A stretch of 64,000 bases of DNA from Lentisphaerae bacterium GWF2_49_21 (GCA_001804805.1 MHBH01000005.1:124618-188617), one strand, 5' to 3'. Counted from the first letter of the stretch, positions 1 through 64,000 are shown. Program-made: numbers and translations. The notes: generated by a model from the letters alone, not told the origin.

Positions 1-342
1 GCGCTTTGCATGAAGATGGTCTTGAAAGTCCCGATGTCCCCGAACACCTATGATGCCGACAGCGTCAGGATTTCCGCGCTTTTCGCGCTTATCGATTTTG
101 GCAGGACGGACATTCTTGCCAAGGAGAAGGCCGAGGATATAGCCAAGGCCTTCCTGAGTCCGCCAAAGAATGATTCGGGTTTTGCATCCATGGTCGGCGA
201 CGGGCTCAGGGATTATGCACGCCAGGCCAAGGCATACATGAACAATGAAAAGGTGGGCCAGTTTGAAGTCAAACCGAGGAGCCCCTTGTTCTTAATAGAG
301 GAGCTGAGAAAGAGAAATGAACAGCAACCGCCACCGCAGTGA
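1..342 (+). CDS. 3' part of a hypothetical protein (5'-truncated by window edge)
   Basis: Frame is open from base 1 to the TGA at 340-342 and overlaps the pyrF start. No recognised motif. Confidence 0.55.
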   Translation, partial: ALCMKMVLKVPMSPNTYDADSVRISALFALIDFGRTDILAKEKAEDIAKAFLSPPKNDSGFASMVGDGLRDYARQAKAYMNNEKVGQFEVKPRSPLFLIEELRKRNEQQPPPQ

Positions 343-1048
343 ACTGATAGTCGCACTTGATTTTGAAAGCTTGAAACCGGCTCTGGATTTCGTCGGAACC
401 GCCGGCGATTCGGTGACTTGGTACAAGATTGGCAGCCAGCTTTTCTGCAGCGCCGGTCCTGCTGCCGTTGCAGAACTCAAGGCGAGGGGGAAGAAAGTCT
501 TCCTCGATCTCAAGTTCCATGACATCCCCAATACTGTCGCAGGCGCGGTTGCTGAAGCCGTGAAGATGGGGGCCGACATGGTGAACGTGCACGCCTCGGG
601 CGGCAGGGAGATGATGAAGGCGGCTGTCAAATCCGCCAATGAACGCTCGAAGCTTGGCGCCAGGCCTCTCGTCATCGCCGTCACCGTCCTCACCAGCATG
701 GATGAACTTGCGCTTTCCGATGTCCTCAACCGCAAGGACGCATATGCACCTTCTTCGCATGTCCCGCATCTTGCGAAACTCGCAAAGGATTCGGGCATGG
801 ACGGCGTTGTCGCATCAGCGCATGAGATAGATTTCATCAGGAAAGCCTGTGGAGAGGATTTTGTGCTTGTCATACCGGGGATACGGCCTGCCGACAGCAG
901 CACTGACGACCAGAAGAGGATAATGACTCCCGGCGAAGCCGTGAGGAAGGGAGCCAATTTCCTGGTCGTCGGAAGACCCGTCCTCAAGGCCAAAAATCCG
1001 GCTGAAGCCGCCCTTGCCATCAAGACCGAGATGGAAAAAAACATGTGA
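317..1048 (+). CDS. pyrF: Orotidine-5'-phosphate decarboxylase
   Basis: Motifs LIVALD, FLDLKFHDIPNTV (DxKxxD), VTVLTS, PGIRP, DDQKRIMTP, LVVGRP. Confidence 0.97.
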   Translation: MNSNRHRSELIVALDFESLKPALDFVGTAGDSVTWYKIGSQLFCSAGPAAVAELKARGKKVFLDLKFHDIPNTVAGAVAEAVKMGADMVNVHASGGREMMKAAVKSANERSKLGARPLVIAVTVLTSMDELALSDVLNRKDAYAPSSHVPHLAKLAKDSGMDGVVASAHEIDFIRKACGEDFVLVIPGIRPADSSTDDQKRIMTPGEAVRKGANFLVVGRPVLKAKNPAEAALAIKTEMEKNM

Positions 1049-1152
1049 TTGCCAATTGCCTATTTCCAATTTCCGATTTTAAGTCTAGGAAGGATATGCA
1101 TTTATAATGTAGGAGTTCACAACTTTAGTTGTGTGTATTTTACTTTTCCTGC

Positions 1153-1180
1153 TTGATAAATCGGTCTTGTTTGCTAAAAT
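1153..1180 (+). promoter_or_regulatory. Putative sigma70 promoter for tRNA-Gln
   Basis: TTGATA-16 nt-TAAAAT with an extended -10 TG, ending 16 nt upstream of the tRNA. Confidence 0.5.
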
Positions 1181-1196
1181 ATAGGCCTGTAATATT

Positions 1197-1270
1197 TGCC
1201 CTGTGGTGTAATGGTAGCACAACTGCCTCTGGAGCAGTTTGTCTTGGTTCAAATCCAGGCAGGGCAGCCA
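1197..1270 (+). tRNA. tRNA-Gln (anticodon CTG)
   Basis: Acceptor stem TGCCCTG/CAGGGCA, D arm GTG-TAATGGTAG-CAC, anticodon arm ACTGC-CT-CTG-GA-GCAGT, T arm CTTGG-TTCAAAT-CCAGG, encoded CCA. Confidence 0.97.
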
Positions 1271-1355
1271 CTCATAACATTTTTGATTTGGTGATTGCCG
1301 ATTTATGATTTTTCAAGCTCCGCCCGGCACTGAAATAAATACAGCCGCAGATATT

Positions 1356-1643
1356 TTATTCCAGTTCGAATTCAATTCCGCCTATGAACCTGGAGACTAT
1401 GTTGTAGATGAGGCACATCAGCGCCACGCAGATGAAACCGAAAAACGCATAGATCAATGGCGCAAAGATGAGGAAACTTGCAGTGAATATCCCGGCAAAC
1501 ACCCCTTCCGTCTTTCCAGTCGCAAATCCAATGATTAGCATTATGATGCCGATCGGCGTCAGGAATATCAATGTGGAAATGAAATACATCACCGCCGCCA
1601 GTTTTGCCGTGTTCCAGATACCGAATCTCTTGACTCTTGCCAT
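1356..1643 (-). CDS. Small two-TM membrane protein (DUF3566-like)
   Basis: MARVKRFGIWNTAK start, two long hydrophobic segments, C-terminal YNxxxxxxGGIEFELE; GAGG RBS upstream. Confidence 0.7.
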   Translation of the reverse strand: MARVKRFGIWNTAKLAAVMYFISTLIFLTPIGIIMLIIGFATGKTEGVFAGIFTASFLIFAPLIYAFFGFICVALMCLIYNIVSRFIGGIEFELE

Positions 1644-1737
1644 GTGACACCTCAATAGTAAATTTAATCTGTTTTAAAGAACATTGTTCTTTTATGACAA
1701 TATCAGTTATATTATTTGTTTTCAAGGATGAAAAACC

Positions 1738-2430
1738 ATGCGCTGTTTCTTTTGTGAAAACATTGGCGGAACAAATACACTCGTACAGCTTCCCGAGAGG
1801 GAGGAACGGCACCTGTTTAATACTCTCCGCGGCAGGACAGGCGACACTGTCCAGCTTGTCAACGGGGAGGGGCTCATCGCGACTGCGAGAGTCGCAGAGG
1901 GCAGGAAGCTTTTCGTGTTGGAAGTGGATAAATTTGAAGAGCCGGCAAGAAAGATCCATCTCTTTGTCTCCCCTCCGAAGCATAATAAGATGGACCAGCT
2001 TCTGACGCAGTGCTGCGAAATAGGTGTGTGGAGCATTACTTTTATCATAATGGAGCATTCTGTGGTCCGTCCGGACGAAGGCGATGTGTCTGAAAAATGG
2101 AATATCCACCTGATGGAAGGATGCAAGCAGTCGAAGAATCCGTTCATGCCGGAACTCGGAAATGTAATTTCATTTTCCACGATGGTTGATGATATTGGGC
2201 GTAGGAAACTACAAGCTTTCTATGGGGCTGTCAAAGGAGAGCTTCCGGATGATCCTGAGGGAAAACCGGGCTCCGAACTTGCCTGGATAGTCGGGCCAGA
2301 AGGCGGATTCAGCCAGCCGGAAGAAGACAGGATGAGAGCAGCCAGATTCATTCCATTTAATATTGGCAGATGGGTGATGAGGACGGAGACGGCAGCAGTC
2401 GCGGGCGCGGCGTTGCTGATGGGCAGATGA
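1738..2430 (+). CDS. rsmE: 16S rRNA m3U1498 methyltransferase RsmE
   Basis: HLFNTLR, CCEIGV, EGCKQS, IVGPEGGFS, MRTETAA SPOUT motifs. Confidence 0.93.
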   Translation: MRCFFCENIGGTNTLVQLPEREERHLFNTLRGRTGDTVQLVNGEGLIATARVAEGRKLFVLEVDKFEEPARKIHLFVSPPKHNKMDQLLTQCCEIGVWSITFIIMEHSVVRPDEGDVSEKWNIHLMEGCKQSKNPFMPELGNVISFSTMVDDIGRRKLQAFYGAVKGELPDDPEGKPGSELAWIVGPEGGFSQPEEDRMRAARFIPFNIGRWVMRTETAAVAGAALLMGR

Positions 2431-2910
2431 TGGATGCTTGGATTGTTGAAATCAGAAGAAATATTATCGCACAAAGGCACAAAGCCGCATAGGAATAAAG
2501 ATAAGCAAAAATTTTCGGAAAAGAGTCTGAGAAAGAACCCGTCCCGAGATCTTACAGACCCGGGATCTCCGATTTTCAAAAGGGTTTGTCTCAGCCCGAG
2601 CAAGAATGCTAAGGGAAAATAAACTTGATGACTTTCTTCGTGGTCTTCGGCCTGTTGCGGCGTAGCCTTGGCGAAGATGGATCTTCTTCGTGGTGGAAGC
2701 ATTTCCCGGCTCCTACAGGCCTGGATCTTCGACTTTGTGGCTCAGTGGCTTAGTGCGAGGAAATGAATTTAGAATTTTAATCGGAAACCGGGAATGGATT
2801 GGGATATGAAAATATTTAAAAATCAATATTTGAAAAATAATATTCATTTGTATTATGCCAATATTCTTGCATACGCAACCATCCATCAATCCATTCATCC
2901 AATCATCCAA
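2426..2910. repeat. Composite intergenic repeat region: nested inverted 8-mer tandem-repeat brackets plus three hairpin micro-inserts
   Basis: TGGATGCT/TGGATTGT units (2426-2450) are inverted to ATCCATCA/ATCCATTC/ATCCAATC units (2881-2910). 2467-2493 is inverted to 2733-2758. Inserts at 2542-2572, 2651-2681 and 2704-2733. Confidence 0.7.
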
Positions 2911-2936
2911 GGGGTGTTCCTGAATTGCGGTGCAAG

Positions 2937-4652
2937 ATGCTGAATACAAGACTTTCGATGCATGGGGTGAAAAACTTCTCCAGGATAAAACTTTTGATTC
3001 TATTCCTGATTCTCTTCGCCACCGTGCCACTTGCTTATTGCCTCTACACCGGCCACATGTGGGAGGATTTCTTCATAACCTTCAAGTTCAGCAAGAACTT
3101 CTGCGATGGGGAAGGGCTGGTATATACGCCCGGGGAAAAAGTCCATGGCTTCACTTCGCCCCTCGGAGTCATTCTTCCGGCATTCTGCTATCTTGTGACA
3201 GGTTCGGACTCCTATGAGAAGGCGGTCTGGCTTTTCAGGATTATTTTCTGCATTCCGGCATTTGTGGCGGCGGGATATTTCATGATCTCGGTTTTCCTCT
3301 CGGAGGACACCGACCATAAGATGATACCAGTTGTGTTCGCCGGGCTCCTTTTCACCTCTGAGGCCAAGTCCGTTGTCTTTTCTGTGAACGGGATGGAAAC
3401 AGCCTTGATGCTTTTTTTCCTGGCATGGGCTTTCTATCTCATGAGCAGGGATAAGTTCAGCTGGTTGAATGTCGGCGTCGCCTGGGGAGGGTTGATGTGG
3501 ACCCGGCCGGATTCCTGTGTCTACATTGCGGCATTGACAGTTTCATTCCTTGCGTTCAGAAAAAATTCCACATTGAAGGGAATGATAGCGCCAGTCCTGA
3601 AGGCCGCGGCAGTAACAACCGTCATTTATCTCCCATGGTTTATATGGTCATGGTGGTATTATGGTTCGCCAGTTCCACACACGGTACTTGCCAAGAATGC
3701 CATGAACGGGCCAATTGATCTTCTTGGAGTGGTGATGCAGATTCTTACTCATCTTTTCAAGGCGGCCTCATGGGTTTATGCGCCTGTCTATCCGCATTTT
3801 GCGGGATGGAATCCCATTATCTATATCTTCTCGGGATCTGCCGGCATATTTGCCTCCGTCTACTGGCTTCTTCCATGGGCGCGTGGCGACAGGCTCGGAC
3901 GTATCGCATCACTGGCCTTTTTCATAGTCATGATCTACTTTGCAAGCCTGCCATTCCCGTATCCCTGGTATTTTCCACCCGCGGCAATACTCGGGATAAT
4001 TGTCTTCGTCAGGGGGTTTTTCACCCTGTCAGGGCATTTCAAGACACAGGAGAACCGCTTCACAGTTCCTGTCATTGCATTGTCGGGCTTTTTCCTGGTA
4101 ATGATGACGACTCTGCTTCTGACCTCATACGAAATGATGCTGCAGCAGAAATATATTGAGAACGGCACCAGGAAGAAAATCGGCGAATGGCTTGGTGCGA
4201 ATACCAGGAAGGACGACAGGATATATCTCGAAGCCCTCGGTTATATCGGATATTTCAGTGACAGGAAGATGCTTGATTATCCGGGGCTTGTCTCGCCGGA
4301 GGTCGTAGAACTGGTGAAAAAGGAGAGGCTGAACTACTTTACGCTTATAGAGAGGCTCAGGCCTGAATGGGTTGTTGTCCGCATACTGGAACACTGGAAC
4401 CTTATAACACAGTCAGCTTATTTCAAGAAGAACTATGAAGTCGTGATCATTTTCGATTCCACTGACGCGCTCGGGAACCTCGGATACATACCCGGCGAGG
4501 GATACCTCCTGTATGATTCATACTATTATATTTCCAGGAGAAGGAATGACGGAGATCCTGTCATCATGGAAAGGAAGCTGCCACAGATGAAAAAGGATAG
4601 AAAGAACGGGGAGGGCTCCGTAACCACACAGGTGGTGCCTGACGTTAAATGA
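2937..4652 (+). CDS. Multi-TM GT-C-type glycosyltransferase-like membrane protein
   Basis: N-terminal WEDFFITFKFSKN..GEGLVY..GE.VHGFTSPL (DDAYI-like motif), GMET, TRPD, YYGSPVPHT, about 11 TM segments, periplasmic C-terminus with GYIGYFS and DYPGLVSP. Confidence 0.7.
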   Translation: MLNTRLSMHGVKNFSRIKLLILFLILFATVPLAYCLYTGHMWEDFFITFKFSKNFCDGEGLVYTPGEKVHGFTSPLGVILPAFCYLVTGSDSYEKAVWLFRIIFCIPAFVAAGYFMISVFLSEDTDHKMIPVVFAGLLFTSEAKSVVFSVNGMETALMLFFLAWAFYLMSRDKFSWLNVGVAWGGLMWTRPDSCVYIAALTVSFLAFRKNSTLKGMIAPVLKAAAVTTVIYLPWFIWSWWYYGSPVPHTVLAKNAMNGPIDLLGVVMQILTHLFKAASWVYAPVYPHFAGWNPIIYIFSGSAGIFASVYWLLPWARGDRLGRIASLAFFIVMIYFASLPFPYPWYFPPAAILGIIVFVRGFFTLSGHFKTQENRFTVPVIALSGFFLVMMTTLLLTSYEMMLQQKYIENGTRKKIGEWLGANTRKDDRIYLEALGYIGYFSDRKMLDYPGLVSPEVVELVKKERLNYFTLIERLRPEWVVVRILEHWNLITQSAYFKKNYEVVIIFDSTDALGNLGYIPGEGYLLYDSYYYISRRRNDGDPVIMERKLPQMKKDRKNGEGSVTTQVVPDVK

Positions 4653-5881
4653 AGCATTATCTTGCCATTAAAAAAAGATTTTCAAATGTCCACCGTGACA
4701 TCTGGCTTTTCCTGTCCGCCATTGCGATAATCGGCTTTTCAGGACAGATGATTGAATCTGTCTTCAATAATTTCCTGAGTGAAACCTACCAGCTCAAGCC
4801 TCTGGAGAGGAGCATACTCGAGCTCCCCAGGGAACTCCCTGGATTTGCGGTTGCGTTTGTCTCGGCGCTGCTGTTTTTCCTGCCGGGCCGCCGTCTTGCC
4901 GCCTTTGCAATGCTCCTCCAGGCAATCGGACTCGTCCTGCTTGCATTCTGTGCATCGTCTTTTTCAATCATGCTCATATGGCTCTTCATCATGAGCCTTG
5001 GAATGCATCTTTTCATCTCCCTGCATAACAGCATCGGAATGGAGCTCGCACGTGAAGGGCATGAGGGCAGACGGCTCGGTCAGATTAGCAGCATCAGGAA
5101 TTTTGCGGCGATAGCAGGAAGCTTACTCGTGTATGTCGGATTCAAATACCTGGGGCTGAGCTTTGCCGCCTCATTCATCATATGCGCCGCCGTGCTTCTG
5201 GTGGCGGCGGTATGTTTCATGTCCATGACCCCGATGCCTGCCCATAAGGCGCATCTGCATCTGAAGCTGCACAAGGAATACAAGTTGTTCTACTGGCTGA
5301 GCGTCCTGTATGGGACCCGCAAGCAGATATTCATAACTTTTGCCCCGTGGGTGCTTGTCACTGTCTATGGAAAGCCCACTGAGGTCATAGCATATTTCTT
5401 CACGATTGGAGGCATAGCCGGAATTTTCATCCAGCCGCTGCTTGGCTGGATGATCGACCATATGGGTGAAAGATTTGTCCTGTCATTTGAAGGTGTGAGC
5501 CTGGTGTTCATATGTCTTGGTTATGGATTTGCGAAATCCATATTTCCGGAGGGCAATACGGCATATTACATCGCGGCGACCTGTTTTGTGCTTGACATGA
5601 TCCTGATATCCGCCAGCATGGCCAGGGCTACCTACCTGAAGAAGATAGCCGTCCATCCATCCCATGTGGCGCCAACCCTTACGATGGGAGTCACGATCGA
5701 CCACGCATTTTCCATATTGATATCCATTGCATGCGGCGTCATCTGGTATAAATTGGGTTTTCAGTATGTTTTCCTTGTAGGAATGCTGATCGCGATAACT
5801 TATTTCTTCTCGGTCATGGCGATACGGATTCCTGGGAAGGCGAAAAACGTGGAGATGGAACCGCAGCCGACCGGAGATTGA
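4649..5881 (+). CDS. MFS transporter
   Basis: 410 aa with about 12 hydrophobic helices; GWMIDHMGER resembles MFS motif A; ATGA overlap with the upstream gene. Confidence 0.88.
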   Translation: MKHYLAIKKRFSNVHRDIWLFLSAIAIIGFSGQMIESVFNNFLSETYQLKPLERSILELPRELPGFAVAFVSALLFFLPGRRLAAFAMLLQAIGLVLLAFCASSFSIMLIWLFIMSLGMHLFISLHNSIGMELAREGHEGRRLGQISSIRNFAAIAGSLLVYVGFKYLGLSFAASFIICAAVLLVAAVCFMSMTPMPAHKAHLHLKLHKEYKLFYWLSVLYGTRKQIFITFAPWVLVTVYGKPTEVIAYFFTIGGIAGIFIQPLLGWMIDHMGERFVLSFEGVSLVFICLGYGFAKSIFPEGNTAYYIAATCFVLDMILISASMARATYLKKIAVHPSHVAPTLTMGVTIDHAFSILISIACGVIWYKLGFQYVFLVGMLIAITYFFSVMAIRIPGKAKNVEMEPQPTGD

Positions 5882-5941
5882 ATTGCCGGCAAGATGCCAG
5901 CGCTCCGTAAGTCATAAAATTTTACGAAGGAAAATTTTATT

Positions 5942-7087
5942 ATGAAAAGATATGATGTGATAGTTGCCGGTGCCGGCGTAGCGGGAATCGCAGCCGCGCT
6001 CGAATGCGCAAGGTCAGGAATGAAGACGGCGCTTGTTGAAAAGACGATACTTCCAGGAGGACTCGCCACTTCCGGAATGGTGAACATATATCTGCCGCTG
6101 TGTGATGGAAAAGGCAGGCAGGTGATTCATGGGATCTCCGAGGAGCTGCTCAAGGCCAGCATAAAGTATTGTCCCGGTTCAATTCCCGCAGGCTGGGGAG
6201 GAGTTCCAGGGGAAAAGGACAAACGCTACTTGGCAGTCTTCAACCCATCGGCCTGCGTACTCGCGTTTGACGAGTTGCTGGAACAGAAGAACCTGGACAT
6301 TTGGTATGACACCCAGATCAGCGGTGCAGCTGTGAAAGGATCAAAACTCACCTCCTTGGAGGTGCTGAACAAGAGCGGGAAACTGATGCTGGAAGCCGGC
6401 TGCTTCATCGATGCCACCGGCGACGCAGACATTGCGAACTTCGCAGGAGCGGAATGCGAGGAGGGAAGCAACAGCCTGTCGCTATGGGCCATGAATGCGT
6501 ATCCCGACAAGCAAGGGGCCGCTGTCGCCATGATCCGTTTTGGCGCCGATGACTCGGGCAGGGGGCATCCAAAGAATGCACCTGTGCTCAAAGGCACCAG
6601 CGGAAAGGACACCACCACCTTCGTGCTGGAAAGCCGGAAGCTCCTGCGGAATCATTATGCTAACCTGAAGGACGGGCGTACCAGGGAAACTGAATATCCA
6701 GTATGTCTTCCGACTATGGCGCAGTTCCGGACTACTAGGAAGATCAAAGGCCTGGCTTCGGTCAGGAATGATGCATTCAACAAGAACATTGATGATTCCG
6801 TCGGGATTATTCCGGAATGGCGTTTTGCCGGCAAGACATGGGAAGTCCCGTATGGCTCCCTGATTCCTGTGAAAATCAAAGGATTGCTTGCGGTCGGCAG
6901 ATGTATGGATGCGGAAAAAGGCGATGCATGGAATGTCGCACGCGTAATCCCATGTGCGGCTCTTACCGGACAAGTTGCCGGGATCTCGGCAGTGTTATCC
7001 GTGGAACATGAGACTTCTCCAGATAATATTGACCTGAAGGATATACGGAACGTCCTTGACAAAAGAGGCATATTGTATCATCTTTAA
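5942..7087 (+). CDS. FAD-dependent oxidoreductase (FAD_oxidored family)
   Basis: DVIVAGAGVAG Rossmann motif, GGLATSG, FIDATGDAD, VPYGSLIP, GLLAVGRC. Confidence 0.9.
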   Translation: MKRYDVIVAGAGVAGIAAALECARSGMKTALVEKTILPGGLATSGMVNIYLPLCDGKGRQVIHGISEELLKASIKYCPGSIPAGWGGVPGEKDKRYLAVFNPSACVLAFDELLEQKNLDIWYDTQISGAAVKGSKLTSLEVLNKSGKLMLEAGCFIDATGDADIANFAGAECEEGSNSLSLWAMNAYPDKQGAAVAMIRFGADDSGRGHPKNAPVLKGTSGKDTTTFVLESRKLLRNHYANLKDGRTRETEYPVCLPTMAQFRTTRKIKGLASVRNDAFNKNIDDSVGIIPEWRFAGKTWEVPYGSLIPVKIKGLLAVGRCMDAEKGDAWNVARVIPCAALTGQVAGISAVLSVEHETSPDNIDLKDIRNVLDKRGILYHL

Positions 7088-7116
7088 AAAAAGCATCAAA
7101 AAAGGAGGCATGAAAG

Positions 7117-7545
7117 ATGAAGAAGCTGTTTTTGGCGATGTGCACTGCAATGATACTGGTCGCTGTTTCCGGCTGCTGCAGCAAAGTCTGTGGCCTTAGC
7201 GGAGCCGATGCGGAAGGCGTAAAGACGGTTGGGACGGAAGAGATGCAGAAAATTGTTGAAAAGAAGACCGCATTGATCTTCGATGCGAGATCTGTTAAAT
7301 ATGATACCGGTGAGAGAATCCCGGGAGCAAGGGTCATTTCCACTGAAACTTCATCCGAAGATGTTGCCAATGCCATCATGGGCAAGAATGCGGCAGTCGT
7401 CCTCTACTGCAGCAGCACGAAATGCCCGGCCAGCGGAAATCTCGCAGCCTACCTGAAAAAGCTTGGATATACGAACATCACTGTTTATCCTGAAGGAATA
7501 GAAGGCTGGAAGGCCGCCGGCAACAAGATCGAAAAGCCGGAATAA
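7117..7545 (+). CDS. Rhodanese-domain lipoprotein
   Basis: Signal peptide with lipobox VSGC; IFDARS..Y..ERIPGA, LYCSSTKC, LGYTNI.VYPEGIEGW; GGAGG RBS. Confidence 0.88.
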   Translation: MKKLFLAMCTAMILVAVSGCCSKVCGLSGADAEGVKTVGTEEMQKIVEKKTALIFDARSVKYDTGERIPGARVISTETSSEDVANAIMGKNAAVVLYCSSTKCPASGNLAAYLKKLGYTNITVYPEGIEGWKAAGNKIEKPE

Positions 7546-7632
7546 TGGTACGTATTCAGTAAACTATGCCGTTTGCTTAATCCGTACTAAAAATAAAATG
7601 CAAAATCACTCTTTTTATGATTTTCTGATTTC

Positions 7633-7665
7633 ACGCGGGGCGAAAAAACGCCCCGCGTTTTTTTT
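7633..7665 (+). terminator. Rho-independent terminator
   Basis: ACGCGGGGCG-AAAAAA-CGCCCCGCGT perfect 10-bp stem followed by a T tract, downstream of the rhodanese gene. Confidence 0.85.
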
Positions 7666-7685
7666 GCTCAATTGAAATTAAGAAT

Positions 7686-7755
7686 GTAGCACAGGCATCC
7701 TTCGATAAACTCCTCTCGATTGCACTCGAGACAGGCAGGAAAGGTCTTGCCTGTG
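7686..7755. repeat. GTAG-type REP carrying a doubly nested micro-insertion
   Basis: GTAGCACAGGCA|insert 7698-7744|TCTTGCCTGTG; the uninterrupted form GTAGCACAGGCCTCTTGCCTGTG is at 22796. Confidence 0.8.
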
Positions 7756-7770
7756 ATTGAGATGTTAATA

Positions 7771-7960
7771 TGAGGCAATTTCAAAATGCCTCTTTTAAGC
7801 TGATTTCAAAAGTTGGAGTGCGCTGCTTTAGCGTGTTTAACCTGTTGTCGAAGATCCCGGCCCCAAAGGGTGTCGGGAAATACCAAGACACGCTGAAGCT
7901 GTGAACTCCAACAGGCGTTATTCCCGCAACAAATGTTTTTCGTATTTTTGTAATCAGCTC
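7771..7960. mobile_element. MITE-like repeat family A, copy 1
   Basis: Inverted ends AGCTGATTTCAAAA / TTTTTGTAATCAGCT around a GTTGGAG...CTCCAAC REP doublet; similar copies at 9184-9390 and 40150-40338. Confidence 0.75.
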
Positions 7961-8012
7961 AATATAAGAATCATTACCGGCGGGACGCCAGCGCTACATG
8001 CTGCGGAATTAC

Positions 8013-8074
8013 TTCGAAATTCAGAGTTCAATATTCAGTATTCGATATTATACATTCAGTGTTCGAAGTTCAGG
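8013..8074. repeat. Degenerate 7-mer tandem repeat (TTCRRNN x about 9)
   Basis: ttcgaaa ttcagag ttcaata ttcagta ttcgata ttataca ttcagtg ttcgaag ttcagg. Confidence 0.75.
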
Positions 8075-9089
8075 ATTTCTCCATGATCGTTATCCTGATC
8101 TTGAATTCGCAGGTCTCACCTGGCTTCAAGATTTTCAGCGACTTGAACTTCTTCTTCTCCGCGGTCTGGCCTTCTACATGGCAGTTTGCAGGCTCGAGAC
8201 CTACGACATATTCGCCTTCGCCTGTCATTTTCCATTCCGTGAAAAATGGCAGCTCCTTCTTCCTGTAGGCGACTTCGAAGTCGAGTCCGAGCTTCGGATT
8301 TGAAAGCGTGCATCTGGCGAAACCGTCCCTGTCGGCAGGGATGTCATGATAGAAGCACTGTTCCTTGAAGTTCTTGATAGGCGCATCGAACTTGTTCCAT
8401 TCCTTGATTCCCTTTGCGGCGACTTCATCTCTTGGAACAACGCTGTGCCCCTTTGCCTTTATTACGGAATTTTCCGAGAGCATCGGGAATCCGATGTTTA
8501 TATGGTAGAGAAGCATCAGAGGGGAATTCTTGAAACCATCATTCCTTACGGAATCTGCGATTTCAAAGGTATTCGAGCCGAGAGCTGTCGAAACAGTTCG
8601 TCGCAGAAGAAGATTTTCACCGAACATCCTGGATTCCCTGACATCACCGGAAACCGAGATGAGGAATTTTCCATTCACCCATTCCTGTTGGCAGACGATG
8701 TTTTCCGCCGGAGTGTTTGAGAGGAGTCCATGCAGTGAAAGTTTTTCAACTGGATCAGGGGCGCCTGCGCCGATCATTCCGCAGCCGGTGACAAGTCCGC
8801 CGCCCCAGTTTCTCAGCCAACCAAGCGGGGACGGATCGTAAAACGAAGGATGTGAATAGCCTGTCGGAGTTATGAATGCAAGACCAATCCCCTTGTAGCT
8901 GGCGTGCTGGATGTCCATACCGCGGTCGGGCACGACAGTGAAGGCGAGTCCGCTTCCCGTGTATACTTCCGCGATTCTCATTCCACGGCCTTTGCCGTCG
9001 GAGAGCACGGATTGCCTGATGCCTGCTATCTGGCTGATCGAACCTGTTAGTTTCTTTATTTCATTCTTGGAAAAACTTGAGTAGTCCAT
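8070..9089 (-). CDS. Aldose 1-epimerase family protein (DUF4432-like)
   Basis: GLAFTVVPDRGMDI, GGLVTGCG, LHG, LLYHINIGFP, FTEWKM..GEYVVGLEPANC; start taken at MDYSSF. Confidence 0.85.
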   Translation of the reverse strand: MDYSSFSKNEIKKLTGSISQIAGIRQSVLSDGKGRGMRIAEVYTGSGLAFTVVPDRGMDIQHASYKGIGLAFITPTGYSHPSFYDPSPLGWLRNWGGGLVTGCGMIGAGAPDPVEKLSLHGLLSNTPAENIVCQQEWVNGKFLISVSGDVRESRMFGENLLLRRTVSTALGSNTFEIADSVRNDGFKNSPLMLLYHINIGFPMLSENSVIKAKGHSVVPRDEVAAKGIKEWNKFDAPIKNFKEQCFYHDIPADRDGFARCTLSNPKLGLDFEVAYRKKELPFFTEWKMTGEGEYVVGLEPANCHVEGQTAEKKKFKSLKILKPGETCEFKIRITIMEKS

Positions 9090-9183
9090 TGTCCCTTCCG
9101 TTTGATTAAATGCAGAAAACATTAAAATAAATCCTGGAACTTGTTACACAACTCAAAAACGGTTTGTTGTGTGGGTAATTCTT

Positions 9184-9390
9184 GTTGGAGTACAAGTTTT
9201 AGCTTGCTTAAGTTGGAGATGCGCTGTCCAGACATCGCTGAGCCGGGATCTTCGACTTTAGCGTGTGTGACCTGTTGTCGAAGATCCCGGCCCAGGAGGG
9301 CGTCGGGAAATACCAAGACACGCTGAAGCTGTGAACTCCAACAAGCATTATTCCCGCAACAAACGTATTTCGTATTTTTGAAATCAGCTC
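9184..9390. mobile_element. MITE-like repeat family A, copy 2 (left end lost, extra inverted micro-insert)
   Basis: Near-identical to the right part of 7812-7960, ending TTTTTGAAATCAGCTC; extra 29-30 nt insert at 9227-9256. Confidence 0.75.
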
Positions 9391-9394
9391 AGCT

Positions 9395-9424
9395 AAAAAA
9401 AAGCCTGCCGGTTAGGGCAGGCTT
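9395..9424 (-). terminator. Rho-independent terminator of the RRM gene
   Basis: AAGCCTGCC-GGTTAG-GGCAGGCTT hairpin with an A8 run on + (U tract on -), just past the RRM stop. Confidence 0.85.
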
Positions 9425-9450
9425 GTAATTTTAAATAAATAAGACAGGTA

Positions 9451-9744
9451 TTATCTGTCCCTGTTGAAACTGCGGCGTTCGCCTCCACCATTTCCGCCTT
9501 CGCGTTTCTCGCGGGCCTCATTGACTCTCAGATTGCGGCCGCCCATGTCTTTTCCATTGGTGCCTTCAATCGCCTTGAGTGCAGCGTCATCATCCATCTC
9601 GACAAAACCGAATCCGCGTGATCTGCCGGATTCCTTGTCCTTGATGATCTTGACCGAGTTTACGGTTCCGAACTGCTCGTACATCGCCTTGACTTCCTCT
9701 TCAGTTGTCGTGAAGGGAAGATTTCCTACGTAGAGGACCTTCAT
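9451..9744 (-). CDS. RRM (RNP-1) RNA-binding protein
   Basis: RNP2 LYVGNL, RNP1 RGFGFVEM, LRVNEA, Gly/Arg tail; GGAG RBS before the second ATG. Confidence 0.95.
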   Translation of the reverse strand: MKVLYVGNLPFTTTEEEVKAMYEQFGTVNSVKIIKDKESGRSRGFGFVEMDDDAALKAIEGTNGKDMGGRNLRVNEAREKREGGNGGGERRSFNRDR

Positions 9745-9992
9745 CTTTCTTTTCTCCATTAACTAATTGACTTTTATATGCAGTCAGTTCTTCCACTTCA
9801 AGATTCCCGGCCGGTTCCGGCAGGTCAGGCTTGCCGTGACAGAGAACTGAAAACATATCTAAAGGAACAGAATATAATCTGTAACTGCCTTTTTCCAAGC
9901 ACTTTTCTTCAAAAAAAATGCAAATTCAATATGAATTGGGCGAAGAGGGGTTATTTTATCGCAAATTTTTCAATTGAATTTTCAGGTGATGA

Positions 9993-11747
9993 ATGCCGCT
10001 GTGCAGACATTTTGTGCTGGGAAACGGCAAGTTCAGGTGTGTGATAAGCTTCAGGAAGGATTACAGAAGTCCTCATATAACCACCTATCTTCCTAATCCC
10101 GGAAATACTGAGGATACTAGGAACCTCGCATTGAAGGACCTTGATCTGCCGATAGCCGGAGACCCTGATTTCATCAAATCCACCGAAAGCGCCTTTCCCG
10201 GAAGGCACATAAAGATAAATCTCGAACTCCCCAATAAAGGCCCTTTTTCCTGGGAGCTCTGGGTGAACGAGGGCGACCAGCTTCTCTTCTTCAAGAATTC
10301 CGCAGGAAGGAACTATTCCCTGAAGTGCGACCGTGACAAGGCGACATTCAGGCAGGCCCTCCCTTTCCTCGGAAATCCGCCGGCCAAGTTTCCGCAGAAG
10401 CATGACTGTGCCATAATAAGCATGCAGGATGCGGAACTGGCGGCGATCACAAATTCACTCCCGGCTCTTTTCTCGGCGGTCATCAGGGAGGACGGCAGGT
10501 TCCCGGCCGGTGCGCACAACGCATACGGCGGGGCATGGATCCGCGACGGAGTGATGTCTGCCGCAGGCTGGGCTTATGCCGACTATCCCGAAACTGAAAA
10601 ACTCTTCGAATATCTTTTCCTGAATGTTCCGCCCAAGGAGGGGCAGATCGAGGAATATGGAATGATGATCTGGGGGATATACCAGTACTGGTGCCATTCC
10701 GGCAACGACGCGTTTGTTGCGAAATTCGCAGACAGGCTGAAGGAGTTCGTATGGAAACCGTTCGCGAGCTTGCACAACGGGCTCATCCTTTCGAAGGTTG
10801 AAGGCTACTGGGAGCGCGCTTATCTCGGGGAGGGATATTCATTTTCACAGAACTGCTGGGCCGTGCATGCCGTCGACTGCTATCTCAAGATGGCGGAGCA
10901 TTTCAGGTGGCATGATGATTTCGAGATGCTCAACGAGAAAAGAAACATCGTCAGCCACAGCCTCTTCGACTGCAGATTCAAGAGGGACGGATATTTCGCC
11001 AAAAGGCTGCTTCCGGATTTCAGCATCCAGGATTCCGTCACAGTGGAAAGATATCTTTCAATGGGCATACATCCCTATCAGAACGAATTTGCAAGGTCGG
11101 AAGATCTCTTGAAGGGGCATGGGCTTCTCAATCCGGATTCGCAGACAAGCACCGCATGGCTCCTCGGGCTCTTGCCTGCGGATGTACCGGAATCGATCAA
11201 GACAGGACATGAGATCTGGAAGCTCTGGAACCAGGCGTGGGATTTCGGCGGACTAGAAAGATACAACGTCACGAGCGACTGCGACAGGGAGGTCGCCGGT
11301 CCGTGGTTCCTTGCATCGTTCATGATGGGCAGGGCATATCTGCTGCAGAATGAGTATCTGCGGGTTTCGCAGATAATCGAATGGGGGCGCAAGGAGTTCA
11401 ACGGCGCCGGATGGAGCGAGAGGATCTCCAGGTCGCACAATCCCGCGGATCCGAACCGTTACGTGCACGAGATCCTCAACTGGCCGGCCGGCGAATGGCT
11501 GATGATGCTATACAGGGAGGGCGCCGGCCTTTATCCCACCAACGACGGGCTCCGCATCTCCCCGCATCTGCCGAGGAAGTTTGCAGGGCTGAAGATCCAG
11601 TATTACAGGTATCGCGGATTTACATACAACATAAGCTATGTCGGCGCCGGCTTTGAGCTCCGCAGGATCAATTTCAACGGCAGGCAGTTGAGCTCCAATC
11701 TCCTTCCCATGGAAAATGGAGATGTCGAAGTCCTTATGAAGAACTGA
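9993..11747 (+). CDS. Six-hairpin (alpha/alpha)6 glycoside hydrolase-like protein
   Basis: YGGAWIRDG (WxRD), GYWER, GPWFLAS, WSE; C-terminal GLRISPHLP beta-domain like GH65/94/15 relatives. Confidence 0.7.
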   Translation: MPLCRHFVLGNGKFRCVISFRKDYRSPHITTYLPNPGNTEDTRNLALKDLDLPIAGDPDFIKSTESAFPGRHIKINLELPNKGPFSWELWVNEGDQLLFFKNSAGRNYSLKCDRDKATFRQALPFLGNPPAKFPQKHDCAIISMQDAELAAITNSLPALFSAVIREDGRFPAGAHNAYGGAWIRDGVMSAAGWAYADYPETEKLFEYLFLNVPPKEGQIEEYGMMIWGIYQYWCHSGNDAFVAKFADRLKEFVWKPFASLHNGLILSKVEGYWERAYLGEGYSFSQNCWAVHAVDCYLKMAEHFRWHDDFEMLNEKRNIVSHSLFDCRFKRDGYFAKRLLPDFSIQDSVTVERYLSMGIHPYQNEFARSEDLLKGHGLLNPDSQTSTAWLLGLLPADVPESIKTGHEIWKLWNQAWDFGGLERYNVTSDCDREVAGPWFLASFMMGRAYLLQNEYLRVSQIIEWGRKEFNGAGWSERISRSHNPADPNRYVHEILNWPAGEWLMMLYREGAGLYPTNDGLRISPHLPRKFAGLKIQYYRYRGFTYNISYVGAGFELRRINFNGRQLSSNLLPMENGDVEVLMKN

Positions 11748-11851
11748 TAAATTCCGGAGCGGAATTTATTTCCGCCGCAGTGCGTCCGGAAGCTGGCAAT
11801 GATCCCCAATCCGTGTATATTTGAGCTTTTAATTTTTCCAGACAGAAGGGA

Positions 11852-12886
11852 ATGATGACTGATTTCAGATATAGTTTCAAAGGCAAGGGGTTGAACGAAC
11901 GGGGTGGCGACAATGAAGGCGGCACAGGACCGTCCTTCTGGATCATCCTGGGGATCGTTTCCCTGGTGATGATCGGCCTTGTATATCTTTTCATTAGTTC
12001 CAACAGGTCGGCGACGGCTCCTGAGCCCGTTCCTGAAAAAGAAGCGAAAGTGGAGGATAAGGGCAGGAAGACAGATGTAGTTCCGCCGGTTCCGGGCAAG
12101 GAACAAGAAACTTCGCCCAGGAAATCCTCGAAGAGCGCCGGTGAATACAAGATGCTTTCCGACGACTGCACCAAGGCTGAGGAGCTTCTGAAGAATGAAC
12201 AGATCGTTCCGGCGCGTGATGAGGCGGTGAAGATCCTGAAGTCGGGGATTGAGGAGGATGATCCAGTCTGGAAGAGGGCGGTCGCAGTCCTGAACAAGTC
12301 GAACACCACGATTTTCTTCACGGATATTCCGGCTCCTGAAAAGCAGCTTTATCTGATCCAGAAAGGCGACAGCCTGATCAAGATCGCGATGGATTTCAAC
12401 ACGACCATTGACGCCATACAGAAGGGCAACAGGATGAATCCTTCAAATCCTGTGATACATCCCGGGAAGACACTTAAGATATACAAGGGGGGCTGGAAAG
12501 TGAAAATCAGTAAAAAACGTTTTAAACTTTACCTTTACGATAATGACAATATATTTATGATCTATAATATCGGTATTGGAAAGCAGGGGAGGACTCCCCT
12601 CGGAACCTTTGAGGTGGAGGTCAAGAAGAAGGAGCCGGTCTGGTACAAGGACGGCAAGCAGGTGCCCTACGGCGACAAGGAGAACATCCTCGGTACAAGA
12701 TGGATGGCGCTCAAGCCGACTGCCGGGACGAATCCCAATTACAAGGGATATGGTATACACGGGACCTGGACTCCCGATGAGATCGGGAAGGACACCAGCA
12801 ACGGCTGCATAAGGATGCGGAACGAGGACATAAGCGATCTTTACATGATAGTTCCTTTGAAAACAAAAGTACTTATTGAGGATTGA
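11852..12886 (+). CDS. Membrane-anchored LysM + L,D-transpeptidase (YkuD)
   Basis: N-terminal TM, LysM YLIQKGDSLIKIA...IHPGKTLKI, catalytic YGIHGT...SNGCIRM. Confidence 0.93.
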   Translation: MMTDFRYSFKGKGLNERGGDNEGGTGPSFWIILGIVSLVMIGLVYLFISSNRSATAPEPVPEKEAKVEDKGRKTDVVPPVPGKEQETSPRKSSKSAGEYKMLSDDCTKAEELLKNEQIVPARDEAVKILKSGIEEDDPVWKRAVAVLNKSNTTIFFTDIPAPEKQLYLIQKGDSLIKIAMDFNTTIDAIQKGNRMNPSNPVIHPGKTLKIYKGGWKVKISKKRFKLYLYDNDNIFMIYNIGIGKQGRTPLGTFEVEVKKKEPVWYKDGKQVPYGDKENILGTRWMALKPTAGTNPNYKGYGIHGTWTPDEIGKDTSNGCIRMRNEDISDLYMIVPLKTKVLIED

Positions 12887-12888
12887 CC

Positions 12889-13845
12889 ATGGCAAATACA
12901 GTTCTGGATTTTGAAAAACCCATTGCCGAACTTGAGAACAAGATCTCGGAATTCGAGAAGCTCGGCAATACCCACAGCCTCGATGTCGAGAAGGAAATAA
13001 CCAACCTGAGGAAGAAAATAGACGAGACGAAAAGGACCATCTACGAGAGCCTTACTCCGTGGCAGAGGGTCCAGCTGGCGCGTCATCCGGACCGGCCATA
13101 CATGCTCGACTACCTTGGCAGGATATTCACGGATTTCCTTGAACTGCACGGTGACAGGCGGTTCTCCGAGGATCCTGCGATAGTCGGCGGATTTGCCAAA
13201 CTTGATGGAAAACCTGTCGTTGTCCTGGGCACCCAGAAGGGGCGCAACATCAAGGAGAATGTCTTCAGGAACTTCGGATGTCCGCATCCCGAGGGGTACC
13301 GCAAGGCCCTGCGTATAATGAAACTCGCTGAAAAGGCGAAAGTTCCGATAATAACGATCATCGACACGCCTGGAGCTTTTCCGGGTATTGCCTCGGAGGA
13401 AAGACATATCGGAGAAGCGATAGCTGTCAATCTCAGGGAGATGTTCGAGCTGCCAGTACCATTCCTTGCCACGGTGATTGGAGAAGGGGGCAGCGGCGGC
13501 GCCCTTGGCATAAGCGTCGGAAACAGGATCCTGCTCATGGAGAACTCATATTATTCCGTCATTACGCCCGAGGGATGTGCAGCCATACTTTGGAAGGACA
13601 GGGCGTTTTCCGCAAAGGCCGCGGAATCCCTGCGCTTGACGGCGAAGGATCTCATGGAGCTGGGTATTATCGACGAGATTGTGAAGGAGCCCCTCGGCGG
13701 AGCCCACAAGGACTATGACTCCGCAGCCGAATCATTGAAGAAGGCTCTGAAGAAAAACCTCGCCGAACTGGAGAAGCTTTCACCGAAGGAGCTCAGGGAG
13801 AACCGTTACAACAAATATCGCAAGCTGGGTGTGTTCACTGAATGA
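12889..13845 (+). CDS. accA: Acetyl-CoA carboxylase carboxyltransferase alpha subunit
   Basis: LDFEKPI, ARHPDRP, ELHGDR, GYRKALR, IDTPGAFPG, GEGGSGGALG, YSVITPEGCAAILWK. Confidence 0.97.
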   Translation: MANTVLDFEKPIAELENKISEFEKLGNTHSLDVEKEITNLRKKIDETKRTIYESLTPWQRVQLARHPDRPYMLDYLGRIFTDFLELHGDRRFSEDPAIVGGFAKLDGKPVVVLGTQKGRNIKENVFRNFGCPHPEGYRKALRIMKLAEKAKVPIITIIDTPGAFPGIASEERHIGEAIAVNLREMFELPVPFLATVIGEGGSGGALGISVGNRILLMENSYYSVITPEGCAAILWKDRAFSAKAAESLRLTAKDLMELGIIDEIVKEPLGGAHKDYDSAAESLKKALKKNLAELEKLSPKELRENRYNKYRKLGVFTE

Positions 13846-14303
13846 ATAAAATATCAATCCGCGCAGCCAGGAACAAGGATGTGAGGCCGATCCGCAGGAT
13901 TCTCGCCCCTTATGCGAAGAAGAAAATCGTGCTTCCGAGGACTGCGGTTGAGATTACAAGGCATGTCCGGAATTTCTGCGTGGCCGAGAAGGACGGGGAA
14001 ATAATCGGATGCTGCGCCTTCCGCGACTACGGCAACAACCTCTTTGAAATCAGATCCCTCGCCGTCAATGCACGAAACGCCGGCAGCGGCATAGGCTCCA
14101 GGCTTGTCGAGTTCCTGATCAGGGAGATTGCCTCCAGGGGAAAGGTGAAGATCTTCGCATTGACGACAAGTCCCGGATTCTTCCAGAGGTTCGGATTCAA
14201 GACTGTCGAAAAGGACATGTTTCCGCAGAAGATCTGGCATGACTGCTCGAAATGCCCCAAGCTGAACGACTGCGACGAGGAGGCCCTGCTTCTGGAACCG
14301 TGA
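13842..14303 (+). CDS. GNAT N-acetyltransferase (short ArgA/N-acetylglutamate synthase-like)
   Basis: EIRSLAV, GSGIGSRLV, FALT..PGFF.RFGF, PQKIWHDCSKCPK..CDEEA typical of short ArgA-like GNATs. Confidence 0.85.
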   Translation: MNKISIRAARNKDVRPIRRILAPYAKKKIVLPRTAVEITRHVRNFCVAEKDGEIIGCCAFRDYGNNLFEIRSLAVNARNAGSGIGSRLVEFLIREIASRGKVKIFALTTSPGFFQRFGFKTVEKDMFPQKIWHDCSKCPKLNDCDEEALLLEP

Positions 14304-14306
14304 ACA

Positions 14307-16211
14307 ATGCAAAAGAAATCTTCAAAAATAAATCGCCGCTCGGGTTCCAAGGAGGAGATCAAGCGCGCTTTCAAGTCCGGGCAGGGCGGCCGAACTGAGC
14401 TTTTCGTGTATGGCACGCTCATGGACGACAAACATGTGAAACTTCTCCTGAAACGCGTCGTTCCTTCAGTTCCGGCAAAACTCCACCATTATATGCGTGT
14501 CGCGCCCTCCTGGAGCTTTCCGTTCATAGTGAAGCAGCATGGTGCCGTGACCGAGGGCAGGATATTGAAGGGTTTGACCCCTGAGGAGCTCAAGGTGCTT
14601 GATGATTTCGAAGTCGAAGGGCATCTTTTCAAGAGGCAGGGGGCCATCGTGAGGACGGCCAGGGGACGGCAGCGCTGCATGACCTATGTCGGCAACATCA
14701 GCGCACTTGAACAATCTTTCGGCAGGGAAGTCAAGTTTGAGGACAGATACAACCGTTTCATAGAGAAGAAGGTGGATGCCATCATTGGCGAGATGGACAC
14801 AGGCAAATCTGAAATTACACGCCGTGTCATCCATGAGCTGATGGGATCTGCGGTTGACGAGATCATCCAGTCTCACTTCGACGGCAACTACATCTGCAAC
14901 TATATAATGATACAGGCGCTTGAGGACGCCAAGCCACCGCATCTGGTGGACCTGCTCAAGAAACAGGACCTGCTTCCCTACGCGGGAAATTACATCAGGC
15001 TCGCCTGCAAGCACATTGTCTTCAACCAGATAGTCGAGGCGTTGCGCCATGAATACCTTGACGCCGTGCGCATCGCCCAGCCATACTTCAGGCATGGACT
15101 GGCGATCCTCCTTGGAATGCTCTACTGCAACAGGCACTCGAAGATGATCAATGACCTTTTCAATGAGAAGTTTCTCGGTGTTGTCGTGGAAGGCCGGAAC
15201 TACAGGGATTATGCGAAGCTCGCAATTGAGATCGCCGACAGCATTTACAACTCCAAGGAGATGCAGCCGATCATAGAGTATGTCGAGGAAAACTGGTATT
15301 CGACGCCTACGCCGCTCGGTGCCGAGCTGGAATTCAGCTGCCTCGGAAAACGCGCCGTCTATGCGCAGCCCGGCGAGGACAAGATGTATGACGGGTTCTA
15401 CTGGTTCAAGGATTTCGACATGTTCCGCAGGACCTGGCGTCTCGGTGGCCACGTGGATTCGCACCAGCAGATAACTGTCGCACAGGAAAGGCACCGTGGA
15501 TTTTTCGAATATGCGCTCGGGCGCTATCAGATAGTCGGGGATCTTTCACGTCCGCTTTTCGCATGCCCATGGGGGATGTCCGTCCTTATCAACGAGGCTG
15601 TGAAGTTTATCGACATCCCGCCGCACAGCCTGCACATTTCAATGGAGCTAACGCGTGGCAGGAGAAGCAATATCAGCGACAAGGCGCACGATGAGAATGA
15701 TCTTGTCTGCCTTCTCCTCCTAGGGGGCGATATCAGGCCTGATCCGCAGGGCGTTCCCAGGGAATGGCGCGTCTATGACGGGGAACTCGACACAAACCTG
15801 AACAAGTCGCTGAATTTCTCCGACCGCAAATATCATTTTGCAAAAGCGGATCAGGATGAAAGCGAAGCCGCAGATGTAATGGAGTACAAGTATATCAGGC
15901 TCAAGCGCGAGAACACCGACTATGAAAGCCTGATAATAGCCCTGAAGGGATATCAGTTTGGTACAAGGACCCGCCCGATCAAGACGCAGACAATGGAGAA
16001 GGAGATGCCGGAGCAGACTTTCCTGCGGGAATGGGCCGCCAATCCACAGCCTATCGAAACTTCTGCAATAAATAAATTCATTGAGAAAGTTGAAAATGGC
16101 CTTCTTGAGGAGAATAATATCGCCAGGCTCCCTTCGACAAAACAGAACGCCCTTAAAAGGATCGAAGAACGCCTGCTCGAACGCAATGGATTCATTTCGA
16201 AATACAAGTAA
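14307..16211 (+). CDS. Gamma-glutamylcyclotransferase (GGCT/AIG2-like) domain fused to a putative GS/GCS-fold carboxylate-amine ligase domain
   Basis: N-terminal LFVYGTLM and LDDFE..LFKR; C-terminal LGAELEF, GFFEYA, HSLHIS, MEYK. The ligase assignment is inferred from motif order only. Confidence 0.7.
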   Translation: MQKKSSKINRRSGSKEEIKRAFKSGQGGRTELFVYGTLMDDKHVKLLLKRVVPSVPAKLHHYMRVAPSWSFPFIVKQHGAVTEGRILKGLTPEELKVLDDFEVEGHLFKRQGAIVRTARGRQRCMTYVGNISALEQSFGREVKFEDRYNRFIEKKVDAIIGEMDTGKSEITRRVIHELMGSAVDEIIQSHFDGNYICNYIMIQALEDAKPPHLVDLLKKQDLLPYAGNYIRLACKHIVFNQIVEALRHEYLDAVRIAQPYFRHGLAILLGMLYCNRHSKMINDLFNEKFLGVVVEGRNYRDYAKLAIEIADSIYNSKEMQPIIEYVEENWYSTPTPLGAELEFSCLGKRAVYAQPGEDKMYDGFYWFKDFDMFRRTWRLGGHVDSHQQITVAQERHRGFFEYALGRYQIVGDLSRPLFACPWGMSVLINEAVKFIDIPPHSLHISMELTRGRRSNISDKAHDENDLVCLLLLGGDIRPDPQGVPREWRVYDGELDTNLNKSLNFSDRKYHFAKADQDESEAADVMEYKYIRLKRENTDYESLIIALKGYQFGTRTRPIKTQTMEKEMPEQTFLREWAANPQPIETSAINKFIEKVENGLLEENNIARLPSTKQNALKRIEERLLERNGFISKYK

Positions 16212-16226
16212 CTTAGGACGCAAAAC

Positions 16227-17039
16227 ATGAAATACGACAATCGTCCGATTGGTGTCTTTGATTCAGGGCTTGGCGGGCTTACCGTCATTGCCGCTATGAA
16301 GAAATCGCTCCCCAATGAGAATTTCATCTATCTCGGTGATACCGCCCGAGTGCCTTACGGAGACAAATCCCCGGCCAATATAATCCGTTTCGGGATCGAA
16401 GACGCATCTTTCCTTGTCACAAAAGGTGTCAAGCTTATTGTTGTCGCATGCAACACTGTGTCGGCAATAGCCATTTCCGAGATCCGCGCGAAGTTCGCAG
16501 ATGTACCGGTGATCGGCGTCCTCGAGGCCGGTGTTGAGGCATGCCTCAAGGCGAAACCTGGATATGTTGCGGTGATCGGGACCAGGGCGACCGTCAGCAG
16601 CGATGCCTACCGCCGCGCTATCCATGCAGTGAATCCCGAAATAAATGTCAAGACCATCGCATGCCCGCTGTTCGTCCCAATCGTGGAGGAGGGGCTGGCG
16701 GACAACGAGATAAGCCGGCTGACCGTGGAATTCTATCTCAAACCTCTTAAAAAAGAGACGCCTGACATGCTTCTCCTCGCCTGTACGCATTATCCGCTGC
16801 TGAAAAAATCCTTCCACTCGTACCTCTCTAAAAAGGTAAAGATTGTCGACAGCGCCGAAGCCTGTGCGAAATTCGCAGAGGAATATCTGAGGAAGAATTC
16901 CCTTTCTGCAAGCAGTACGACTGCCGGAACCGAGAGATTCTACGTTACCGACATGCCGGATTCATTCTTCAAGCAGGCAAAGAAGTTCCTCGGCCGCGAC
17001 CTCGAACACTTCCAGAAAGTGTCGATCTCGGACAACTGA
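16227..17039 (+). CDS. murI: Glutamate racemase
   Basis: IGVFDSGLGGLTV, GDTARVPYG, VACNT, LACTHYP (both catalytic Cys). Confidence 0.97.
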   Translation: MKYDNRPIGVFDSGLGGLTVIAAMKKSLPNENFIYLGDTARVPYGDKSPANIIRFGIEDASFLVTKGVKLIVVACNTVSAIAISEIRAKFADVPVIGVLEAGVEACLKAKPGYVAVIGTRATVSSDAYRRAIHAVNPEINVKTIACPLFVPIVEEGLADNEISRLTVEFYLKPLKKETPDMLLLACTHYPLLKKSFHSYLSKKVKIVDSAEACAKFAEEYLRKNSLSASSTTAGTERFYVTDMPDSFFKQAKKFLGRDLEHFQKVSISDN

Positions 17040-17047
17040 AGAATTAT

Positions 17048-17158
17048 AAACCACAGAACACACAGATGACACAGAAAAGATTTTAAAATCCTTTTATCTC
17101 GACTCATATCCTATATCTTTTGCCAACCTAAGATGTTTCTGTGTGGTCTGTGGTTTAT
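17048..17158. repeat. Inverted pair of 9-mer tandem repeats (CACAGA-type)
   Basis: aaaccacagaacacacagatgacacaga ... ttctgtgtggtctgtggttt, between convergent genes. Confidence 0.7.
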
Positions 17159-17170
17159 GATGTTTTTATC

Positions 17171-18040
17171 CTATCCATGCGCCTCTTCCCTGGATGATAG
17201 CGGATAGGCGCCTGTCTTCCTCTTGTACCAGGCGCAGAAATGCGAATCGGATGAGAATCCAAGCTTTGCAGAGATCTCCTTTACCGAAAGAGTCGTCCCC
17301 TGCAGGAGCGCCCTTGCCGACGACACGAGTCTCCGTTCAAGATATTTTCTCGGAGTGGTGCCAAGTTCTCGCATGAAGAGCCTGTCGATCTGGACCTTTC
17401 CGAGCGATACGGTCCGTTCAAGATAATCGTAGGGGATCTCGCCTGTGAATGACATTCCGTCGAGTATCTTCATTATCGACTGCACACGTCCATCTACAGG
17501 CGAAGGTGTCGAATATCTGAAACCTTCGGATTCCATTGCACTGGCCCATTCACCGAGCCATTTCCAGAACTTTTCCTTTATTGACGTAAATGTCATGAAA
17601 TCAATCTCAAGGCTTTCCTGATTCTTCCTTACGGGAATGCTCAGCTGCTTTTCCGCCGTAGCCAGAAGGGATTCGGCGCATTTCTGGAGCCCGGGATATT
17701 TCTTCGAGCTGAAGTCGACGAAGCGGTCACAGGCCAGGAAAGGCCTGCCGTCGGGCCATTCCGCCAGGAAATTCATGGAGAGTATCCGGGTGCCTGGCGA
17801 GAAAATCTGATCCTTCTTTTTTCCGAGAGGAGGAAATACCCAGGAGCCTTTTCCAAGCTTGCTCATGGAATCTTCGGAGAGGCCGAATTCTATGCCTCCC
17901 TCCTTGATGAGCCAGGCCGAGTATCTGGACGCAATCCCTTTCCTGCCTGATCCGACTGCCGGAACAATATTGTCGTAGATCCAGAAGAGCTGGCAGTCCA
18001 GCTTGTCCCATTCGTAAAGGCCGAGGTGGTTATTGTTCAT
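17171..18040 (-). CDS. AraC-family transcriptional regulator
   Basis: C-terminal RLFMRELGTTPRKY and LSVKEISAKLGFSSDSHFCAWYKRKTGAYP; divergent from the sugar genes. Confidence 0.9.
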   Translation of the reverse strand: MNNNHLGLYEWDKLDCQLFWIYDNIVPAVGSGRKGIASRYSAWLIKEGGIEFGLSEDSMSKLGKGSWVFPPLGKKKDQIFSPGTRILSMNFLAEWPDGRPFLACDRFVDFSSKKYPGLQKCAESLLATAEKQLSIPVRKNQESLEIDFMTFTSIKEKFWKWLGEWASAMESEGFRYSTPSPVDGRVQSIMKILDGMSFTGEIPYDYLERTVSLGKVQIDRLFMRELGTTPRKYLERRLVSSARALLQGTTLSVKEISAKLGFSSDSHFCAWYKRKTGAYPLSSREEAHG

Positions 18041-18239
18041 TGCCAAAAGTAACTTGGGCATTCCTGCCCGAGCCCTATCTCTTTTAAATCAAAGCCCCGG
18101 GCAAGAATGCCCGAGTTGCTCAAATGATAAATATAGACAATTATATGATGAACTGGGAATATCCGTTCAAATTGAAATAAGATATATTCGACTTACTGTA
18201 AATGCCAGAATATAAGAAATAATTATTATGGAGGATAGC

Positions 18240-19586
18240 ATGACAAACAAGTATAACATCGCGAAAATGGGGATTCCAGTCATCGGCAGTTGGGACGTGA
18301 TAGTGGTGGGAGGAGGTCCTGCCGGATGCACTGCGGCGGCTTCGGCGGCCCGGGAAGGGGCGAAGACGTTGCTCATAGAGGCGACTGGATGTCTCGGCGG
18401 CATGGGGACTTCCGGGCTGATTCCCGCATGGTGTCCGTTTTCCGACAAGCAGAAGATCGTATACAAGGGCATGGCGGAAAAAGTCTTTTCCGCAGCCAAG
18501 GAGGGGATGGCGCATGTGGCGAAGGAAGCAACTGAATGGGTTCCGATCGATGCAGAGCGACTCAAGAGGGTATATGACGACCTGTTGAAGGATTCCGGCG
18601 CTGAAGTCCTGTTCAATACATTTTTCTGCGGTGTCGATGCCTCCGACGACGGAGTCGTTTCAGGGATAGTCGTCGCGAACAAGAGCGGTCTGCTGGCCTA
18701 CAGGGCCAAAGTATATGTCGACTGCTCCGGCGATGCGGATCTCGCGGCCTGGGCGGGCGCGGACTTTGTGAAAGGAAATGATAATGGGGAGATGCAGCCT
18801 GTCACACTCTGCTTCGTGCTCAGCAATGTTGATGACTATGCATACAGGCATGGGCCTAATCTCCATGGAGGGAACAAGAACAGTCCGATATATCAGATCG
18901 TCGCTTCCGGGAAATATCCGCGCATAAAGGACACCCACCTCTGCCAGAACATTGTCGGACCAGGCACCGTAGGATTCAACGCAGGCCATCTCTGGGATGT
19001 TGACAATACGGATCCAAAGACGGTTTCAAAAGCGATGATGGAAGGGCGCAAGCTCGCAATGGAGTTCAGGGATTCTCTTGCGGAGTATCATCCTAAGGCT
19101 TTCGCAAACGCCCATCTGGTAGCTACGGCCCCTTTGATCGGAACCAGGGAGACACGACGCATAATCGGAGACTATGTGCTGACCATTGAAGACTATATTG
19201 CCAGGAGAAGTTTCCCTGACGAGGTATGCCGCAACAGCTATTTTGTGGATGTGCATACCGCCAAGAAGGAAATCAAGCAAGCAAAGAAGGGTACCGAGTT
19301 TTTCGAAAAGCGCTGCAGGCATTATAATCCCGGCGAATCGCATGGGATCCCGTACCGCTGTTTCACCCCGAAGAAGCTCAGGAATGTCCTTGTGGCAGGA
19401 AGATCCATATCCACCGACAGGCTTGTCCAGGGCAGCACGAGGGTGATGCCGGTATGCCTGGCGATGGGTGAGGCTGCTGGAATGGCCGCGAGTTTCGCGT
19501 CGAAGTCGAAGAGCCACGACGTGCACAAGGTCGACGTGAAGCTTCTCCGGAAACGACTGAAGGAGGAAGGCGGCTATATTGAGTGA
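18240..19586 (+). CDS. FAD-dependent oxidoreductase (FAD_oxidored family)
   Basis: DVIVVGGGPAG, LGGMGTSGL, VDCSGDADL, RETRRIIG.YVLT, IPYRC, LVAGRSIS, RVMPVCLAMGEAAG. Confidence 0.92.
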   Translation: MTNKYNIAKMGIPVIGSWDVIVVGGGPAGCTAAASAAREGAKTLLIEATGCLGGMGTSGLIPAWCPFSDKQKIVYKGMAEKVFSAAKEGMAHVAKEATEWVPIDAERLKRVYDDLLKDSGAEVLFNTFFCGVDASDDGVVSGIVVANKSGLLAYRAKVYVDCSGDADLAAWAGADFVKGNDNGEMQPVTLCFVLSNVDDYAYRHGPNLHGGNKNSPIYQIVASGKYPRIKDTHLCQNIVGPGTVGFNAGHLWDVDNTDPKTVSKAMMEGRKLAMEFRDSLAEYHPKAFANAHLVATAPLIGTRETRRIIGDYVLTIEDYIARRSFPDEVCRNSYFVDVHTAKKEIKQAKKGTEFFEKRCRHYNPGESHGIPYRCFTPKKLRNVLVAGRSISTDRLVQGSTRVMPVCLAMGEAAGMAASFASKSKSHDVHKVDVKLLRKRLKEEGGYIE

Positions 19587-19704
19587 GGATAATTTCTTTT
19601 TTGGCATCCTGCAAAAAAAGAAATTATTCGGTGGAAAGATAGCAATCTCATGGTACTTTATCCTGCAATCGGTTGCATAAAAATCTTCATGAAGGGAAAA
19701 CCAT

Positions 19705-21069
19705 ATGCCATATCCGAAGGATTTCGTCTGGGGTGTCGCTTCCGCTTCGTTCCAGGTTGAGGGGGCTTCAGAGGAGGATGGGAAAGGCCTGTCGATCTGG
19801 GACATGTACTGCAGGACGCCAGGAAATGTCTTCCACGGACACACCGGCGATGTCGCCTGCGACCACTACCATCGACACAGGGAAGATGTAAAGCTGATGA
19901 AGGACCTTGGCGTCCAGGGTTACCGTTTCTCCCTGAGCTGGCCGAGGATAATTCCCGACGGCAACGGCAAGGTGAACAAGAAGGGGCTCGATTTCTACGA
20001 CCGTCTCGTCGATGAACTCCTCAAGGCGGGCATACAGCCGTGGGTGACCCTGTTCCACTGGGACTATCCCTACGAACTTTATATCAAGGGCGGATGGCTC
20101 AATCCTGACAGCCCTGACTGGTTCGCCAACTACACGAAGGTCGCTGTTGAAAAGCTTGGTGACAGGGTCGGACATTGGATGACTCTTAATGAACCGCTAT
20201 GCTTCATTGCCGGCGGACTCCTGCAGGGCTGGCACGCTCCCGGACTGAAGCTGCCTCTGCGCGAATGCGCATTGGCCGCCCACAATGTCCTTCTCTCCCA
20301 CGGAAAATCAGTCCAGACGATCCGCGCTCTTTCGAAGAAGCCGGTCAAGATAGGTTTTGCCCCGACCGGACAGCGTCCAGTGCCATATACTGATAAACCT
20401 GAAGACATCAGGGCTGCCGAGGAGGCTTTGAACAACGCCGCAGCTTCGCCTCTCATGTCAAACTCCTGGTGGATGGATCCGGTTTTTCTCGGAAAATATC
20501 CTGAAGACGGACTCGAGAGCGTGGGCAAGTTTGCGCCGAAGGTGAAATCGGGAGACATGAAGCTGATCTCATCGCCTGTAGACTTCTGCGGGATGAACAT
20601 TTATTCCGGCGAATATGTACGCAGAGGAAAGGACGGGAAGCCTGAATACGTGCTTCCGCCAGCCGGATACAACCGCACATCGCAGGACGACTGGTTCGTG
20701 AATCCACCATGTATGTACTGGGTTACCAAATGGTTCTACAAGAGATACAAGAAGCCGATCGTCATCACTGAGAACGGCCACCAGAACCTCGACTTCGTCC
20801 ACCTCGACGGCAAGGTGCATGACCCGCAGCGCATAGATTATCTGCACAGGTATCTGCTCGAACTGGAGAAGGCAATCGACGAAGGTGTGCCTGTCAATGG
20901 ATATTTCCAGTGGACCATCATGGACAATTTCGAGTGGGCGATGGGATACAAGGTCAGGGTAGGGCTTGTCTATACAGACTTCCAGACTCTGGATAGGATA
21001 CCCAAGGATTCATATTATTGGTATAAGAAGCTGATCGCGAGCAACGGGAAGACGCTCCACAAACCGTAA
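19705..21069 (+). CDS. GH1 beta-glucosidase
   Basis: FVWGVASASFQVEG, YRFSLSWPRI, TLFHWD, TLNEP acid/base, ITENG nucleophile, DNFEW. Confidence 0.96.
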   Translation: MPYPKDFVWGVASASFQVEGASEEDGKGLSIWDMYCRTPGNVFHGHTGDVACDHYHRHREDVKLMKDLGVQGYRFSLSWPRIIPDGNGKVNKKGLDFYDRLVDELLKAGIQPWVTLFHWDYPYELYIKGGWLNPDSPDWFANYTKVAVEKLGDRVGHWMTLNEPLCFIAGGLLQGWHAPGLKLPLRECALAAHNVLLSHGKSVQTIRALSKKPVKIGFAPTGQRPVPYTDKPEDIRAAEEALNNAAASPLMSNSWWMDPVFLGKYPEDGLESVGKFAPKVKSGDMKLISSPVDFCGMNIYSGEYVRRGKDGKPEYVLPPAGYNRTSQDDWFVNPPCMYWVTKWFYKRYKKPIVITENGHQNLDFVHLDGKVHDPQRIDYLHRYLLELEKAIDEGVPVNGYFQWTIMDNFEWAMGYKVRVGLVYTDFQTLDRIPKDSYYWYKKLIASNGKTLHKP

Positions 21070-21153
21070 ATTCCAAGTTCCAATGATCAAATTCCAAACA
21101 AGTTCCAATATTCAAACAAAAAGACAAACTAAGAACAGCCCTTACGGGCTTAA

Positions 21154-21282
21154 CTCCTTTGAAACTTGCCTCTGAAGTAGGTCGGGCTTTCCCTTGTCCC
21201 GCCGTAGCATCTTAGCGAAGGCGGAAGCCCGACAAGATGGCGGCCAGGAATGACCGCCCTACTTAACCGGTAAAAGTTTCTT
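21154..21282. mobile_element. 129-bp REP-doublet element, copy 1
   Basis: GAAACTT...GTAGGTCGGGCTT...GCCCTAC...AAGTTTC; reverse-complement identical to 62492-62620 by eye; flanked by inverted 7-mer tracts (21068-21116, 21283-21314). Confidence 0.85.
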
Positions 21283-21375
21283 TTGGAGCTTGGATGTTTG
21301 GAATCTGGAATTTGGGCTCCGGAGCATTAAAATATTGCGCAGTGAAAAGGCGATTCTAAAAAAAGGATTTCAATA

Positions 21376-22791
21376 ATGGGAAAGAACATAGACAGATATC
21401 TTGCGGAGGAGCCCAGGCCCTGGCTGAAGCGTCCTCTTGCGAAGATTCAGCCGGTACTTGCAAAGGAAGGCAACCCCAACATTGATGTTGCGAAACTCGC
21501 AAAAAAAATCGAGGGTAGCGGTGTCCTCAACGAGATGATCGCGATCAAGTCCCCTGAACACTGGTCGAATGTCATAAAGGGACTCGGAAAAGACGTCGAT
21601 GGAATTTTGCCTGTCAGTATTACCGCCTATCCGACCGAAATATGGAACTCACATCCGCAGCCGCTTGTCGAACGTAAGCTGCCTTTCATATTCTGGCCGC
21701 TCATCGACTATGACGAACCCGATTTCTGGAGATGGTCCGCGCGTGATTTCCTCCGTGCTCTCGGAATCGATGTGCACATCGCGAAGAATCAGCGGCAGGG
21801 AATTGCACTTCTCCGCGCACTGGCAATGAAAAGATTATTGGCCAACTCGAAGATAGTCGTCTTCGGAGAACAGAATTTCCCCTGGAACGCCAATGCCGCC
21901 GGACATCTGATCAAGAAGGGACTGGGAACGGAGATAATTGTCAGGCCTATAGAGGACATCCGGAAGCTCTACCGGAAATTTTCAGACAAGGATCTCGAGA
22001 AGCTTTGGAATGAACGCAAGGAGCGTTATGAAGGCGCATCAGTGAAGCCTGAAGATTTGAAGCAGGCATTGCGCACATATCTTGGAATTAAAACAATACT
22101 TGAGGAGGAAAAGGCGCTAGGGTTTGGAGTCAACTGTTTTGGCGACCTGATAACCAAAGGTGGACGAGATGTGCCGTGCCTTGCCCAGTCGCTTGTCCGC
22201 GAGGACGGCTACATCGCATCCTGCGACGGCGATTTCTGCGCCATGATGAGCATGGTGCTTGCAACGTATTTCCTCGACAAGACCTGCATGATGTCCAATA
22301 TGTATCCAGTATCATATGTCGGGGCGCTCAGAGATCATTTCGGAAATCCGCTTTCCCCAGCTCCTAAATATCCGAAGAAGGACTGGAAGAACATTGCGAG
22401 ACTCGCACACTGCGGATTCATCGGCGTTGTTTCTCCGGAGATGACTCCGTCAGGCAAGGCGGTGCTCAAGGACTGGGGTGGCACCTACGAGATCAAGCGT
22501 GACGGCAGAGGTTGCGGACTCGACAGCGATCTGAAAGGAAATCAGAAGATTACTGTCATAGAACTTAAGTTTGATGGCAAGACACTTCTGATCGCCGATG
22601 CGGAAGTCCTGGAGACGACACGCCACAAAGGGATGCCACACTGCGAATCTTCGGCACTCTTGAAATTCAGGGATCTCGAAGGATTCGTCGAGAACATTTC
22701 ACGCGAACATACCGCGATTGTCTATGGCGACCATGTTGAGGATATGAAGATACTTGGACAGGTTCTCGGTCTGGACTGCAAAGTGTTTTGA
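21376..22791 (+). CDS. L-fucose/L-arabinose isomerase-like sugar isomerase
   Basis: GVNCF, PCLAQS, SCDGD, LAHCG and C-terminal EHTAIVYGDH match the FucI/AraA-like fold pattern. Confidence 0.72.
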   Translation: MGKNIDRYLAEEPRPWLKRPLAKIQPVLAKEGNPNIDVAKLAKKIEGSGVLNEMIAIKSPEHWSNVIKGLGKDVDGILPVSITAYPTEIWNSHPQPLVERKLPFIFWPLIDYDEPDFWRWSARDFLRALGIDVHIAKNQRQGIALLRALAMKRLLANSKIVVFGEQNFPWNANAAGHLIKKGLGTEIIVRPIEDIRKLYRKFSDKDLEKLWNERKERYEGASVKPEDLKQALRTYLGIKTILEEEKALGFGVNCFGDLITKGGRDVPCLAQSLVREDGYIASCDGDFCAMMSMVLATYFLDKTCMMSNMYPVSYVGALRDHFGNPLSPAPKYPKKDWKNIARLAHCGFIGVVSPEMTPSGKAVLKDWGGTYEIKRDGRGCGLDSDLKGNQKITVIELKFDGKTLLIADAEVLETTRHKGMPHCESSALLKFRDLEGFVENISREHTAIVYGDHVEDMKILGQVLGLDCKVF

Positions 22792-22795
22792 TAAT

Positions 22796-22913
22796 GTAGC
22801 ACAGGCCTCTTGCCTGTGACAGGCCAGAGGCCTATTCTACACTCTTAAGAATGTAGAACAGGCGTCCCGCCTGTCCTTAATGAAACAAAAAACAGGCCAG
22901 AGGCCTGTTCTAC
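22796..22913. repeat. Cluster of two GTAG-type REP doublets
   Basis: GTAGCACAGGCCTCTTGCCTGTG..ACAGGCCAGAGGCCTATTCTAC, then GTAGAACAGGCGTCCCGCCTGT..ACAGGCCAGAGGCCTGTTCTAC. Confidence 0.85.
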
Positions 22914-22937
22914 ACTCTGATTTACCGGAGCGGAAAT

Positions 22938-23948
22938 CTATTTCAGCTCTGCAATTCCAATTCCGCTTTCCCCGGCAACCGAGTAAAGGAGATAGCGGCT
23001 CCCATCCTCCTCGAAGATCGCAGGATCCCGGAGCTGTCGGACTGAACCGATTATTTTGCCGTATTTTGAAGGCTTGACAGGTTTGTCTGTGCCCTCGTAC
23101 TTCTCTGTTGGCTCAAGCAAGAGCTGTGGTGCGGAGGGCTTCCATTTGAGCCAGTCTTGTTTCAGATTGATCTGCGACATGTATATCCTTTCAGGAGTGT
23201 CCTTCTCTCCGACAATCGTATATACCAGGTTCAGTGTATCAGCTTCCACCCAGAGTGCAGTATGGCGCACGCCTGGAAGATAACTGGGGCCTTTCTCAAA
23301 TCCCGACAGCCCGTCCTTGGACCGGTAGATCGTGCCGTCTATGTTGACATTCTTTGCGAATGCATAGTACCAATCGCCATACTTGAAAACGCGGAAATAG
23401 AAGGAACCGAGAACCTCAGGTCGCTCTGTGAAATCCAGTCCGTTCCTGGAAAGCGCCACGAAGGTTTCCTGTAGTCCTTTTCCCTCAGAGCGGTGGAAGT
23501 ACATCCGGATTTCCTTCTTTTCCATATCCACATGGACGTCAGGTGATGCCACGTGGCTCTTCGTGTCGGTTACTTTCAGGACACCACCTTTGTATATGGT
23601 CCAAGGTCCTGCCATCGCATCGGCGTAGGCCAGACGAATATGTTTTCCACCGTGATGTGCAAAGTAAAGATAGTATTTGCCAAGAGGCTTTTCGACCCAG
23701 TCCGGAACGCGTATGAGAGATGGGCCATTTATGTTTGCACCATCCTCGCCCTCGAGACCAGGCATGCCGGGACGGATGATCGGGTTCTCCTGGAATCGGA
23801 CAGCCTTGAAAGATGCTGGCATGATGGAATCTTTGGAATTTGCCTTCATAGTTTCCTTTCCAGTTTCTTCAGGAGCTGCCAGCGCTTGGATACTCCAAGC
23901 ACACATGAGAACAAAATATACTATGGTTCTTTTGATCTGCATCTTCAA
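22938..23948 (-). CDS. Secreted five-bladed beta-propeller glycoside hydrolase-like protein (GH43/32-like)
   Basis: Signal peptide; NINGPSLIRVPDW..YYLYFAHH, HVASPDV, QLRDPAIFEE..YLLYSVAGE. Confidence 0.75.
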   Translation of the reverse strand: MKMQIKRTIVYFVLMCAWSIQALAAPEETGKETMKANSKDSIMPASFKAVRFQENPIIRPGMPGLEGEDGANINGPSLIRVPDWVEKPLGKYYLYFAHHGGKHIRLAYADAMAGPWTIYKGGVLKVTDTKSHVASPDVHVDMEKKEIRMYFHRSEGKGLQETFVALSRNGLDFTERPEVLGSFYFRVFKYGDWYYAFAKNVNIDGTIYRSKDGLSGFEKGPSYLPGVRHTALWVEADTLNLVYTIVGEKDTPERIYMSQINLKQDWLKWKPSAPQLLLEPTEKYEGTDKPVKPSKYGKIIGSVRQLRDPAIFEEDGSRYLLYSVAGESGIGIAELK

Positions 23949-23960
23949 CCTCCTAATAAT

Positions 23961-24110
23961 GTAGCACAGGCGCCCTTCGACAGGCTCAGGACAGGTCCCG
24001 CCTGTGATTAATGAACAGGCCAGAGGCCCGTCCTACTTTCTTTAGAACGTGGTACAGGCGTCTCGCCTGTAATTATAAAGAAACAAAAACAGGCAAGATG
24101 CCTGTTCTAC
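23961..24110. repeat. Cluster of two GTAG-type REP doublets, the first with a 23-bp insert
   Basis: GTAGCACAGGCG|CCCTTCGACAGGCTCAGGACAGG|TCCCGCCTGTG ... ACAGGCAAGATGCCTGTTCTAC; same family as 22796-22913. Confidence 0.85.
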
Positions 24111-26038
24111 ATTCCAAAATGCCCCGTCACTGCCGCCAGAAGGAAATAGTAGTTGTCGGCAAGATAATTGTAGCCGCACGGATTTCCATCCTTCATCCGC
24201 CAGTCGATGCTCTTCATGTAGCCGGGCATCAGCCCTGAATGGGTTGGCTCGTTCTCGAATGTGTCCAGCATGGTGAAAAGGATCTTGTCGGCTTCCTTGC
24301 GAAGTCCGCAATTGTATAGCGCCTGGATGAAATGATATGCATTCTGTCCGCAGAGCCCGCCATTTTCGTAGCGTGGCCACTTGCCCATGAAATCCCAGTT
24401 GATCGTGTCTTCTGCGGCGACAGGTATGCATGGTCCGGGAATTCCATATTTGAAATCACCGAAGCCCATCTCATCAAGTTTCTTCAGGAGAATCCTCATG
24501 ACCTTGACAGCCTTCTTCTTAGGAACAAGCCCTTCGTTGATCGCCATTGCAGTTGCGAATGTGAACATGTAGTCGTGGACTTTTCCGTCACGGCTTATCC
24601 ATCCGGCATAGACACCGGTCTTCGGATTGAAGAATTTCCTGTCAAAGTTTTGTTTAAACTTTGACATGAAATTATTGATTTCCTCCAGGGCGTCGGAAAT
24701 CCTGAGTTCTTTCAAAAGAACAAAAAGCATACGCAATGACCGGTAACATATGAGATTGAAGTAGATGTCCTTGTGTCCGAAGGCGAAGTTGTCCCACCAG
24801 TTCCTGTTGCGTCCATGGACGTCATCAAAATAATTCCCGTGGAACGGTACCTCGATTATCCCGTCTCTGTCCTCATCGAGCTTCATTAGGAACCTTGCGG
24901 TTTTCACAGCACGGTCTATATATTTATCTGCGAATCTCGCATCCTTGTCATACTGATAGGAATTGCAGAAGGCGATAAGGATACTTGGCGTTGAATCGAT
25001 GAAGGAGGACATCTTCTGCTTCTTGCCGGGATTATCCTGGTACTCCCAGTTGATCTCGCCTGAGTTTGACTGGCATTTTTCAAAGCTGACCATAATGGCG
25101 CGCCTGAGGAAATCTTGGACCATTATGCCGGTTGAAAGGGCAGGCGTGTAGAGGAGAAGGTCGGACTTGAAGTGCATTGCAAGATGCGCAATTCCGCCTA
25201 GTGCGATATTGTCACCCATCGTAAGGGATTTCTTCTCCAGCGTGAAGGAGTTCATCCAGCATCGTTTCAATCCGTCCCATTTCGGGCTACTGAAGTCGCA
25301 GCCTTTGATCTGCGGATAATTCTCTTTTTCGACGGTGAGTGTCAGTGCGGCCTTCCTGATCTTTGATTTTGCGTGGAGCTTCAGCCTGACAGCTCCATGA
25401 TGATATGCGAACATCGCATTGTGATAGCCGTTGTTCTTGAAACCGAGACAGAGCCCTGACATTTCTTTAAGTTGGACGAATTCCTCGACGCAGATGACAT
25501 CCTTGTTGTCGCATTCTATCTTCAGCAGACCGTAATCAGGGAAATGAAGTAGCAAGGGAAGCTGGTAGTTATTCGTGATTTTGCCGTCCTGATCCGGCTT
25601 GTTGCCAAGTCCGGAATCCGACAGGATTGCGAAATCCGCAGGTTTGGCCCAGATTGTGGCAGGTGCAACGTCATTGCCGAAGGAGAATTCGAAGAAGTCA
25701 CCGGATAAATGTTTTTCAGTACAGAGCCTGATACTTATTCTTTTTTCGTTCTTGAGCAAGAACTGAAGGTTTCCGTGTAGGCCTGCTTTGGTACATGTAT
25801 ATTCTACACCTTGCCTGGAGGCTTTGGCAGAAAAACATTTATTAGCAAGCCCTTTCCATATTGTCGGCATGGCTCCAAGTCCAGGCTTGAGGAGGTTGTA
25901 GTCCATGTGCCGGCGCGTCCTGCCTCCGGACTCGATCCCCAGATGCGCGATCTTCGGAAACTTTGTCGAAAAGCTCGCTGCATAGAACCTGCTGTTGTAG
26001 CAGGCGTAATTGCCAATATCTGAATATCCTATTTTCAT
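24107..26038 (-). CDS. Six-hairpin glycosidase-like protein (GH78/GH63-like C-terminal barrel)
   Basis: D.DRDGIIE, NWWDNFAFGHKD.YFN, YENGG, YLADNY pattern of (alpha/alpha)6 enzymes. Confidence 0.7.
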   Translation of the reverse strand: MKIGYSDIGNYACYNSRFYAASFSTKFPKIAHLGIESGGRTRRHMDYNLLKPGLGAMPTIWKGLANKCFSAKASRQGVEYTCTKAGLHGNLQFLLKNEKRISIRLCTEKHLSGDFFEFSFGNDVAPATIWAKPADFAILSDSGLGNKPDQDGKITNNYQLPLLLHFPDYGLLKIECDNKDVICVEEFVQLKEMSGLCLGFKNNGYHNAMFAYHHGAVRLKLHAKSKIRKAALTLTVEKENYPQIKGCDFSSPKWDGLKRCWMNSFTLEKKSLTMGDNIALGGIAHLAMHFKSDLLLYTPALSTGIMVQDFLRRAIMVSFEKCQSNSGEINWEYQDNPGKKQKMSSFIDSTPSILIAFCNSYQYDKDARFADKYIDRAVKTARFLMKLDEDRDGIIEVPFHGNYFDDVHGRNRNWWDNFAFGHKDIYFNLICYRSLRMLFVLLKELRISDALEEINNFMSKFKQNFDRKFFNPKTGVYAGWISRDGKVHDYMFTFATAMAINEGLVPKKKAVKVMRILLKKLDEMGFGDFKYGIPGPCIPVAAEDTINWDFMGKWPRYENGGLCGQNAYHFIQALYNCGLRKEADKILFTMLDTFENEPTHSGLMPGYMKSIDWRMKDGNPCGYNYLADNYYFLLAAVTGHFGM

Positions 26039-26072
26039 GTGAATCCATGTTCTTGTTTTGGAGGTTCAGGAA

Positions 26073-26399
26073 TTACCAGATTTCACCGTTAAGGCAAAGA
26101 TTAAATTCTGTTTTTGTCTTAAATCTTTTGCCGGTGTCTGCACATATGTAGACGGGTTTTTTGCCAATATACCAACAGCCTTTGCCTTCTACGCCTGCCT
26201 GTTTGCAAATGGCGCAAATGCCGGGCCCAAAAAATTTTCTTTTTCCATGTGTCTTATGGCATTTCCAGCAGAAGAGTGAATCGCATGAGGTGCAGATCAA
26301 TTTAGCCTCTTTGCCACATCTGCAGCATTTTATCTTAGGCTCATCTGGATTTGGCTTTTGAGCTGTATTTGATACTTGAGGATTGTTCTCATTATTCAT
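26073..26399 (-). CDS. Small Cys-rich (zinc-finger-like) protein
   Basis: CCRC, CTSC, CWKC and CAIC pairs; AT-rich codons. Confidence 0.55.
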   Translation of the reverse strand: MNNENNPQVSNTAQKPNPDEPKIKCCRCGKEAKLICTSCDSLFCWKCHKTHGKRKFFGPGICAICKQAGVEGKGCWYIGKKPVYICADTGKRFKTKTEFNLCLNGEIW

Positions 26400-26469
26400 G
26401 AATATTGCTCCCGACATCAAAATTGCAGGCATAAGACTAGATCAATATAAAAGAACGTTATGCTTTTTC

Positions 26470-26505
26470 AACTGACAACTGACAACTGACGACTATCGAC
26501 TGACT
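26470..26505. repeat. 7-mer tandem repeat (ACTGACA-like x about 5)
   Basis: aactgacaactgacaactgacgactatcgactgact directly after the stop of the UROD-like gene. Confidence 0.75.
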
Positions 26506-27568
26506 ACAGTTCCCTCACCGCCTCATGCATCGCCTTGATATTCTCAAGAGGCACATCGGGATTGATAGTGTTGGACGTGAACATCACAAGAGATGCTTCG
26601 TCCTTGCATATCTCGATTGCGTGCCGGACCTTCTCCTTGATCTGGGCGGGGGTGCAGACTGGAAGTTCGGTTGTCACTGCGAGCGGGCCTAGGATTACTA
26701 GCTTCTCGCCGTCGCGTGTCCTTCGTTTTACGATCTCATCAAGCAACATTCCGCATTCAGGCTGGAATCCCTGGAAGCCCTTGATGCCGGAGTCAATAAG
26801 GAAATCCATGAGAAGCCTGATGTCGCCGTCTGAATGCCAGATCGGACGGCATCCAGCTTCAAGAAGTGGTTCAAGCCCGTATTTGAGCTGGGGAGCGTAA
26901 TATTCCTCCATGAAATCGACAGATATCATGGGGCCGCGTTGAGTGCAGATGTCCTCGCCAAGAAAGACTGCGTGCGGGAATATCCCGTCTTTGACCGCCT
27001 GTGCGATCAGCCGTGACTGGCAGCGTCCTCTCGCTCCGCCGATCTCCATGAGTTTTCGCGCATGATCAGGATAAAGTCCGATGATGCAGAAGTAATTCTC
27101 GTATCCGAAGTCGAAGAACCATGTGATTTTCGCTCCGGCGCTCCACTGAGCAGGCATCCAGAGCATGTCGCCGCATTTCTTCTGCATTGATATCAGTTCA
27201 TCGCGGAACTTCGCATAGGACTCATTGAAATTGAAGTCCGCCTCGATCTTTTCAGGCGACGGCATCGCATCGATGAATGCAACAGTATCCTCAAGGCTTT
27301 TTCCGCTGTCACTGTGTGCGTAGCTGTGCTGGTCGACAATGCGGTAGCTCCCGCGTTCCTTTGGGACGAGGATATTGGCGAGTCCATCAGTGCCGAGGAT
27401 CTCATATGCCCTTATGCTTACACCCTGAGGATCCTGCCAGTACTGATCCTCGGTGACGCCAGCCAGTTTCATTATGTGCTCCGGACAGGCGATCCATCCA
27501 CCGAGAATAGGTGTCCTGTCGGGTTTTTCCAGAGTGAACGCCGCTTCCAGTCTTTCCCTGTTATTCAT
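26504..27568 (-). CDS. Uroporphyrinogen decarboxylase/MtaA-CmuA family protein
   Basis: MNNRERL..A..LEKPDRTP, GEDICTQRGPMIS, WHSDGDI, FQPECGM, SNTINPDVPLENI. Confidence 0.88.
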   Translation of the reverse strand: MNNRERLEAAFTLEKPDRTPILGGWIACPEHIMKLAGVTEDQYWQDPQGVSIRAYEILGTDGLANILVPKERGSYRIVDQHSYAHSDSGKSLEDTVAFIDAMPSPEKIEADFNFNESYAKFRDELISMQKKCGDMLWMPAQWSAGAKITWFFDFGYENYFCIIGLYPDHARKLMEIGGARGRCQSRLIAQAVKDGIFPHAVFLGEDICTQRGPMISVDFMEEYYAPQLKYGLEPLLEAGCRPIWHSDGDIRLLMDFLIDSGIKGFQGFQPECGMLLDEIVKRRTRDGEKLVILGPLAVTTELPVCTPAQIKEKVRHAIEICKDEASLVMFTSNTINPDVPLENIKAMHEAVREL

Positions 27569-27753
27569 TATGTCCCTTTCACGGATAAGACATTTATTGT
27601 ATTGTAAGTAGGACGGGTTTTAACCCGTCAACTAAATCCTGACATATTTAAAATGGCAGACAATACAAGATTTGCAAAGTTTTATTTTTTCAAAACCGTG
27701 CTATAATACCTACTGGATTGGTAAACATTAATTTTTCATGGGAGGGCTGAAAA

Positions 27754-28185
27754 ATGAAAGCGCATGAAATCCTGAAGGAGAAGGGGAGCAAAGTCCACTG
27801 TATTTGCCCGGAGGCGACCATAATGGACGCTGTTTCGCTTCTGTGTGAACACAACATCGGAGCACTTGTTGTCACCGGTGAAAACTCAGCCGTGAAGGGA
27901 ATCGTCACCGAACGCGATGTGCTTAGAAATGTCGCCGCATGTGCAAACAACAGGATAAAGGTCAAGGATATAATGACGAAGGATGTCATTATAGGAATTC
28001 CCGATGATGAGATTGAAGCCCTGATGAAGACAATGACCAGTAAGAAAATACGCCATATTCCAATCATGGACAAGGGCAATCTTGCCGGAGTGATTTCCAT
28101 AGGCGACATCCTGAAAAGCCTCCACGACGAGAAAAGCACCAAGATCCGTTATCTTGAAAGCTATATTTCTGGCGGATACATGTGA
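27754..28185 (+). CDS. CBS-pair domain protein
   Basis: NIGALVV, GIVTERD, IRHIPI, GVISIGDILK. Confidence 0.92.
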   Translation: MKAHEILKEKGSKVHCICPEATIMDAVSLLCEHNIGALVVTGENSAVKGIVTERDVLRNVAACANNRIKVKDIMTKDVIIGIPDDEIEALMKTMTSKKIRHIPIMDKGNLAGVISIGDILKSLHDEKSTKIRYLESYISGGYM

Positions 28186-28212
28186 TTGCCGGATATGCCT
28201 GGCAAATGACAG

Positions 28213-29625
28213 ATGGAACATATGAGGTCGAAACTTACAATAGCAGCACTTGTCGTTTTACTGGTAATATTGCTGCTTTTTCTTTTCCGTCCTGGTGAGC
28301 CGCTAAACAGGCCAGTAGAGGAATCCACCAGTGGTGATAAGTCTTTGCGTGTGGCAAATATTTCAAACAAATCAAATTTTCGAATCCAAGCGGATGAGAA
28401 CGGAGAAGACAAAAGAATCATAGACATGTTTCTAGGTAATCCTGCGGCGGCCTCATGTTCGAGCGAATCCGCTTCGAGGACGAGGACCGCCCAGCTGAAC
28501 AGGGACGGGCTCGATGGACTTTCGCCGGGCGACGAACTTATGCTGAATCTTTTCGAGGATGCCTCATACGAAGCCATGATCAACGAGAGCTATACCGATG
28601 TTAATGGGGCGAAGGTGCTGACAGGAAGCATTGGCGGCGACAGTTCCGGAGGGAGCATGTATATTTCCACCTTCGAAGGGAAAACCGTTGCATTTGTCGA
28701 GGTTCCGTCCGATGACAAGATATTTTCAACTGGTACCGGCAATGGAATAGACTACTCTGTTTTCGAGCAGGACAAGAACAAGATGGACATAGTGAAGAAC
28801 GAGAGTGATGTATTGACGACGAAGAATATCAATCTTCCCAAGGAATTGCAGCCGCCAGACAATGCCGACTTTTTGTTTGCCCCGAATATTTCCACATCAT
28901 CAGAGGGCCGTTCTGTGGAAAGCATGATAGACGTCATGTTTGTCTATACGCGTTCAGCCAGTCTTTGGGCTGAAAACAATTACCAGGGGCCGATGGAGAA
29001 TCTCATGGCAATAGCGGTTGCGAGAGCCAATACCGTGCTTGCGAACAGCGGGATCCGGGCGAGGTTCAGGCTTGTCCATTCTCAGGAGATCAGTTACAAT
29101 GCGGCTGGTGAGAACAAAGGCAGTACGACAACTGATTTGGCGAACATAACCTTCAATGATACGATCATGGAAATGCGCAACAAGTATGGGGCCGATATTG
29201 TGACTTTGGTGACGGCATGCGAGGACACTGGCGGAATCGGATGGCTTTTCAACGGAAATTCTGCGTTCGCCTACAATGTGTGCCGTGTAAAGCAGCTTGC
29301 GAACTCATACACGTTCTCCCATGAATGCGGCCACACTCTCGGATGCGGGCATTCGAAGCTGCAGGCCGGGCGTGTAGCAGGTTATTTCACTTATTCGGCC
29401 GGATGGCAGTGGTCCGGAAAGGATGGAAAGGGATATCATACGGTAATGACTTATGACAGCAGCGCCAATCCGATAGTTGTCCCGTATTATTCCAATCCCT
29501 CATTGAAATACAAGGGTATTCCAATGGGAGATGCGAATGATGCGAACAACTCGCTTACGATCTTAATGCTGAAAGACAGGATATCCTCCTTCCGTGAGTC
29601 AATTGAAAGTCCGGAATTGCATTGA
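28213..29625 (+). CDS. Membrane-anchored M12 reprolysin-like zinc metallopeptidase
   Basis: N-terminal TM; IDVMFVYT, RNKYGADIV, HECGHTLGCGH zinc motif, Met-turn TVMTY, YYSNP. Confidence 0.9.
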   Translation: MEHMRSKLTIAALVVLLVILLLFLFRPGEPLNRPVEESTSGDKSLRVANISNKSNFRIQADENGEDKRIIDMFLGNPAAASCSSESASRTRTAQLNRDGLDGLSPGDELMLNLFEDASYEAMINESYTDVNGAKVLTGSIGGDSSGGSMYISTFEGKTVAFVEVPSDDKIFSTGTGNGIDYSVFEQDKNKMDIVKNESDVLTTKNINLPKELQPPDNADFLFAPNISTSSEGRSVESMIDVMFVYTRSASLWAENNYQGPMENLMAIAVARANTVLANSGIRARFRLVHSQEISYNAAGENKGSTTTDLANITFNDTIMEMRNKYGADIVTLVTACEDTGGIGWLFNGNSAFAYNVCRVKQLANSYTFSHECGHTLGCGHSKLQAGRVAGYFTYSAGWQWSGKDGKGYHTVMTYDSSANPIVVPYYSNPSLKYKGIPMGDANDANNSLTILMLKDRISSFRESIESPELH

Positions 29626-29799
29626 AGTTCAAGGGAGCCTCATTTTCCTGTACAGGCAGGCAGTATGACAGTGAATATAGTGCCGTTGTCGGCAACAGTG
29701 ATTTCCACATAAATTCCTGGCGCAAGCGCATGCTGATGATGGCCGTGGAAATGCGAGATGTTAGAGGATTATTCGGGATTCCTCATCCGCGGAGCCATA

Positions 29800-31332
29800 T
29801 TATGGTTCTGTCTCAAACGCTCCGATGTTTCCGGCTTTGATGTTCCTGCCTGAAAAATCCTTTCCGCCGTTATCCTTGATCGCCATCCCTGCGCCAATGC
29901 ATTTTGAATCAGGTCCGACACGGAAGAAAGGCAGTTCTGCGAGTTTCGCAGGATCTGCCGGGAGGAGATTCATATTTTCGGGAACTTTGAGTTTAGGATC
30001 GGCGAAAACTCCGACGGTCTTGCCGTTGACAGTCTCCTGTCCGGTCGCCTTTGTCCATTCCTCAAAAGTCTTATACGAGGCTTTGCCGTCGTTGAAGAGC
30101 GCTCCTTTGCCTGTTGCCGACCAGTAGAGGTTGTTTTCAAACCGGGAGTTCTTAAGAGGACCTTTCATGATGTCGTCTCCGGAGACGAATATGTTGTTGC
30201 GGTAGACGATGCCTTTTATGTCGTGGCAGGCGAATACTGCGTGTTTCGTGTTTACTATTACATTATTATATACGAGCGCATCGGAGATTCCCTTGCCGCC
30301 TTCCCAGACTCCGATGCCGCTGCGCATGTTTTTCGATCCGTCGTTGAAGCTGATGTTGTATCGGACAATGTTGTTCTTCCAGGTCGGCGCGTCCGGATAC
30401 TGGCAGAGGAGATATCCACAGCCGACATTGTTGTAGGAAAGGTTGTACTGGAGAATGGAGTTTGTGCATCCTCCGTCGAGATCAAATCCTCCTCCGTCAG
30501 TACCTGGACTCTTGTTGTCGTGCGATATGCAGTTCTGGATGATCAGCTTGTCGCAGTTCCAGCCCCATATTCCGACCGGACCATTGCCTTTCCGCGGCAT
30601 GTCCCAGCCGTTGTTCGACGCCTCGCAGAATTCTATCAGGCAGCCGACTAGTCCACCGACTACTATTCCGTTTCCACTGTGGTTGTCCTTGTTCTTCGGA
30701 TCTCCGGCATTGTTGTCGGCGGTGCAATATCCTATATAGACGTTCTTTGAAATATTCTTGTCCCAGCCGCAGACATTTATTCCCGCCGAACCGTTGTCAT
30801 GCGCATAGACTTTAGTTATCCTGCTGTTCAAGTCTCCGGATGTATTGATCCCTGAAAGCCGGAATCCCGACACGTCGACGGAATCAATTTCAACATTCTC
30901 GGTGCACTTGAGATCTATGCCGCTGCCGTCGCTGCCGTTCTTCCTGCCACAACCTACGAGCTTGAGATTTTGTATCGAGATGAATTTGCATTTGTCGAGA
31001 GTTATCGCTGTACCGGCTCCGGCGTCTATTGTCGCAGGATTCTTGCCATAAGAGGAGATTTTAACTGGCCTGTCCTTCGTGCCGGCTATCTTTTCACCTA
31101 GGGAAATGCTTCCTTTGAAAACCTGTCCGCCGGCGAGGAGTATCTGATCACCCGGTTTTAAAACGGCCTTGTTGAGCCTTTCAATTGACTGCCAGGCCTT
31201 TTCTGGGGTGCTGCCGGGATTTCCGTCCTTGCCATTTTCCGCGTCTACATAATAGGTGTCGGCGGCATGTAGGCCGACCCCTGCGAAATTCGCAAGGAAC
31301 GATATGGATGTGACGAGTGACATGATTTTCAT
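29800..31332 (-). CDS. Secreted right-handed parallel beta-helix protein (pectin-lyase-like fold)
   Basis: Signal peptide; YYVDAENGKDGNPG..P.KAW.SI, LKPGDQILL..G, DGGGFDLDGG, Asn-ladder repeats, IGAFE end; ATGA overlap with pcnB. Confidence 0.85.
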   Translation of the reverse strand: MKIMSLVTSISFLANFAGVGLHAADTYYVDAENGKDGNPGSTPEKAWQSIERLNKAVLKPGDQILLAGGQVFKGSISLGEKIAGTKDRPVKISSYGKNPATIDAGAGTAITLDKCKFISIQNLKLVGCGRKNGSDGSGIDLKCTENVEIDSVDVSGFRLSGINTSGDLNSRITKVYAHDNGSAGINVCGWDKNISKNVYIGYCTADNNAGDPKNKDNHSGNGIVVGGLVGCLIEFCEASNNGWDMPRKGNGPVGIWGWNCDKLIIQNCISHDNKSPGTDGGGFDLDGGCTNSILQYNLSYNNVGCGYLLCQYPDAPTWKNNIVRYNISFNDGSKNMRSGIGVWEGGKGISDALVYNNVIVNTKHAVFACHDIKGIVYRNNIFVSGDDIMKGPLKNSRFENNLYWSATGKGALFNDGKASYKTFEEWTKATGQETVNGKTVGVFADPKLKVPENMNLLPADPAKLAELPFFRVGPDSKCIGAGMAIKDNGGKDFSGRNIKAGNIGAFETEP

Positions 31333-32459
31333 CCTGCGCATGGAACTGTTATCTTGCCTGTCTGTTTAAGGATCTCCTGCAGTTCGAGCGCGTGCTGGTA
31401 GCGGGGGTTCCTGGATGTCCTTCTCTGCGACTTGTCCCGGAGCAGGGCGGTCTGGAGCTGTATTGCCATGACAGACGAGAATATCAGACGCTTGGGAAAA
31501 CAATGAGGACGAAACAGTTCCAAAACGATATGCCTGATGTCCTTCTCGATCCTCGGATAATATTTCCATAACTGGGCATCGTCGGTCTTTTCCATAGCCG
31601 CATACACGAATGGGAAAGCCATGGTGGCGACGGAAAGAGAAAGGCTGTTCCTGTAGATCCCGTTGTCGACACGGGCATTCCTGAGTTCCAGCAGCCTAAG
31701 CATGTCCTCGCATTCCGGAGTATTCCAGTGCAGGTGCACCTGCGGAAGGAAATATGAGAGGAAGTTATATTCGTATAGGATTTTCAGGATCTTGTCGGAG
31801 CATGTCTTCTTGAGGATCTTCTCCAGTTCAAGGCTGAGCCGCGAATGCGAGACGTTTGCGATCAGCGGTATTTTTTCGAGCAGAGCTTTTTCGGTCTCAA
31901 TGTTGATCCTGAAGCCGTACTGTGCGACAAGCTTCAGCGCGCGGAGGATCCTGACCGGATCTTCTATGAACCTTTCAGAGGGATCTCCGATCATCCTGAC
32001 GACCCCGCCCTCGAGATCGGCCATACCATGCCCGGAGTGGTCCACGATCTGGTTCTTGACAGGATCATAGAATATGGCGTTTATCGTAAAGTCCCTGCGG
32101 AATGCATCCTCATATGCCGTGCCGTAGGAGTTGTCATGGAAGACAAGCTTCTTTCCGGGAGTGATCACCGGTTCCAGCTTGTCAGGTTTCCTGCGGAACG
32201 TGCTTATCTCTACGATTTCATGGCCGTGGTAGTAATGCGCAAGGCGGAACCTCTTTCCAATTATCATCACCTTCCTTCTTCCGAAGAGGTGCCTGATCTC
32301 TTCCGGAGTCGCTGCAGTCGAGAGATCGTAGTCCTTGGGTTCAAGGCCGAGAAGGAGGTCGCGGACGGCTCCACCGACCAGGTAGGTTTCGAATCCGGCC
32401 TTGTGAAGGGCTTCGATGATCCCCACCACATGTTCAGCTATCTTGTATCTTATTGGCAT
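31329..32459 (-). CDS. pcnB: Poly(A) polymerase I
   Basis: LVGGAVRDLLLG..PKDYD, PAP-specific IIGKRFRLAH, EISTFR, DAFRRDFTINA, EDPVRILRA. Confidence 0.9.
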   Translation of the reverse strand: MPIRYKIAEHVVGIIEALHKAGFETYLVGGAVRDLLLGLEPKDYDLSTAATPEEIRHLFGRRKVMIIGKRFRLAHYYHGHEIVEISTFRRKPDKLEPVITPGKKLVFHDNSYGTAYEDAFRRDFTINAIFYDPVKNQIVDHSGHGMADLEGGVVRMIGDPSERFIEDPVRILRALKLVAQYGFRINIETEKALLEKIPLIANVSHSRLSLELEKILKKTCSDKILKILYEYNFLSYFLPQVHLHWNTPECEDMLRLLELRNARVDNGIYRNSLSLSVATMAFPFVYAAMEKTDDAQLWKYYPRIEKDIRHIVLELFRPHCFPKRLIFSSVMAIQLQTALLRDKSQRRTSRNPRYQHALELQEILKQTGKITVPCAG

Positions 32460-34108
32460 TAAGTATACGGTTCCTGGATTATTGTATCGACATAATCCAT
32501 TTTAGGCTCCCGCTGAGGATAGTCGGCGTTGAAATGGAGGCCTCGGCTTTCCTTCCTGCTCATGGCCGAATCTATGATGATCTCGGCGACGGTCGCAATA
32601 TTGCGGAGTTCGACAAGATCGGGCGTGATAAGGAAATCCCAGTAGTACTTCTCGATTTCGCTCCTGATGTTCTTGATCCTGTTCTTCGCCCGTTCCAGAC
32701 GCTTGTTCGTCCTGAAGATGCCGACATAGTCCCACATGAACCTCCTGATCTCATCCCAGTTGTGGGCGATGACGACGAGTTCGTCCGAATTGGTCGCGTT
32801 TCCGCTCCTCCACGTGGGGATCTTGCCGCTGGGGCGTTCGTCGCTGAACTTCTTCATCTTTGATTTGATGTCCTTTGCTGCGAACTTCGCAATCACCAGC
32901 GCTTCGAGAAGACTGTTGCTCGCAAGGCGGTTCGCGCCGTGCAGGCCCGTCGATGCGACTTCTCCGACGGCATATAGTCCGGCAAGCCCGGTGAATCCGT
33001 TGATATCCGTCTTGACTCCCCCGCAGCAGTAATGGGCCGCAGGCACGACCGGTATCGGATCCTTGGCCATGTTTATTCCGACCTCGAGGCACTTTCCGAA
33101 TATGTTCGGGAACCTCCGTTTCAGGAATTCCTCCTTCTTGTGCCTGATGTCGAGGAATGCGCAGGGCTGGCCGATCCGCTTCAGTTCGTTGTCTATCGCC
33201 CTGGCGACAATGTCGCGCGGAGCAAGGCTCGCCATTTTGTGGTATTGGTCCATGAATTCAACAAGGTTCCCTTTGGCGTCGAGGCGTTTGAGGATGGCGC
33301 CTTCGCCGCGTACCGCCTCGCTTATGAGGAAGGATTTCACTTTCGGATGATAAAGGATTGTCGGGTGGAACTGCAGGAATTCCATGTTTGCTATTGGAAC
33401 ATGGGCGCGGGAGCACATTGCAATTCCATCACCGGATGCGATGTCGGGATTGCTCGTGTAAAGATATACCTTGCCTGTTCCGCCCGTGGCGATGGTGATG
33501 CTCATGCTCGTGACGGTCTTGACGATGTTGTGCCTTATGTCAAGCACATAAGTGCCGAGTACGCAGTCCTCGCCCATCCAGCCGAGTCTGCCGGACGTGA
33601 TGAGATCAATTGCTATATGATACTCGAATATCTTGATGTTCGGATTGGCCCTGCATGCCTTTATCAATATCTTCTCGACCTCCTCGCCGGTGATGTCACC
33701 GGAATGAAGGACGCGTCTCTGTGTGTGTCCGCCTTCGCGCCCGAGATCGAAGTCGCCTACGTCCTGCTGGTGCCCCATCTCGCCGCGGGTGGTGAAGTGG
33801 GCTCCGAGATCGATCAGCTCCTTTATGGCGGCAGGACCGTTCTCAACGATAGTCTTGACAATGTTCTCTTTGCACAGATGGTCGCCGGCGACCATGGTGT
33901 CGCGCAGGTGTTCATCGAATGAGTCCTGTTTGGTGTCCATTACGCAGGCGATACCGCCCTGCGCGTATTTTGTGTTCGCCTCGTCGACGCTTCTTTTTGT
34001 AATAACGGCTACCGAGCCCAGCTTTGAGAGCTGGAGCGCGGTGAAGAGCCCGGCGAGTCCGCTGCCGACCACTATATGATCGAAATTCAATACTTCCTTG
34101 GTGGACAT
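32459..34108 (-). CDS. nadB: L-aspartate oxidase
   Basis: VGSGLAG, AQGGIA, EGGHTQRRVLH, EFLQFHPT, FLISEAVRGEG, LAPRDIVAR, GLHGANRLASNSLLE, ESRGLH. Confidence 0.97.
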   Translation of the reverse strand: MSTKEVLNFDHIVVGSGLAGLFTALQLSKLGSVAVITKRSVDEANTKYAQGGIACVMDTKQDSFDEHLRDTMVAGDHLCKENIVKTIVENGPAAIKELIDLGAHFTTRGEMGHQQDVGDFDLGREGGHTQRRVLHSGDITGEEVEKILIKACRANPNIKIFEYHIAIDLITSGRLGWMGEDCVLGTYVLDIRHNIVKTVTSMSITIATGGTGKVYLYTSNPDIASGDGIAMCSRAHVPIANMEFLQFHPTILYHPKVKSFLISEAVRGEGAILKRLDAKGNLVEFMDQYHKMASLAPRDIVARAIDNELKRIGQPCAFLDIRHKKEEFLKRRFPNIFGKCLEVGINMAKDPIPVVPAAHYCCGGVKTDINGFTGLAGLYAVGEVASTGLHGANRLASNSLLEALVIAKFAAKDIKSKMKKFSDERPSGKIPTWRSGNATNSDELVVIAHNWDEIRRFMWDYVGIFRTNKRLERAKNRIKNIRSEIEKYYWDFLITPDLVELRNIATVAEIIIDSAMSRKESRGLHFNADYPQREPKMDYVDTIIQEPYT

Positions 34109-34160
34109 GGTCAATATTCTTTATAGTTGAGCCAATTGCAAAAGTCAGCAATTGGCAGTG

Positions 34161-34256
34161 TTCAGGTGTCAGTGTTCAGGAAGGAGCAATACTTACAAGA
34201 CACTTTTATTCCGCTTGTTATGCTCTGTTTTGCTGACACCTGACACCCGACACCTG
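34161..34256. repeat. Inverted pair of 7-mer tandem repeats (CAGGTGT / ACACCTG)
   Basis: ttcaggtgtcagtgttcagg ... ctgacacctgacacccgacacctg, between divergent nadB and lnt. Confidence 0.7.
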
Positions 34257-34479
34257 TATATCAAAACGTTAGTTTTGAAATCATCTCAGTTACCTGAAAA
34301 CCAATAAAATACGCCCGATGGACCGCTTTTTCCATTGAAATTATCAAAAGCTCAAATAGTTTTAATGCCCTATCATGAACAAGGACATACAAAACATCGA
34401 CAAGACTGCCGCTGAACTGCGTGAAACCGAACTTGAAAACAAGGCGGGCAGGGTAGGCAACGAGTGGTGGGAGGTCAGC

Positions 34480-36186
34480 ATGAAGAGGACCTGGCTCCGC
34501 CTTGTCCTGCTTGCTGGTTCCGCCCTCCTGTATGCCGCAGCATTCCCCCCGCTCAACTGGAGCAGCGTCGGCTGGTTCGGAATAATCCCTCTTTTCTGGC
34601 TGGTGAAGGGCAGGACTGTGAGGCAGGCGTGGTTTGACGGTTTTATCTGGGGATACGTCTGGTCGTGCACGGCTTTCTTCTTTCTGCGTGAGATCGAAGT
34701 CTTTGTTCCGTTTGCAATCGCTTTCATCTTTGCGCTTTTCCCTGCGTTCTGGGCCGCCTCGGTCCCGCTTCTCAGGAGATTCATATTCGTGCCGGTCGAT
34801 GTCCAGCTCAAGGGATGCGACGCAGAACGGGACTATTATAACAATGAAAAACACGGTCACTGGAAGAAATGCCTGTTTGTCCTCGTACTCGCCGCCTGGT
34901 GGTGCGTCCTGGAATGGACGAGGAACTGGCTATTTTCAGGATTCCCCTGGGACCTCCTGGCAGGTACGCAATGGAAGAACATTGCTCTCCTGCAGATATG
35001 CGAGTTCACTGGCGTCTACGGGCTCAGTTTCGTGCTCATCTACTTCAATATCTCCCTTGCGCTTGCGATGGAGATATGGAAGAATATTTTCATGTACAGG
35101 AAATTCGAGCGCCCCATCCCCTTCTATGTTGCAATCGCATTGCTTGCAATCACCTTTGTCTCCGGATCGTATTCTGTCCTGAGGACAAGCGGGAACAAGG
35201 AAAAGGCCACTCTCGACGCCGTCGTGATCCAGGCAGATATTCCACAGTGCAGGATGGCCAACGACCAGCAGGCGAGGTTTGCCCTGGACGAGTATATGTC
35301 CCTCTCTGAAAATGCAGTACTCCTGAAGCCGGATCTTGTGATCTGGCCGGAGACTGCTGTTCCGGTCCCTTATAATCTCGCTGATGATCTGGCCATGGAG
35401 TACAGGAGCAGGCTTGGAGGACTTATCATCCGGAACAGGATACCGTTCCTCATAGGCACAATTGATTTCGGCAAATACATTCCACCGATGAGGCCCCAGG
35501 ACATTCCGATCTACAACAGCGCCATCTTTATTGACAGGGATGCGAACATAGTTGACAGCTACAACAAGATCCATCTTGTGCCATGGGGCGAATACACGCC
35601 GTTGGGAGAATATTATCCGTGGATAAAGAAGAAATTCGGAATGGGGAGGAGCCTGACGCCAGGGCGGAGAGCTACGATCTTCAATATAAAGGAAAATGTC
35701 CGTGCCGGAATGAATATCTGCTTTGAGGATGTATTCCCGGAGCTTGCTCGGAACTGCGCGCTTGCCGGAGCCAACCTTCTGATAATAATAAGCAATGACG
35801 CCTGGTATCCGAAGAGCTCCGAGCCGGAACAGCATCTTGCACATGCCGTGTTCAGGGCCGTCGAGATCCGCCGTCCGATAATCCGTGCCGGCAACAACAG
35901 CGGCAGCTGCGTGATCAGCCCTACCGGAGCAATTACCCAGAGCATTTCCTTCTCGTCCGATGATAAAAAAGATGGGAACGTCCTCGATCCGCTCCAGAAG
36001 ATCAAGGGATTTGCCAATTTCAGAGTGGAAGTCATCGCCGACGCCCCTCTTACCTTCTATACGAAATATGGGAACGTGTTCATCTATTTCTGCATCCTGG
36101 TCTGCATAGGCGCAGGCACCGGCCTGCTATGGGCCTGGCGTGAAAAGAAACAGAAACTCCTGGAGGCATTCGAGAAAAAACAATGA
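34480..36186 (+). CDS. lnt: Apolipoprotein N-acyltransferase
   Basis: EWTR..LFSGFPW, GVYGLSF, VIWPETA, KIHLVPWGEY.P, ICFED.F, SNDAWY, RAVE.RR..IRAGNNSGS; GGAGG RBS before ATG 34480. Confidence 0.95.
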   Translation: MKRTWLRLVLLAGSALLYAAAFPPLNWSSVGWFGIIPLFWLVKGRTVRQAWFDGFIWGYVWSCTAFFFLREIEVFVPFAIAFIFALFPAFWAASVPLLRRFIFVPVDVQLKGCDAERDYYNNEKHGHWKKCLFVLVLAAWWCVLEWTRNWLFSGFPWDLLAGTQWKNIALLQICEFTGVYGLSFVLIYFNISLALAMEIWKNIFMYRKFERPIPFYVAIALLAITFVSGSYSVLRTSGNKEKATLDAVVIQADIPQCRMANDQQARFALDEYMSLSENAVLLKPDLVIWPETAVPVPYNLADDLAMEYRSRLGGLIIRNRIPFLIGTIDFGKYIPPMRPQDIPIYNSAIFIDRDANIVDSYNKIHLVPWGEYTPLGEYYPWIKKKFGMGRSLTPGRRATIFNIKENVRAGMNICFEDVFPELARNCALAGANLLIIISNDAWYPKSSEPEQHLAHAVFRAVEIRRPIIRAGNNSGSCVISPTGAITQSISFSSDDKKDGNVLDPLQKIKGFANFRVEVIADAPLTFYTKYGNVFIYFCILVCIGAGTGLLWAWREKKQKLLEAFEKKQ

Positions 36187-36917
36187 AAATAAGAGCTGAC
36201 ATAATTTTGACGGAACAGGGACTTGCAGAAAGCCACGAACAGGCGAAACGCCTGATCCTTGCCGGAAAAGTCAGGGTTGGAACGGACCGGGTGGTGCAGA
36301 AGGCATCCGAACTTTTTGACGCAGGAACAGTCCTGACCCTCGAAGAGAAATCCCCGTACGTAAGCCGCGGAGCATACAAGCTTCTTCCAGCGATCGAAAA
36401 ACATCTTCCGGACATGAAAGGACTGATATGCCTCGACGTCGGCGCTTCAACCGGAGGTTTCACTGACCTGATGATCCAGCGCGGAGCCGACAGGGTCTAT
36501 GCTGTGGATGTCGGAACAGCCCAGCTCAACCAGAAGCTCAAGGATGATCCGCGTGTGATTTCACGGGAGAATGTTAACGCAAGACATATTGTTGAGACTT
36601 TCCTTCCGGTGAAGGTCGATGTCATGACGATGGACATATCGTTTATTTCGGTAAAGAACGTCCTGCCTGCCGCAGACAAGCTTCTGAAGCCCGGCGGCTG
36701 GGCCTTCATACTGGTCAAACCGCAGTTTGAGGCGAGGCGCAAGGAGGTTGAGAAGGGCGGAGTCGTCAGGGATGAGAATATCAGGACCCGCTGTGTCGAG
36801 GAAATTGCGGATTTCGCAAGGAACGAGCTGTCTTATTCAGTTGTGGAAGTGATGCCGGCTCCTATTCTCGGCCCCAAGGGGAATCAGGAGTTCATGGTGG
36901 TGTTTGTGAAGAAATAG
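36183..36917 (+). CDS. tlyA: TlyA family rRNA 2'-O-methyltransferase
   Basis: S4 domain, YVSRGAYKL, LDVGASTGGFTD, DISFIS, LVKPQFE, GPKGNQE. Confidence 0.95.
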   Translation: MKIRADIILTEQGLAESHEQAKRLILAGKVRVGTDRVVQKASELFDAGTVLTLEEKSPYVSRGAYKLLPAIEKHLPDMKGLICLDVGASTGGFTDLMIQRGADRVYAVDVGTAQLNQKLKDDPRVISRENVNARHIVETFLPVKVDVMTMDISFISVKNVLPAADKLLKPGGWAFILVKPQFEARRKEVEKGGVVRDENIRTRCVEEIADFARNELSYSVVEVMPAPILGPKGNQEFMVVFVKK

Positions 36918-36940
36918 GATTATATCCTTGTTGACGATTT

Positions 36941-37660
36941 TCAATCAGGTTTGCCGCAGTTCATTTTTGTGAATTTGTGCCAGTCGATTGTTCCGTCCTT
37001 TAAGCAGTATTCAGCGATGAAATCACGGGTGAACCGGTTAATGGCTTTATTCCATTCGGCAATGAATTCCTGTCTGTGTTTTGCTGGCCGTTCGCGCATT
37101 GCATCAATGATTTTCAAATAAAATTCTGAGTCGCCAGTCAGTTCCTCCCAAAAAGATTGACCTGCCAATTCACGGAAAGAAACGGAGCCAGATGGTTTAG
37201 TTCTCTTATTGCCGTAACAATAGCCGACAATGGGATCAAACTGTTTTTGTAGTTTTGCCATACGGCTTCTCAAAGCAAGAAAATCTTGATTTTGTCTCCT
37301 TCGGCTCTGGGCGTTAAAGACAGATGGGCCGGACTTGACAGCTACTGCTTTATAAGTCTTTTTCGTTTCTATTACAATGTCAACACCTTCGGAAGGCGCT
37401 ACAGTCCCGTTTGAAACAGCTTTGGCAAGTGGTTCAAAAAAGGCATCTCCGAAAATACCTTCGTCCGATGATGACATATACGCCTTCAAAAGACCTTCGA
37501 CAATTTCTGTTGCCGAATGCGTGCCTATAGCTCGGAAGAGATATGGATTCTTGCGTTTCAGCGCATCTCTTAGTTTTAGACCGCTGAGCTTTGCAATTCG
37601 GCGAACGTAAAAAGCATCAAGCAACTTTGCTACAACTGCTTCGGTGTCCTGTGTTTTCAT
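36941..37660 (-). CDS. Type II restriction endonuclease (EcoO109I/PmeII-like)
   Basis: LKRKNPYLF, SSDEGIFGDAFFE, GVD..AVKSGP..FN (PD-(D/E)xK-like), GQSFWE; ATGA-coupled to the MTase. Confidence 0.8.
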   Translation of the reverse strand: MKTQDTEAVVAKLLDAFYVRRIAKLSGLKLRDALKRKNPYLFRAIGTHSATEIVEGLLKAYMSSSDEGIFGDAFFEPLAKAVSNGTVAPSEGVDIVIETKKTYKAVAVKSGPSVFNAQSRRRQNQDFLALRSRMAKLQKQFDPIVGYCYGNKRTKPSGSVSFRELAGQSFWEELTGDSEFYLKIIDAMRERPAKHRQEFIAEWNKAINRFTRDFIAEYCLKDGTIDWHKFTKMNCGKPD

Positions 37661-38859
37661 TCTATCTCCTCTAAGTTTTCGATATGGTTCATCACGGTTT
37701 TTCCAATCACATATCCAAGGCCTATGGGAACAGCATTGCCTATCTGGCGATATTTGTCGGATGTGGTTCCGGAAAAAATCCATTCATCTGGGAATTGTTG
37801 GATTCGGGCATATTCTTTTACGGAAAGCGGTCGCAACTCGGTAGGATGGCACAGACACGTACTTTTCTGTATCGGGCTTGTTGAAACAGTCGGTGAGGGT
37901 TTTTTTAAAGTCAACCTGCGATAGAATCCCACGCGGCCGCCGGTTGATTCGTATGCCCCGCCTAGAGCTTCCCTCTGCATTTCCAACGGTAGGTCGCGCC
38001 AGTTCTGGCCTTCTTTCAAAAGAGAAAGGAAACGGATTCGCGAGGGTGAAAATGGCGTAAACTCAGGCTTCTTGTCATGTAAATTATCTATGGCATCACC
38101 TAGCGTCCGCCAACGCTGTTGAAAAAGTGTTTCTTCCGGGCCATAGGATCCAACAGGCATTACAAGCTGGTATCCGTCTCTGCTTCCTAGAAAAACGACT
38201 CTTTCTCTTTTTTGAGGTGTTCCATAGTCTGCGGCATTTACAAGTTGAGCTGTAACGGTGTAACCCATCTTCTCAAATTGCTGGTTTAACAAAGACATCA
38301 CGGTTCCTTTTCCGAAACAACTGGTACATTTATTTCTTTCGGCAAGAGGGATGTGTTCCAAGGCGGCGGAAAGAATTCCTCGAACGTTTTCCATTACAAA
38401 AAAGGATGGACGTATTTCATCGACTAATTTCAGGAAGTCAAACATCACCTGTCCTCGTGGATCGTTAAACGCTTGCCGTTTACCTGCAGTGCTAAATGAC
38501 GGGCAAGGTGGGCCGCCGACCATGACGTTGACATCGGAATCTTTCAAGCCAAAAAATGAGAGCAGCTTGCCGCCATTGTTCCAGTCTTTAATATCGCCTT
38601 CAATCAACGGAATTTCAGGTCGGTTTATTCTAATGGTTTCGCAAGCCCTTTTATCTATCTCGAGACATCCAGCGCAAGAGAAGCCGGCCGCCTCCATGCC
38701 AAGATCAAGCCCCATCGCACCGCTAAACAAAGAAATCATTTGGGGCTTTTTATTTTTTTCAGAAGCTGAGCCGTAACGGCTATTGGACTCTTTTATAGAG
38801 ATTGTTTCTTTTTGCGATAAATATTTTCTTCCAAGCAGGTAGAACTTATTTTTATGCAT
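37657..38859 (-). CDS. C5 DNA cytosine methyltransferase
   Basis: Motif I SLFSGAMGLD, IV GGPPCPSFS, VI ENVRG, VIII QKRERV, IX RPLSVKEYARIQQFPD, X QIGNAVP. The start codon is uncertain. Confidence 0.95.
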   Translation of the reverse strand: MHKNKFYLLGRKYLSQKETISIKESNSRYGSASEKNKKPQMISLFSGAMGLDLGMEAAGFSCAGCLEIDKRACETIRINRPEIPLIEGDIKDWNNGGKLLSFFGLKDSDVNVMVGGPPCPSFSTAGKRQAFNDPRGQVMFDFLKLVDEIRPSFFVMENVRGILSAALEHIPLAERNKCTSCFGKGTVMSLLNQQFEKMGYTVTAQLVNAADYGTPQKRERVVFLGSRDGYQLVMPVGSYGPEETLFQQRWRTLGDAIDNLHDKKPEFTPFSPSRIRFLSLLKEGQNWRDLPLEMQREALGGAYESTGGRVGFYRRLTLKKPSPTVSTSPIQKSTCLCHPTELRPLSVKEYARIQQFPDEWIFSGTTSDKYRQIGNAVPIGLGYVIGKTVMNHIENLEEIE

Positions 38860-39045
38860 GGTGTTTTAACTCGAATAAATGTTTGATTAAGCCTTGGCGG
38901 TTCTCGTCCATGGTATTGCTTATAAATGTAATACGGACAATCGTGAATAACAGAGACTATTGAAAAATAGTTCTTTAGTTATAGCGTATCCCCCGTTTAT
39001 AAGAATGTTGGATTATCAGATTTCTTCAAGTTTAAGGATATACTT

Positions 39046-40122
39046 ATGAGCAAAGTTTCAATAGTCAGGTGCAAGGATTACGACAAGGTCAAGGTCAAGG
39101 AAGCTGTCGCGGAGAGCCTGAAGCTGATTGGCGGAATTGACAAGATCGTCAAAAGTGGCGACAAGGTGATGCTCAAGGTTAACATCACCGACATGCTGCC
39201 GATCGAAAAGGCTGTCACAACGCATCCTGCAATTGTCAGGGCCGTCCTGAAGATTCTGAAGGACAGCGGGGCCAGGGTGTGTATTGGCGAAAGCTGCGGT
39301 TCCGCAAGATGGGAAGCAACTGATGAGATTCGCAGGAAGGCGAAAGCGAAGCTCCGCGGTAAGGATTTCGAGACGGCGAAAGAATTTTTCAAAGCCATGC
39401 ATTTGTCCGAAAACATAAAGGACATATTGAAGTTCAAGCTGCCCGGCGAGGACAAGCCGATGTTCGACAAGAATGAAATCGATTTCACGAAACATTTCCA
39501 GGAGGCCTTCTCAAGCGTCGGGATTAGGGAGGTCGCAGATGAGTTCGGCGTGCCGACGATCTCATTTGATGACGAGGAATGGGTCGAGCAGCCAAATCCG
39601 GACGGAGTGTTCCTGAAGAAGATATGGCTCAGCAAGACCACGCTCGAATCAAATGTCATTATCGACATGCCCAAGCTCAAGACACATGAACTTGTGCTCT
39701 TTACCGGTGCGGTCAAGAACCTGCTCGGACTTGCGCCCGGATACCACAAGAGCTTCTATCACAGGGCATCCCGGCTGACAGGCAGCATGGGCGACATGCT
39801 TGTCGACATATACGGTCTTGTCAAGCCTAAGCTCACGGTGATGGACGGGATAATCGGTATGGAAGGCGATGGACCAATTGAAGGTCCTCCAAGGAATATC
39901 GGAGTTGTCGTCTCAGGATTTGACTCCATTTCCGTCGACGCTGTATGCTCCTCCATCATCGGCCTTGATCCGATTGAGGTGCCGACGACCAGGATCGCCA
40001 CCGGAAGAGGGCTGGGAAAAGGGAATCTGAAGGATATCAAAGTCGTTGGGACACAGATAAGCGAAGTAAGGATTGCAGACTTCAAAATCCCGGACAAGGC
40101 GAGGGTTGATAACTTTGAATAA
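39046..40122 (+). CDS. DUF362 domain protein
   Basis: KVMLKVN, TTHP, PKLKTH, TGAVKNLLG, DGIIGMEGDGP, DAVC. Confidence 0.88.
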   Translation: MSKVSIVRCKDYDKVKVKEAVAESLKLIGGIDKIVKSGDKVMLKVNITDMLPIEKAVTTHPAIVRAVLKILKDSGARVCIGESCGSARWEATDEIRRKAKAKLRGKDFETAKEFFKAMHLSENIKDILKFKLPGEDKPMFDKNEIDFTKHFQEAFSSVGIREVADEFGVPTISFDDEEWVEQPNPDGVFLKKIWLSKTTLESNVIIDMPKLKTHELVLFTGAVKNLLGLAPGYHKSFYHRASRLTGSMGDMLVDIYGLVKPKLTVMDGIIGMEGDGPIEGPPRNIGVVVSGFDSISVDAVCSSIIGLDPIEVPTTRIATGRGLGKGNLKDIKVVGTQISEVRIADFKIPDKARVDNFE

Positions 40123-40149
40123 GCAACGAGATGCTAAAGGCACTTAAAG

Positions 40150-40338
40150 TGAGGCAATTTCAAAATTGCCTCTATTCAGCTGATTGCTTTCGTTGGAGTA
40201 CAAGCTTCAGCTTGCGTAACCTGTTGTCGAAGATCCCGGCCCCAACGGGTGTCGGGAAATACTAAGACAAACTAAAGTTTGGACTCCAACGGGCATGTTT
40301 CAGCGACAACAGTTTAATTGTATTTTTGAAATCAGCTC
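40150..40338. mobile_element. MITE-like repeat family A, copy 3
   Basis: TGAGGCAATTTCAAAATTGCCTC hairpin, AGCTGATT...TTTTTGAAATCAGCTC ends, same central CCTGTTGTCGAAGATCCCGGC..GTCGGGA insert. Confidence 0.75.
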
Positions 40339-40410
40339 AAAGTGCTTTGGATTAAAAAAGGAGCGCGGGTTTTCCAACCCGCGAAGAGGCGGACCAGTCT
40401 TTGAATTGAT

Positions 40411-40548
40411 TATTGATGAGCGAAGCGAATCTTTGGAGTGCGGCAGCCCTCTGCCGCTATGGATTCCGGATCCAGGGAATATTTAGAAATAAATGCAAAG
40501 CGGCACAGGGGTGCCGCAGTCCAAAGTCAGGCCGGAGCGCCTGACATA
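40411..40548. repeat. GGAG-type REP doublet family B with GTCAGGCCGGAGCGCCTGAC tail
   Basis: TATTGATGAGCGAAGCGAATC-TTGGAGTGCGG...CCGCAGTCCAA-GTCAGGCCGGAGCGCCTGACA; homologous to 54528-54682 and 43089-43258 (inverted). Confidence 0.75.
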
Positions 40549-40623
40549 AATACGAAAAAACAAATCGAAGATTGGGAATATGCTCGTAGTTAATGCCGTG
40601 AGGCATGTGCTTGGATTTAAATT

Positions 40624-42678
40624 ATGAAAACCAAAATATCTTCAGGAAAAGTTGAGATCGAATTTGCTGGAAATGACAAGCAGCTTTGGTCATATAAAAA
40701 ACAGGGATGCAAAATCTCAGTTCCGGCTCCAGTATTCGAAATTGACGGACGCAAGACCGTTCTTTCCGTTGATTCCTTCTGCGAAAGATCAAAAAGCAAA
40801 GTTGTGTCCGGAGTTACGGAATATGTCCTGGAAGGCAAGACAAAGTCAAAAACTCATCTGAAACTCCAGCTTGTCCTGCGAATTTCGCAGAAATCTCCGT
40901 TCGTCAGATTCCGCTACATCCTCTCCGGCGATGCCAGGCTTACACGAAGTTCAGAACATGATTCGATCACATATCTCACCCTGGACATGAAGGCTGCAAA
41001 AGAAGTCCGTGAAGTTCGACTCAGCGATTTTGATGAGCTTGTCCATAGTTATATTCCTTCGGAAGAGAATGTCCCGGCGCAATCTTTCAAAGACAAGATG
41101 GCATTGATGGGGCCGATACTGTGCGGAAACGACTCGAAAAAATCATGGCTCTGCGCCTATGAACATGGCTCCCAACCGCCATTCCGGTTCCTAGAATATG
41201 TGCTTGGGCCTGACAGGAAAATTGATCTGCGGGCCGTCCGCGGAAACTACTGCGACGGCTATGACCTGAAAAAAGGATATGAGACAGTCTGGTTCGATAT
41301 TGGCGTCGTTGATGGAAATATTGATGAACTCGCCAAGGCATGGCGTGAATTCGTCCTGCGCTGGATGAGCCCCAATTCAGCGAGCCGCACTCCTTATATA
41401 TTCTATAACACTTGGAACTTCCAGGAGCGTCATCAGGCCTGGGAAAAGGGCAAGTATCTCGACCACATGAACGAGAAGAGGATGCTTGAGGAGATTGAAG
41501 TGGCTCACAAGATGGGCATCGATGTATTTGTCCTCGATACAGGATGGTACCAGAAGACCGGTGACTGGGAAGTCAACATGAAGACTTTTCCGCACGGGCT
41601 CGACCGTATCCGCGAAAAACTTTCCAAATATAAAATGAAGCTCGGGCTCTGGTTTTCCCCGACCCATGCCGCAGTCACAAGCAGGCTTGCCAAGAAACAT
41701 CCTGACTGCCTGATGTCATGGAATGGCAAGAAGAGCACGCCAAATGCCGTATGGGAAACAGAGGAGAGCAGCTCCTATTGCCTTTGCAGTCCGTACTGGG
41801 AATCATTTGCCGACGAACTCATCCGTTGTGTGAAGGAACTCGGGGTGACTTATTTCAAGTGGGACGCGATCGGACAGTTCGGCTGCGATGATCCGGGACA
41901 TCTCCACGGCACTTCGCGAAATTCGCAGGAGGAACGCGCCGACTGCTATGCGTTCGAGCAGGTCAGGTATATGTCGAAAATCATTGACCGTGTCTGCGCG
42001 GCGTGCCCCGAGGCAATAGTCGATTTTGATATCACCGAAGGACACCGTTCCGTCGGTCTGGCATTTCTTGCATCCGGAAAATATTTTCTCATCAACAATG
42101 GTCCATACTACAGATCATTCGATGATCCGCAGTATGCGCCGGGCGGTGGAATGGGAAGCAACGTCTTTGTATTTCCGGGACCTGCGCGCGCACGCCTCTG
42201 CCGTCATCCTCTCGGATATGACAGATGGGTACCGTCGGTGCTTTTCCTGACACATTTCCTTCCTGACGATCCGGAGTCATCACAGCTGATAAACATCGCC
42301 TCGATGATTCTCGGTCAGAACGGGATATGGGGCGATCTTCCGAAGATTTCCCCGGATGGAGTGAAACTCTACGGGCGTCTACTTGGATATTACAAGCAGG
42401 TCCGTGATGAAGTAACTGAGGCGTTCCCTGTGCGTTCCGGTTTCGTTGGCTGCAATCCGGAGATCCACGAGAAGATCGGGAAGAATGGCAAAGGCGTTGT
42501 TTGCGCATTCACCGACAACAAGGGTGCGTATCGCTACATCACTTCCAGGCGCGTCAATAAGAAGATAAAGACCAGCGATGACGTCGTAAAGATCAAAATC
42601 CTGAAGGATGGTCGTGCGGAAATAATCTTCAACTTCGAGCGTGGCGGTGCGAAGATCGCATTTTTCGGGACGGAGTAG
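40624..42678 (+). CDS. GH36 alpha-galactosidase
   Basis: YNTW, DVFVLDTGWY, FPHGL, KLGLWFSP, YFKWD catalytic motif. Confidence 0.88.
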   Translation: MKTKISSGKVEIEFAGNDKQLWSYKKQGCKISVPAPVFEIDGRKTVLSVDSFCERSKSKVVSGVTEYVLEGKTKSKTHLKLQLVLRISQKSPFVRFRYILSGDARLTRSSEHDSITYLTLDMKAAKEVREVRLSDFDELVHSYIPSEENVPAQSFKDKMALMGPILCGNDSKKSWLCAYEHGSQPPFRFLEYVLGPDRKIDLRAVRGNYCDGYDLKKGYETVWFDIGVVDGNIDELAKAWREFVLRWMSPNSASRTPYIFYNTWNFQERHQAWEKGKYLDHMNEKRMLEEIEVAHKMGIDVFVLDTGWYQKTGDWEVNMKTFPHGLDRIREKLSKYKMKLGLWFSPTHAAVTSRLAKKHPDCLMSWNGKKSTPNAVWETEESSSYCLCSPYWESFADELIRCVKELGVTYFKWDAIGQFGCDDPGHLHGTSRNSQEERADCYAFEQVRYMSKIIDRVCAACPEAIVDFDITEGHRSVGLAFLASGKYFLINNGPYYRSFDDPQYAPGGGMGSNVFVFPGPARARLCRHPLGYDRWVPSVLFLTHFLPDDPESSQLINIASMILGQNGIWGDLPKISPDGVKLYGRLLGYYKQVRDEVTEAFPVRSGFVGCNPEIHEKIGKNGKGVVCAFTDNKGAYRYITSRRVNKKIKTSDDVVKIKILKDGRAEIIFNFERGGAKIAFFGTE

Positions 42679-42692
42679 GTGGAGATAAGCCT

Positions 42693-43013
42693 TCAAGAAG
42701 ATGGTGGAGAGGGATTATCTGAAGATGCCTGATTAGATTTTATTCTTGCTATGATTATTTTAATTACTGCAAGCAGTACTATGCTCAAAATAATTTGCCA
42801 AAGCAACATAAAAATAAAATTTATGGGTGTTGATAAAGATAATAATACTGGCCATGCCAATGAATAAGCCCCCAATTTATTAACCAAAATTTCAATCTCA
42901 GAATAGTGGTCAGCGCTGCTTGTAGTTGTGCATATTCCGGCAAGTAAAAACATAATTAATGTTAGGCCTAAGATTATAACTATTTCTTTTGATTTAACAA
43001 TAATTATTTTCAT
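42693..43013 (-). CDS. Small, very AT-rich membrane protein (possible former gene cassette)
   Basis: 2-3 hydrophobic segments; composition far more AT-rich than the neighbours. Confidence 0.55.
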   Translation of the reverse strand: MKIIIVKSKEIVIILGLTLIMFLLAGICTTTSSADHYSEIEILVNKLGAYSLAWPVLLSLSTPINFIFMLLWQIILSIVLLAVIKIIIARIKSNQASSDNPSPPSS

Positions 43014-43088
43014 GGCTATTATTTGATCTGGTTCCCGCTTTTATGAAAGTTACAACGGTACAAATAGGAAATCAAGAGGATTTTGCTC

Positions 43089-43258
43089 TTATGTCAGGCG
43101 CTTTGGACTGACCGTGGGAGTGCGTGTGACGAAGTCACCGCTTTGTGTCGCAAAATTCATTTTGCGAATCTTTATTACGAGAAATAAATTTCTCTGAACA
43201 AGGCGGTAACAAGTTCCCGCACTCCATGTGATTCGTTCTCCGCTGGAGAACTCATCAG
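43089..43258. repeat. REP doublet family B, inverted copy
   Basis: Reverse complement matches 54528-54682, including the spacer TGTCGCAAAATTCATTTTGCGAA and GAGAAAT..ATTTCTC hairpins. Confidence 0.8.
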
Positions 43259-43433
43259 AAGACATTCGAAAGATATTGCATGAAGACACGCTATAGCTGT
43301 GAACTCCAACGAGAGAGTTCCCCGGAAAACATAGGCCAATCAAATCCAAGAACATGTCTTGCGACATTAACTACAAACATATTCAATAATTGCATTCGTT
43401 CGTAGTTAAGCTCGCAAGAGCTGTTCTTGGAAT

Positions 43434-44663
43434 TTACTTTGATTTCTTTCTGTATATCTCCAGCGCTCCGGGGAAGGGGCTGAGGGCGCGTTCGCAGATT
43501 CCGAGGGAGTAGGCGATTGCCACACCATAGTTCGTGATGGGGACACCAGCTTCACGGCATTTCAGGATTCTTGAGAGAAGAAGGCGTCTGTTGAAGGTGC
43601 AGCTCCCGCAATGGATTATCAGTTTGTATTTTTTTATGTCGTCAGGGAAATCACAACCCTGTGTGTGTTCGAAATTAAGTTTGCCGCCGACGTATTGCGT
43701 CAGCCACCTGGGTATTTTTATTCTTCCGATGTCTTCACCGATCGGGTGATGCGTACATGCCTCCGCCATCAGGATTTTGTCGCCGGGCTTAAGTTTTTCA
43801 ATGGCTAGGGCGCCTTCGACGAAAGTGTCGAGATCCCCTTTGAACCTGGCGAAGAGGATTGAGAAGGAGGTTAAAGGAATATTGTCAGGAGTGTCTGCCG
43901 CAACCTTGAGGAAGGCCTGCGAATCCGTAACGACAATGTTCGGCGGACGTTTTAGGCGTTCGAGTGCGTCGCGCAGTTCGCGTTCCTTTACTACCATGCA
44001 GTATGAATCATTGTCGAGGATGTCTCGGATCGTCTGTACCTGCGGGAGGATCAGCCTTCCCTTGGGAGCTTCAAGGTCTATTGGAACCACGAGCATTGCC
44101 AGGCTTCCCGGAGGAAGGAGATCGCCGACGACTGATTTTTCGGAGATGAACTCTTCGGGGACGTTCTTTATTAGCATGTCCCGGAGCTCGTCGATTCCAC
44201 TGCCTTCGGTCGCCACAGTTTCAATATAAGATAGTTTTAAGGCATTCAGTCGGCTGATGAGTTTTTGCGTAGGCTTGGAAGTGTCAGACTTGTTGAGGAC
44301 TGCGATTACCGGAATTCCCTTTTTCCTGAATGCCTTAAAAATATTTTCTTCGAATTTTCCCCATTCACCCGCCTCTACCACGATCATTGCGAGTTCAGTG
44401 CGCTCGAAGATCTTTTTCGTCTTGTTCACCCGCATTTTACCGAGAGCACCGCTGTCATCAATGCCGGCCGTGTCGATGAAAAGCACAGGCCCGATCGGAA
44501 GGAGTTCCATGGGCTTTTCCACAGGATCGGTGGTGGTTCCGGCGACATCGGAGACAATCGACACCTGCTGTTTTGTAAGGGCGTTGAGAAGCGAGGATTT
44601 CCCGACGTTCCTGCGTCCGAAGATCCCGATGTGGAGCCGTAAGCCTTTTGGTGTGGATTGCAT
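43434..44663 (-). CDS. hydF: [FeFe]-hydrogenase maturation GTPase HydF
   Basis: HIGIFGRRNVGKSS, GTTTDPV, DTAG, NKSD, APKGRLILPQVQ, EACTHH, HCGSC, NYG. Confidence 0.97.
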   Translation of the reverse strand: MQSTPKGLRLHIGIFGRRNVGKSSLLNALTKQQVSIVSDVAGTTTDPVEKPMELLPIGPVLFIDTAGIDDSGALGKMRVNKTKKIFERTELAMIVVEAGEWGKFEENIFKAFRKKGIPVIAVLNKSDTSKPTQKLISRLNALKLSYIETVATEGSGIDELRDMLIKNVPEEFISEKSVVGDLLPPGSLAMLVVPIDLEAPKGRLILPQVQTIRDILDNDSYCMVVKERELRDALERLKRPPNIVVTDSQAFLKVAADTPDNIPLTSFSILFARFKGDLDTFVEGALAIEKLKPGDKILMAEACTHHPIGEDIGRIKIPRWLTQYVGGKLNFEHTQGCDFPDDIKKYKLIIHCGSCTFNRRLLLSRILKCREAGVPITNYGVAIAYSLGICERALSPFPGALEIYRKKSK

Positions 44664-44684
44664 ATATGTTAGTTTCCGATTATA

Positions 44685-44808
44685 TGATGCGAAGCATCCT
44701 TGGAGTGCGGTAGCTTGCTACCGCCTTTTGAAGACAAGCTTGCTTGTCATTATAATTACGCGGAGCGAGCTCCGCTAAACAAGGCTGAAGCAAGCTTCAG
44801 CACTCCAT
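44685..44808. repeat. GGAG-type REP doublet
   Basis: TTGGAGTGCGGTAGCTTGCTACCGC ... GCTGAAGCAAGCTTCAGCACTCCA with internal hairpins. Confidence 0.7.
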
Positions 44809-44814
44809 ATTGGT

Positions 44815-45615
44815 TTATTTTATCTCCCTTGCCAGTACGATCCTGAAGCCGATGTCGGCCGCCTTGAAATCCACCTTGTCGGCGTATCTTGTCGAGGAAC
44901 GCAGGAACTTCGTATCAAAGCACCAGCTTCCGCCTCTGAGTATCTTGTGATCGCCCATTGTCGAGACGGGATCGACGGCGGCGTCCTTGTACGTGTCGGT
45001 CTTGACGCCTTTTTCTCCGTATTCGCAGGAGTCGAGACACCATTCCCAGACGTTGCCGTGCATGTCATATATGCCCCATGGATTTGGAGATTTAGTTGCA
45101 ACTGGCTGGGTGCTGTTCTTGCTGTTGCCTCCGTTCCATGAGATGTCATCTGTCTTGCCGGCGAAGTCTCCAGTGGTTCCTGCCCGGCAAGCATATTCCC
45201 ATTCGGCTTCGGTAGGCAGGCGGTAGATGTATCCCTGGGGCAGTCGCCCTTCCTTCTTCTCCAGTTCATTCAATTTTGTACAGAAAGCAATGGCGTCGTT
45301 CCAGGAGATCTGCTCGGCAGGGGCGTTGCTTCCCTCGTAAAGGCTTGGATTTTTTCCGGAAATCTTCTCGTATTGGGACTGGGTAATCTCGGTTTTTCCA
45401 ATCCAGAATTCCGTGGTTATCTTCACCTTGTGTACCGGCTTCTCGTCATCGGTCCACTGGTCGGAGCCCATGGTGAATTCGCCTGGCTCGACGTTTATCA
45501 GCGCAAGGCCGATGGAATTGACTGCTTTGAAACTGTCGCCTGCCGGCTCGGACGACATGCATCCGGCGGCAAGGAACAATGAGGCTAGGACTGGAATAAT
45601 AATTAAGTTCTTCAT
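44815..45615 (-). CDS. Formylglycine-generating-enzyme (SUMF1/FGE-sulfatase) domain lipoprotein
   Basis: Lipobox AAGC; GEFTMGS, EITQSQY, ISWNDA..FC, RLPTEAEWEYACRAG, YDMHGNVWEW, RGGSW, GFR. Confidence 0.92.
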   Translation of the reverse strand: MKNLIIIPVLASLFLAAGCMSSEPAGDSFKAVNSIGLALINVEPGEFTMGSDQWTDDEKPVHKVKITTEFWIGKTEITQSQYEKISGKNPSLYEGSNAPAEQISWNDAIAFCTKLNELEKKEGRLPQGYIYRLPTEAEWEYACRAGTTGDFAGKTDDISWNGGNSKNSTQPVATKSPNPWGIYDMHGNVWEWCLDSCEYGEKGVKTDTYKDAAVDPVSTMGDHKILRGGSWCFDTKFLRSSTRYADKVDFKAADIGFRIVLAREIK

Positions 45616-45708
45616 TAGACCTCCGTCAGTTTTTGATTAACTCGTAATATAATCTACTACAATATTTCCACAATGGAAAATGCTATTATATATGAAGACA
45701 TAATAAAC

Positions 45709-45777
45709 TTGACAGGATAACTGGATTTACATGATAAAATGAATTCAATAAATCCGGAAAATCCTGTAATCCTGTCT
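45709..45777. repeat. Inverted pair of 9-mer tandem repeats (ACAGGAT-type)
   Basis: ttgacaggataactggatttacatgat ... aatccggaaaatcctgtaatcctgtc. Confidence 0.7.
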
Positions 45778-45802
45778 AAATAATTCTGGCGTTCTATATA
45801 GT

Positions 45803-47194
45803 TTAAGAACCGAGTTTCATCACGGCTTCAGCGGAAGTGAGTTCATTGAACTCCTTGGCGGAAAGTATTTTTTTGTCTACAACTATTTCGCGGATGGATT
45901 TTTTTGATTTGCGGAATTCGCAGGTTATCTCCTGGGCCTTCTCATATCCGATCCTGCCGACGAGCGCGGTCAGGGTCGCGGTGGAATTCTCCACAAGCCT
46001 GCGGCAGACACCCTCATTCACCTTGAGTCCTTCAATGCAATGAACGCAGAGGATGGAGGATGAATTTATGAGGAGATCGAGGCTTTCCAGATAGGAGTCG
46101 GCGAGCAACGGCATGAAGGCGTTCAATTCAAGATGCCCCATCGCACAGGCATGGGCGATGGTTGTGTCGTTTGACATGGCCTTCAGTGCGGCCTGTATGA
46201 CAGCCTCCGGGATCACGGGATTAATTTTTCCGGGCATTACGGTCGAACCGGGCTGGCATGCCGGCAGTATGAGTTCTCCTATTCCTGCGTCAGGACCTGA
46301 CGACATGAATCTGAGATCGTTCGAGACTTTTACGAGATTGACGGCGCACGCCTTGAGGATTCCGCTGGCTTCGACAAAAGCGTCGTTGTTCTGAGTGGCA
46401 TCGACAAGATTCTCGGCGCGAGCAAGTCCGAAGCCAGTGAGGTTTTTAAGATTTTCGAAAACCTTGAAAATATACTGGCGCGGGGCGCTGATCCCTGTGC
46501 CGATGGCAGTGCCTCCGAGATTGACGACGCGGAGACGCTCCTCGCATTTGAAGACACGCCAGCGGTCGCGGCCGAACGCTTCGGCGTATGCCGACATTGT
46601 GCGGCCCATGGTCGTGAGCACGGCATCCTGATACTCCGTCCTGCCGACTTTTACGACATGTGCGAACTCCTTTTCCTTATTCTGGAATGATTCGAGGAGT
46701 GCGACAAGTTTCTTCTCAAGGATTCTCTGCTGGCTTATCGCGGCGACCTTCAAGGCCGTCGGGTAGGTATCGTTTGTCGACTGGTGCAAGTTTATATCGC
46801 CAAGTGGATGGATGAGCTTGTAGTCGCCTGGCTTCTTGCCGAGTATGATGAGTGCGCGGTTTGCGAGAACCTCATTTACGTTCATGTTTGTGGAAGTACC
46901 GGCTCCGCCCTGGAGCGCATCGACAATGATGTGTCCGGCGAGTTTTCCGGAAGCCATCTCTTCGCACGCTTGACGGATCGCTTCAAACTTCTTGTTCTCG
47001 AGCTTCCCGAGTTCGTGGTTTGTCATTGCGCAGGCAAGCTTCACCAGACCGTAGGCATGGATGAGCGCGGGATTGACATGGCGTCCTGACAACGGGAAGT
47101 TCTTGACGGCACGGAGAGTCTGGATGCCGTATAGAACATCCGACGGCACCTTCATTTCTCCAAGCAAATCTTTTTCTGTCCTGAGTTTTGACAT
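45803..47194 (-). CDS. aspA: Aspartate ammonia-lyase (fumarase/aspartase family)
   Basis: RTEKDLLG, YGIQTLRA, QGGAGTSTNMNVNEV, QSTNDTYPT, GSTVMPGKINPVIPE, LELNAF. Confidence 0.92.
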   Translation of the reverse strand: MSKLRTEKDLLGEMKVPSDVLYGIQTLRAVKNFPLSGRHVNPALIHAYGLVKLACAMTNHELGKLENKKFEAIRQACEEMASGKLAGHIIVDALQGGAGTSTNMNVNEVLANRALIILGKKPGDYKLIHPLGDINLHQSTNDTYPTALKVAAISQQRILEKKLVALLESFQNKEKEFAHVVKVGRTEYQDAVLTTMGRTMSAYAEAFGRDRWRVFKCEERLRVVNLGGTAIGTGISAPRQYIFKVFENLKNLTGFGLARAENLVDATQNNDAFVEASGILKACAVNLVKVSNDLRFMSSGPDAGIGELILPACQPGSTVMPGKINPVIPEAVIQAALKAMSNDTTIAHACAMGHLELNAFMPLLADSYLESLDLLINSSSILCVHCIEGLKVNEGVCRRLVENSTATLTALVGRIGYEKAQEITCEFRKSKKSIREIVVDKKILSAKEFNELTSAEAVMKLGS

Positions 47195-47273
47195 AATAAA
47201 TGGCCTAAGAATATTCAAGAATTAATGCTATATTATACATTAAAATAACGAATTTAAAATTTTGGAGCTGGAT

Positions 47274-47900
47274 ATGGCTGGATTTGCCCTTAAAAAGGAA
47301 GAGCATTATACCTGGGCTGACTATCAGAAGTGGCCTGACGGGGAAAGGTGGGAAATTATAGATGGTGAAGCCTACATGATGTCGCCGGCTCCTTCCACTC
47401 GGCACCAAGCCGTTTTAGGGGCTCTTGCAAGGGAATTCTTGAATTATTTTCACAACAAGAAATGCAAGACTCTCCTTTCACCGGTCGACGTGAAGCTATC
47501 TGATGAGGACATAGTCCAGCCCGACATAGTGGTTGTCTGCGACAAGCACCAGATCAAGGAAACTCATATTGAAGGGGCGCCAAGCCTTGTTGTTGAAATA
47601 GTTTCCCCCTCATCCGCAATAAGTGACAGGACGCGTAAGATGCGTCTGTATGCAGAAGCGGGAATAAAGGAATATTGGATTGTAACTCTTTTCCCTTCCA
47701 TGGTGGAGATTTTTCTCCTTGACGGGAAAAACTACCGGATGCATAAGGCTTATGACCGCAGTCAAACTCTCGAAAGCGCAACATTCAAGAAACTCAAGAT
47801 AAGCCTCGGTGAAGTATTCGATTTTCCTCTTTTGCCTGAAGAAAAAAAGATTTATGAAGTGAAGGAGTCTCCGGCGAAGTATGGGGCTTCCAGAAAATAG
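47274..47900 (+). CDS. Uma2-family PD-(D/E)xK endonuclease
   Basis: YTWADY..WP..ERWEIIDG, PAPS..HQ, VQPDIVVVCD, GAPSLVVEIVSPS, YAEAGIKEYWIV. Confidence 0.92.
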   Translation: MAGFALKKEEHYTWADYQKWPDGERWEIIDGEAYMMSPAPSTRHQAVLGALAREFLNYFHNKKCKTLLSPVDVKLSDEDIVQPDIVVVCDKHQIKETHIEGAPSLVVEIVSPSSAISDRTRKMRLYAEAGIKEYWIVTLFPSMVEIFLLDGKNYRMHKAYDRSQTLESATFKKLKISLGEVFDFPLLPEEKKIYEVKESPAKYGASRK

Positions 47901-48078
47901 TTCGTCCTAAGAGGCTGAAAGAAATGGTTGAATTTTCCAAGAAGATATTTTCTACACCAGAACTGTATCCAGCGCCTGGATTCCAGCCGGCAATTAACTC
48001 CATGGATATAATTATGTCATCATTTTTCTTTGTTGCAAAGAAAAAAGAATCATGTGTGAAACCGCAGGAAAGGCTTTA

Positions 48079-48867
48079 ATGACGACACCAACACAAGATC
48101 AGATCTTCCATCGGACGGAGCTCCTTCTCGGGAAGGATGCGATGCAGCGCATCCGCGGCGCAAAGATAATTATTTTCGGGGTAGGGGGCGTCGGTAGCTG
48201 GGCCGCGGAGGCGCTTGTCCGCACCGGCTTCATGCATCTTACTATTGTTGATTCCGACGTCGTCTGCGCGACGAATGTGAACCGCCAGCTCCAGGCAACA
48301 TTCCATAATGTAGGAAAACCCAAGGTGGATGAACTGAAGACACGCCTTCTTGCGATAAATCCTGAAGCCGACATAAAGGCGTTCAAGGAATTCTATGATG
48401 AAGGCACATCAGGAGAGTTCGATGTTAGCAAGTATGACTATGTGCTTGATGCGATTGATTCGCTGAAGAGCAAGATTCTCCTTATCAAAAAATCCCTGGA
48501 GGCAGGCGTCAAGCTTTATTCTTCGATGGGTGCCGGAGTTAAACTTGATCCTACGCAGATACGGACGGTTCCCATAAGCAAGACGAAGAATTGTCCGCTG
48601 GCCAGGGTGGTCCGTCAACGTCTCCGCAAGGAGAATATCCAGGGCGAGTTCATGTGCGTCTACAGCGAGGAGCTGCCCGTGGAGAACAAGGGCCGGACCT
48701 TCTGCGGGAGCAAGGTCTGTGCATGCCCCGACAAGGACGAAGAGAACCTTTGCATGGCGAAGGCAAAGATCAACGGCACTCTAGTCCATATAACCGCACC
48801 TTTCGGATTTACACTGGCGGGATTGGTTATCCAGGATATTGCGAGGGGGAATTCTACGTCTGTGTAA
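48079..48867 (+). CDS. tcdA: tRNA threonylcarbamoyladenosine dehydratase (ThiF-like)
   Basis: RTELLLG, FGVGGVGSWAAEALVRTG, TNVNRQ, DAIDS, SSMGAG..LDPT, CPLAR, VYSEE. Confidence 0.9.
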   Translation: MTTPTQDQIFHRTELLLGKDAMQRIRGAKIIIFGVGGVGSWAAEALVRTGFMHLTIVDSDVVCATNVNRQLQATFHNVGKPKVDELKTRLLAINPEADIKAFKEFYDEGTSGEFDVSKYDYVLDAIDSLKSKILLIKKSLEAGVKLYSSMGAGVKLDPTQIRTVPISKTKNCPLARVVRQRLRKENIQGEFMCVYSEELPVENKGRTFCGSKVCACPDKDEENLCMAKAKINGTLVHITAPFGFTLAGLVIQDIARGNSTSV

Positions 48868-48890
48868 TCTGTTCGGAGCTGAATGTATTT

Positions 48891-49118
48891 ATGTCGCCAC
48901 CATGCGGGGGCTTCTTTAATTTTTATATTCATATTTCCCCACGCTGGCGCATGGGGCTATAATATTCCACCCTCTGCGAGGGCTAAGAACTTGAAGTCCG
49001 CGCAGTATTTTATTAATTATTAGCCTCCGCAGGATGGCGAAATTATGTAGCCCCATGCGTAAGCGTGGGGATTTTATGAATTTGAAATATAAAATAAGTC
49101 CCCGAAGGGCGGCGGCAT
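48891..49118. repeat. Large palindromic REP-type cluster
   Basis: ATGTCGCC...GGCGGCAT outer arms; CCCCACGCTGGCGCATGGGGCTA inverted to TAGCCCCATGCGTAAGCGTGGGG; lies between convergent tcdA and mnmE. Confidence 0.75.
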
Positions 49119-49123
49119 ATTCT

Positions 49124-50485
49124 TCACTTCCCTATGCAGAACCTGCTGAATATTTCGTCGAGGATGTCCGGGGAGGCGTCTTCGCCGGTTATCTTCCCGA
49201 GGGCTGCAATTGTCGCGCGGAGATTTACGGATGCAAGCTCCCAGTCCTGGGACTTTATTTTTTGGGAGGCGCCTGGGATGGCATCGAGCGCTTCCTCAAG
49301 AAGGGATGAGTGACGGGTGCTGACGGCTGTTTCAGGTTCGTCAGTATGCGGATAGCCCCAGACGGATTTTTCTAGGATGTCCATGAGCTTTTCAACACCT
49401 GTGTTTTTTTCTATTGAGATTTTTGCGGTCTCTATTCCGGCATCAGGAAGACTCCTGGAATTCTTCAGAAGATCGATCTTGTTCCATACGGCAATGACGT
49501 TTCCCTTGCCAGCAGCATGCTTCTTCATGGTTTTGATTTCCTCGGCATGATTGGATGACGCATCGAGGAGCCAGAGGATGATCTGCGCCTGCCTGATCGA
49601 TGCGAGGCTTCTTTCAATGCCCTTGTTCTCGATGATGTTGTCGGCATCTCGGATGCCTGCAGTGTCGATGAGCTTGACCGGTATGTTGCGTATGACGGCA
49701 TGTTCTTCGACGGTGTCGCGCGTGGTTCCGGGCAGGGCGGTGACTATTGCCCGGTCATAGCCGAGCAGGAGATTAAGAAGGCTTGATTTGCCGACATTGG
49801 GTTTTCCGGCGATTACGATCCTGACGCCTTCCCTGAGGACTGCGCCTTCAGTCCTGTATTTCAGGAGATTTTTGATCTTTGATGACGCTTTTTCCAGCGT
49901 AGCGATGAGGGATGCAGGCTTCTGCCAGTCCAATTCCTCCTCGACAAAATCCATGCGGGATTCGCATTCGGAAAGGACGGTGACAAGGGAGCTGCGGATT
50001 TCGCGGACTGTCTTTCCGAGAATTCCTCCGGTCTGTCGTTCGGCAAGGTTTAGAGCCATGCCGCTCTGGGCGGATATGATGTCGCAGACGCCTTCGGCCT
50101 GCGTGAGATCGATTTTGCCGTTCATGAAGGCGCGGAATGTGAATTCGCCGGGGTCTGCCTGGCGTGCGCCCGCCGCCAGTGTGAGTTCCAGTACCTTTCT
50201 TGAGACAAGCGTGCCGCCGTGGCATTGTATCTCGACGATGTCCTCGCCGGTGTAGGAATTAGGTGATTGGAAGAATACGGCGACCGCCTGTTCGGAGAAT
50301 GACGAGTCCGGGGAAATGCATTTCCCCAGGAGGAGCTTTCTTTTCCCTTTTGAGGAGAGCTTAGTCCCGCCATGCCAGATGGAATTGCCGATTTTCAGGG
50401 CATCGGCTCCTGAAATCCGGATTATGGCGACAGCTCCGCCGGTTCCCGTTGAGATAGCGGCTATAGTATCGTCGATGTTTTTCAT
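49124..50485 (-). CDS. mnmE: tRNA modification GTPase MnmE
   Basis: DTIAAIST, PNSYTGEDIVEIQCHGG, GEFTFRAFMNGKIDLTQAE, GKPNVGKSSL, GTTRD, DTAG, FCIGK terminus. Confidence 0.97.
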   Translation of the reverse strand: MKNIDDTIAAISTGTGGAVAIIRISGADALKIGNSIWHGGTKLSSKGKRKLLLGKCISPDSSFSEQAVAVFFQSPNSYTGEDIVEIQCHGGTLVSRKVLELTLAAGARQADPGEFTFRAFMNGKIDLTQAEGVCDIISAQSGMALNLAERQTGGILGKTVREIRSSLVTVLSECESRMDFVEEELDWQKPASLIATLEKASSKIKNLLKYRTEGAVLREGVRIVIAGKPNVGKSSLLNLLLGYDRAIVTALPGTTRDTVEEHAVIRNIPVKLIDTAGIRDADNIIENKGIERSLASIRQAQIILWLLDASSNHAEEIKTMKKHAAGKGNVIAVWNKIDLLKNSRSLPDAGIETAKISIEKNTGVEKLMDILEKSVWGYPHTDEPETAVSTRHSSLLEEALDAIPGASQKIKSQDWELASVNLRATIAALGKITGEDASPDILDEIFSRFCIGK

Positions 50486-50636
50486 AAGATTACTAAAGCC
50501 TAAAATGTTGTATAAGTCTTGAAATTTAGGTGAAATAAGTATAAACTTCTTTTCAGCTGTTTTATTATATATTGATTTCCAGTGTTTTAGTAGAAAACAT
50601 TCAATAAATTACATATTTTCCGGAGGTTGATGTTTT

Positions 50637-52040
50637 ATGGATAAGAAAACGTTCAAGGACATACCGCAGGACCTGAGAAGCAAATACCAGACCGCTCTTG
50701 GAGCCAAGGACATTGAATATGGGATTATGATACTCAAGAGTATCATACAGAAGGAGCCTGCTTTCTGGGAGGCCAGGGAACAGCTCAGGAAGCTTGAAAA
50801 GCAGAAGACGTCCAGCCTTGGTTTCTTTGCCGGGCTGATGGCCGGATTCAAGACCTCGGGGCTTGTCACCAGAGGCAAGACGCAGCTTGCCATGAAGAAG
50901 CCCCTTGAGGCCATGAGGCATGCGGAAGAAGCCCTCTCAATAAGTCTCAAGTCATTGCAGGCGCTGAATCTTCTGGCTCAGGCAGGAAGAGATCTCAATG
51001 CCCCTTTCATAACAATTGAAGCCTTGGAAATAGCCAGGGGATACTTCCCCAAGAATATAACCGTCCTCGACTGGCTCGCAGAAGAGTATGCCGCCAACAA
51101 ACAAGGCCTTAACTCGCTGAGGGTAAGGCAGGAGATTGTTGCGTTGAAGCCCAATGACCTTGATGCCCAGCAGAAAGTCCGTGCTGCGGCCGCCCTTGCG
51201 ACAATGGATGAGAACAAATGGGAGGAGAAGTCAACTGGCGATGAAGGATACCGCAAGCTTCTCAAGAGCAAGGATGAAGCTGTCAAGCTTGAACAGGAAG
51301 ACCGCATAGTGAGGTCTGTCGACGATGTCAAGGATCGTATTGATGATCTTGAAAAGAAGATGGCCGCAGGCAAGGGGACCCTTGATACGAAACGAACACT
51401 CGGCGATCTCTACCAGAAGGCGGAGATGCATGACAAGGCGATCCAATATTTCAACCTGGCCATTCAGGAAATGGGCGTCATGGATCCGTTCATCGACAGG
51501 GCCATCGAGAAGTCGAATGTCGCAAAATATGAGAAGAGCATCGAGGAATGGAAGCAGTATGGGAATGATCCGGCAAAGAATGTTGAAGCCGAGAACAATA
51601 TCAAGACGATCACCGGCCAGATGCTCAACTACAAGCTTGAAAGGGCCCTTGAACGCGTAAACAGCTATCCCAATGATCTCCAGCTCAGATATGAGCTTGC
51701 CGTGATCTATTTTGATCTTGGCGACAACGAGAACGCCCTGCACCAGTTCCAGCTCGCACAGAAGAATCCGCAGAGAAGGCTTTCATCGATCGTCTATCTT
51801 GGACAGTGCTTCCAGAGCATGAAGCAGTACGACATCGCGGTCGAGGAGTTCAACAAGGCTATCGGCGAAATGATCCCGATGGACAGGCAGAAGATGGATG
51901 CCCTCTACTTCCTCGCGCTGACCTATGAGGAAATGGGGCTGCCTGACAAGGCCCAGGAAAATTACAAGATGATCTACAGGGCGAATATCAAGTTCAGGGA
52001 TGTCGCCGACCGCATGAACAGGTTGTCCGGCAAGGCCTGA
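50637..52040 (+). CDS. Tetratricopeptide-repeat protein
   Basis: Several TPR-like helices (LGDLYQKAEMHDKAIQYF, LGQCF..MKQYDIAVEEF, YFLALTYEEMG..DKA); GGAGG RBS. Confidence 0.85.
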   Translation: MDKKTFKDIPQDLRSKYQTALGAKDIEYGIMILKSIIQKEPAFWEAREQLRKLEKQKTSSLGFFAGLMAGFKTSGLVTRGKTQLAMKKPLEAMRHAEEALSISLKSLQALNLLAQAGRDLNAPFITIEALEIARGYFPKNITVLDWLAEEYAANKQGLNSLRVRQEIVALKPNDLDAQQKVRAAAALATMDENKWEEKSTGDEGYRKLLKSKDEAVKLEQEDRIVRSVDDVKDRIDDLEKKMAAGKGTLDTKRTLGDLYQKAEMHDKAIQYFNLAIQEMGVMDPFIDRAIEKSNVAKYEKSIEEWKQYGNDPAKNVEAENNIKTITGQMLNYKLERALERVNSYPNDLQLRYELAVIYFDLGDNENALHQFQLAQKNPQRRLSSIVYLGQCFQSMKQYDIAVEEFNKAIGEMIPMDRQKMDALYFLALTYEEMGLPDKAQENYKMIYRANIKFRDVADRMNRLSGKA

Positions 52041-52072
52041 GCTCATTTATCCGTCCGGCATTTAAATTTCAC

Positions 52073-53497
52073 ATGGCTTCTGATAGGTTTTCCATGGATA
52101 TAAATCCGCTTTTCCAGTCCGCCCAGCGTCTTTTTTCGGGAGTCCGGAAACCTTGCGAGACTGGTCCTTCCTACGATACGACCCTTCCAATGTCGGATGA
52201 CTCGCATGAATTCGATTCGCCGGATACTCTTCCGCCTGAAGTCCTGAAGAGATATATGATCAGAAGGACACTCGGGAAGGGTGCGTTCGGAATCGTATAT
52301 CTCGCGGAGGACAGGAAGATCGGACGGCTTGTCGCCGTAAAACAGCTTGTCAGGCACGCCGAACGGAATTCGGAGATATATGAGAGGTTCATGCAGGAGG
52401 CGAGGATAGGCGCACAGCTGGATCATCCCAACATCGTGAATGTCCTTGCGCTTGAGGAGGACGATAGATCCGCTTGCATCATAATGGAATATCTCGGCGG
52501 GGGAAGTCTGGCGACATATGCGAAGAAGGAAAAGAAGATCGAACCTCAGACGGCAGTAGGGATAATAACCGGGGTGCTGACAGGGCTTGATGCCGCCCAT
52601 CATATCATGGTCATCCACCGGGACATCAAGCCGCAGAACATTCTTTTCGGTCCGCAGGGCGAACCCAAGCTCTCGGATTTTGGCGTGGCGCACCTGCCCG
52701 TCGTCGCCGGCGGGATTCTCGAGGGGCCGGAGCAGATGTCACGTATAATTGGCACGCCTTTGTACATGGCTCCGGAGCAGATCTCGCAGAAATCCTATGA
52801 CCACAGGGTTGATCTCTATGCCACAGGGGCCGTACTGTATGAGATGCTTACCGGCAAGAAGGTATTCAGGCCACGGGGCGACATAAGCATTGAGACGATG
52901 AGAAACCTCATACTTACCATTGAACCTGATCCGATAGATGGGGTGCCTGGAATTCCTCCGGGGCTTGCGGCAATTGCAATGAAGCTGCTTGCCAAGAAGC
53001 CGGATGACAGGTTTCCTGATGCGAGGAGCACCATCATTGCCCTGGAGAAAATAGATTTTTCGGAAACCGTAAGGAGCTATGATGCCGGAGCTGAAACAAG
53101 AGTGGGCAGTTTCGGCCCCCTGATAAGTTCACCGGCGGCGATGCTTGAGGATGTCATCAGGCTCTTTCTCATCGACGGCAGCATTTCCACGGCGGAACGG
53201 AGGGAGCTCGATCGTCGTTCCGAAAGGCTGGGTGTAAGCAAGCTCCATTCGCGGGCCATTGAAAACAAGATAAGGCTGGAGCTCTCCTATCCGACCCTTG
53301 AAGCAGTCGATGAATATTCGGAGACCGTAAGGATACTTCTGGTTTCTTCACCGCAGGGCAGGATAAGTCCCGAACAGCGCGGACAGCTCGAAGAGAAGCG
53401 CAGGAAACTGAAGATATCTGTCGAGGAGGCATCGGAACTTGAAAAACAGATGGCTGAGAAGATCAGATATGATGCGATCCGGAATTCAAAGAAATAA
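52073..53497 (+). CDS. Hanks-type Ser/Thr protein kinase with a C-terminal helical repeat domain
   Basis: LGKGAFGIVY, VAVK, HRDIKPQN, DFG, GTPLYMAPE, DLYATG; no TM segment. Confidence 0.93.
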   Translation: MASDRFSMDINPLFQSAQRLFSGVRKPCETGPSYDTTLPMSDDSHEFDSPDTLPPEVLKRYMIRRTLGKGAFGIVYLAEDRKIGRLVAVKQLVRHAERNSEIYERFMQEARIGAQLDHPNIVNVLALEEDDRSACIIMEYLGGGSLATYAKKEKKIEPQTAVGIITGVLTGLDAAHHIMVIHRDIKPQNILFGPQGEPKLSDFGVAHLPVVAGGILEGPEQMSRIIGTPLYMAPEQISQKSYDHRVDLYATGAVLYEMLTGKKVFRPRGDISIETMRNLILTIEPDPIDGVPGIPPGLAAIAMKLLAKKPDDRFPDARSTIIALEKIDFSETVRSYDAGAETRVGSFGPLISSPAAMLEDVIRLFLIDGSISTAERRELDRRSERLGVSKLHSRAIENKIRLELSYPTLEAVDEYSETVRILLVSSPQGRISPEQRGQLEEKRRKLKISVEEASELEKQMAEKIRYDAIRNSKK

Positions 53498-53502
53498 ATT
53501 GC

Positions 53503-53703
53503 ATGCTTGCTTCTGATGACCCCGGGAAAGATGATCCCAGGATAGCTGCTCTTATAAAGGATTTGGAAAGCAAGACCCCTGAAAAGCAGGTGGCCGCAGC
53601 AGACAGGCTTGGCCGTAGATGTAGTTGGCGCCATTCCAATGCCGTTAACTTAAAATATAACACGTTAATGTCTTGCATGTTATATTCTGATGACGAATCC
53701 TGA
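53503..53703 (+). pseudogene. Possible HEAT-repeat gene remnant
   Basis: IAALIKDLESKTPEKQVAAADRLG resembles one HEAT/PBS repeat, then degenerates into AT-rich palindromic DNA. Confidence 0.3.
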
Positions 53704-53809
53704 AGGGATTGAAGTAATATAGCCTGTGGCTTCAGCCACAGGTTTCGTTTTGGAATTCAATCCCTAGGGTTGAAACCATAGGCTTTATTACCTAACGCAT
53801 TCCATGCGT
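53696..53809. repeat. REP-like palindromic cluster
   Basis: AATCCTGAAGGGATT, AGCCTGTGGCTTCAGCCACAGG, CCTAGGGTTGAAACCATAGGCT and ACGCATTCCATGCGT hairpins. Confidence 0.6.
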
Positions 53810-53992
53810 AAAGAGGAGAAATAATCTAACTTGGCGCAAAAAGCGAATTTGTTTCTTGCGCTCGGAGATCGCAAACTACTTTAAAAACATCTGCAAACAT
53901 AACCCCCTTGAACTCCAACGCTTTCATATTACATTACCTTAAAGCGGGGTGGTTCACAGGCTAAGCAGACACCGTTACAGGCCATCATTCAT

Positions 53993-54037
53993 GACTTGAT
54001 GTTTAGCCGCCGACTTGATGCTAATAAACTGTTCGAC
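53993..54037 (+). other. Putative integron attI-like site
   Basis: Direct repeat GACTTGATG at 53993 and 54012, followed by core GTTCGAC at 54031-54037 just before an AT-rich ORF. Confidence 0.45.
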
Positions 54038-54046
54038 AGAGATAAT

Positions 54047-54481
54047 ATGAAAAAGATGCTTAAGATAGCTATTTATATATTTCTTGGGTTAGCTTTAATC
54101 ATTGCCATTTTAGTTATTTATTATTTTTCACAGTTCGGTTATCAGGTGAAGTGCGAATATGTCACTTGGGAAGTGATACGGAAAACCAATAAATACATTG
54201 AAGATAATCAGGGCAGATGGCCTAAGTCATGGAGTGATATTGGACTCAATGACAAATATTCGAAATATAGTACAATTGATTTTTCACTAGATCCTTTCAC
54301 TGCCACGGAGGATGAAATATTATCTGCAATAAAAACGAAATCAAAACAGGATCCTTTTTATCACGATCCAAAGAAATTATCAATTCAACTTTACAAGACC
54401 ATAGCAAGTATTAAAGATAAAAATTCGAACGAGGCAGATAGACCGAACCGGCGAACCACCGGTCCGGTCGGTCATCAATGA
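54047..54481 (+). CDS. AT-rich hypothetical membrane-anchored protein (integron-cassette-like)
   Basis: ATG 10 nt after the GTTCGAC core; N-terminal TM; Y..DNQGRWPKSW; reads through into the attC. Confidence 0.7.
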   Translation: MKKMLKIAIYIFLGLALIIAILVIYYFSQFGYQVKCEYVTWEVIRKTNKYIEDNQGRWPKSWSDIGLNDKYSKYSTIDFSLDPFTATEDEILSAIKTKSKQDPFYHDPKKLSIQLYKTIASIKDKNSNEADRPNRRTTGPVGHQ

Positions 54482-54489
54482 CATTAAGA
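54424..54489 (+). other. Degenerate attC site
   Basis: R'' TTCGAAC, L'' GAT(A)GACC with an extrahelical base, central ACCGG/CCGGT stem, L' GGTCATC, 6-nt spacer, mutated R' ATTAAGA. Confidence 0.6.
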
Positions 54490-54527
54490 ATAGAAGAAAT
54501 TATTGACTGTTCCGGATTCAAATGATG

Positions 54528-54682
54528 TATTGATGAGCAAAGCGAATCACTTGGAGTGCGGGATTTTATTACCGCTTTGTTCAGAGAAATTCATTTCTCG
54601 TTTAAGTTTCGCAAAATGAATTTTGCGACACAAGGCGGTGATGAATCACCGCAGTCCAAGGTCAGGCCGGAGCGCCTGACAT
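54528..54682. repeat. REP doublet family B
   Basis: TATTGATGAGCAAAGCGAATC..TTGGAGTGCGG...CCGCAGTCCAAGGTCAGGCCGGAGCGCCTGACA. Confidence 0.8.
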
Positions 54683-54770
54683 GAAGACAAGAAAAAGACA
54701 AGAGACAATTTCTTAACCATGCCCCTGCAGCCAATCAGCTACGGCGGATGGATGAGGGCAGTCGATCTGA

Positions 54771-54811
54771 ATAAAAATCCCCCGGAGAAGAATTGCAACT
54801 TCTCCGGGGGA
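54771..54811 (-). terminator. Rho-independent terminator of the fucosidase gene
   Basis: TCCCCCGGAGAAG..CTTCTCCGGGGGA 13-bp stem with an A-rich run on the + side, about 20 nt after the stop. Confidence 0.8.
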
Positions 54812-54830
54812 GAATGGCAGATGCAATTGT

Positions 54831-56129
54831 CTATTTCTTCAGGAACAGTTCAACCACTGGCACAATTACATTTGGTTTCATCTGCGGCAGCGTTATGCTC
54901 AGGCTGTTTTCCCCGCCGAGTTTGTGGGCCGACTGCCATTCTTCAAGTCCTTTCATGGCGACTTCCGAGCCGTCGTGGAGGAACTGTGCGTATTCGACCT
55001 GGCTAGTGAAGGCTTTGCCTTCCATTGTGATGTGCTTATAAGGCCAGACAAGGATGTGCAGGTAAAGTCTCCTTGTTTCCGGATTGTAGGTGAGACTGCA
55101 TCCCTTCGGGCATTTGAATTCTGCTGGGGCCTGCTGGCATCCGTATATCGAGCGGTCATGTCTCTTCATCCATTCTGCGAATTTCGCAAGGCGCTCCTGC
55201 GCCCTGTAGTCGAACTCTCCACGGGCAGTCGGCCCGACATTCAGCAGGAGATTTCCGCTCTTGCTTACGCAGTCGATGAGGGTCGTTATCAGTTCTTCGG
55301 GTTCGCGCCAGCTCATCTCGTCGCGGTGATATCCCCATGAACCTGAGAAGGTCTGGCATGCCTCCCAGACCACCGGATTCCCTTCCTTGTCCTTCAATCC
55401 TTCAGCAGGCTGGAACTGTTCAGGAGTCTCAAAATCTCCGGAGCCGGGCAGATCAAGCCTGTTGTCGATCATGATGTCAGGCTGGAGTTTTCTCACGAGC
55501 TTCAGGAGCTTTTCAGATTCCCAGTCCTTGTGCCCCTTGCCGTCTTCGCCGGGATATGAGAAGTCGAACCACAGGATATCGATCTTTCCGAACTTGGTAA
55601 GGAGCTCTGTCACCTGGTTGCGCATGTATTCCGCATATTTGCGGACGTCGCGTTTCTTCTCCTTTTCCCTGAAAGCCTTGTCGTCCCTCTGGGGATGGAT
55701 CTTGTCGATAGGGAAATCCGGATGATGCCAGTCGAGGAGTGAATAGTAGAAGCCGACCTTGAGCCCTTCGGCCCTGAAGGCGTCGACCATGGCTTTCAGG
55801 AGATCCTTCCTGCATGGGGTCTTTGTCGCCTTGTAGTCCGTGTATTTGGAATCCCAGAGGCAGAAGCCCTCATGATGCTTTGTAGTGATCACAAAATATT
55901 TCATTCCAGCGGCCTTGGCCATCTTCGCCCATTCCTTCGGATCATAGAGATCCGGATTGAAGCGCTCGAAATATTTCTCATACTGTTCGTTCGTTATGCG
56001 TTCCCTGTTCCTCACCCATTCGTGCCTGGCCGGCATCGAGTAGAGTCCCCAGTGGATGAACATCCCGAAGCGGTCATTGGTGAACCATGTGGTCCTGCTT
56101 TTAGAAGCTGCTGCGGTTTTTGCTGCCAT
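54831..56129 (-). CDS. GH29 alpha-L-fucosidase
   Basis: RFGMFIHWGLYS, AGMKY.VITTKHHEGFCLW, YYSLLDWHHP, ILWFD nucleophile, NLLLNVGP. Confidence 0.96.
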   Translation of the reverse strand: MAAKTAAASKSRTTWFTNDRFGMFIHWGLYSMPARHEWVRNRERITNEQYEKYFERFNPDLYDPKEWAKMAKAAGMKYFVITTKHHEGFCLWDSKYTDYKATKTPCRKDLLKAMVDAFRAEGLKVGFYYSLLDWHHPDFPIDKIHPQRDDKAFREKEKKRDVRKYAEYMRNQVTELLTKFGKIDILWFDFSYPGEDGKGHKDWESEKLLKLVRKLQPDIMIDNRLDLPGSGDFETPEQFQPAEGLKDKEGNPVVWEACQTFSGSWGYHRDEMSWREPEELITTLIDCVSKSGNLLLNVGPTARGEFDYRAQERLAKFAEWMKRHDRSIYGCQQAPAEFKCPKGCSLTYNPETRRLYLHILVWPYKHITMEGKAFTSQVEYAQFLHDGSEVAMKGLEEWQSAHKLGGENSLSITLPQMKPNVIVPVVELFLKK

Positions 56130-56268
56130 GACTTATCTCTCCTTCCATGTAGAATAATTTTTGGAACTGCACCTACATTATTGCCCATGGCATCTTCCTT
56201 CAATGAACGAAAACACCTAATATATGTATAAAACAAACATTTTAATTTGAACGGCATATGCTAAATTA

Positions 56269-57048
56269 ATGTTCATCATGAATGAATATTTCAATCCGGA
56301 CATGAAAATTCTGAAGGTTGAGCGCCAGAGGCTTGGCAGATACTGGAACATACCGGATCTCTCGGCCCCTTACTGGAGGCTGTACTGGAACGAGGACAAA
56401 GGCGCATCCGTATGGCTCAACAAAAAAGAATACCCGCTGCTTGCAGATGAAATGACATTGATCCCCCCGAACACCCATTTTTCCTCGGTGAACAGGGAGT
56501 CGCCGATGCATTTCTACGTGCACTTTACTGCCGGACCTCCGTTTGACGGCATCTCCGCGCAGATCATAAGGATATGCCCGGGAACCGAAATCCTCGGAAA
56601 AGTCCGGCAGGTCAGCGGGGTGCTCGATGATGGGAAGGCAGATCCTGTGAAACTATCCATGGAAGTGATGATGCTTATCCTCTACTGCCTGGGATATGTT
56701 CCCGACAAATGCATCAGGCAGAGGAAGATCGATCCAAGGATAAGCACCGCCATGAGGATGATTGAAGAAGAGCTGGCGGCACCTCCGTCGAACAGCGCCA
56801 TTGCAGGAAAGCTCTGCATGAGCACGAACGCCTTCCTCAGGCTTTTCAGGCAGAATGCAGGTGTCAGCCCGCAGCTTTATTCGAGGAACAAGAGGATTGA
56901 CAAGGCATGTATCCTGCTTCATTATTCCGATCTTGACATAAAACAGATCGCGGCGGAGACGGGATTCTGCGACCGTTTCCATTTCAGCAGGGTCTTCCGG
57001 AAGCTAAGGGGATCTGGTCCAGCAGAGTTCAGGAAGATGACGTCATGA
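56269..57048 (+). CDS. AraC-family transcriptional regulator
   Basis: Cupin-like N-terminus; FLRLFRQNAGVSP, IKQIAAETGFCDRFHFSRVFRK; divergent from GH29. Confidence 0.92.
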   Translation: MFIMNEYFNPDMKILKVERQRLGRYWNIPDLSAPYWRLYWNEDKGASVWLNKKEYPLLADEMTLIPPNTHFSSVNRESPMHFYVHFTAGPPFDGISAQIIRICPGTEILGKVRQVSGVLDDGKADPVKLSMEVMMLILYCLGYVPDKCIRQRKIDPRISTAMRMIEEELAAPPSNSAIAGKLCMSTNAFLRLFRQNAGVSPQLYSRNKRIDKACILLHYSDLDIKQIAAETGFCDRFHFSRVFRKLRGSGPAEFRKMTS

Positions 57049-57082
57049 AAAGCGGAGTTTGTCGTTTTCTCTAGATAGAGCC

Positions 57083-57205
57083 TGCTCGAAAAGGGGGTAA
57101 CGCGGACATTCCTGTCTGCGATTGAAAATGGAATTTGAATTCACAGACAAGAATGTCTGTGCTACTTTTAAATCAAATTACATTTTGAGATTACCTTTTC
57201 GAGCA
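57083..57205. mobile_element. MITE-like element: 12-bp perfect TIR around a REP doublet
   Basis: TGCTCGAAAAGG ... CCTTTTCGAGCA enclosing GTAACGCGGACATTCCTGTCTGCG / CACAGACAAGAATGTCTGTGCTAC. Confidence 0.65.
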
Positions 57206-57239
57206 ACATTTATAATTCGCTTACGGGAAGCTGGGAGAC

Positions 57240-57995
57240 ATGAAACAACGACTGCGTAAAGTCCTGCGATTTTCGCTTGTATTGGGATTGACGTTAATAC
57301 TGGCCGGTACAGTTTTTATTCGTTGGGGAAATGATATCGCCAGAGTGCTCGAAAACAACAAGCCCAGTCGAAGCATCGGGAGCACTAAAGATGGAAAACT
57401 TGTCAACGGAAAGCGGCTCCCTACGTCTGGAATAAACTTCACGGCATATGGTTACTTTCTCATTGCCCTAGGACGCAACTCTCTGAATGATAAAGTCAGA
57501 GTGGTAGTGCTTGATGCATATGACATAATGGAACAATCTTACCCATCAGTTCATTTTGTGTATGGAGAATGTAGTTGGCCTTCAGGTGGAAGGATTCGTC
57601 CTCACGCAACCCATCGAAATGGTCTCTCAATCGACTTTATGGTTCCTGTAAAGACAGTAAAAGGACCTTCTGTCCTCTCTACGAGCATATTCAATAAATA
57701 TGGGTATTCTCTTGAGTTTGATGAAAAAGGATATTGCGCCTCACAAAAATGTTATATAGATTTTGAGGCAATGGCAGCGCACCTGATTGCTCTTCATAAA
57801 GCGGCGGAAAAACATGGATTGAGGATTTGGAGGGTCATCTTTGCGCCTGAACTCCAGCCATATCTTCTGAAAACAGAAATTGGCTCTGATATTGAAAAAA
57901 CAGTAAGGTTTTCCAAAGAACGCCCCTGGGTTCGTCATGATGAACATTATCATGTGGATTTCGTGAATCCTGATGAGGAAGAAGCGATTCCTTAA
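57240..57995 (+). CDS. MepA-like (penicillin-insensitive murein endopeptidase) protein
   Basis: N-terminal TM; GKLVNGKRLP, GG...PHATHRNGLSIDF (HxxHxxGxxxD), RHDEHYHVDF (HxH). Confidence 0.8.
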   Translation: MKQRLRKVLRFSLVLGLTLILAGTVFIRWGNDIARVLENNKPSRSIGSTKDGKLVNGKRLPTSGINFTAYGYFLIALGRNSLNDKVRVVVLDAYDIMEQSYPSVHFVYGECSWPSGGRIRPHATHRNGLSIDFMVPVKTVKGPSVLSTSIFNKYGYSLEFDEKGYCASQKCYIDFEAMAAHLIALHKAAEKHGLRIWRVIFAPELQPYLLKTEIGSDIEKTVRFSKERPWVRHDEHYHVDFVNPDEEEAIP

Positions 57996-59338
57996 TTTTG
58001 TGCTGCTTTCAGCTTTTCTATCTCCAGCTGTACTTCGTTCATTGAAGCCGGCCTGCTGCTGGTTTCCTTTGCAAGGCATTTTTCCACGACGAGAGTGTTC
58101 CATTCCTTTGGCAGGTCGGGCCTTATTGTGTGAATGGCAGGGGGCTTTTCAAACTTGTGCTTCTTGAAGAGTTCCAATGAGGTTTCCGCCACGAAAGGAG
58201 GGGAGCCTGTTATAAGATGATAGAGCGTGGCGCCGTACGAATAGATGTCGGATTGAACAGTGGCGGTTTCCCCCATGAATATTTCAGGTGCGAGATATAT
58301 CGGCGTTCCGACAATGAAGCCATCCTGTGTCGTGCTGAGGCTGTCGGGCAGCTTCGCGATTCCGAAATCGCTCAGCTTCGCCTCGCTGGTCTTTATGTCG
58401 TAAAGTATGTTCTTGAGCTTGACGTCGCGGTGGTAGATTTTATTCTTGTGCAGTTCGGATATTGCCGACGCAATGTCATAGGCTATGTGGATGAAGGCCT
58501 TGATCGGTATCTTGCCTCGTGTCACGAGATATTCCTCGAGGTCTACGCCATCGACATATTCCATCACGAGATACGGGCAGTCGTTGTGGTAGCCGCTGTC
58601 GATAAACTCCACAATATTGGGATGCTTCATCTTCGACATGATCTCGATTTCATTCTTGAACCTTTCGACGGAGTCCTTCTTTTCGATGGAGCTCTTGGAC
58701 AGCATTTTCATGGAGTATGTCTTCTTGGTGTCGGCCTTTACGACCTTGTAGACGAGGGAGTTCTTGCCCCATCCGAGGGAGTCGACGATGACGTAGCCGT
58801 CTATGTTGTCGCCGATGAACGGGACATTGTGGTTCATATTGAATTTTATCCTGGTCGTCTCGGCCATGCTGGCGTCATATAGCTTTTTCTTTTTCCTGTT
58901 CAGCAGCAGCTTGACCCTGGTGGAGAGCTCTGCGGGGCTGAAAGGCTTCTTGAGGAAGTCGTCGGCGCCGCATTCTATCAGCTTGTTCTGTATCTCGTCA
59001 ATGTCATATCCTGAGATCAGTATCACCGGTATGTCCAGGTTGGAGCTCCTTATCTGCTTGCATATCTCAAAGCCGTTGGTGTCGGGAAGCAGCACGTCGA
59101 GCACCGCGAGATCGATATCCGGGGCGATGGCTTCAGTCTCATGAGGGATCAGCCCGAGCGCCTTGAAGGCGGTCTTGCCGTTTGAGGCGGTCTTGATGTC
59201 CTTGAAGCCGGCATCGGCGAGTATCCTCACAATGAGCTTGAGCACGAAACTGTCGTCGTCGACGACAAGTATCTTCTTTTCCTCATGCAATTTTATTCTC
59301 TGGATTTTCAAGTCCGGCATCCCCTTGTATAAAGTCAT
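57992..59338 (-). CDS. Response-regulator receiver domain fused to a Hanks-type Ser/Thr kinase
   Basis: ILVVDDD, DLAVLDVLLPDTNG, ILISG, DFLKKPF, then HPNIV, HRDVKLKN, DFG, GTPIYLAPE, DIYSYG. Confidence 0.92.
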   Translation of the reverse strand: MTLYKGMPDLKIQRIKLHEEKKILVVDDDSFVLKLIVRILADAGFKDIKTASNGKTAFKALGLIPHETEAIAPDIDLAVLDVLLPDTNGFEICKQIRSSNLDIPVILISGYDIDEIQNKLIECGADDFLKKPFSPAELSTRVKLLLNRKKKKLYDASMAETTRIKFNMNHNVPFIGDNIDGYVIVDSLGWGKNSLVYKVVKADTKKTYSMKMLSKSSIEKKDSVERFKNEIEIMSKMKHPNIVEFIDSGYHNDCPYLVMEYVDGVDLEEYLVTRGKIPIKAFIHIAYDIASAISELHKNKIYHRDVKLKNILYDIKTSEAKLSDFGIAKLPDSLSTTQDGFIVGTPIYLAPEIFMGETATVQSDIYSYGATLYHLITGSPPFVAETSLELFKKHKFEKPPAIHTIRPDLPKEWNTLVVEKCLAKETSSRPASMNEVQLEIEKLKAAQN

Positions 59339-59433
59339 AGTTTACACTCTTTTAATATATTTTAATATGGGAATTGCAAAAAATTATTCTTTGTATATCG
59401 TAGAGGGCTGAGTTTTCAAAAAAGGTGCCAATT

Positions 59434-61899
59434 ATGACAAACAAGGAATATGATTTTTCAAAGATAGAACCGAAATGGCAGAAGTACTGGGACGAGAACA
59501 AGACCTTCAGGGCCGATGATTTCTCCGGCAAGAAGAAGTTCTACTGCCTTGTCGAGTTCCCGTATCCGTCAGGCGACGGCCTCCATGTGGGCCACCCGCG
59601 TTCCTATACTGCCTTGGATATCCTCGCCCGTAAGAGGAGGATGCAGGACTGCAATGTGCTTTTCCCGATGGGGTTCGACAGCTTCGGCCTGCCTTCGGAG
59701 AATTATGCAATAAAGACGGGAATACATCCCACAATTGTCACACGGAAGAACATAGAGAGATTCACCGCCCAGCTGAAGTCGCTGGGATTCTCCTTCGACT
59801 GGGACAGGGTGTTTTCAACGACTGATCCGGACTACTACCGCTGGACACAGTGGATCTTCATAAAATTCTTCGAGAAAGGCCTGGCGTACAAGTCGAAGAT
59901 GCCCATCAACTGGTGCCTTTCCTGCAAGATCGGCCTTGCCAACGAGGAGGTCGTGGACGGGAAATGCGAACGCTGCGGCGGTGATGTCGAGAAAAGAAGC
60001 ATCGAACAGTGGATGCTGAAAATAACAGCCTACGCAGACAAGCTCATCAAGGATCTCGATACCGTGGATTTCCTCGAGAAGATCAAGGCGCAGCAGATAA
60101 ACTGGATCGGCCGTTCTGAAGGAGCCGACGTGGATTTCATGATAGACGGGACGGGCAGGAAGATAACTGTCTACACGACGCGCCCCGACACTCTTTTCGG
60201 CGCCACCTACATGGTGCTCTCGCCGGAACACGCACTTGTGCATGAGATAACTTCCGCCCAGCAGAAGGATGCCGTCGACGCATATTGCAGACATGCCGCA
60301 AGGATGAGCGATCTCGAAAGGACGGAGGAGAAGGAGAAGACAGGCGTGTTTACAGGAGCGTACGCTGTCAATCCCGTCAACGGGAAGAAAATTCCCGTCT
60401 GGATCGCGGACTATGTCCTTATAAGTTATGGAACAGGCGCGATAATGGCGGTGGCTGCGCACGACACCCGTGACTTCGAGTTCGCTGTGAAATTCAGACT
60501 TCCGGTCATATGCATTATTTCTCCTGATGTAAAAGAGGCCGAATCGGCAGGAGTCGACATCCAGGACGTGTTGGAAGGGAAGTCCTGCTGGTCCGGCAAC
60601 GGCAGGATGATCAATTCCTCGAACAGCGACGGACTCGATATAAACGGACTTGAAGTGACTGATTCGAAGCGCAGGACTACTGAATGGCTGGAGAAAAAGG
60701 GAATAGGCAAAGGCGCTGTGAACTACAAGCTGAGGGACTGGGTATTCTCGAGACAGCGTTACTGGGGCGAGCCGATACCGATGATACACTGCGACAAATG
60801 CGGCTGGGTTCCTGTCCCGGAGGATCAGCTCCCGGTACTGCTTCCGCAGGTCGATAAATACGAGCCTACCGATACCGGCGAATCTCCTCTTGCCGTCATC
60901 TCCGACTGGGTCAGGACAACCTGCCCGAAATGCGGCGCTGCGGCGAAGAGGGAGACTGACACCATGCCCAACTGGGCGGGATCTTCCTGGTATTTCCTTA
61001 GATATATTGATCCGAAGAACAACAAATGCTTCGCAGACCGGAAGAAGCTTGACTACTGGATGGGTGTTGACTGGTACAATGGTGGAATGGAACACACCAC
61101 GCTGCACCTTCTCTATTCACGGTTCTGGAACAAATTCCTCTTCGACTGCGGACTTGTCCCTACAAGCGAGCCATATATGAAGAGGACTTCGCATGGAATG
61201 GTCCTGGGAGAGGGCGGGGAGAAGATGTCAAAATCCCGCGGCAATGTCATCAATCCGGACGATGTTGTCGGTAAATATGGCGCCGACGTCTTCCGCCTGT
61301 ATGAGATGTTCATAGGGCCGTTCGACCAGTCGGCCGCATGGGACACGAAAGGTATTTCCGGGATCGACAGGTTCCTGAGGAAATTATGGAGGATGATGGT
61401 GGAGTCGGAGATTTCAGATGAGCCGATGAACAGGGAGCAGCTCCGCGTCCTGCACCAGACGATCAAGAAGGTCGGGGAGGACATCGAGACACTTGATCTC
61501 AACACCGCCATAAGCCAGATGATGATTTTTACGAATGAATTCTCCAAGTCCGGGAAGCTTCCTAGGGAGGCGGCCGAATCCTTCATCAAGGTGCTGGCGC
61601 CTTTCGCCCCTCATATCTGCGAGGAGCTTTGGGAGATTTTTGGGCATGGAAGTTCAATAGCCCATGCCCCTTGGCCGGCATACAAGGATGAGTTCCTCAA
61701 GCTTGACGAAATCGAGATACTGGTGCAGATTAAGGGAAGGCCAAAGGCGAGGATGATGATGCCTGCAGGGATAACGCAGGACAAGATGCAGGAGCTCGCT
61801 CTCGGAAATGCCGAGGTGGGCAAGGAGCTTTCCGGCAAGAAGATTATCAAGGTCGTCTGCGTTCCGGGACGTCTGGTGAATATAGTTTCAAATCCGTAA
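59434..61899 (+). CDS. leuS: Leucine--tRNA ligase
   Basis: FPYPSGDGLHVGH (HIGH), GFDSFGLP, TTRPDT, YGTGAIMAV, DWVFSRQRYWGEPIP, KMSKS. Confidence 0.98.
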   Translation: MTNKEYDFSKIEPKWQKYWDENKTFRADDFSGKKKFYCLVEFPYPSGDGLHVGHPRSYTALDILARKRRMQDCNVLFPMGFDSFGLPSENYAIKTGIHPTIVTRKNIERFTAQLKSLGFSFDWDRVFSTTDPDYYRWTQWIFIKFFEKGLAYKSKMPINWCLSCKIGLANEEVVDGKCERCGGDVEKRSIEQWMLKITAYADKLIKDLDTVDFLEKIKAQQINWIGRSEGADVDFMIDGTGRKITVYTTRPDTLFGATYMVLSPEHALVHEITSAQQKDAVDAYCRHAARMSDLERTEEKEKTGVFTGAYAVNPVNGKKIPVWIADYVLISYGTGAIMAVAAHDTRDFEFAVKFRLPVICIISPDVKEAESAGVDIQDVLEGKSCWSGNGRMINSSNSDGLDINGLEVTDSKRRTTEWLEKKGIGKGAVNYKLRDWVFSRQRYWGEPIPMIHCDKCGWVPVPEDQLPVLLPQVDKYEPTDTGESPLAVISDWVRTTCPKCGAAAKRETDTMPNWAGSSWYFLRYIDPKNNKCFADRKKLDYWMGVDWYNGGMEHTTLHLLYSRFWNKFLFDCGLVPTSEPYMKRTSHGMVLGEGGEKMSKSRGNVINPDDVVGKYGADVFRLYEMFIGPFDQSAAWDTKGISGIDRFLRKLWRMMVESEISDEPMNREQLRVLHQTIKKVGEDIETLDLNTAISQMMIFTNEFSKSGKLPREAAESFIKVLAPFAPHICEELWEIFGHGSSIAHAPWPAYKDEFLKLDEIEILVQIKGRPKARMMMPAGITQDKMQELALGNAEVGKELSGKKIIKVVCVPGRLVNIVSNP

Positions 61900-61927
61900 T
61901 ACAATTAAATAAGGAAAGAGGTGTCAA

Positions 61928-62026
61928 ATGGGTCAGCAGTTCAACAAAGTGGAAAAACGCAAGCGTCGCAAGGCTTATCTCCTGAGGAAAAAGGCGAGGA
62001 TCAAGGCCACTATCAAGAAGAAATAG
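61928..62026 (+). CDS. 32-aa highly basic small protein (not in the ORF track)
   Basis: MGQQFNKVEKRKRRKAYLLRKKARIKATIKKK*; preceded by the purine-rich RBS AAGGAAAGAGGT. Confidence 0.7.
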   Translation: MGQQFNKVEKRKRRKAYLLRKKARIKATIKKK

Positions 62027-62028
62027 CA

Positions 62029-62427
62029 TTGGGCAAGAAATCCAAAGCTGTTTTCAAGAAATGTTCGGGCTGCGCTTTTAAGTGGGCGGACCGCGCGCAT
62101 TTCCTTTCCGATCCCGATGTCGACCTTGTAGGATACCAGGTACACTTCGAACATCTTGAACTCGGTCTTTTCCTTTTCAACCACAGGTGCGGAAGCACGA
62201 TCGCGCTTCAGGCGAAAATTTTTACCGACCTCTATAAGGGACCGGTATTCAAGGAGAGGAAAACCGCTACGAAGGAATGTTCCGGATACTGCCTCCGTCC
62301 GGCTGAACTGCGTTCGTGCCCTGTTCAATGCGAGTGTGCTTTTGTCAGGAAAATTTTAAACAGGATAAAATCCTGGAAAAAAGAGGGCGAGCCATCTGGA
62401 AAGTTCCAGAAAGGCAGGCCTGCTTGA
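62029..62427 (+). CDS. Cys-rich hypothetical protein (probable metal binding)
   Basis: TTG start 2 nt after the small-ORF stop; CSGC, FNHRC, CSGYC and CPVQCEC (8 Cys). Confidence 0.7.
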   Translation: MGKKSKAVFKKCSGCAFKWADRAHFLSDPDVDLVGYQVHFEHLELGLFLFNHRCGSTIALQAKIFTDLYKGPVFKERKTATKECSGYCLRPAELRSCPVQCECAFVRKILNRIKSWKKEGEPSGKFQKGRPA

Positions 62428-62491
62428 AATATCATCCGGTGTAAATAGTTCTTTTGTAGCGACCGACTGCAGTGGCCGCAGTTTTATCAAT

Positions 62492-62620
62492 AAGAAACTT
62501 TTACCGGTTAAGTAGGGCGGTCATTCCTGGCCGCCATCTTGTCGGGCTTCCGCCTTCGCTAAGATGCTACGGCGGGACAAGGGAAAGCCCGACCTACTTC
62601 AGAGGCAAGTTTCAAAGGAG
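62492..62620. mobile_element. 129-bp REP-doublet element, copy 2 (inverted)
   Basis: Reverse complement of 21154-21282. Confidence 0.85.
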
Positions 62621-62654
62621 GGAGTCTGGACATTTATTGCCTCCAGATTCTTTT

Positions 62655-63998
62655 TTATCGGTGTCGTGGCAGGACGCTTATGCCGTATTCAAGATCGATC
62701 TTGGGCCGTCCTTTCAATGTTCCCTTCAGTGAAATGACCCATAGGATTTTGTGTCCTTCAGAACTGCTGTCCGTCGTCCGGGCGTTTTCCGGAATCAGGA
62801 TCTCCTTGCTGCCGGAAGGCATCCGGAGATAATCGTCCGTATCGATCACCTGGAACTTTTCAAGGATGTTCCTTTGGGATTTTACTTCTCCAGGATCCCC
62901 GCCACGGCACTCGAGATTGATTGACAGATGTCTGAAGCTTTCTGCCGACCTCTCATTTATTGCCCACTGGATCCTGAGCTTGCCGCCGGGATGAGGAGTT
63001 CTCGTGCTGACGCTGATCCTCGGACGCGGATTGAGAAGGGATATGAAGCTCGTGAGCACAAGGAAGAGGAAAAGTAGGCCGAGCAGGACAAATGGGACAA
63101 GGAATATCGTCAGGAACCACTCCGGCCTTCCCTTCATCCATCCAATAATGCACTGATAGATGAATATTGAAAGTATTCCGTTCCAGAATCCGGCAAGGAA
63201 GATGGAGCCGATAAAAGCCTTGAACGGCCCCGTCACCGGCTTGAGGACAATTTCACCTGACGAGTAATCATCAAGGGACCTGCTGTCATATTCTGCGAAT
63301 TCCGCAGACGCCTTCCGCCTCTTTTTCAAGGTGTAGTAAACTCCGAGCGCTCCGACTATTATGAAGGCAACAGGAATCAGGGCAAACAGGAATTCCCACG
63401 ACAAGTTCCTGTTCAGCACCGAATCGGAAGGGTCTTCGGGATTCACATAGCAAGTCGAGATGCTTCCCGCAGGATAGCGGTTGACTATTTCCTTTTTTCC
63501 TTCGCGTCCGCTGCTTGAGCTTCCAAGCATGAAATTATATTGGCTTGACCTGTATTCCCTGCCATCGACCTCATATGAATACATGATATCTACGCTATAG
63601 GTCGCGCCGTTCCTGCCGCTATGGCTTCCGACTGAGCTTGAAATAATCCTGCATGGAGTCTTGTCCCATTTCTCGGCATCAAGGATCTTCAGCCCGGGAA
63701 CTATCCCAAGCATGTAGAATACCCCCAGGCCGATAAGAAGAAATGCTGAAAAGACTAAAAGCGCCACTTTATCTGCTGGAGACTTGTCCTTCACCTCAGC
63801 ATCCTTCTTGAAATATTCTGTGACGCTCCATCCGGTCCATACGGAATATATCCCCCCGGCGCCGATCATCACGAAAATCAGGGGTATGAGCATGAATGGC
63901 AGGAGAAGGAACATTGATGAGTCGCTGGTGATGACAGATTCGGAAGGGTTGTATGGATTGACACGGCACCTCGCCTTTGAATCTTTTGGGAACTTGTC
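62655..63998 (-). CDS. Multi-TM protein with tandem DUF3592-like domains (5'-truncated)
   Basis: Frame is open to the window end; W..TPCRIISS, YSYEVDGREY, YVNPEDPSDSVL, and a second copy RVNPYNPSESVI upstream. Confidence 0.8.
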   Translation of the reverse strand, partial: DKFPKDSKARCRVNPYNPSESVITSDSSMFLLLPFMLIPLIFVMIGAGGIYSVWTGWSVTEYFKKDAEVKDKSPADKVALLVFSAFLLIGLGVFYMLGIVPGLKILDAEKWDKTPCRIISSSVGSHSGRNGATYSVDIMYSYEVDGREYRSSQYNFMLGSSSSGREGKKEIVNRYPAGSISTCYVNPEDPSDSVLNRNLSWEFLFALIPVAFIIVGALGVYYTLKKRRKASAEFAEYDSRSLDDYSSGEIVLKPVTGPFKAFIGSIFLAGFWNGILSIFIYQCIIGWMKGRPEWFLTIFLVPFVLLGLLFLFLVLTSFISLLNPRPRISVSTRTPHPGGKLRIQWAINERSAESFRHLSINLECRGGDPGEVKSQRNILEKFQVIDTDDYLRMPSGSKEILIPENARTTDSSSEGHKILWVISLKGTLKGRPKIDLEYGISVLPRHR

Positions 63999-64000
63999 CA

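Follow-up and report, generated by a model that had tools for sequence, protein, structure and literature searches.

Between positions 7686 and 7755 of the window, the whole stretch of 64,000 nt analysed here (C5:124618-188617), a short palindromic repeat is interrupted by a hairpin that is itself interrupted by a second hairpin. The locus raises the question of whether such tiny hairpins are units that move and, if they do, by which activity they could be inserted. The genome has a size of 5.9 Mb in 91 contigs and a G+C content of 49%, and its nearest named relatives are Lentisphaerae/Victivallis MAGs, with 71-77% amino-acid identity for one protein. The features of the window are detailed in Table 1.

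Table 1. Host repeats and hairpin modules located in the 64,000-nt window.
Feature	Position	Strand	Characteristics
Host REP H1, left part	7686..7697	+	GTAG tag 7686-7689, arm CACAGGC 7690-7696, first loop base 7697; direct reading
Module A, 23 nt in two pieces	7698..7744	+	Pieces 7698-7711 and 7736-7744, with the nested hairpin in between
Nested module B, 24 nt	7712..7735	+	Stem TCTCGA/TCGAGA, loop TTGCAC, tail CAGG; in the loop of module A
Host REP H1, remainder	7745..7755	+	Remaining loop TCTT and right arm GCCTGTG; direct reading
Empty H1 REP, 23 nt	22796..22818	+	GTAG + CACAGGC + CTCTT + GCCTGTG
H1 REP with a single module A	23961..24006	+	23-nt insert 23973-23995, after the first loop base
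Module D, 33 nt	21193..21225	+	Tag written first (CTTGTC...GGCGGA); the loop holding it belongs to a GTAGGTCGGGC-type REP
Second copy of the D-in-REP composite of 21193-21225	62549..62581	+	Opposite orientation
D-like module, 31 nt	2651..2681	+	Within a CTTCGTGGT-type short tandem repeat
Module C, 31 nt	7848..7878	+	TCGAAGATCCCGGC...GTCGGGA, in the loop at the centre of a GTTGGAGT-type repeat; preceded by host sequence CCTGTTG
Module C, 31 nt	9278..9308	+	Host position as for 7848-7878
Module C, 29 nt, inverted	9227..9255	+	Second position in the host repeat found at 9278-9308 (gcgctg^ctttagcg)
Module C, 31 nt	40227..40257	+	Filled/empty scan
C-like module, 31 nt, inverted form	2542..2572	+	Direct reading
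C-like module, 29 nt, inverted form	2704..2732	+	Direct reading

The host at this locus is a REP, designated H1; in the copy at 22796-22818, GTAG is followed by two 7-bp arms with a 5-nt loop between them. The earlier note had described this repeat as intact at 22796 and interrupted at 23973-23995, and had claimed a double filling at 7698-7744 by a homologue of the 23973 insert (18/23 positions identical) that carries a further 24-nt hairpin at 7712-7735; these readings were confirmed, together with their coordinates. The outer 23-mer is identical to the consensus of module A at 20/23 positions, and the double filling was recovered as a 47-nt filled event, with four empty counterparts, by the scan described below. 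Genome-wide, GTAG[AC]ACAGGC has 57 matches, the loop of empty H1 copies measures 3-5 nt, and one position of this loop is taken by three different 23-nt modules.

The nested hairpin, module B, is a singleton, with one true copy in the genome, no copies in 40 relatives when up to three mismatches were allowed, and no exact matches in metagenome contigs. Its layout is like that of the other modules: the stem measures 6 bp, the loop 6 nt, and the tail is CAGG. The hairpin is placed within 1-2 nt of the point at which 24-nt A-type units nest elsewhere, is equal to them in length and matches this subfamily at 14/24 positions in our own alignment. Module B would be a diverged member of the 24-nt A subfamily.

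Genes flanking the locus are 72-82% identical in same-genus genomes, and the repeat-filled spacer is not alignable among relatives (524 nt here versus 139 nt in G008); no orthologous site was seen to vary between filled and empty. Metagenome contigs holding the locus came from only three Logan-contig runs of two studies, two of the three runs being one sample. Repeat-derived contig joints, 7846->7879 and 21192->21226, pass over modules C and D and fit their bounds; since the sides of these joints are only about 20 nt long, they come from other repeat copies and speak neither for nor against polymorphism.

Further hairpins within other repeats of the window had been regarded as unrelated. All of them are present, but they are not unrelated, since they group into a few dispersed families. 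The insert of family C is likewise real, with the correction that the CCTGTTG previously included in it is part of the host loop, as it is found in empty hosts, and that the insert itself begins TCGAAG. The D-like module at 2651-2681 was missed by the seed scan for D.

The scan for filled and empty sites was carried out with no host assumed. It used 12-mers with at least eight copies, a pair of which was scored as empty when adjacent and as filled when 14-60 nt apart, and owing to this restriction events in low-copy hosts are missed. The genome holds 1345 canonical 12-mers with at least 20 occurrences and 11,347 hairpins with perfect 8-bp stems, many of them in families with 1-5-nt loops. A total of 427 indel events was recovered. 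Their lengths peak sharply at 23 nt (42 events), 33 nt (50) and 24 nt (18); the values 14, 21 and 28 nt are derived from 7-nt tandem repeats, and those of 40-41 nt mostly from tandem REP units.

Sorting by sequence yielded four dispersed module families, namely A (23-24 nt; TCCT-TCGACAAGCTC-AGGA-CAGG; 25 events, 18 host junctions), E/F (23 nt; TCCCAGTC-ATTC-GACGGGA-CAAG and variants; 13 events, 11 host junctions), D (32-34 nt; TCCGCC...GGCGGA-CACGG/CAAG; 42 events, 21 host junctions) and C (29-31 nt; TCCCGAC...GCCGGGA-TCTTCGA; 12 events, 5 host junctions). The genome scan for each insert that had been suggested gave multi-copy, dispersed modules in these four families, with only the nested B as a singleton, and one and the same module was found at many host junctions. 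Overall, 92 filled sites were paired with empty copies of their host repeat, at 55 distinct host junctions, and empty hosts are more numerous than filled hosts. Many filled sites that share a host type hardly differ from one another, so that insertions of independent origin number closer to 55 than to 92. Seed searches of the real genome versus a block-shuffled genome gave 72 versus 3 copies for family A, 31 versus 3 for E/F (put at about 27 copies), 111 versus 0 for D and 80 versus 6 for the core of C (put at about 74 copies). Module copy numbers exceed chance, and co-amplification with the host REP probably accounts for much of them.

Families A, E/F and D and module B share one layout, a hairpin and a CA(A/G)G tail, seen from the opposite strand as a CYTG tag at the 5' end. 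The tail is CAGG or CAAG in 63/72 copies of A, CAAG, CAAA, CAGG or CAGA in 23/31 copies of E/F, and CACGG, CACAG, CAAG or CAGG in most copies of D. The single polar terminus that had been proposed for all inserts is retained for A, B, D and E/F and has to be withdrawn for family C, in which CCTGTTG is host sequence. At 23 nt, A and E/F have the exact size of the GTAG REP monomer hosting them.

Module A is formed by a constant 11-nt loop, a variable 4-bp stem and the CAGG tail. Its stem shows compensatory changes (TCCT/AGGA, CCCT/AGGG, TACT/AGTA, TAGT/ACTA, TCAT/ATGA, GCCT/AGGC and TGCT/AGCA), and in a set of 77 hits, some of them chance matches, the Watson-Crick fraction of the outer three pairs was 0.60, 0.74 and 0.74, versus maxima of 0.52, 0.56 and 0.68 in 1000 shuffles. 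The combination of a fixed loop and a covarying stem suggests a widespread protein that recognises the loop. Wobble pairs in the stems of D were G:T versus A:C in 32 versus 21 cases, and did not single out a strand.

Direct repeats at the junctions of the 92 events measured 0 nt in 64, 1 nt in 19, 2 nt in 8 and 3 nt in 1; in family D they measured 0 nt in 39/42 events. The claimed lack of target duplication is thus borne out, with junction repeats of 0-3 nt across all filled/empty pairs. Hairpin context, defined by at least 7/8 flanking bases being paired and controlled by re-pairing flanks between loci, was in excess around the modules of this genome (A, 39/72 versus 11% in the control; E/F, 22/31 versus 27%; D, 44/111 versus 10%). 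The landing in hairpin loops proposed in the earlier note is accordingly valid within this genome, but it does not extend to cross-phylum copies of A, which have paired flanks in 16/123 cases versus 12% in the control.

Insertions into apical loops lie 0-3 nt past the left arm, on the tag strand. Eight D events fall precisely where, in another REP family, the stem-side TTAA (or CTA) meets the CTAC tag, and some modules lie within 7-nt tandem repeats. The 5' flanks vary by host (GCTTT, GTTTT, GGCA, GGCG), and no conserved target word was found in them. The CTAC-like tag of the host is 3' of the module tail versus the opposite arrangement in 13 versus 0 cases for E/F, 23 versus 1 for D and 11 versus 4 for A; as copies of one host type are non-independent, these counts overstate the number of separate events. 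Nesting of A in A was found in five events, at one point (AAGC^TCAGG) and in one orientation, and nesting of E/F in E/F was also detected. The modules are discrete, sharp-ended units, added without duplication to many unrelated hosts, polar and capable of nesting.

Loops of tRNA-gene fragments also carry pairs of 20-nt hairpins. The insertions are in the anticodon loop and the D region of tRNA-Ser 5' duplicates and in the T-loop of tRNA-Arg and tRNA-Gly 3' duplicates, and every module-bearing tRNA fragment adjoins an intact tRNA gene. Four ARAGORN intron calls, candidates for tRNA genes with module 'introns', were discarded, as none is a tRNA gene; two short calls consist of tandem-repeat or coding-like sequence, and the remaining pair extend over 562 and 875 nt. 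Modules are mostly placed between genes (ORFs), in convergent versus divergent gaps in 31 versus 6 cases for D and 13 versus 6 for A. Their orientation showed no bias with respect to transcription of the flanking genes (A, 21 versus 19; C, 13 versus 14; D, 36 versus 24).

To describe the distribution of the modules in other genomes, a species-genome collection was searched, with phyla assigned by record titles. The exact 21-mer of A is present at 122 or more loci in at least 12 phyla, comprising Chloroflexota, Pseudomonadota (alpha, beta and gamma), Planctomycetota, Nitrospirota, Nitrospinota, Acidobacteriota, Bacteroidota, Actinomycetota, Patescibacteria, Desulfobacterota/Thermodesulfobacteriota, Binatia and Eremiobacterota. 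The A-bearing genomes include cultured isolates, such as those of Polaromonas, Novosphingobium and Flavobacterium, and the 21-mer also occurs in 10 IMG/VR viral contigs. Cross-phylum copies are often in tandem, with a 23-24-nt period, or within direct or inverted A-like units. The 14-nt loop word of A has from 3 to 39 copies in five diverse genomes versus 0 for the reversed control, and is present in 38/151 sampled CPR (Patescibacteria) genomes versus 0/151 for the control. A variant of D with 23 specified bases was detected at 84 loci, nearly all of Verrucomicrobiota, Lentisphaerae or Kiritimatiellae; the exceptions are three Sulfotelmatobacter loci, one Patescibacteria locus and one MAG labelled 'bacterium'. 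Since this variant is nearly confined to those three groups, D is lineage-wide, and A is pan-bacterial.

With respect to the enzymes, domain matches agreed with the earlier statement that no Y1, GIY-YIG or RT gene is encoded in the window. The genome as a whole has 20 Y1_Tnp matches (RAYT/IS200-like). GTAG-type REPs of their own lie on either side of at least 13 RAYT-like genes, among them two whose REPs are of the H1 type (C43:33398-34061 and C67:22431-23259). Given this flanking of RAYT-like genes by their own GTAG REPs, the host repeats are ordinary REP-RAYT systems, unusually many in one genome. Seven Y1 proteins were compared with NCBIfam: two are IS200-type TnpA, and the other five have REP_Tyr_transpos as best match, at 53.6-76.7 bits, below the 80-bit cut-off.

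None of the 18 Y1 genes examined is bracketed by modules, nor is any of the five small GIY-YIG genes or the four RT genes. Modules occur within 1.5 kb of 4/20 Y1 hits, 2/6 GIY-YIG hits and 0/4 RT hits. Among other genomes, a Y1_Tnp match is present in 5/5 diverse A-bearing genomes and, within the CPR, in 22/38 genomes with A versus 48/113 without it, a weak excess; four CPR genomes with 3-4 copies of A have no Y1 match. Additionally, 1624 ORFs from the 2-kb flanks of the 122 cross-phylum A loci were clustered. No gene family recurs within 2 kb of these loci, the largest cluster comprising 5 loci, and the sampled clusters begin like ordinary housekeeping-type ORFs when their sequence starts are read by eye. 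The trans-acting enzyme postulated in the earlier note, for which Y1, GIY-YIG or RT genes flanked by modules were to be sought, gained no support from these neighbourhoods.

The reading to which we assign about an even chance is that the modules are non-autonomous REP-like units, inserted into single-stranded DNA by an enzyme acting in trans, a Y1 HUH transposase of RAYT/IS200 type. Modules of 23-33 nt, with a 4-5-nt tag beside a short hairpin and the size and layout of a GTAG REP monomer, have entered as whole units, with no target duplicated, the single-stranded parts of other repeats. The targets are mostly apical loops of RAYT-associated GTAG REPs, and further the linker between tag and stem, the loops of other modules and the loops of tRNA-gene fragments, with a polarity relative to the host tag that is mostly fixed. 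The insertion step would take place on single-stranded DNA at exposed loops and linkers, a Y1 HUH transposase could act on it in trans, and filled hosts would later, probably, have been copied with their REP family.

A Y1 HUH enzyme is the best candidate because its chemistry fits (no duplication, strand polarity, hairpin-plus-tag substrates), because the modules resemble REP monomers and because the genome is rich in such enzymes (about 20). On the other hand, no associated gene was found and the loop of A stays constant across phyla, which argues that the partner of the modules may be something else. An A loop identical in different phyla is a poor fit for a RAYT partner, as RAYT-REP pairs usually evolve apart rapidly from one species to another.

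Among the alternatives to the Y1 reading, it is unlikely that small stand-alone GIY-YIG nucleases, similar to Ssn, make breaks at which modules are inserted or copied. GIY-YIG enzymes cut DNA but are not known to join it, which counts against them. The genome does have five small GIY-YIG genes, of 84-95 aa, in addition to a 495-aa open frame taken as UvrC from its length. Two of the small genes are in tandem in the anticodon loop of a tRNA-Ser(CGA), each preceded by two 20-nt E/F-like hairpins, the single gene association that hints at a link, and Ssn proteins are site-specific ssDNA nucleases tied to hairpin repeats (PMC11893778). But the other three small genes are without preceding hairpin pairs, a copy of A is within 3 kb of only 1/5, none of the five proteins was above the cut-off for any NCBIfam family, and a genome with 22 copies of A has as its sole GIY-YIG match a protein of 684 aa, about as long as UvrC usually is, and lacks a small one. 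An origin free of any enzyme, in which template switching or microhomology-primed repair at replication stalls on REP hairpins copies modules into loops, is also improbable. It agrees with the lack of any enzyme association found, with the resemblance of the 3' end of A (ACAGG) to the left arms of two host types (CACAGGC and GGACAGGC) and with partial duplications inside A (two copies each of tcaggacagg and cttcgacaagct). Most hosts, however, are without microhomology to the module, the junction overlap being 0 nt in 64/92; the lengths of the units are narrowly defined, peaking at 23 and 33 nt; polarity is nearly constant; and the presence of one 21-mer in so many phyla is hard to obtain via local copying errors.

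We see little prospect for the modules as functional hairpin motifs, that is, DNA or RNA binding sites for a conserved protein, kept by selection and only incidentally mobile. Conservation of the 11-nt loop of A across phyla with a covarying stem, and the mostly intergenic placement with more convergent than divergent gaps, would be expected of such sites; the absence of a transcription-orientation bias, of a match of any module in Rfam and of a recurrent genomic context would not, and the modules are nested, tandem and decayed, as selfish DNA would be. A reverse transcriptase copying a small RNA into nicked hairpin loops is very improbable: four RT-domain matches are present in the genome, but none of these genes has a module within 1.5 kb, and 5' truncations, A-tails, target duplications and transcription-strand bias are absent among the modules. 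Finally, each insert could have had a single origin in its host repeat and have been amplified with that host only, with no mobility of its own. Near-identical multi-copy filled sets of this kind do exist (D in the GGTACATGCT REP, 9 events; D in the GTCGGGCT REP, 6 events). Nevertheless, each family occupies 5 to 21 unrelated host junctions, modules are found in tRNA fragments, A is found inside copies of itself, and A occurs in other phyla with unrelated flanks. This reading is already contradicted by the multi-host distribution and can scarcely be maintained.

The modules look like a very small sort of mobile DNA that has been little described. Publications on units of such size concern a few cyanobacteria only, to which the present genome adds precise filled/empty pairs by the dozen, a shared build, tag plus hairpin, at the size of a REP monomer, and an insertion rule, valid for this genome, of loops and linkers of other repeats, fixed polarity and no duplication. 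It also adds one unit with identical 21 bases in at least 12 phyla. The question of the mover is directly testable, as the ssDNA substrates are defined and the candidates are RAYT/IS200-like Y1 transposases and small GIY-YIG nucleases. From a practical point of view, modules create spurious ORFs and break short-read assemblies. A more far-reaching proposal, which we put forward tentatively and regard as possible rather than probable, is that module A, and by extension the CYTG-tagged hairpins, might rank with the tiniest mobile DNAs and with those shared most broadly. In this view a hairpin of 23-24 nt, its 11-nt loop invariant, would continue to enter single-stranded DNA with no target duplicated, in at least 12 phyla, including CPR and phage-like contigs, and its mover would not be encoded beside any copy.

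Several known systems share features with the modules. Elements of the IS200/IS605 group move as single-stranded DNA, without target duplication and in one orientation, through hairpin ends read by a Y1 HUH transposase. These elements and their miniature derivatives measure at least 100 nt, have a different hairpin at each end and insert at a fixed target of 4-5 nt, whereas the modules consist of one hairpin of 23-33 nt and have no fixed target word, and they do not belong to that group. They are not MITEs either, which have the terminal inverted repeats of a parent IS and a target-site duplication, as junction repeats measure 0-3 nt and no related IS was found beside the copies. Full-text searches, beyond whose reach much of the literature lies, returned no paper containing the sequence of A or its complement, and for nested or loop insertion into REPs nothing relevant beyond citations of Elhai 2008.

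The host repeats are true GTAG REPs, with a GTAG tag and flanking RAYT-like genes. Such REPs are described as high-copy intergenic repeats of about 23 nt with a 4-nt tag and an imperfect palindrome (PMC3733652, PMC3116915), and Di Nocera et al. 2013 include families with long or complex loops and REPs inside other palindromes and inside genes (PMC3733652). The modules are like REPs in being short imperfect palindromes (23-33 nt, within the 20-40 nt of that class), of high copy number and mainly extragenic. They are unlike REPs in that they carry a CYTG tag and not a GTAG or CGTC tag beside a 6-13-bp stem, in that no cognate RAYT flanked by the repeat was found among the 18 Y1 genes, in their position inside other REPs with fixed polarity, and in that A is cross-phylum while REPs are species-specific. 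Rickettsia palindromic elements and intragenic REPs are also short palindromic units inserted into other sequences (Di Nocera 2013, PMC3733652); they are longer and lie in frame in genes, whereas the modules are mostly intergenic and a length of 23 nt breaks the frame.

According to Chenal et al. 2025, small GIY-YIG proteins named Ssn act on ssDNA at a short hairpin repeat with hundreds of copies in several phyla, SRM repeats flank ssn genes in 71% of homologues, and the sections consulted contain no report of an insertion activity (PMC11893778). Compared with SRM/NTS, repeats beside GIY-YIG genes of the Ssn clade cd10448, the modules do not flank GIY-YIG genes, except for the hairpin pairs at the one tRNA-Ser locus.

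By analogy, the closest published class appears to be the small dispersed repeats of cyanobacteria, and the terms 'undescribed' and 'system' used in the earlier note were overstated, given this class and the REP-monomer-like size and layout of the modules. Elhai et al. in 2008 are said to have described SDR4-SDR6 of Nostoc punctiforme and relatives as dispersed units of 21-27 nt, nested and in tandem, which reportedly behave as insertions, interrupt otherwise conserved sequence and are linked to hairpins. In a 2026 paper, SDR5 is a sequence of 21 nt that occurs in a few heterocystous cyanobacteria and to which no function has been assigned (PMC13756078). The modules resemble SDRs, by description only, as small, dispersed, nested or tandem units interrupting conserved sequence, D and C being longer (29-34 nt). 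They differ in their host, which belongs to the Lentisphaerota, in their targets, which are the loops of RAYT-type REPs, and in the span of module A over at least 12 phyla, compared with one cyanobacterial family for the SDRs; beyond this likeness, a common tag-plus-hairpin layout and a polarity are defined here.

The genome of Lentisphaerae bacterium GWF2_49_21 contained 20 Y1_Tnp matches, among them at least 13 RAYT-like genes (Y1_Tnp-domain transposase genes associated with REPs) that were flanked by GTAG-type REPs, tagged palindromic repeats of about 23 nt, whose family differed from one flanked gene to the next. The REP-RAYT systems of this genome are an unusually large set.

The length of one spacer between two conserved blocks was compared in three genomes of the same genus. 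This spacer is repeat-filled and 524 nt long in the window (7538-8062), and its counterparts measure 139 nt in G008 (C261:4889-5027) and about 1790 nt in G004. Repeat load appears to set intergenic length in this genus.

Besides one tRNA, the only Rfam match was Acido-Lenti-1 RNA (RF01687), at window positions 53696-53742 on the minus strand, with 40.3 bits (cut-off 37). This match coincides with one copy of a dispersed repeat family of about 15 copies, with outer stems CCTGAAGGG...CCCTTCAGG and interiors of 81-83 nt, and therefore the Acido-Lenti-1 "RNA motif" may be a repeat element in this genome.

Hairpins and small GIY-YIG genes were also observed at tRNA genes (see table). A new copy of the tRNA 5' half closes each GIY-YIG unit in tRNA-Ser(CGA), and in the displaced 5' halves the anticodon loop, the D arm and the D loop hold hairpins of 20-31 nt. 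Further small GIY-YIG genes immediately adjoin tRNA genes at C1:42950 and C77:123446. On contig C1, a run of N (about 42650-42740), representing sequence that was either withheld or not assembled, is flanked by two partial copies of one tRNA gene, with a small GIY-YIG gene just downstream. The tRNA-Arg(TCT) and tRNA-Gly(CCC) duplicates each contain two 20-nt hairpins in the T-loop (TTCG^AATCC).

Location of tRNA-associated features and example tandem-repeat runs in the source genome
Feature	Coordinates	Remarks
Two tandem GIY-YIG genes, 88 aa each	C32:227178-227756	Inserted in tRNA-Ser(CGA) anticodon loop; outside the window
Intact tRNA-Arg(TCT) and 3'-end duplicate	C47:12400-12600	Duplicate about 40 nt after gene
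Intact tRNA-Gly(CCC) and 3'-end duplicate	C75:7180-7360	Duplicate about 40 nt after gene
Tandem-repeat run	C38:25858	
Tandem-repeat run	C68:111769	
Tandem-repeat run	C50:20212	
Tandem-repeat run	C71:98070	

On many contigs, tandem repeats with units of 7 or 8 nt, of the types GTGTCGG, GGTGTCA, CCTCTGT and CTTTCGCA, form long runs, and D-type modules (32-34-nt hairpin units with a CA(A/G)G-like tail, found inserted into other repeats) are also inserted into them. These tandem repeats are reminiscent of the heptamer repeats of cyanobacteria.
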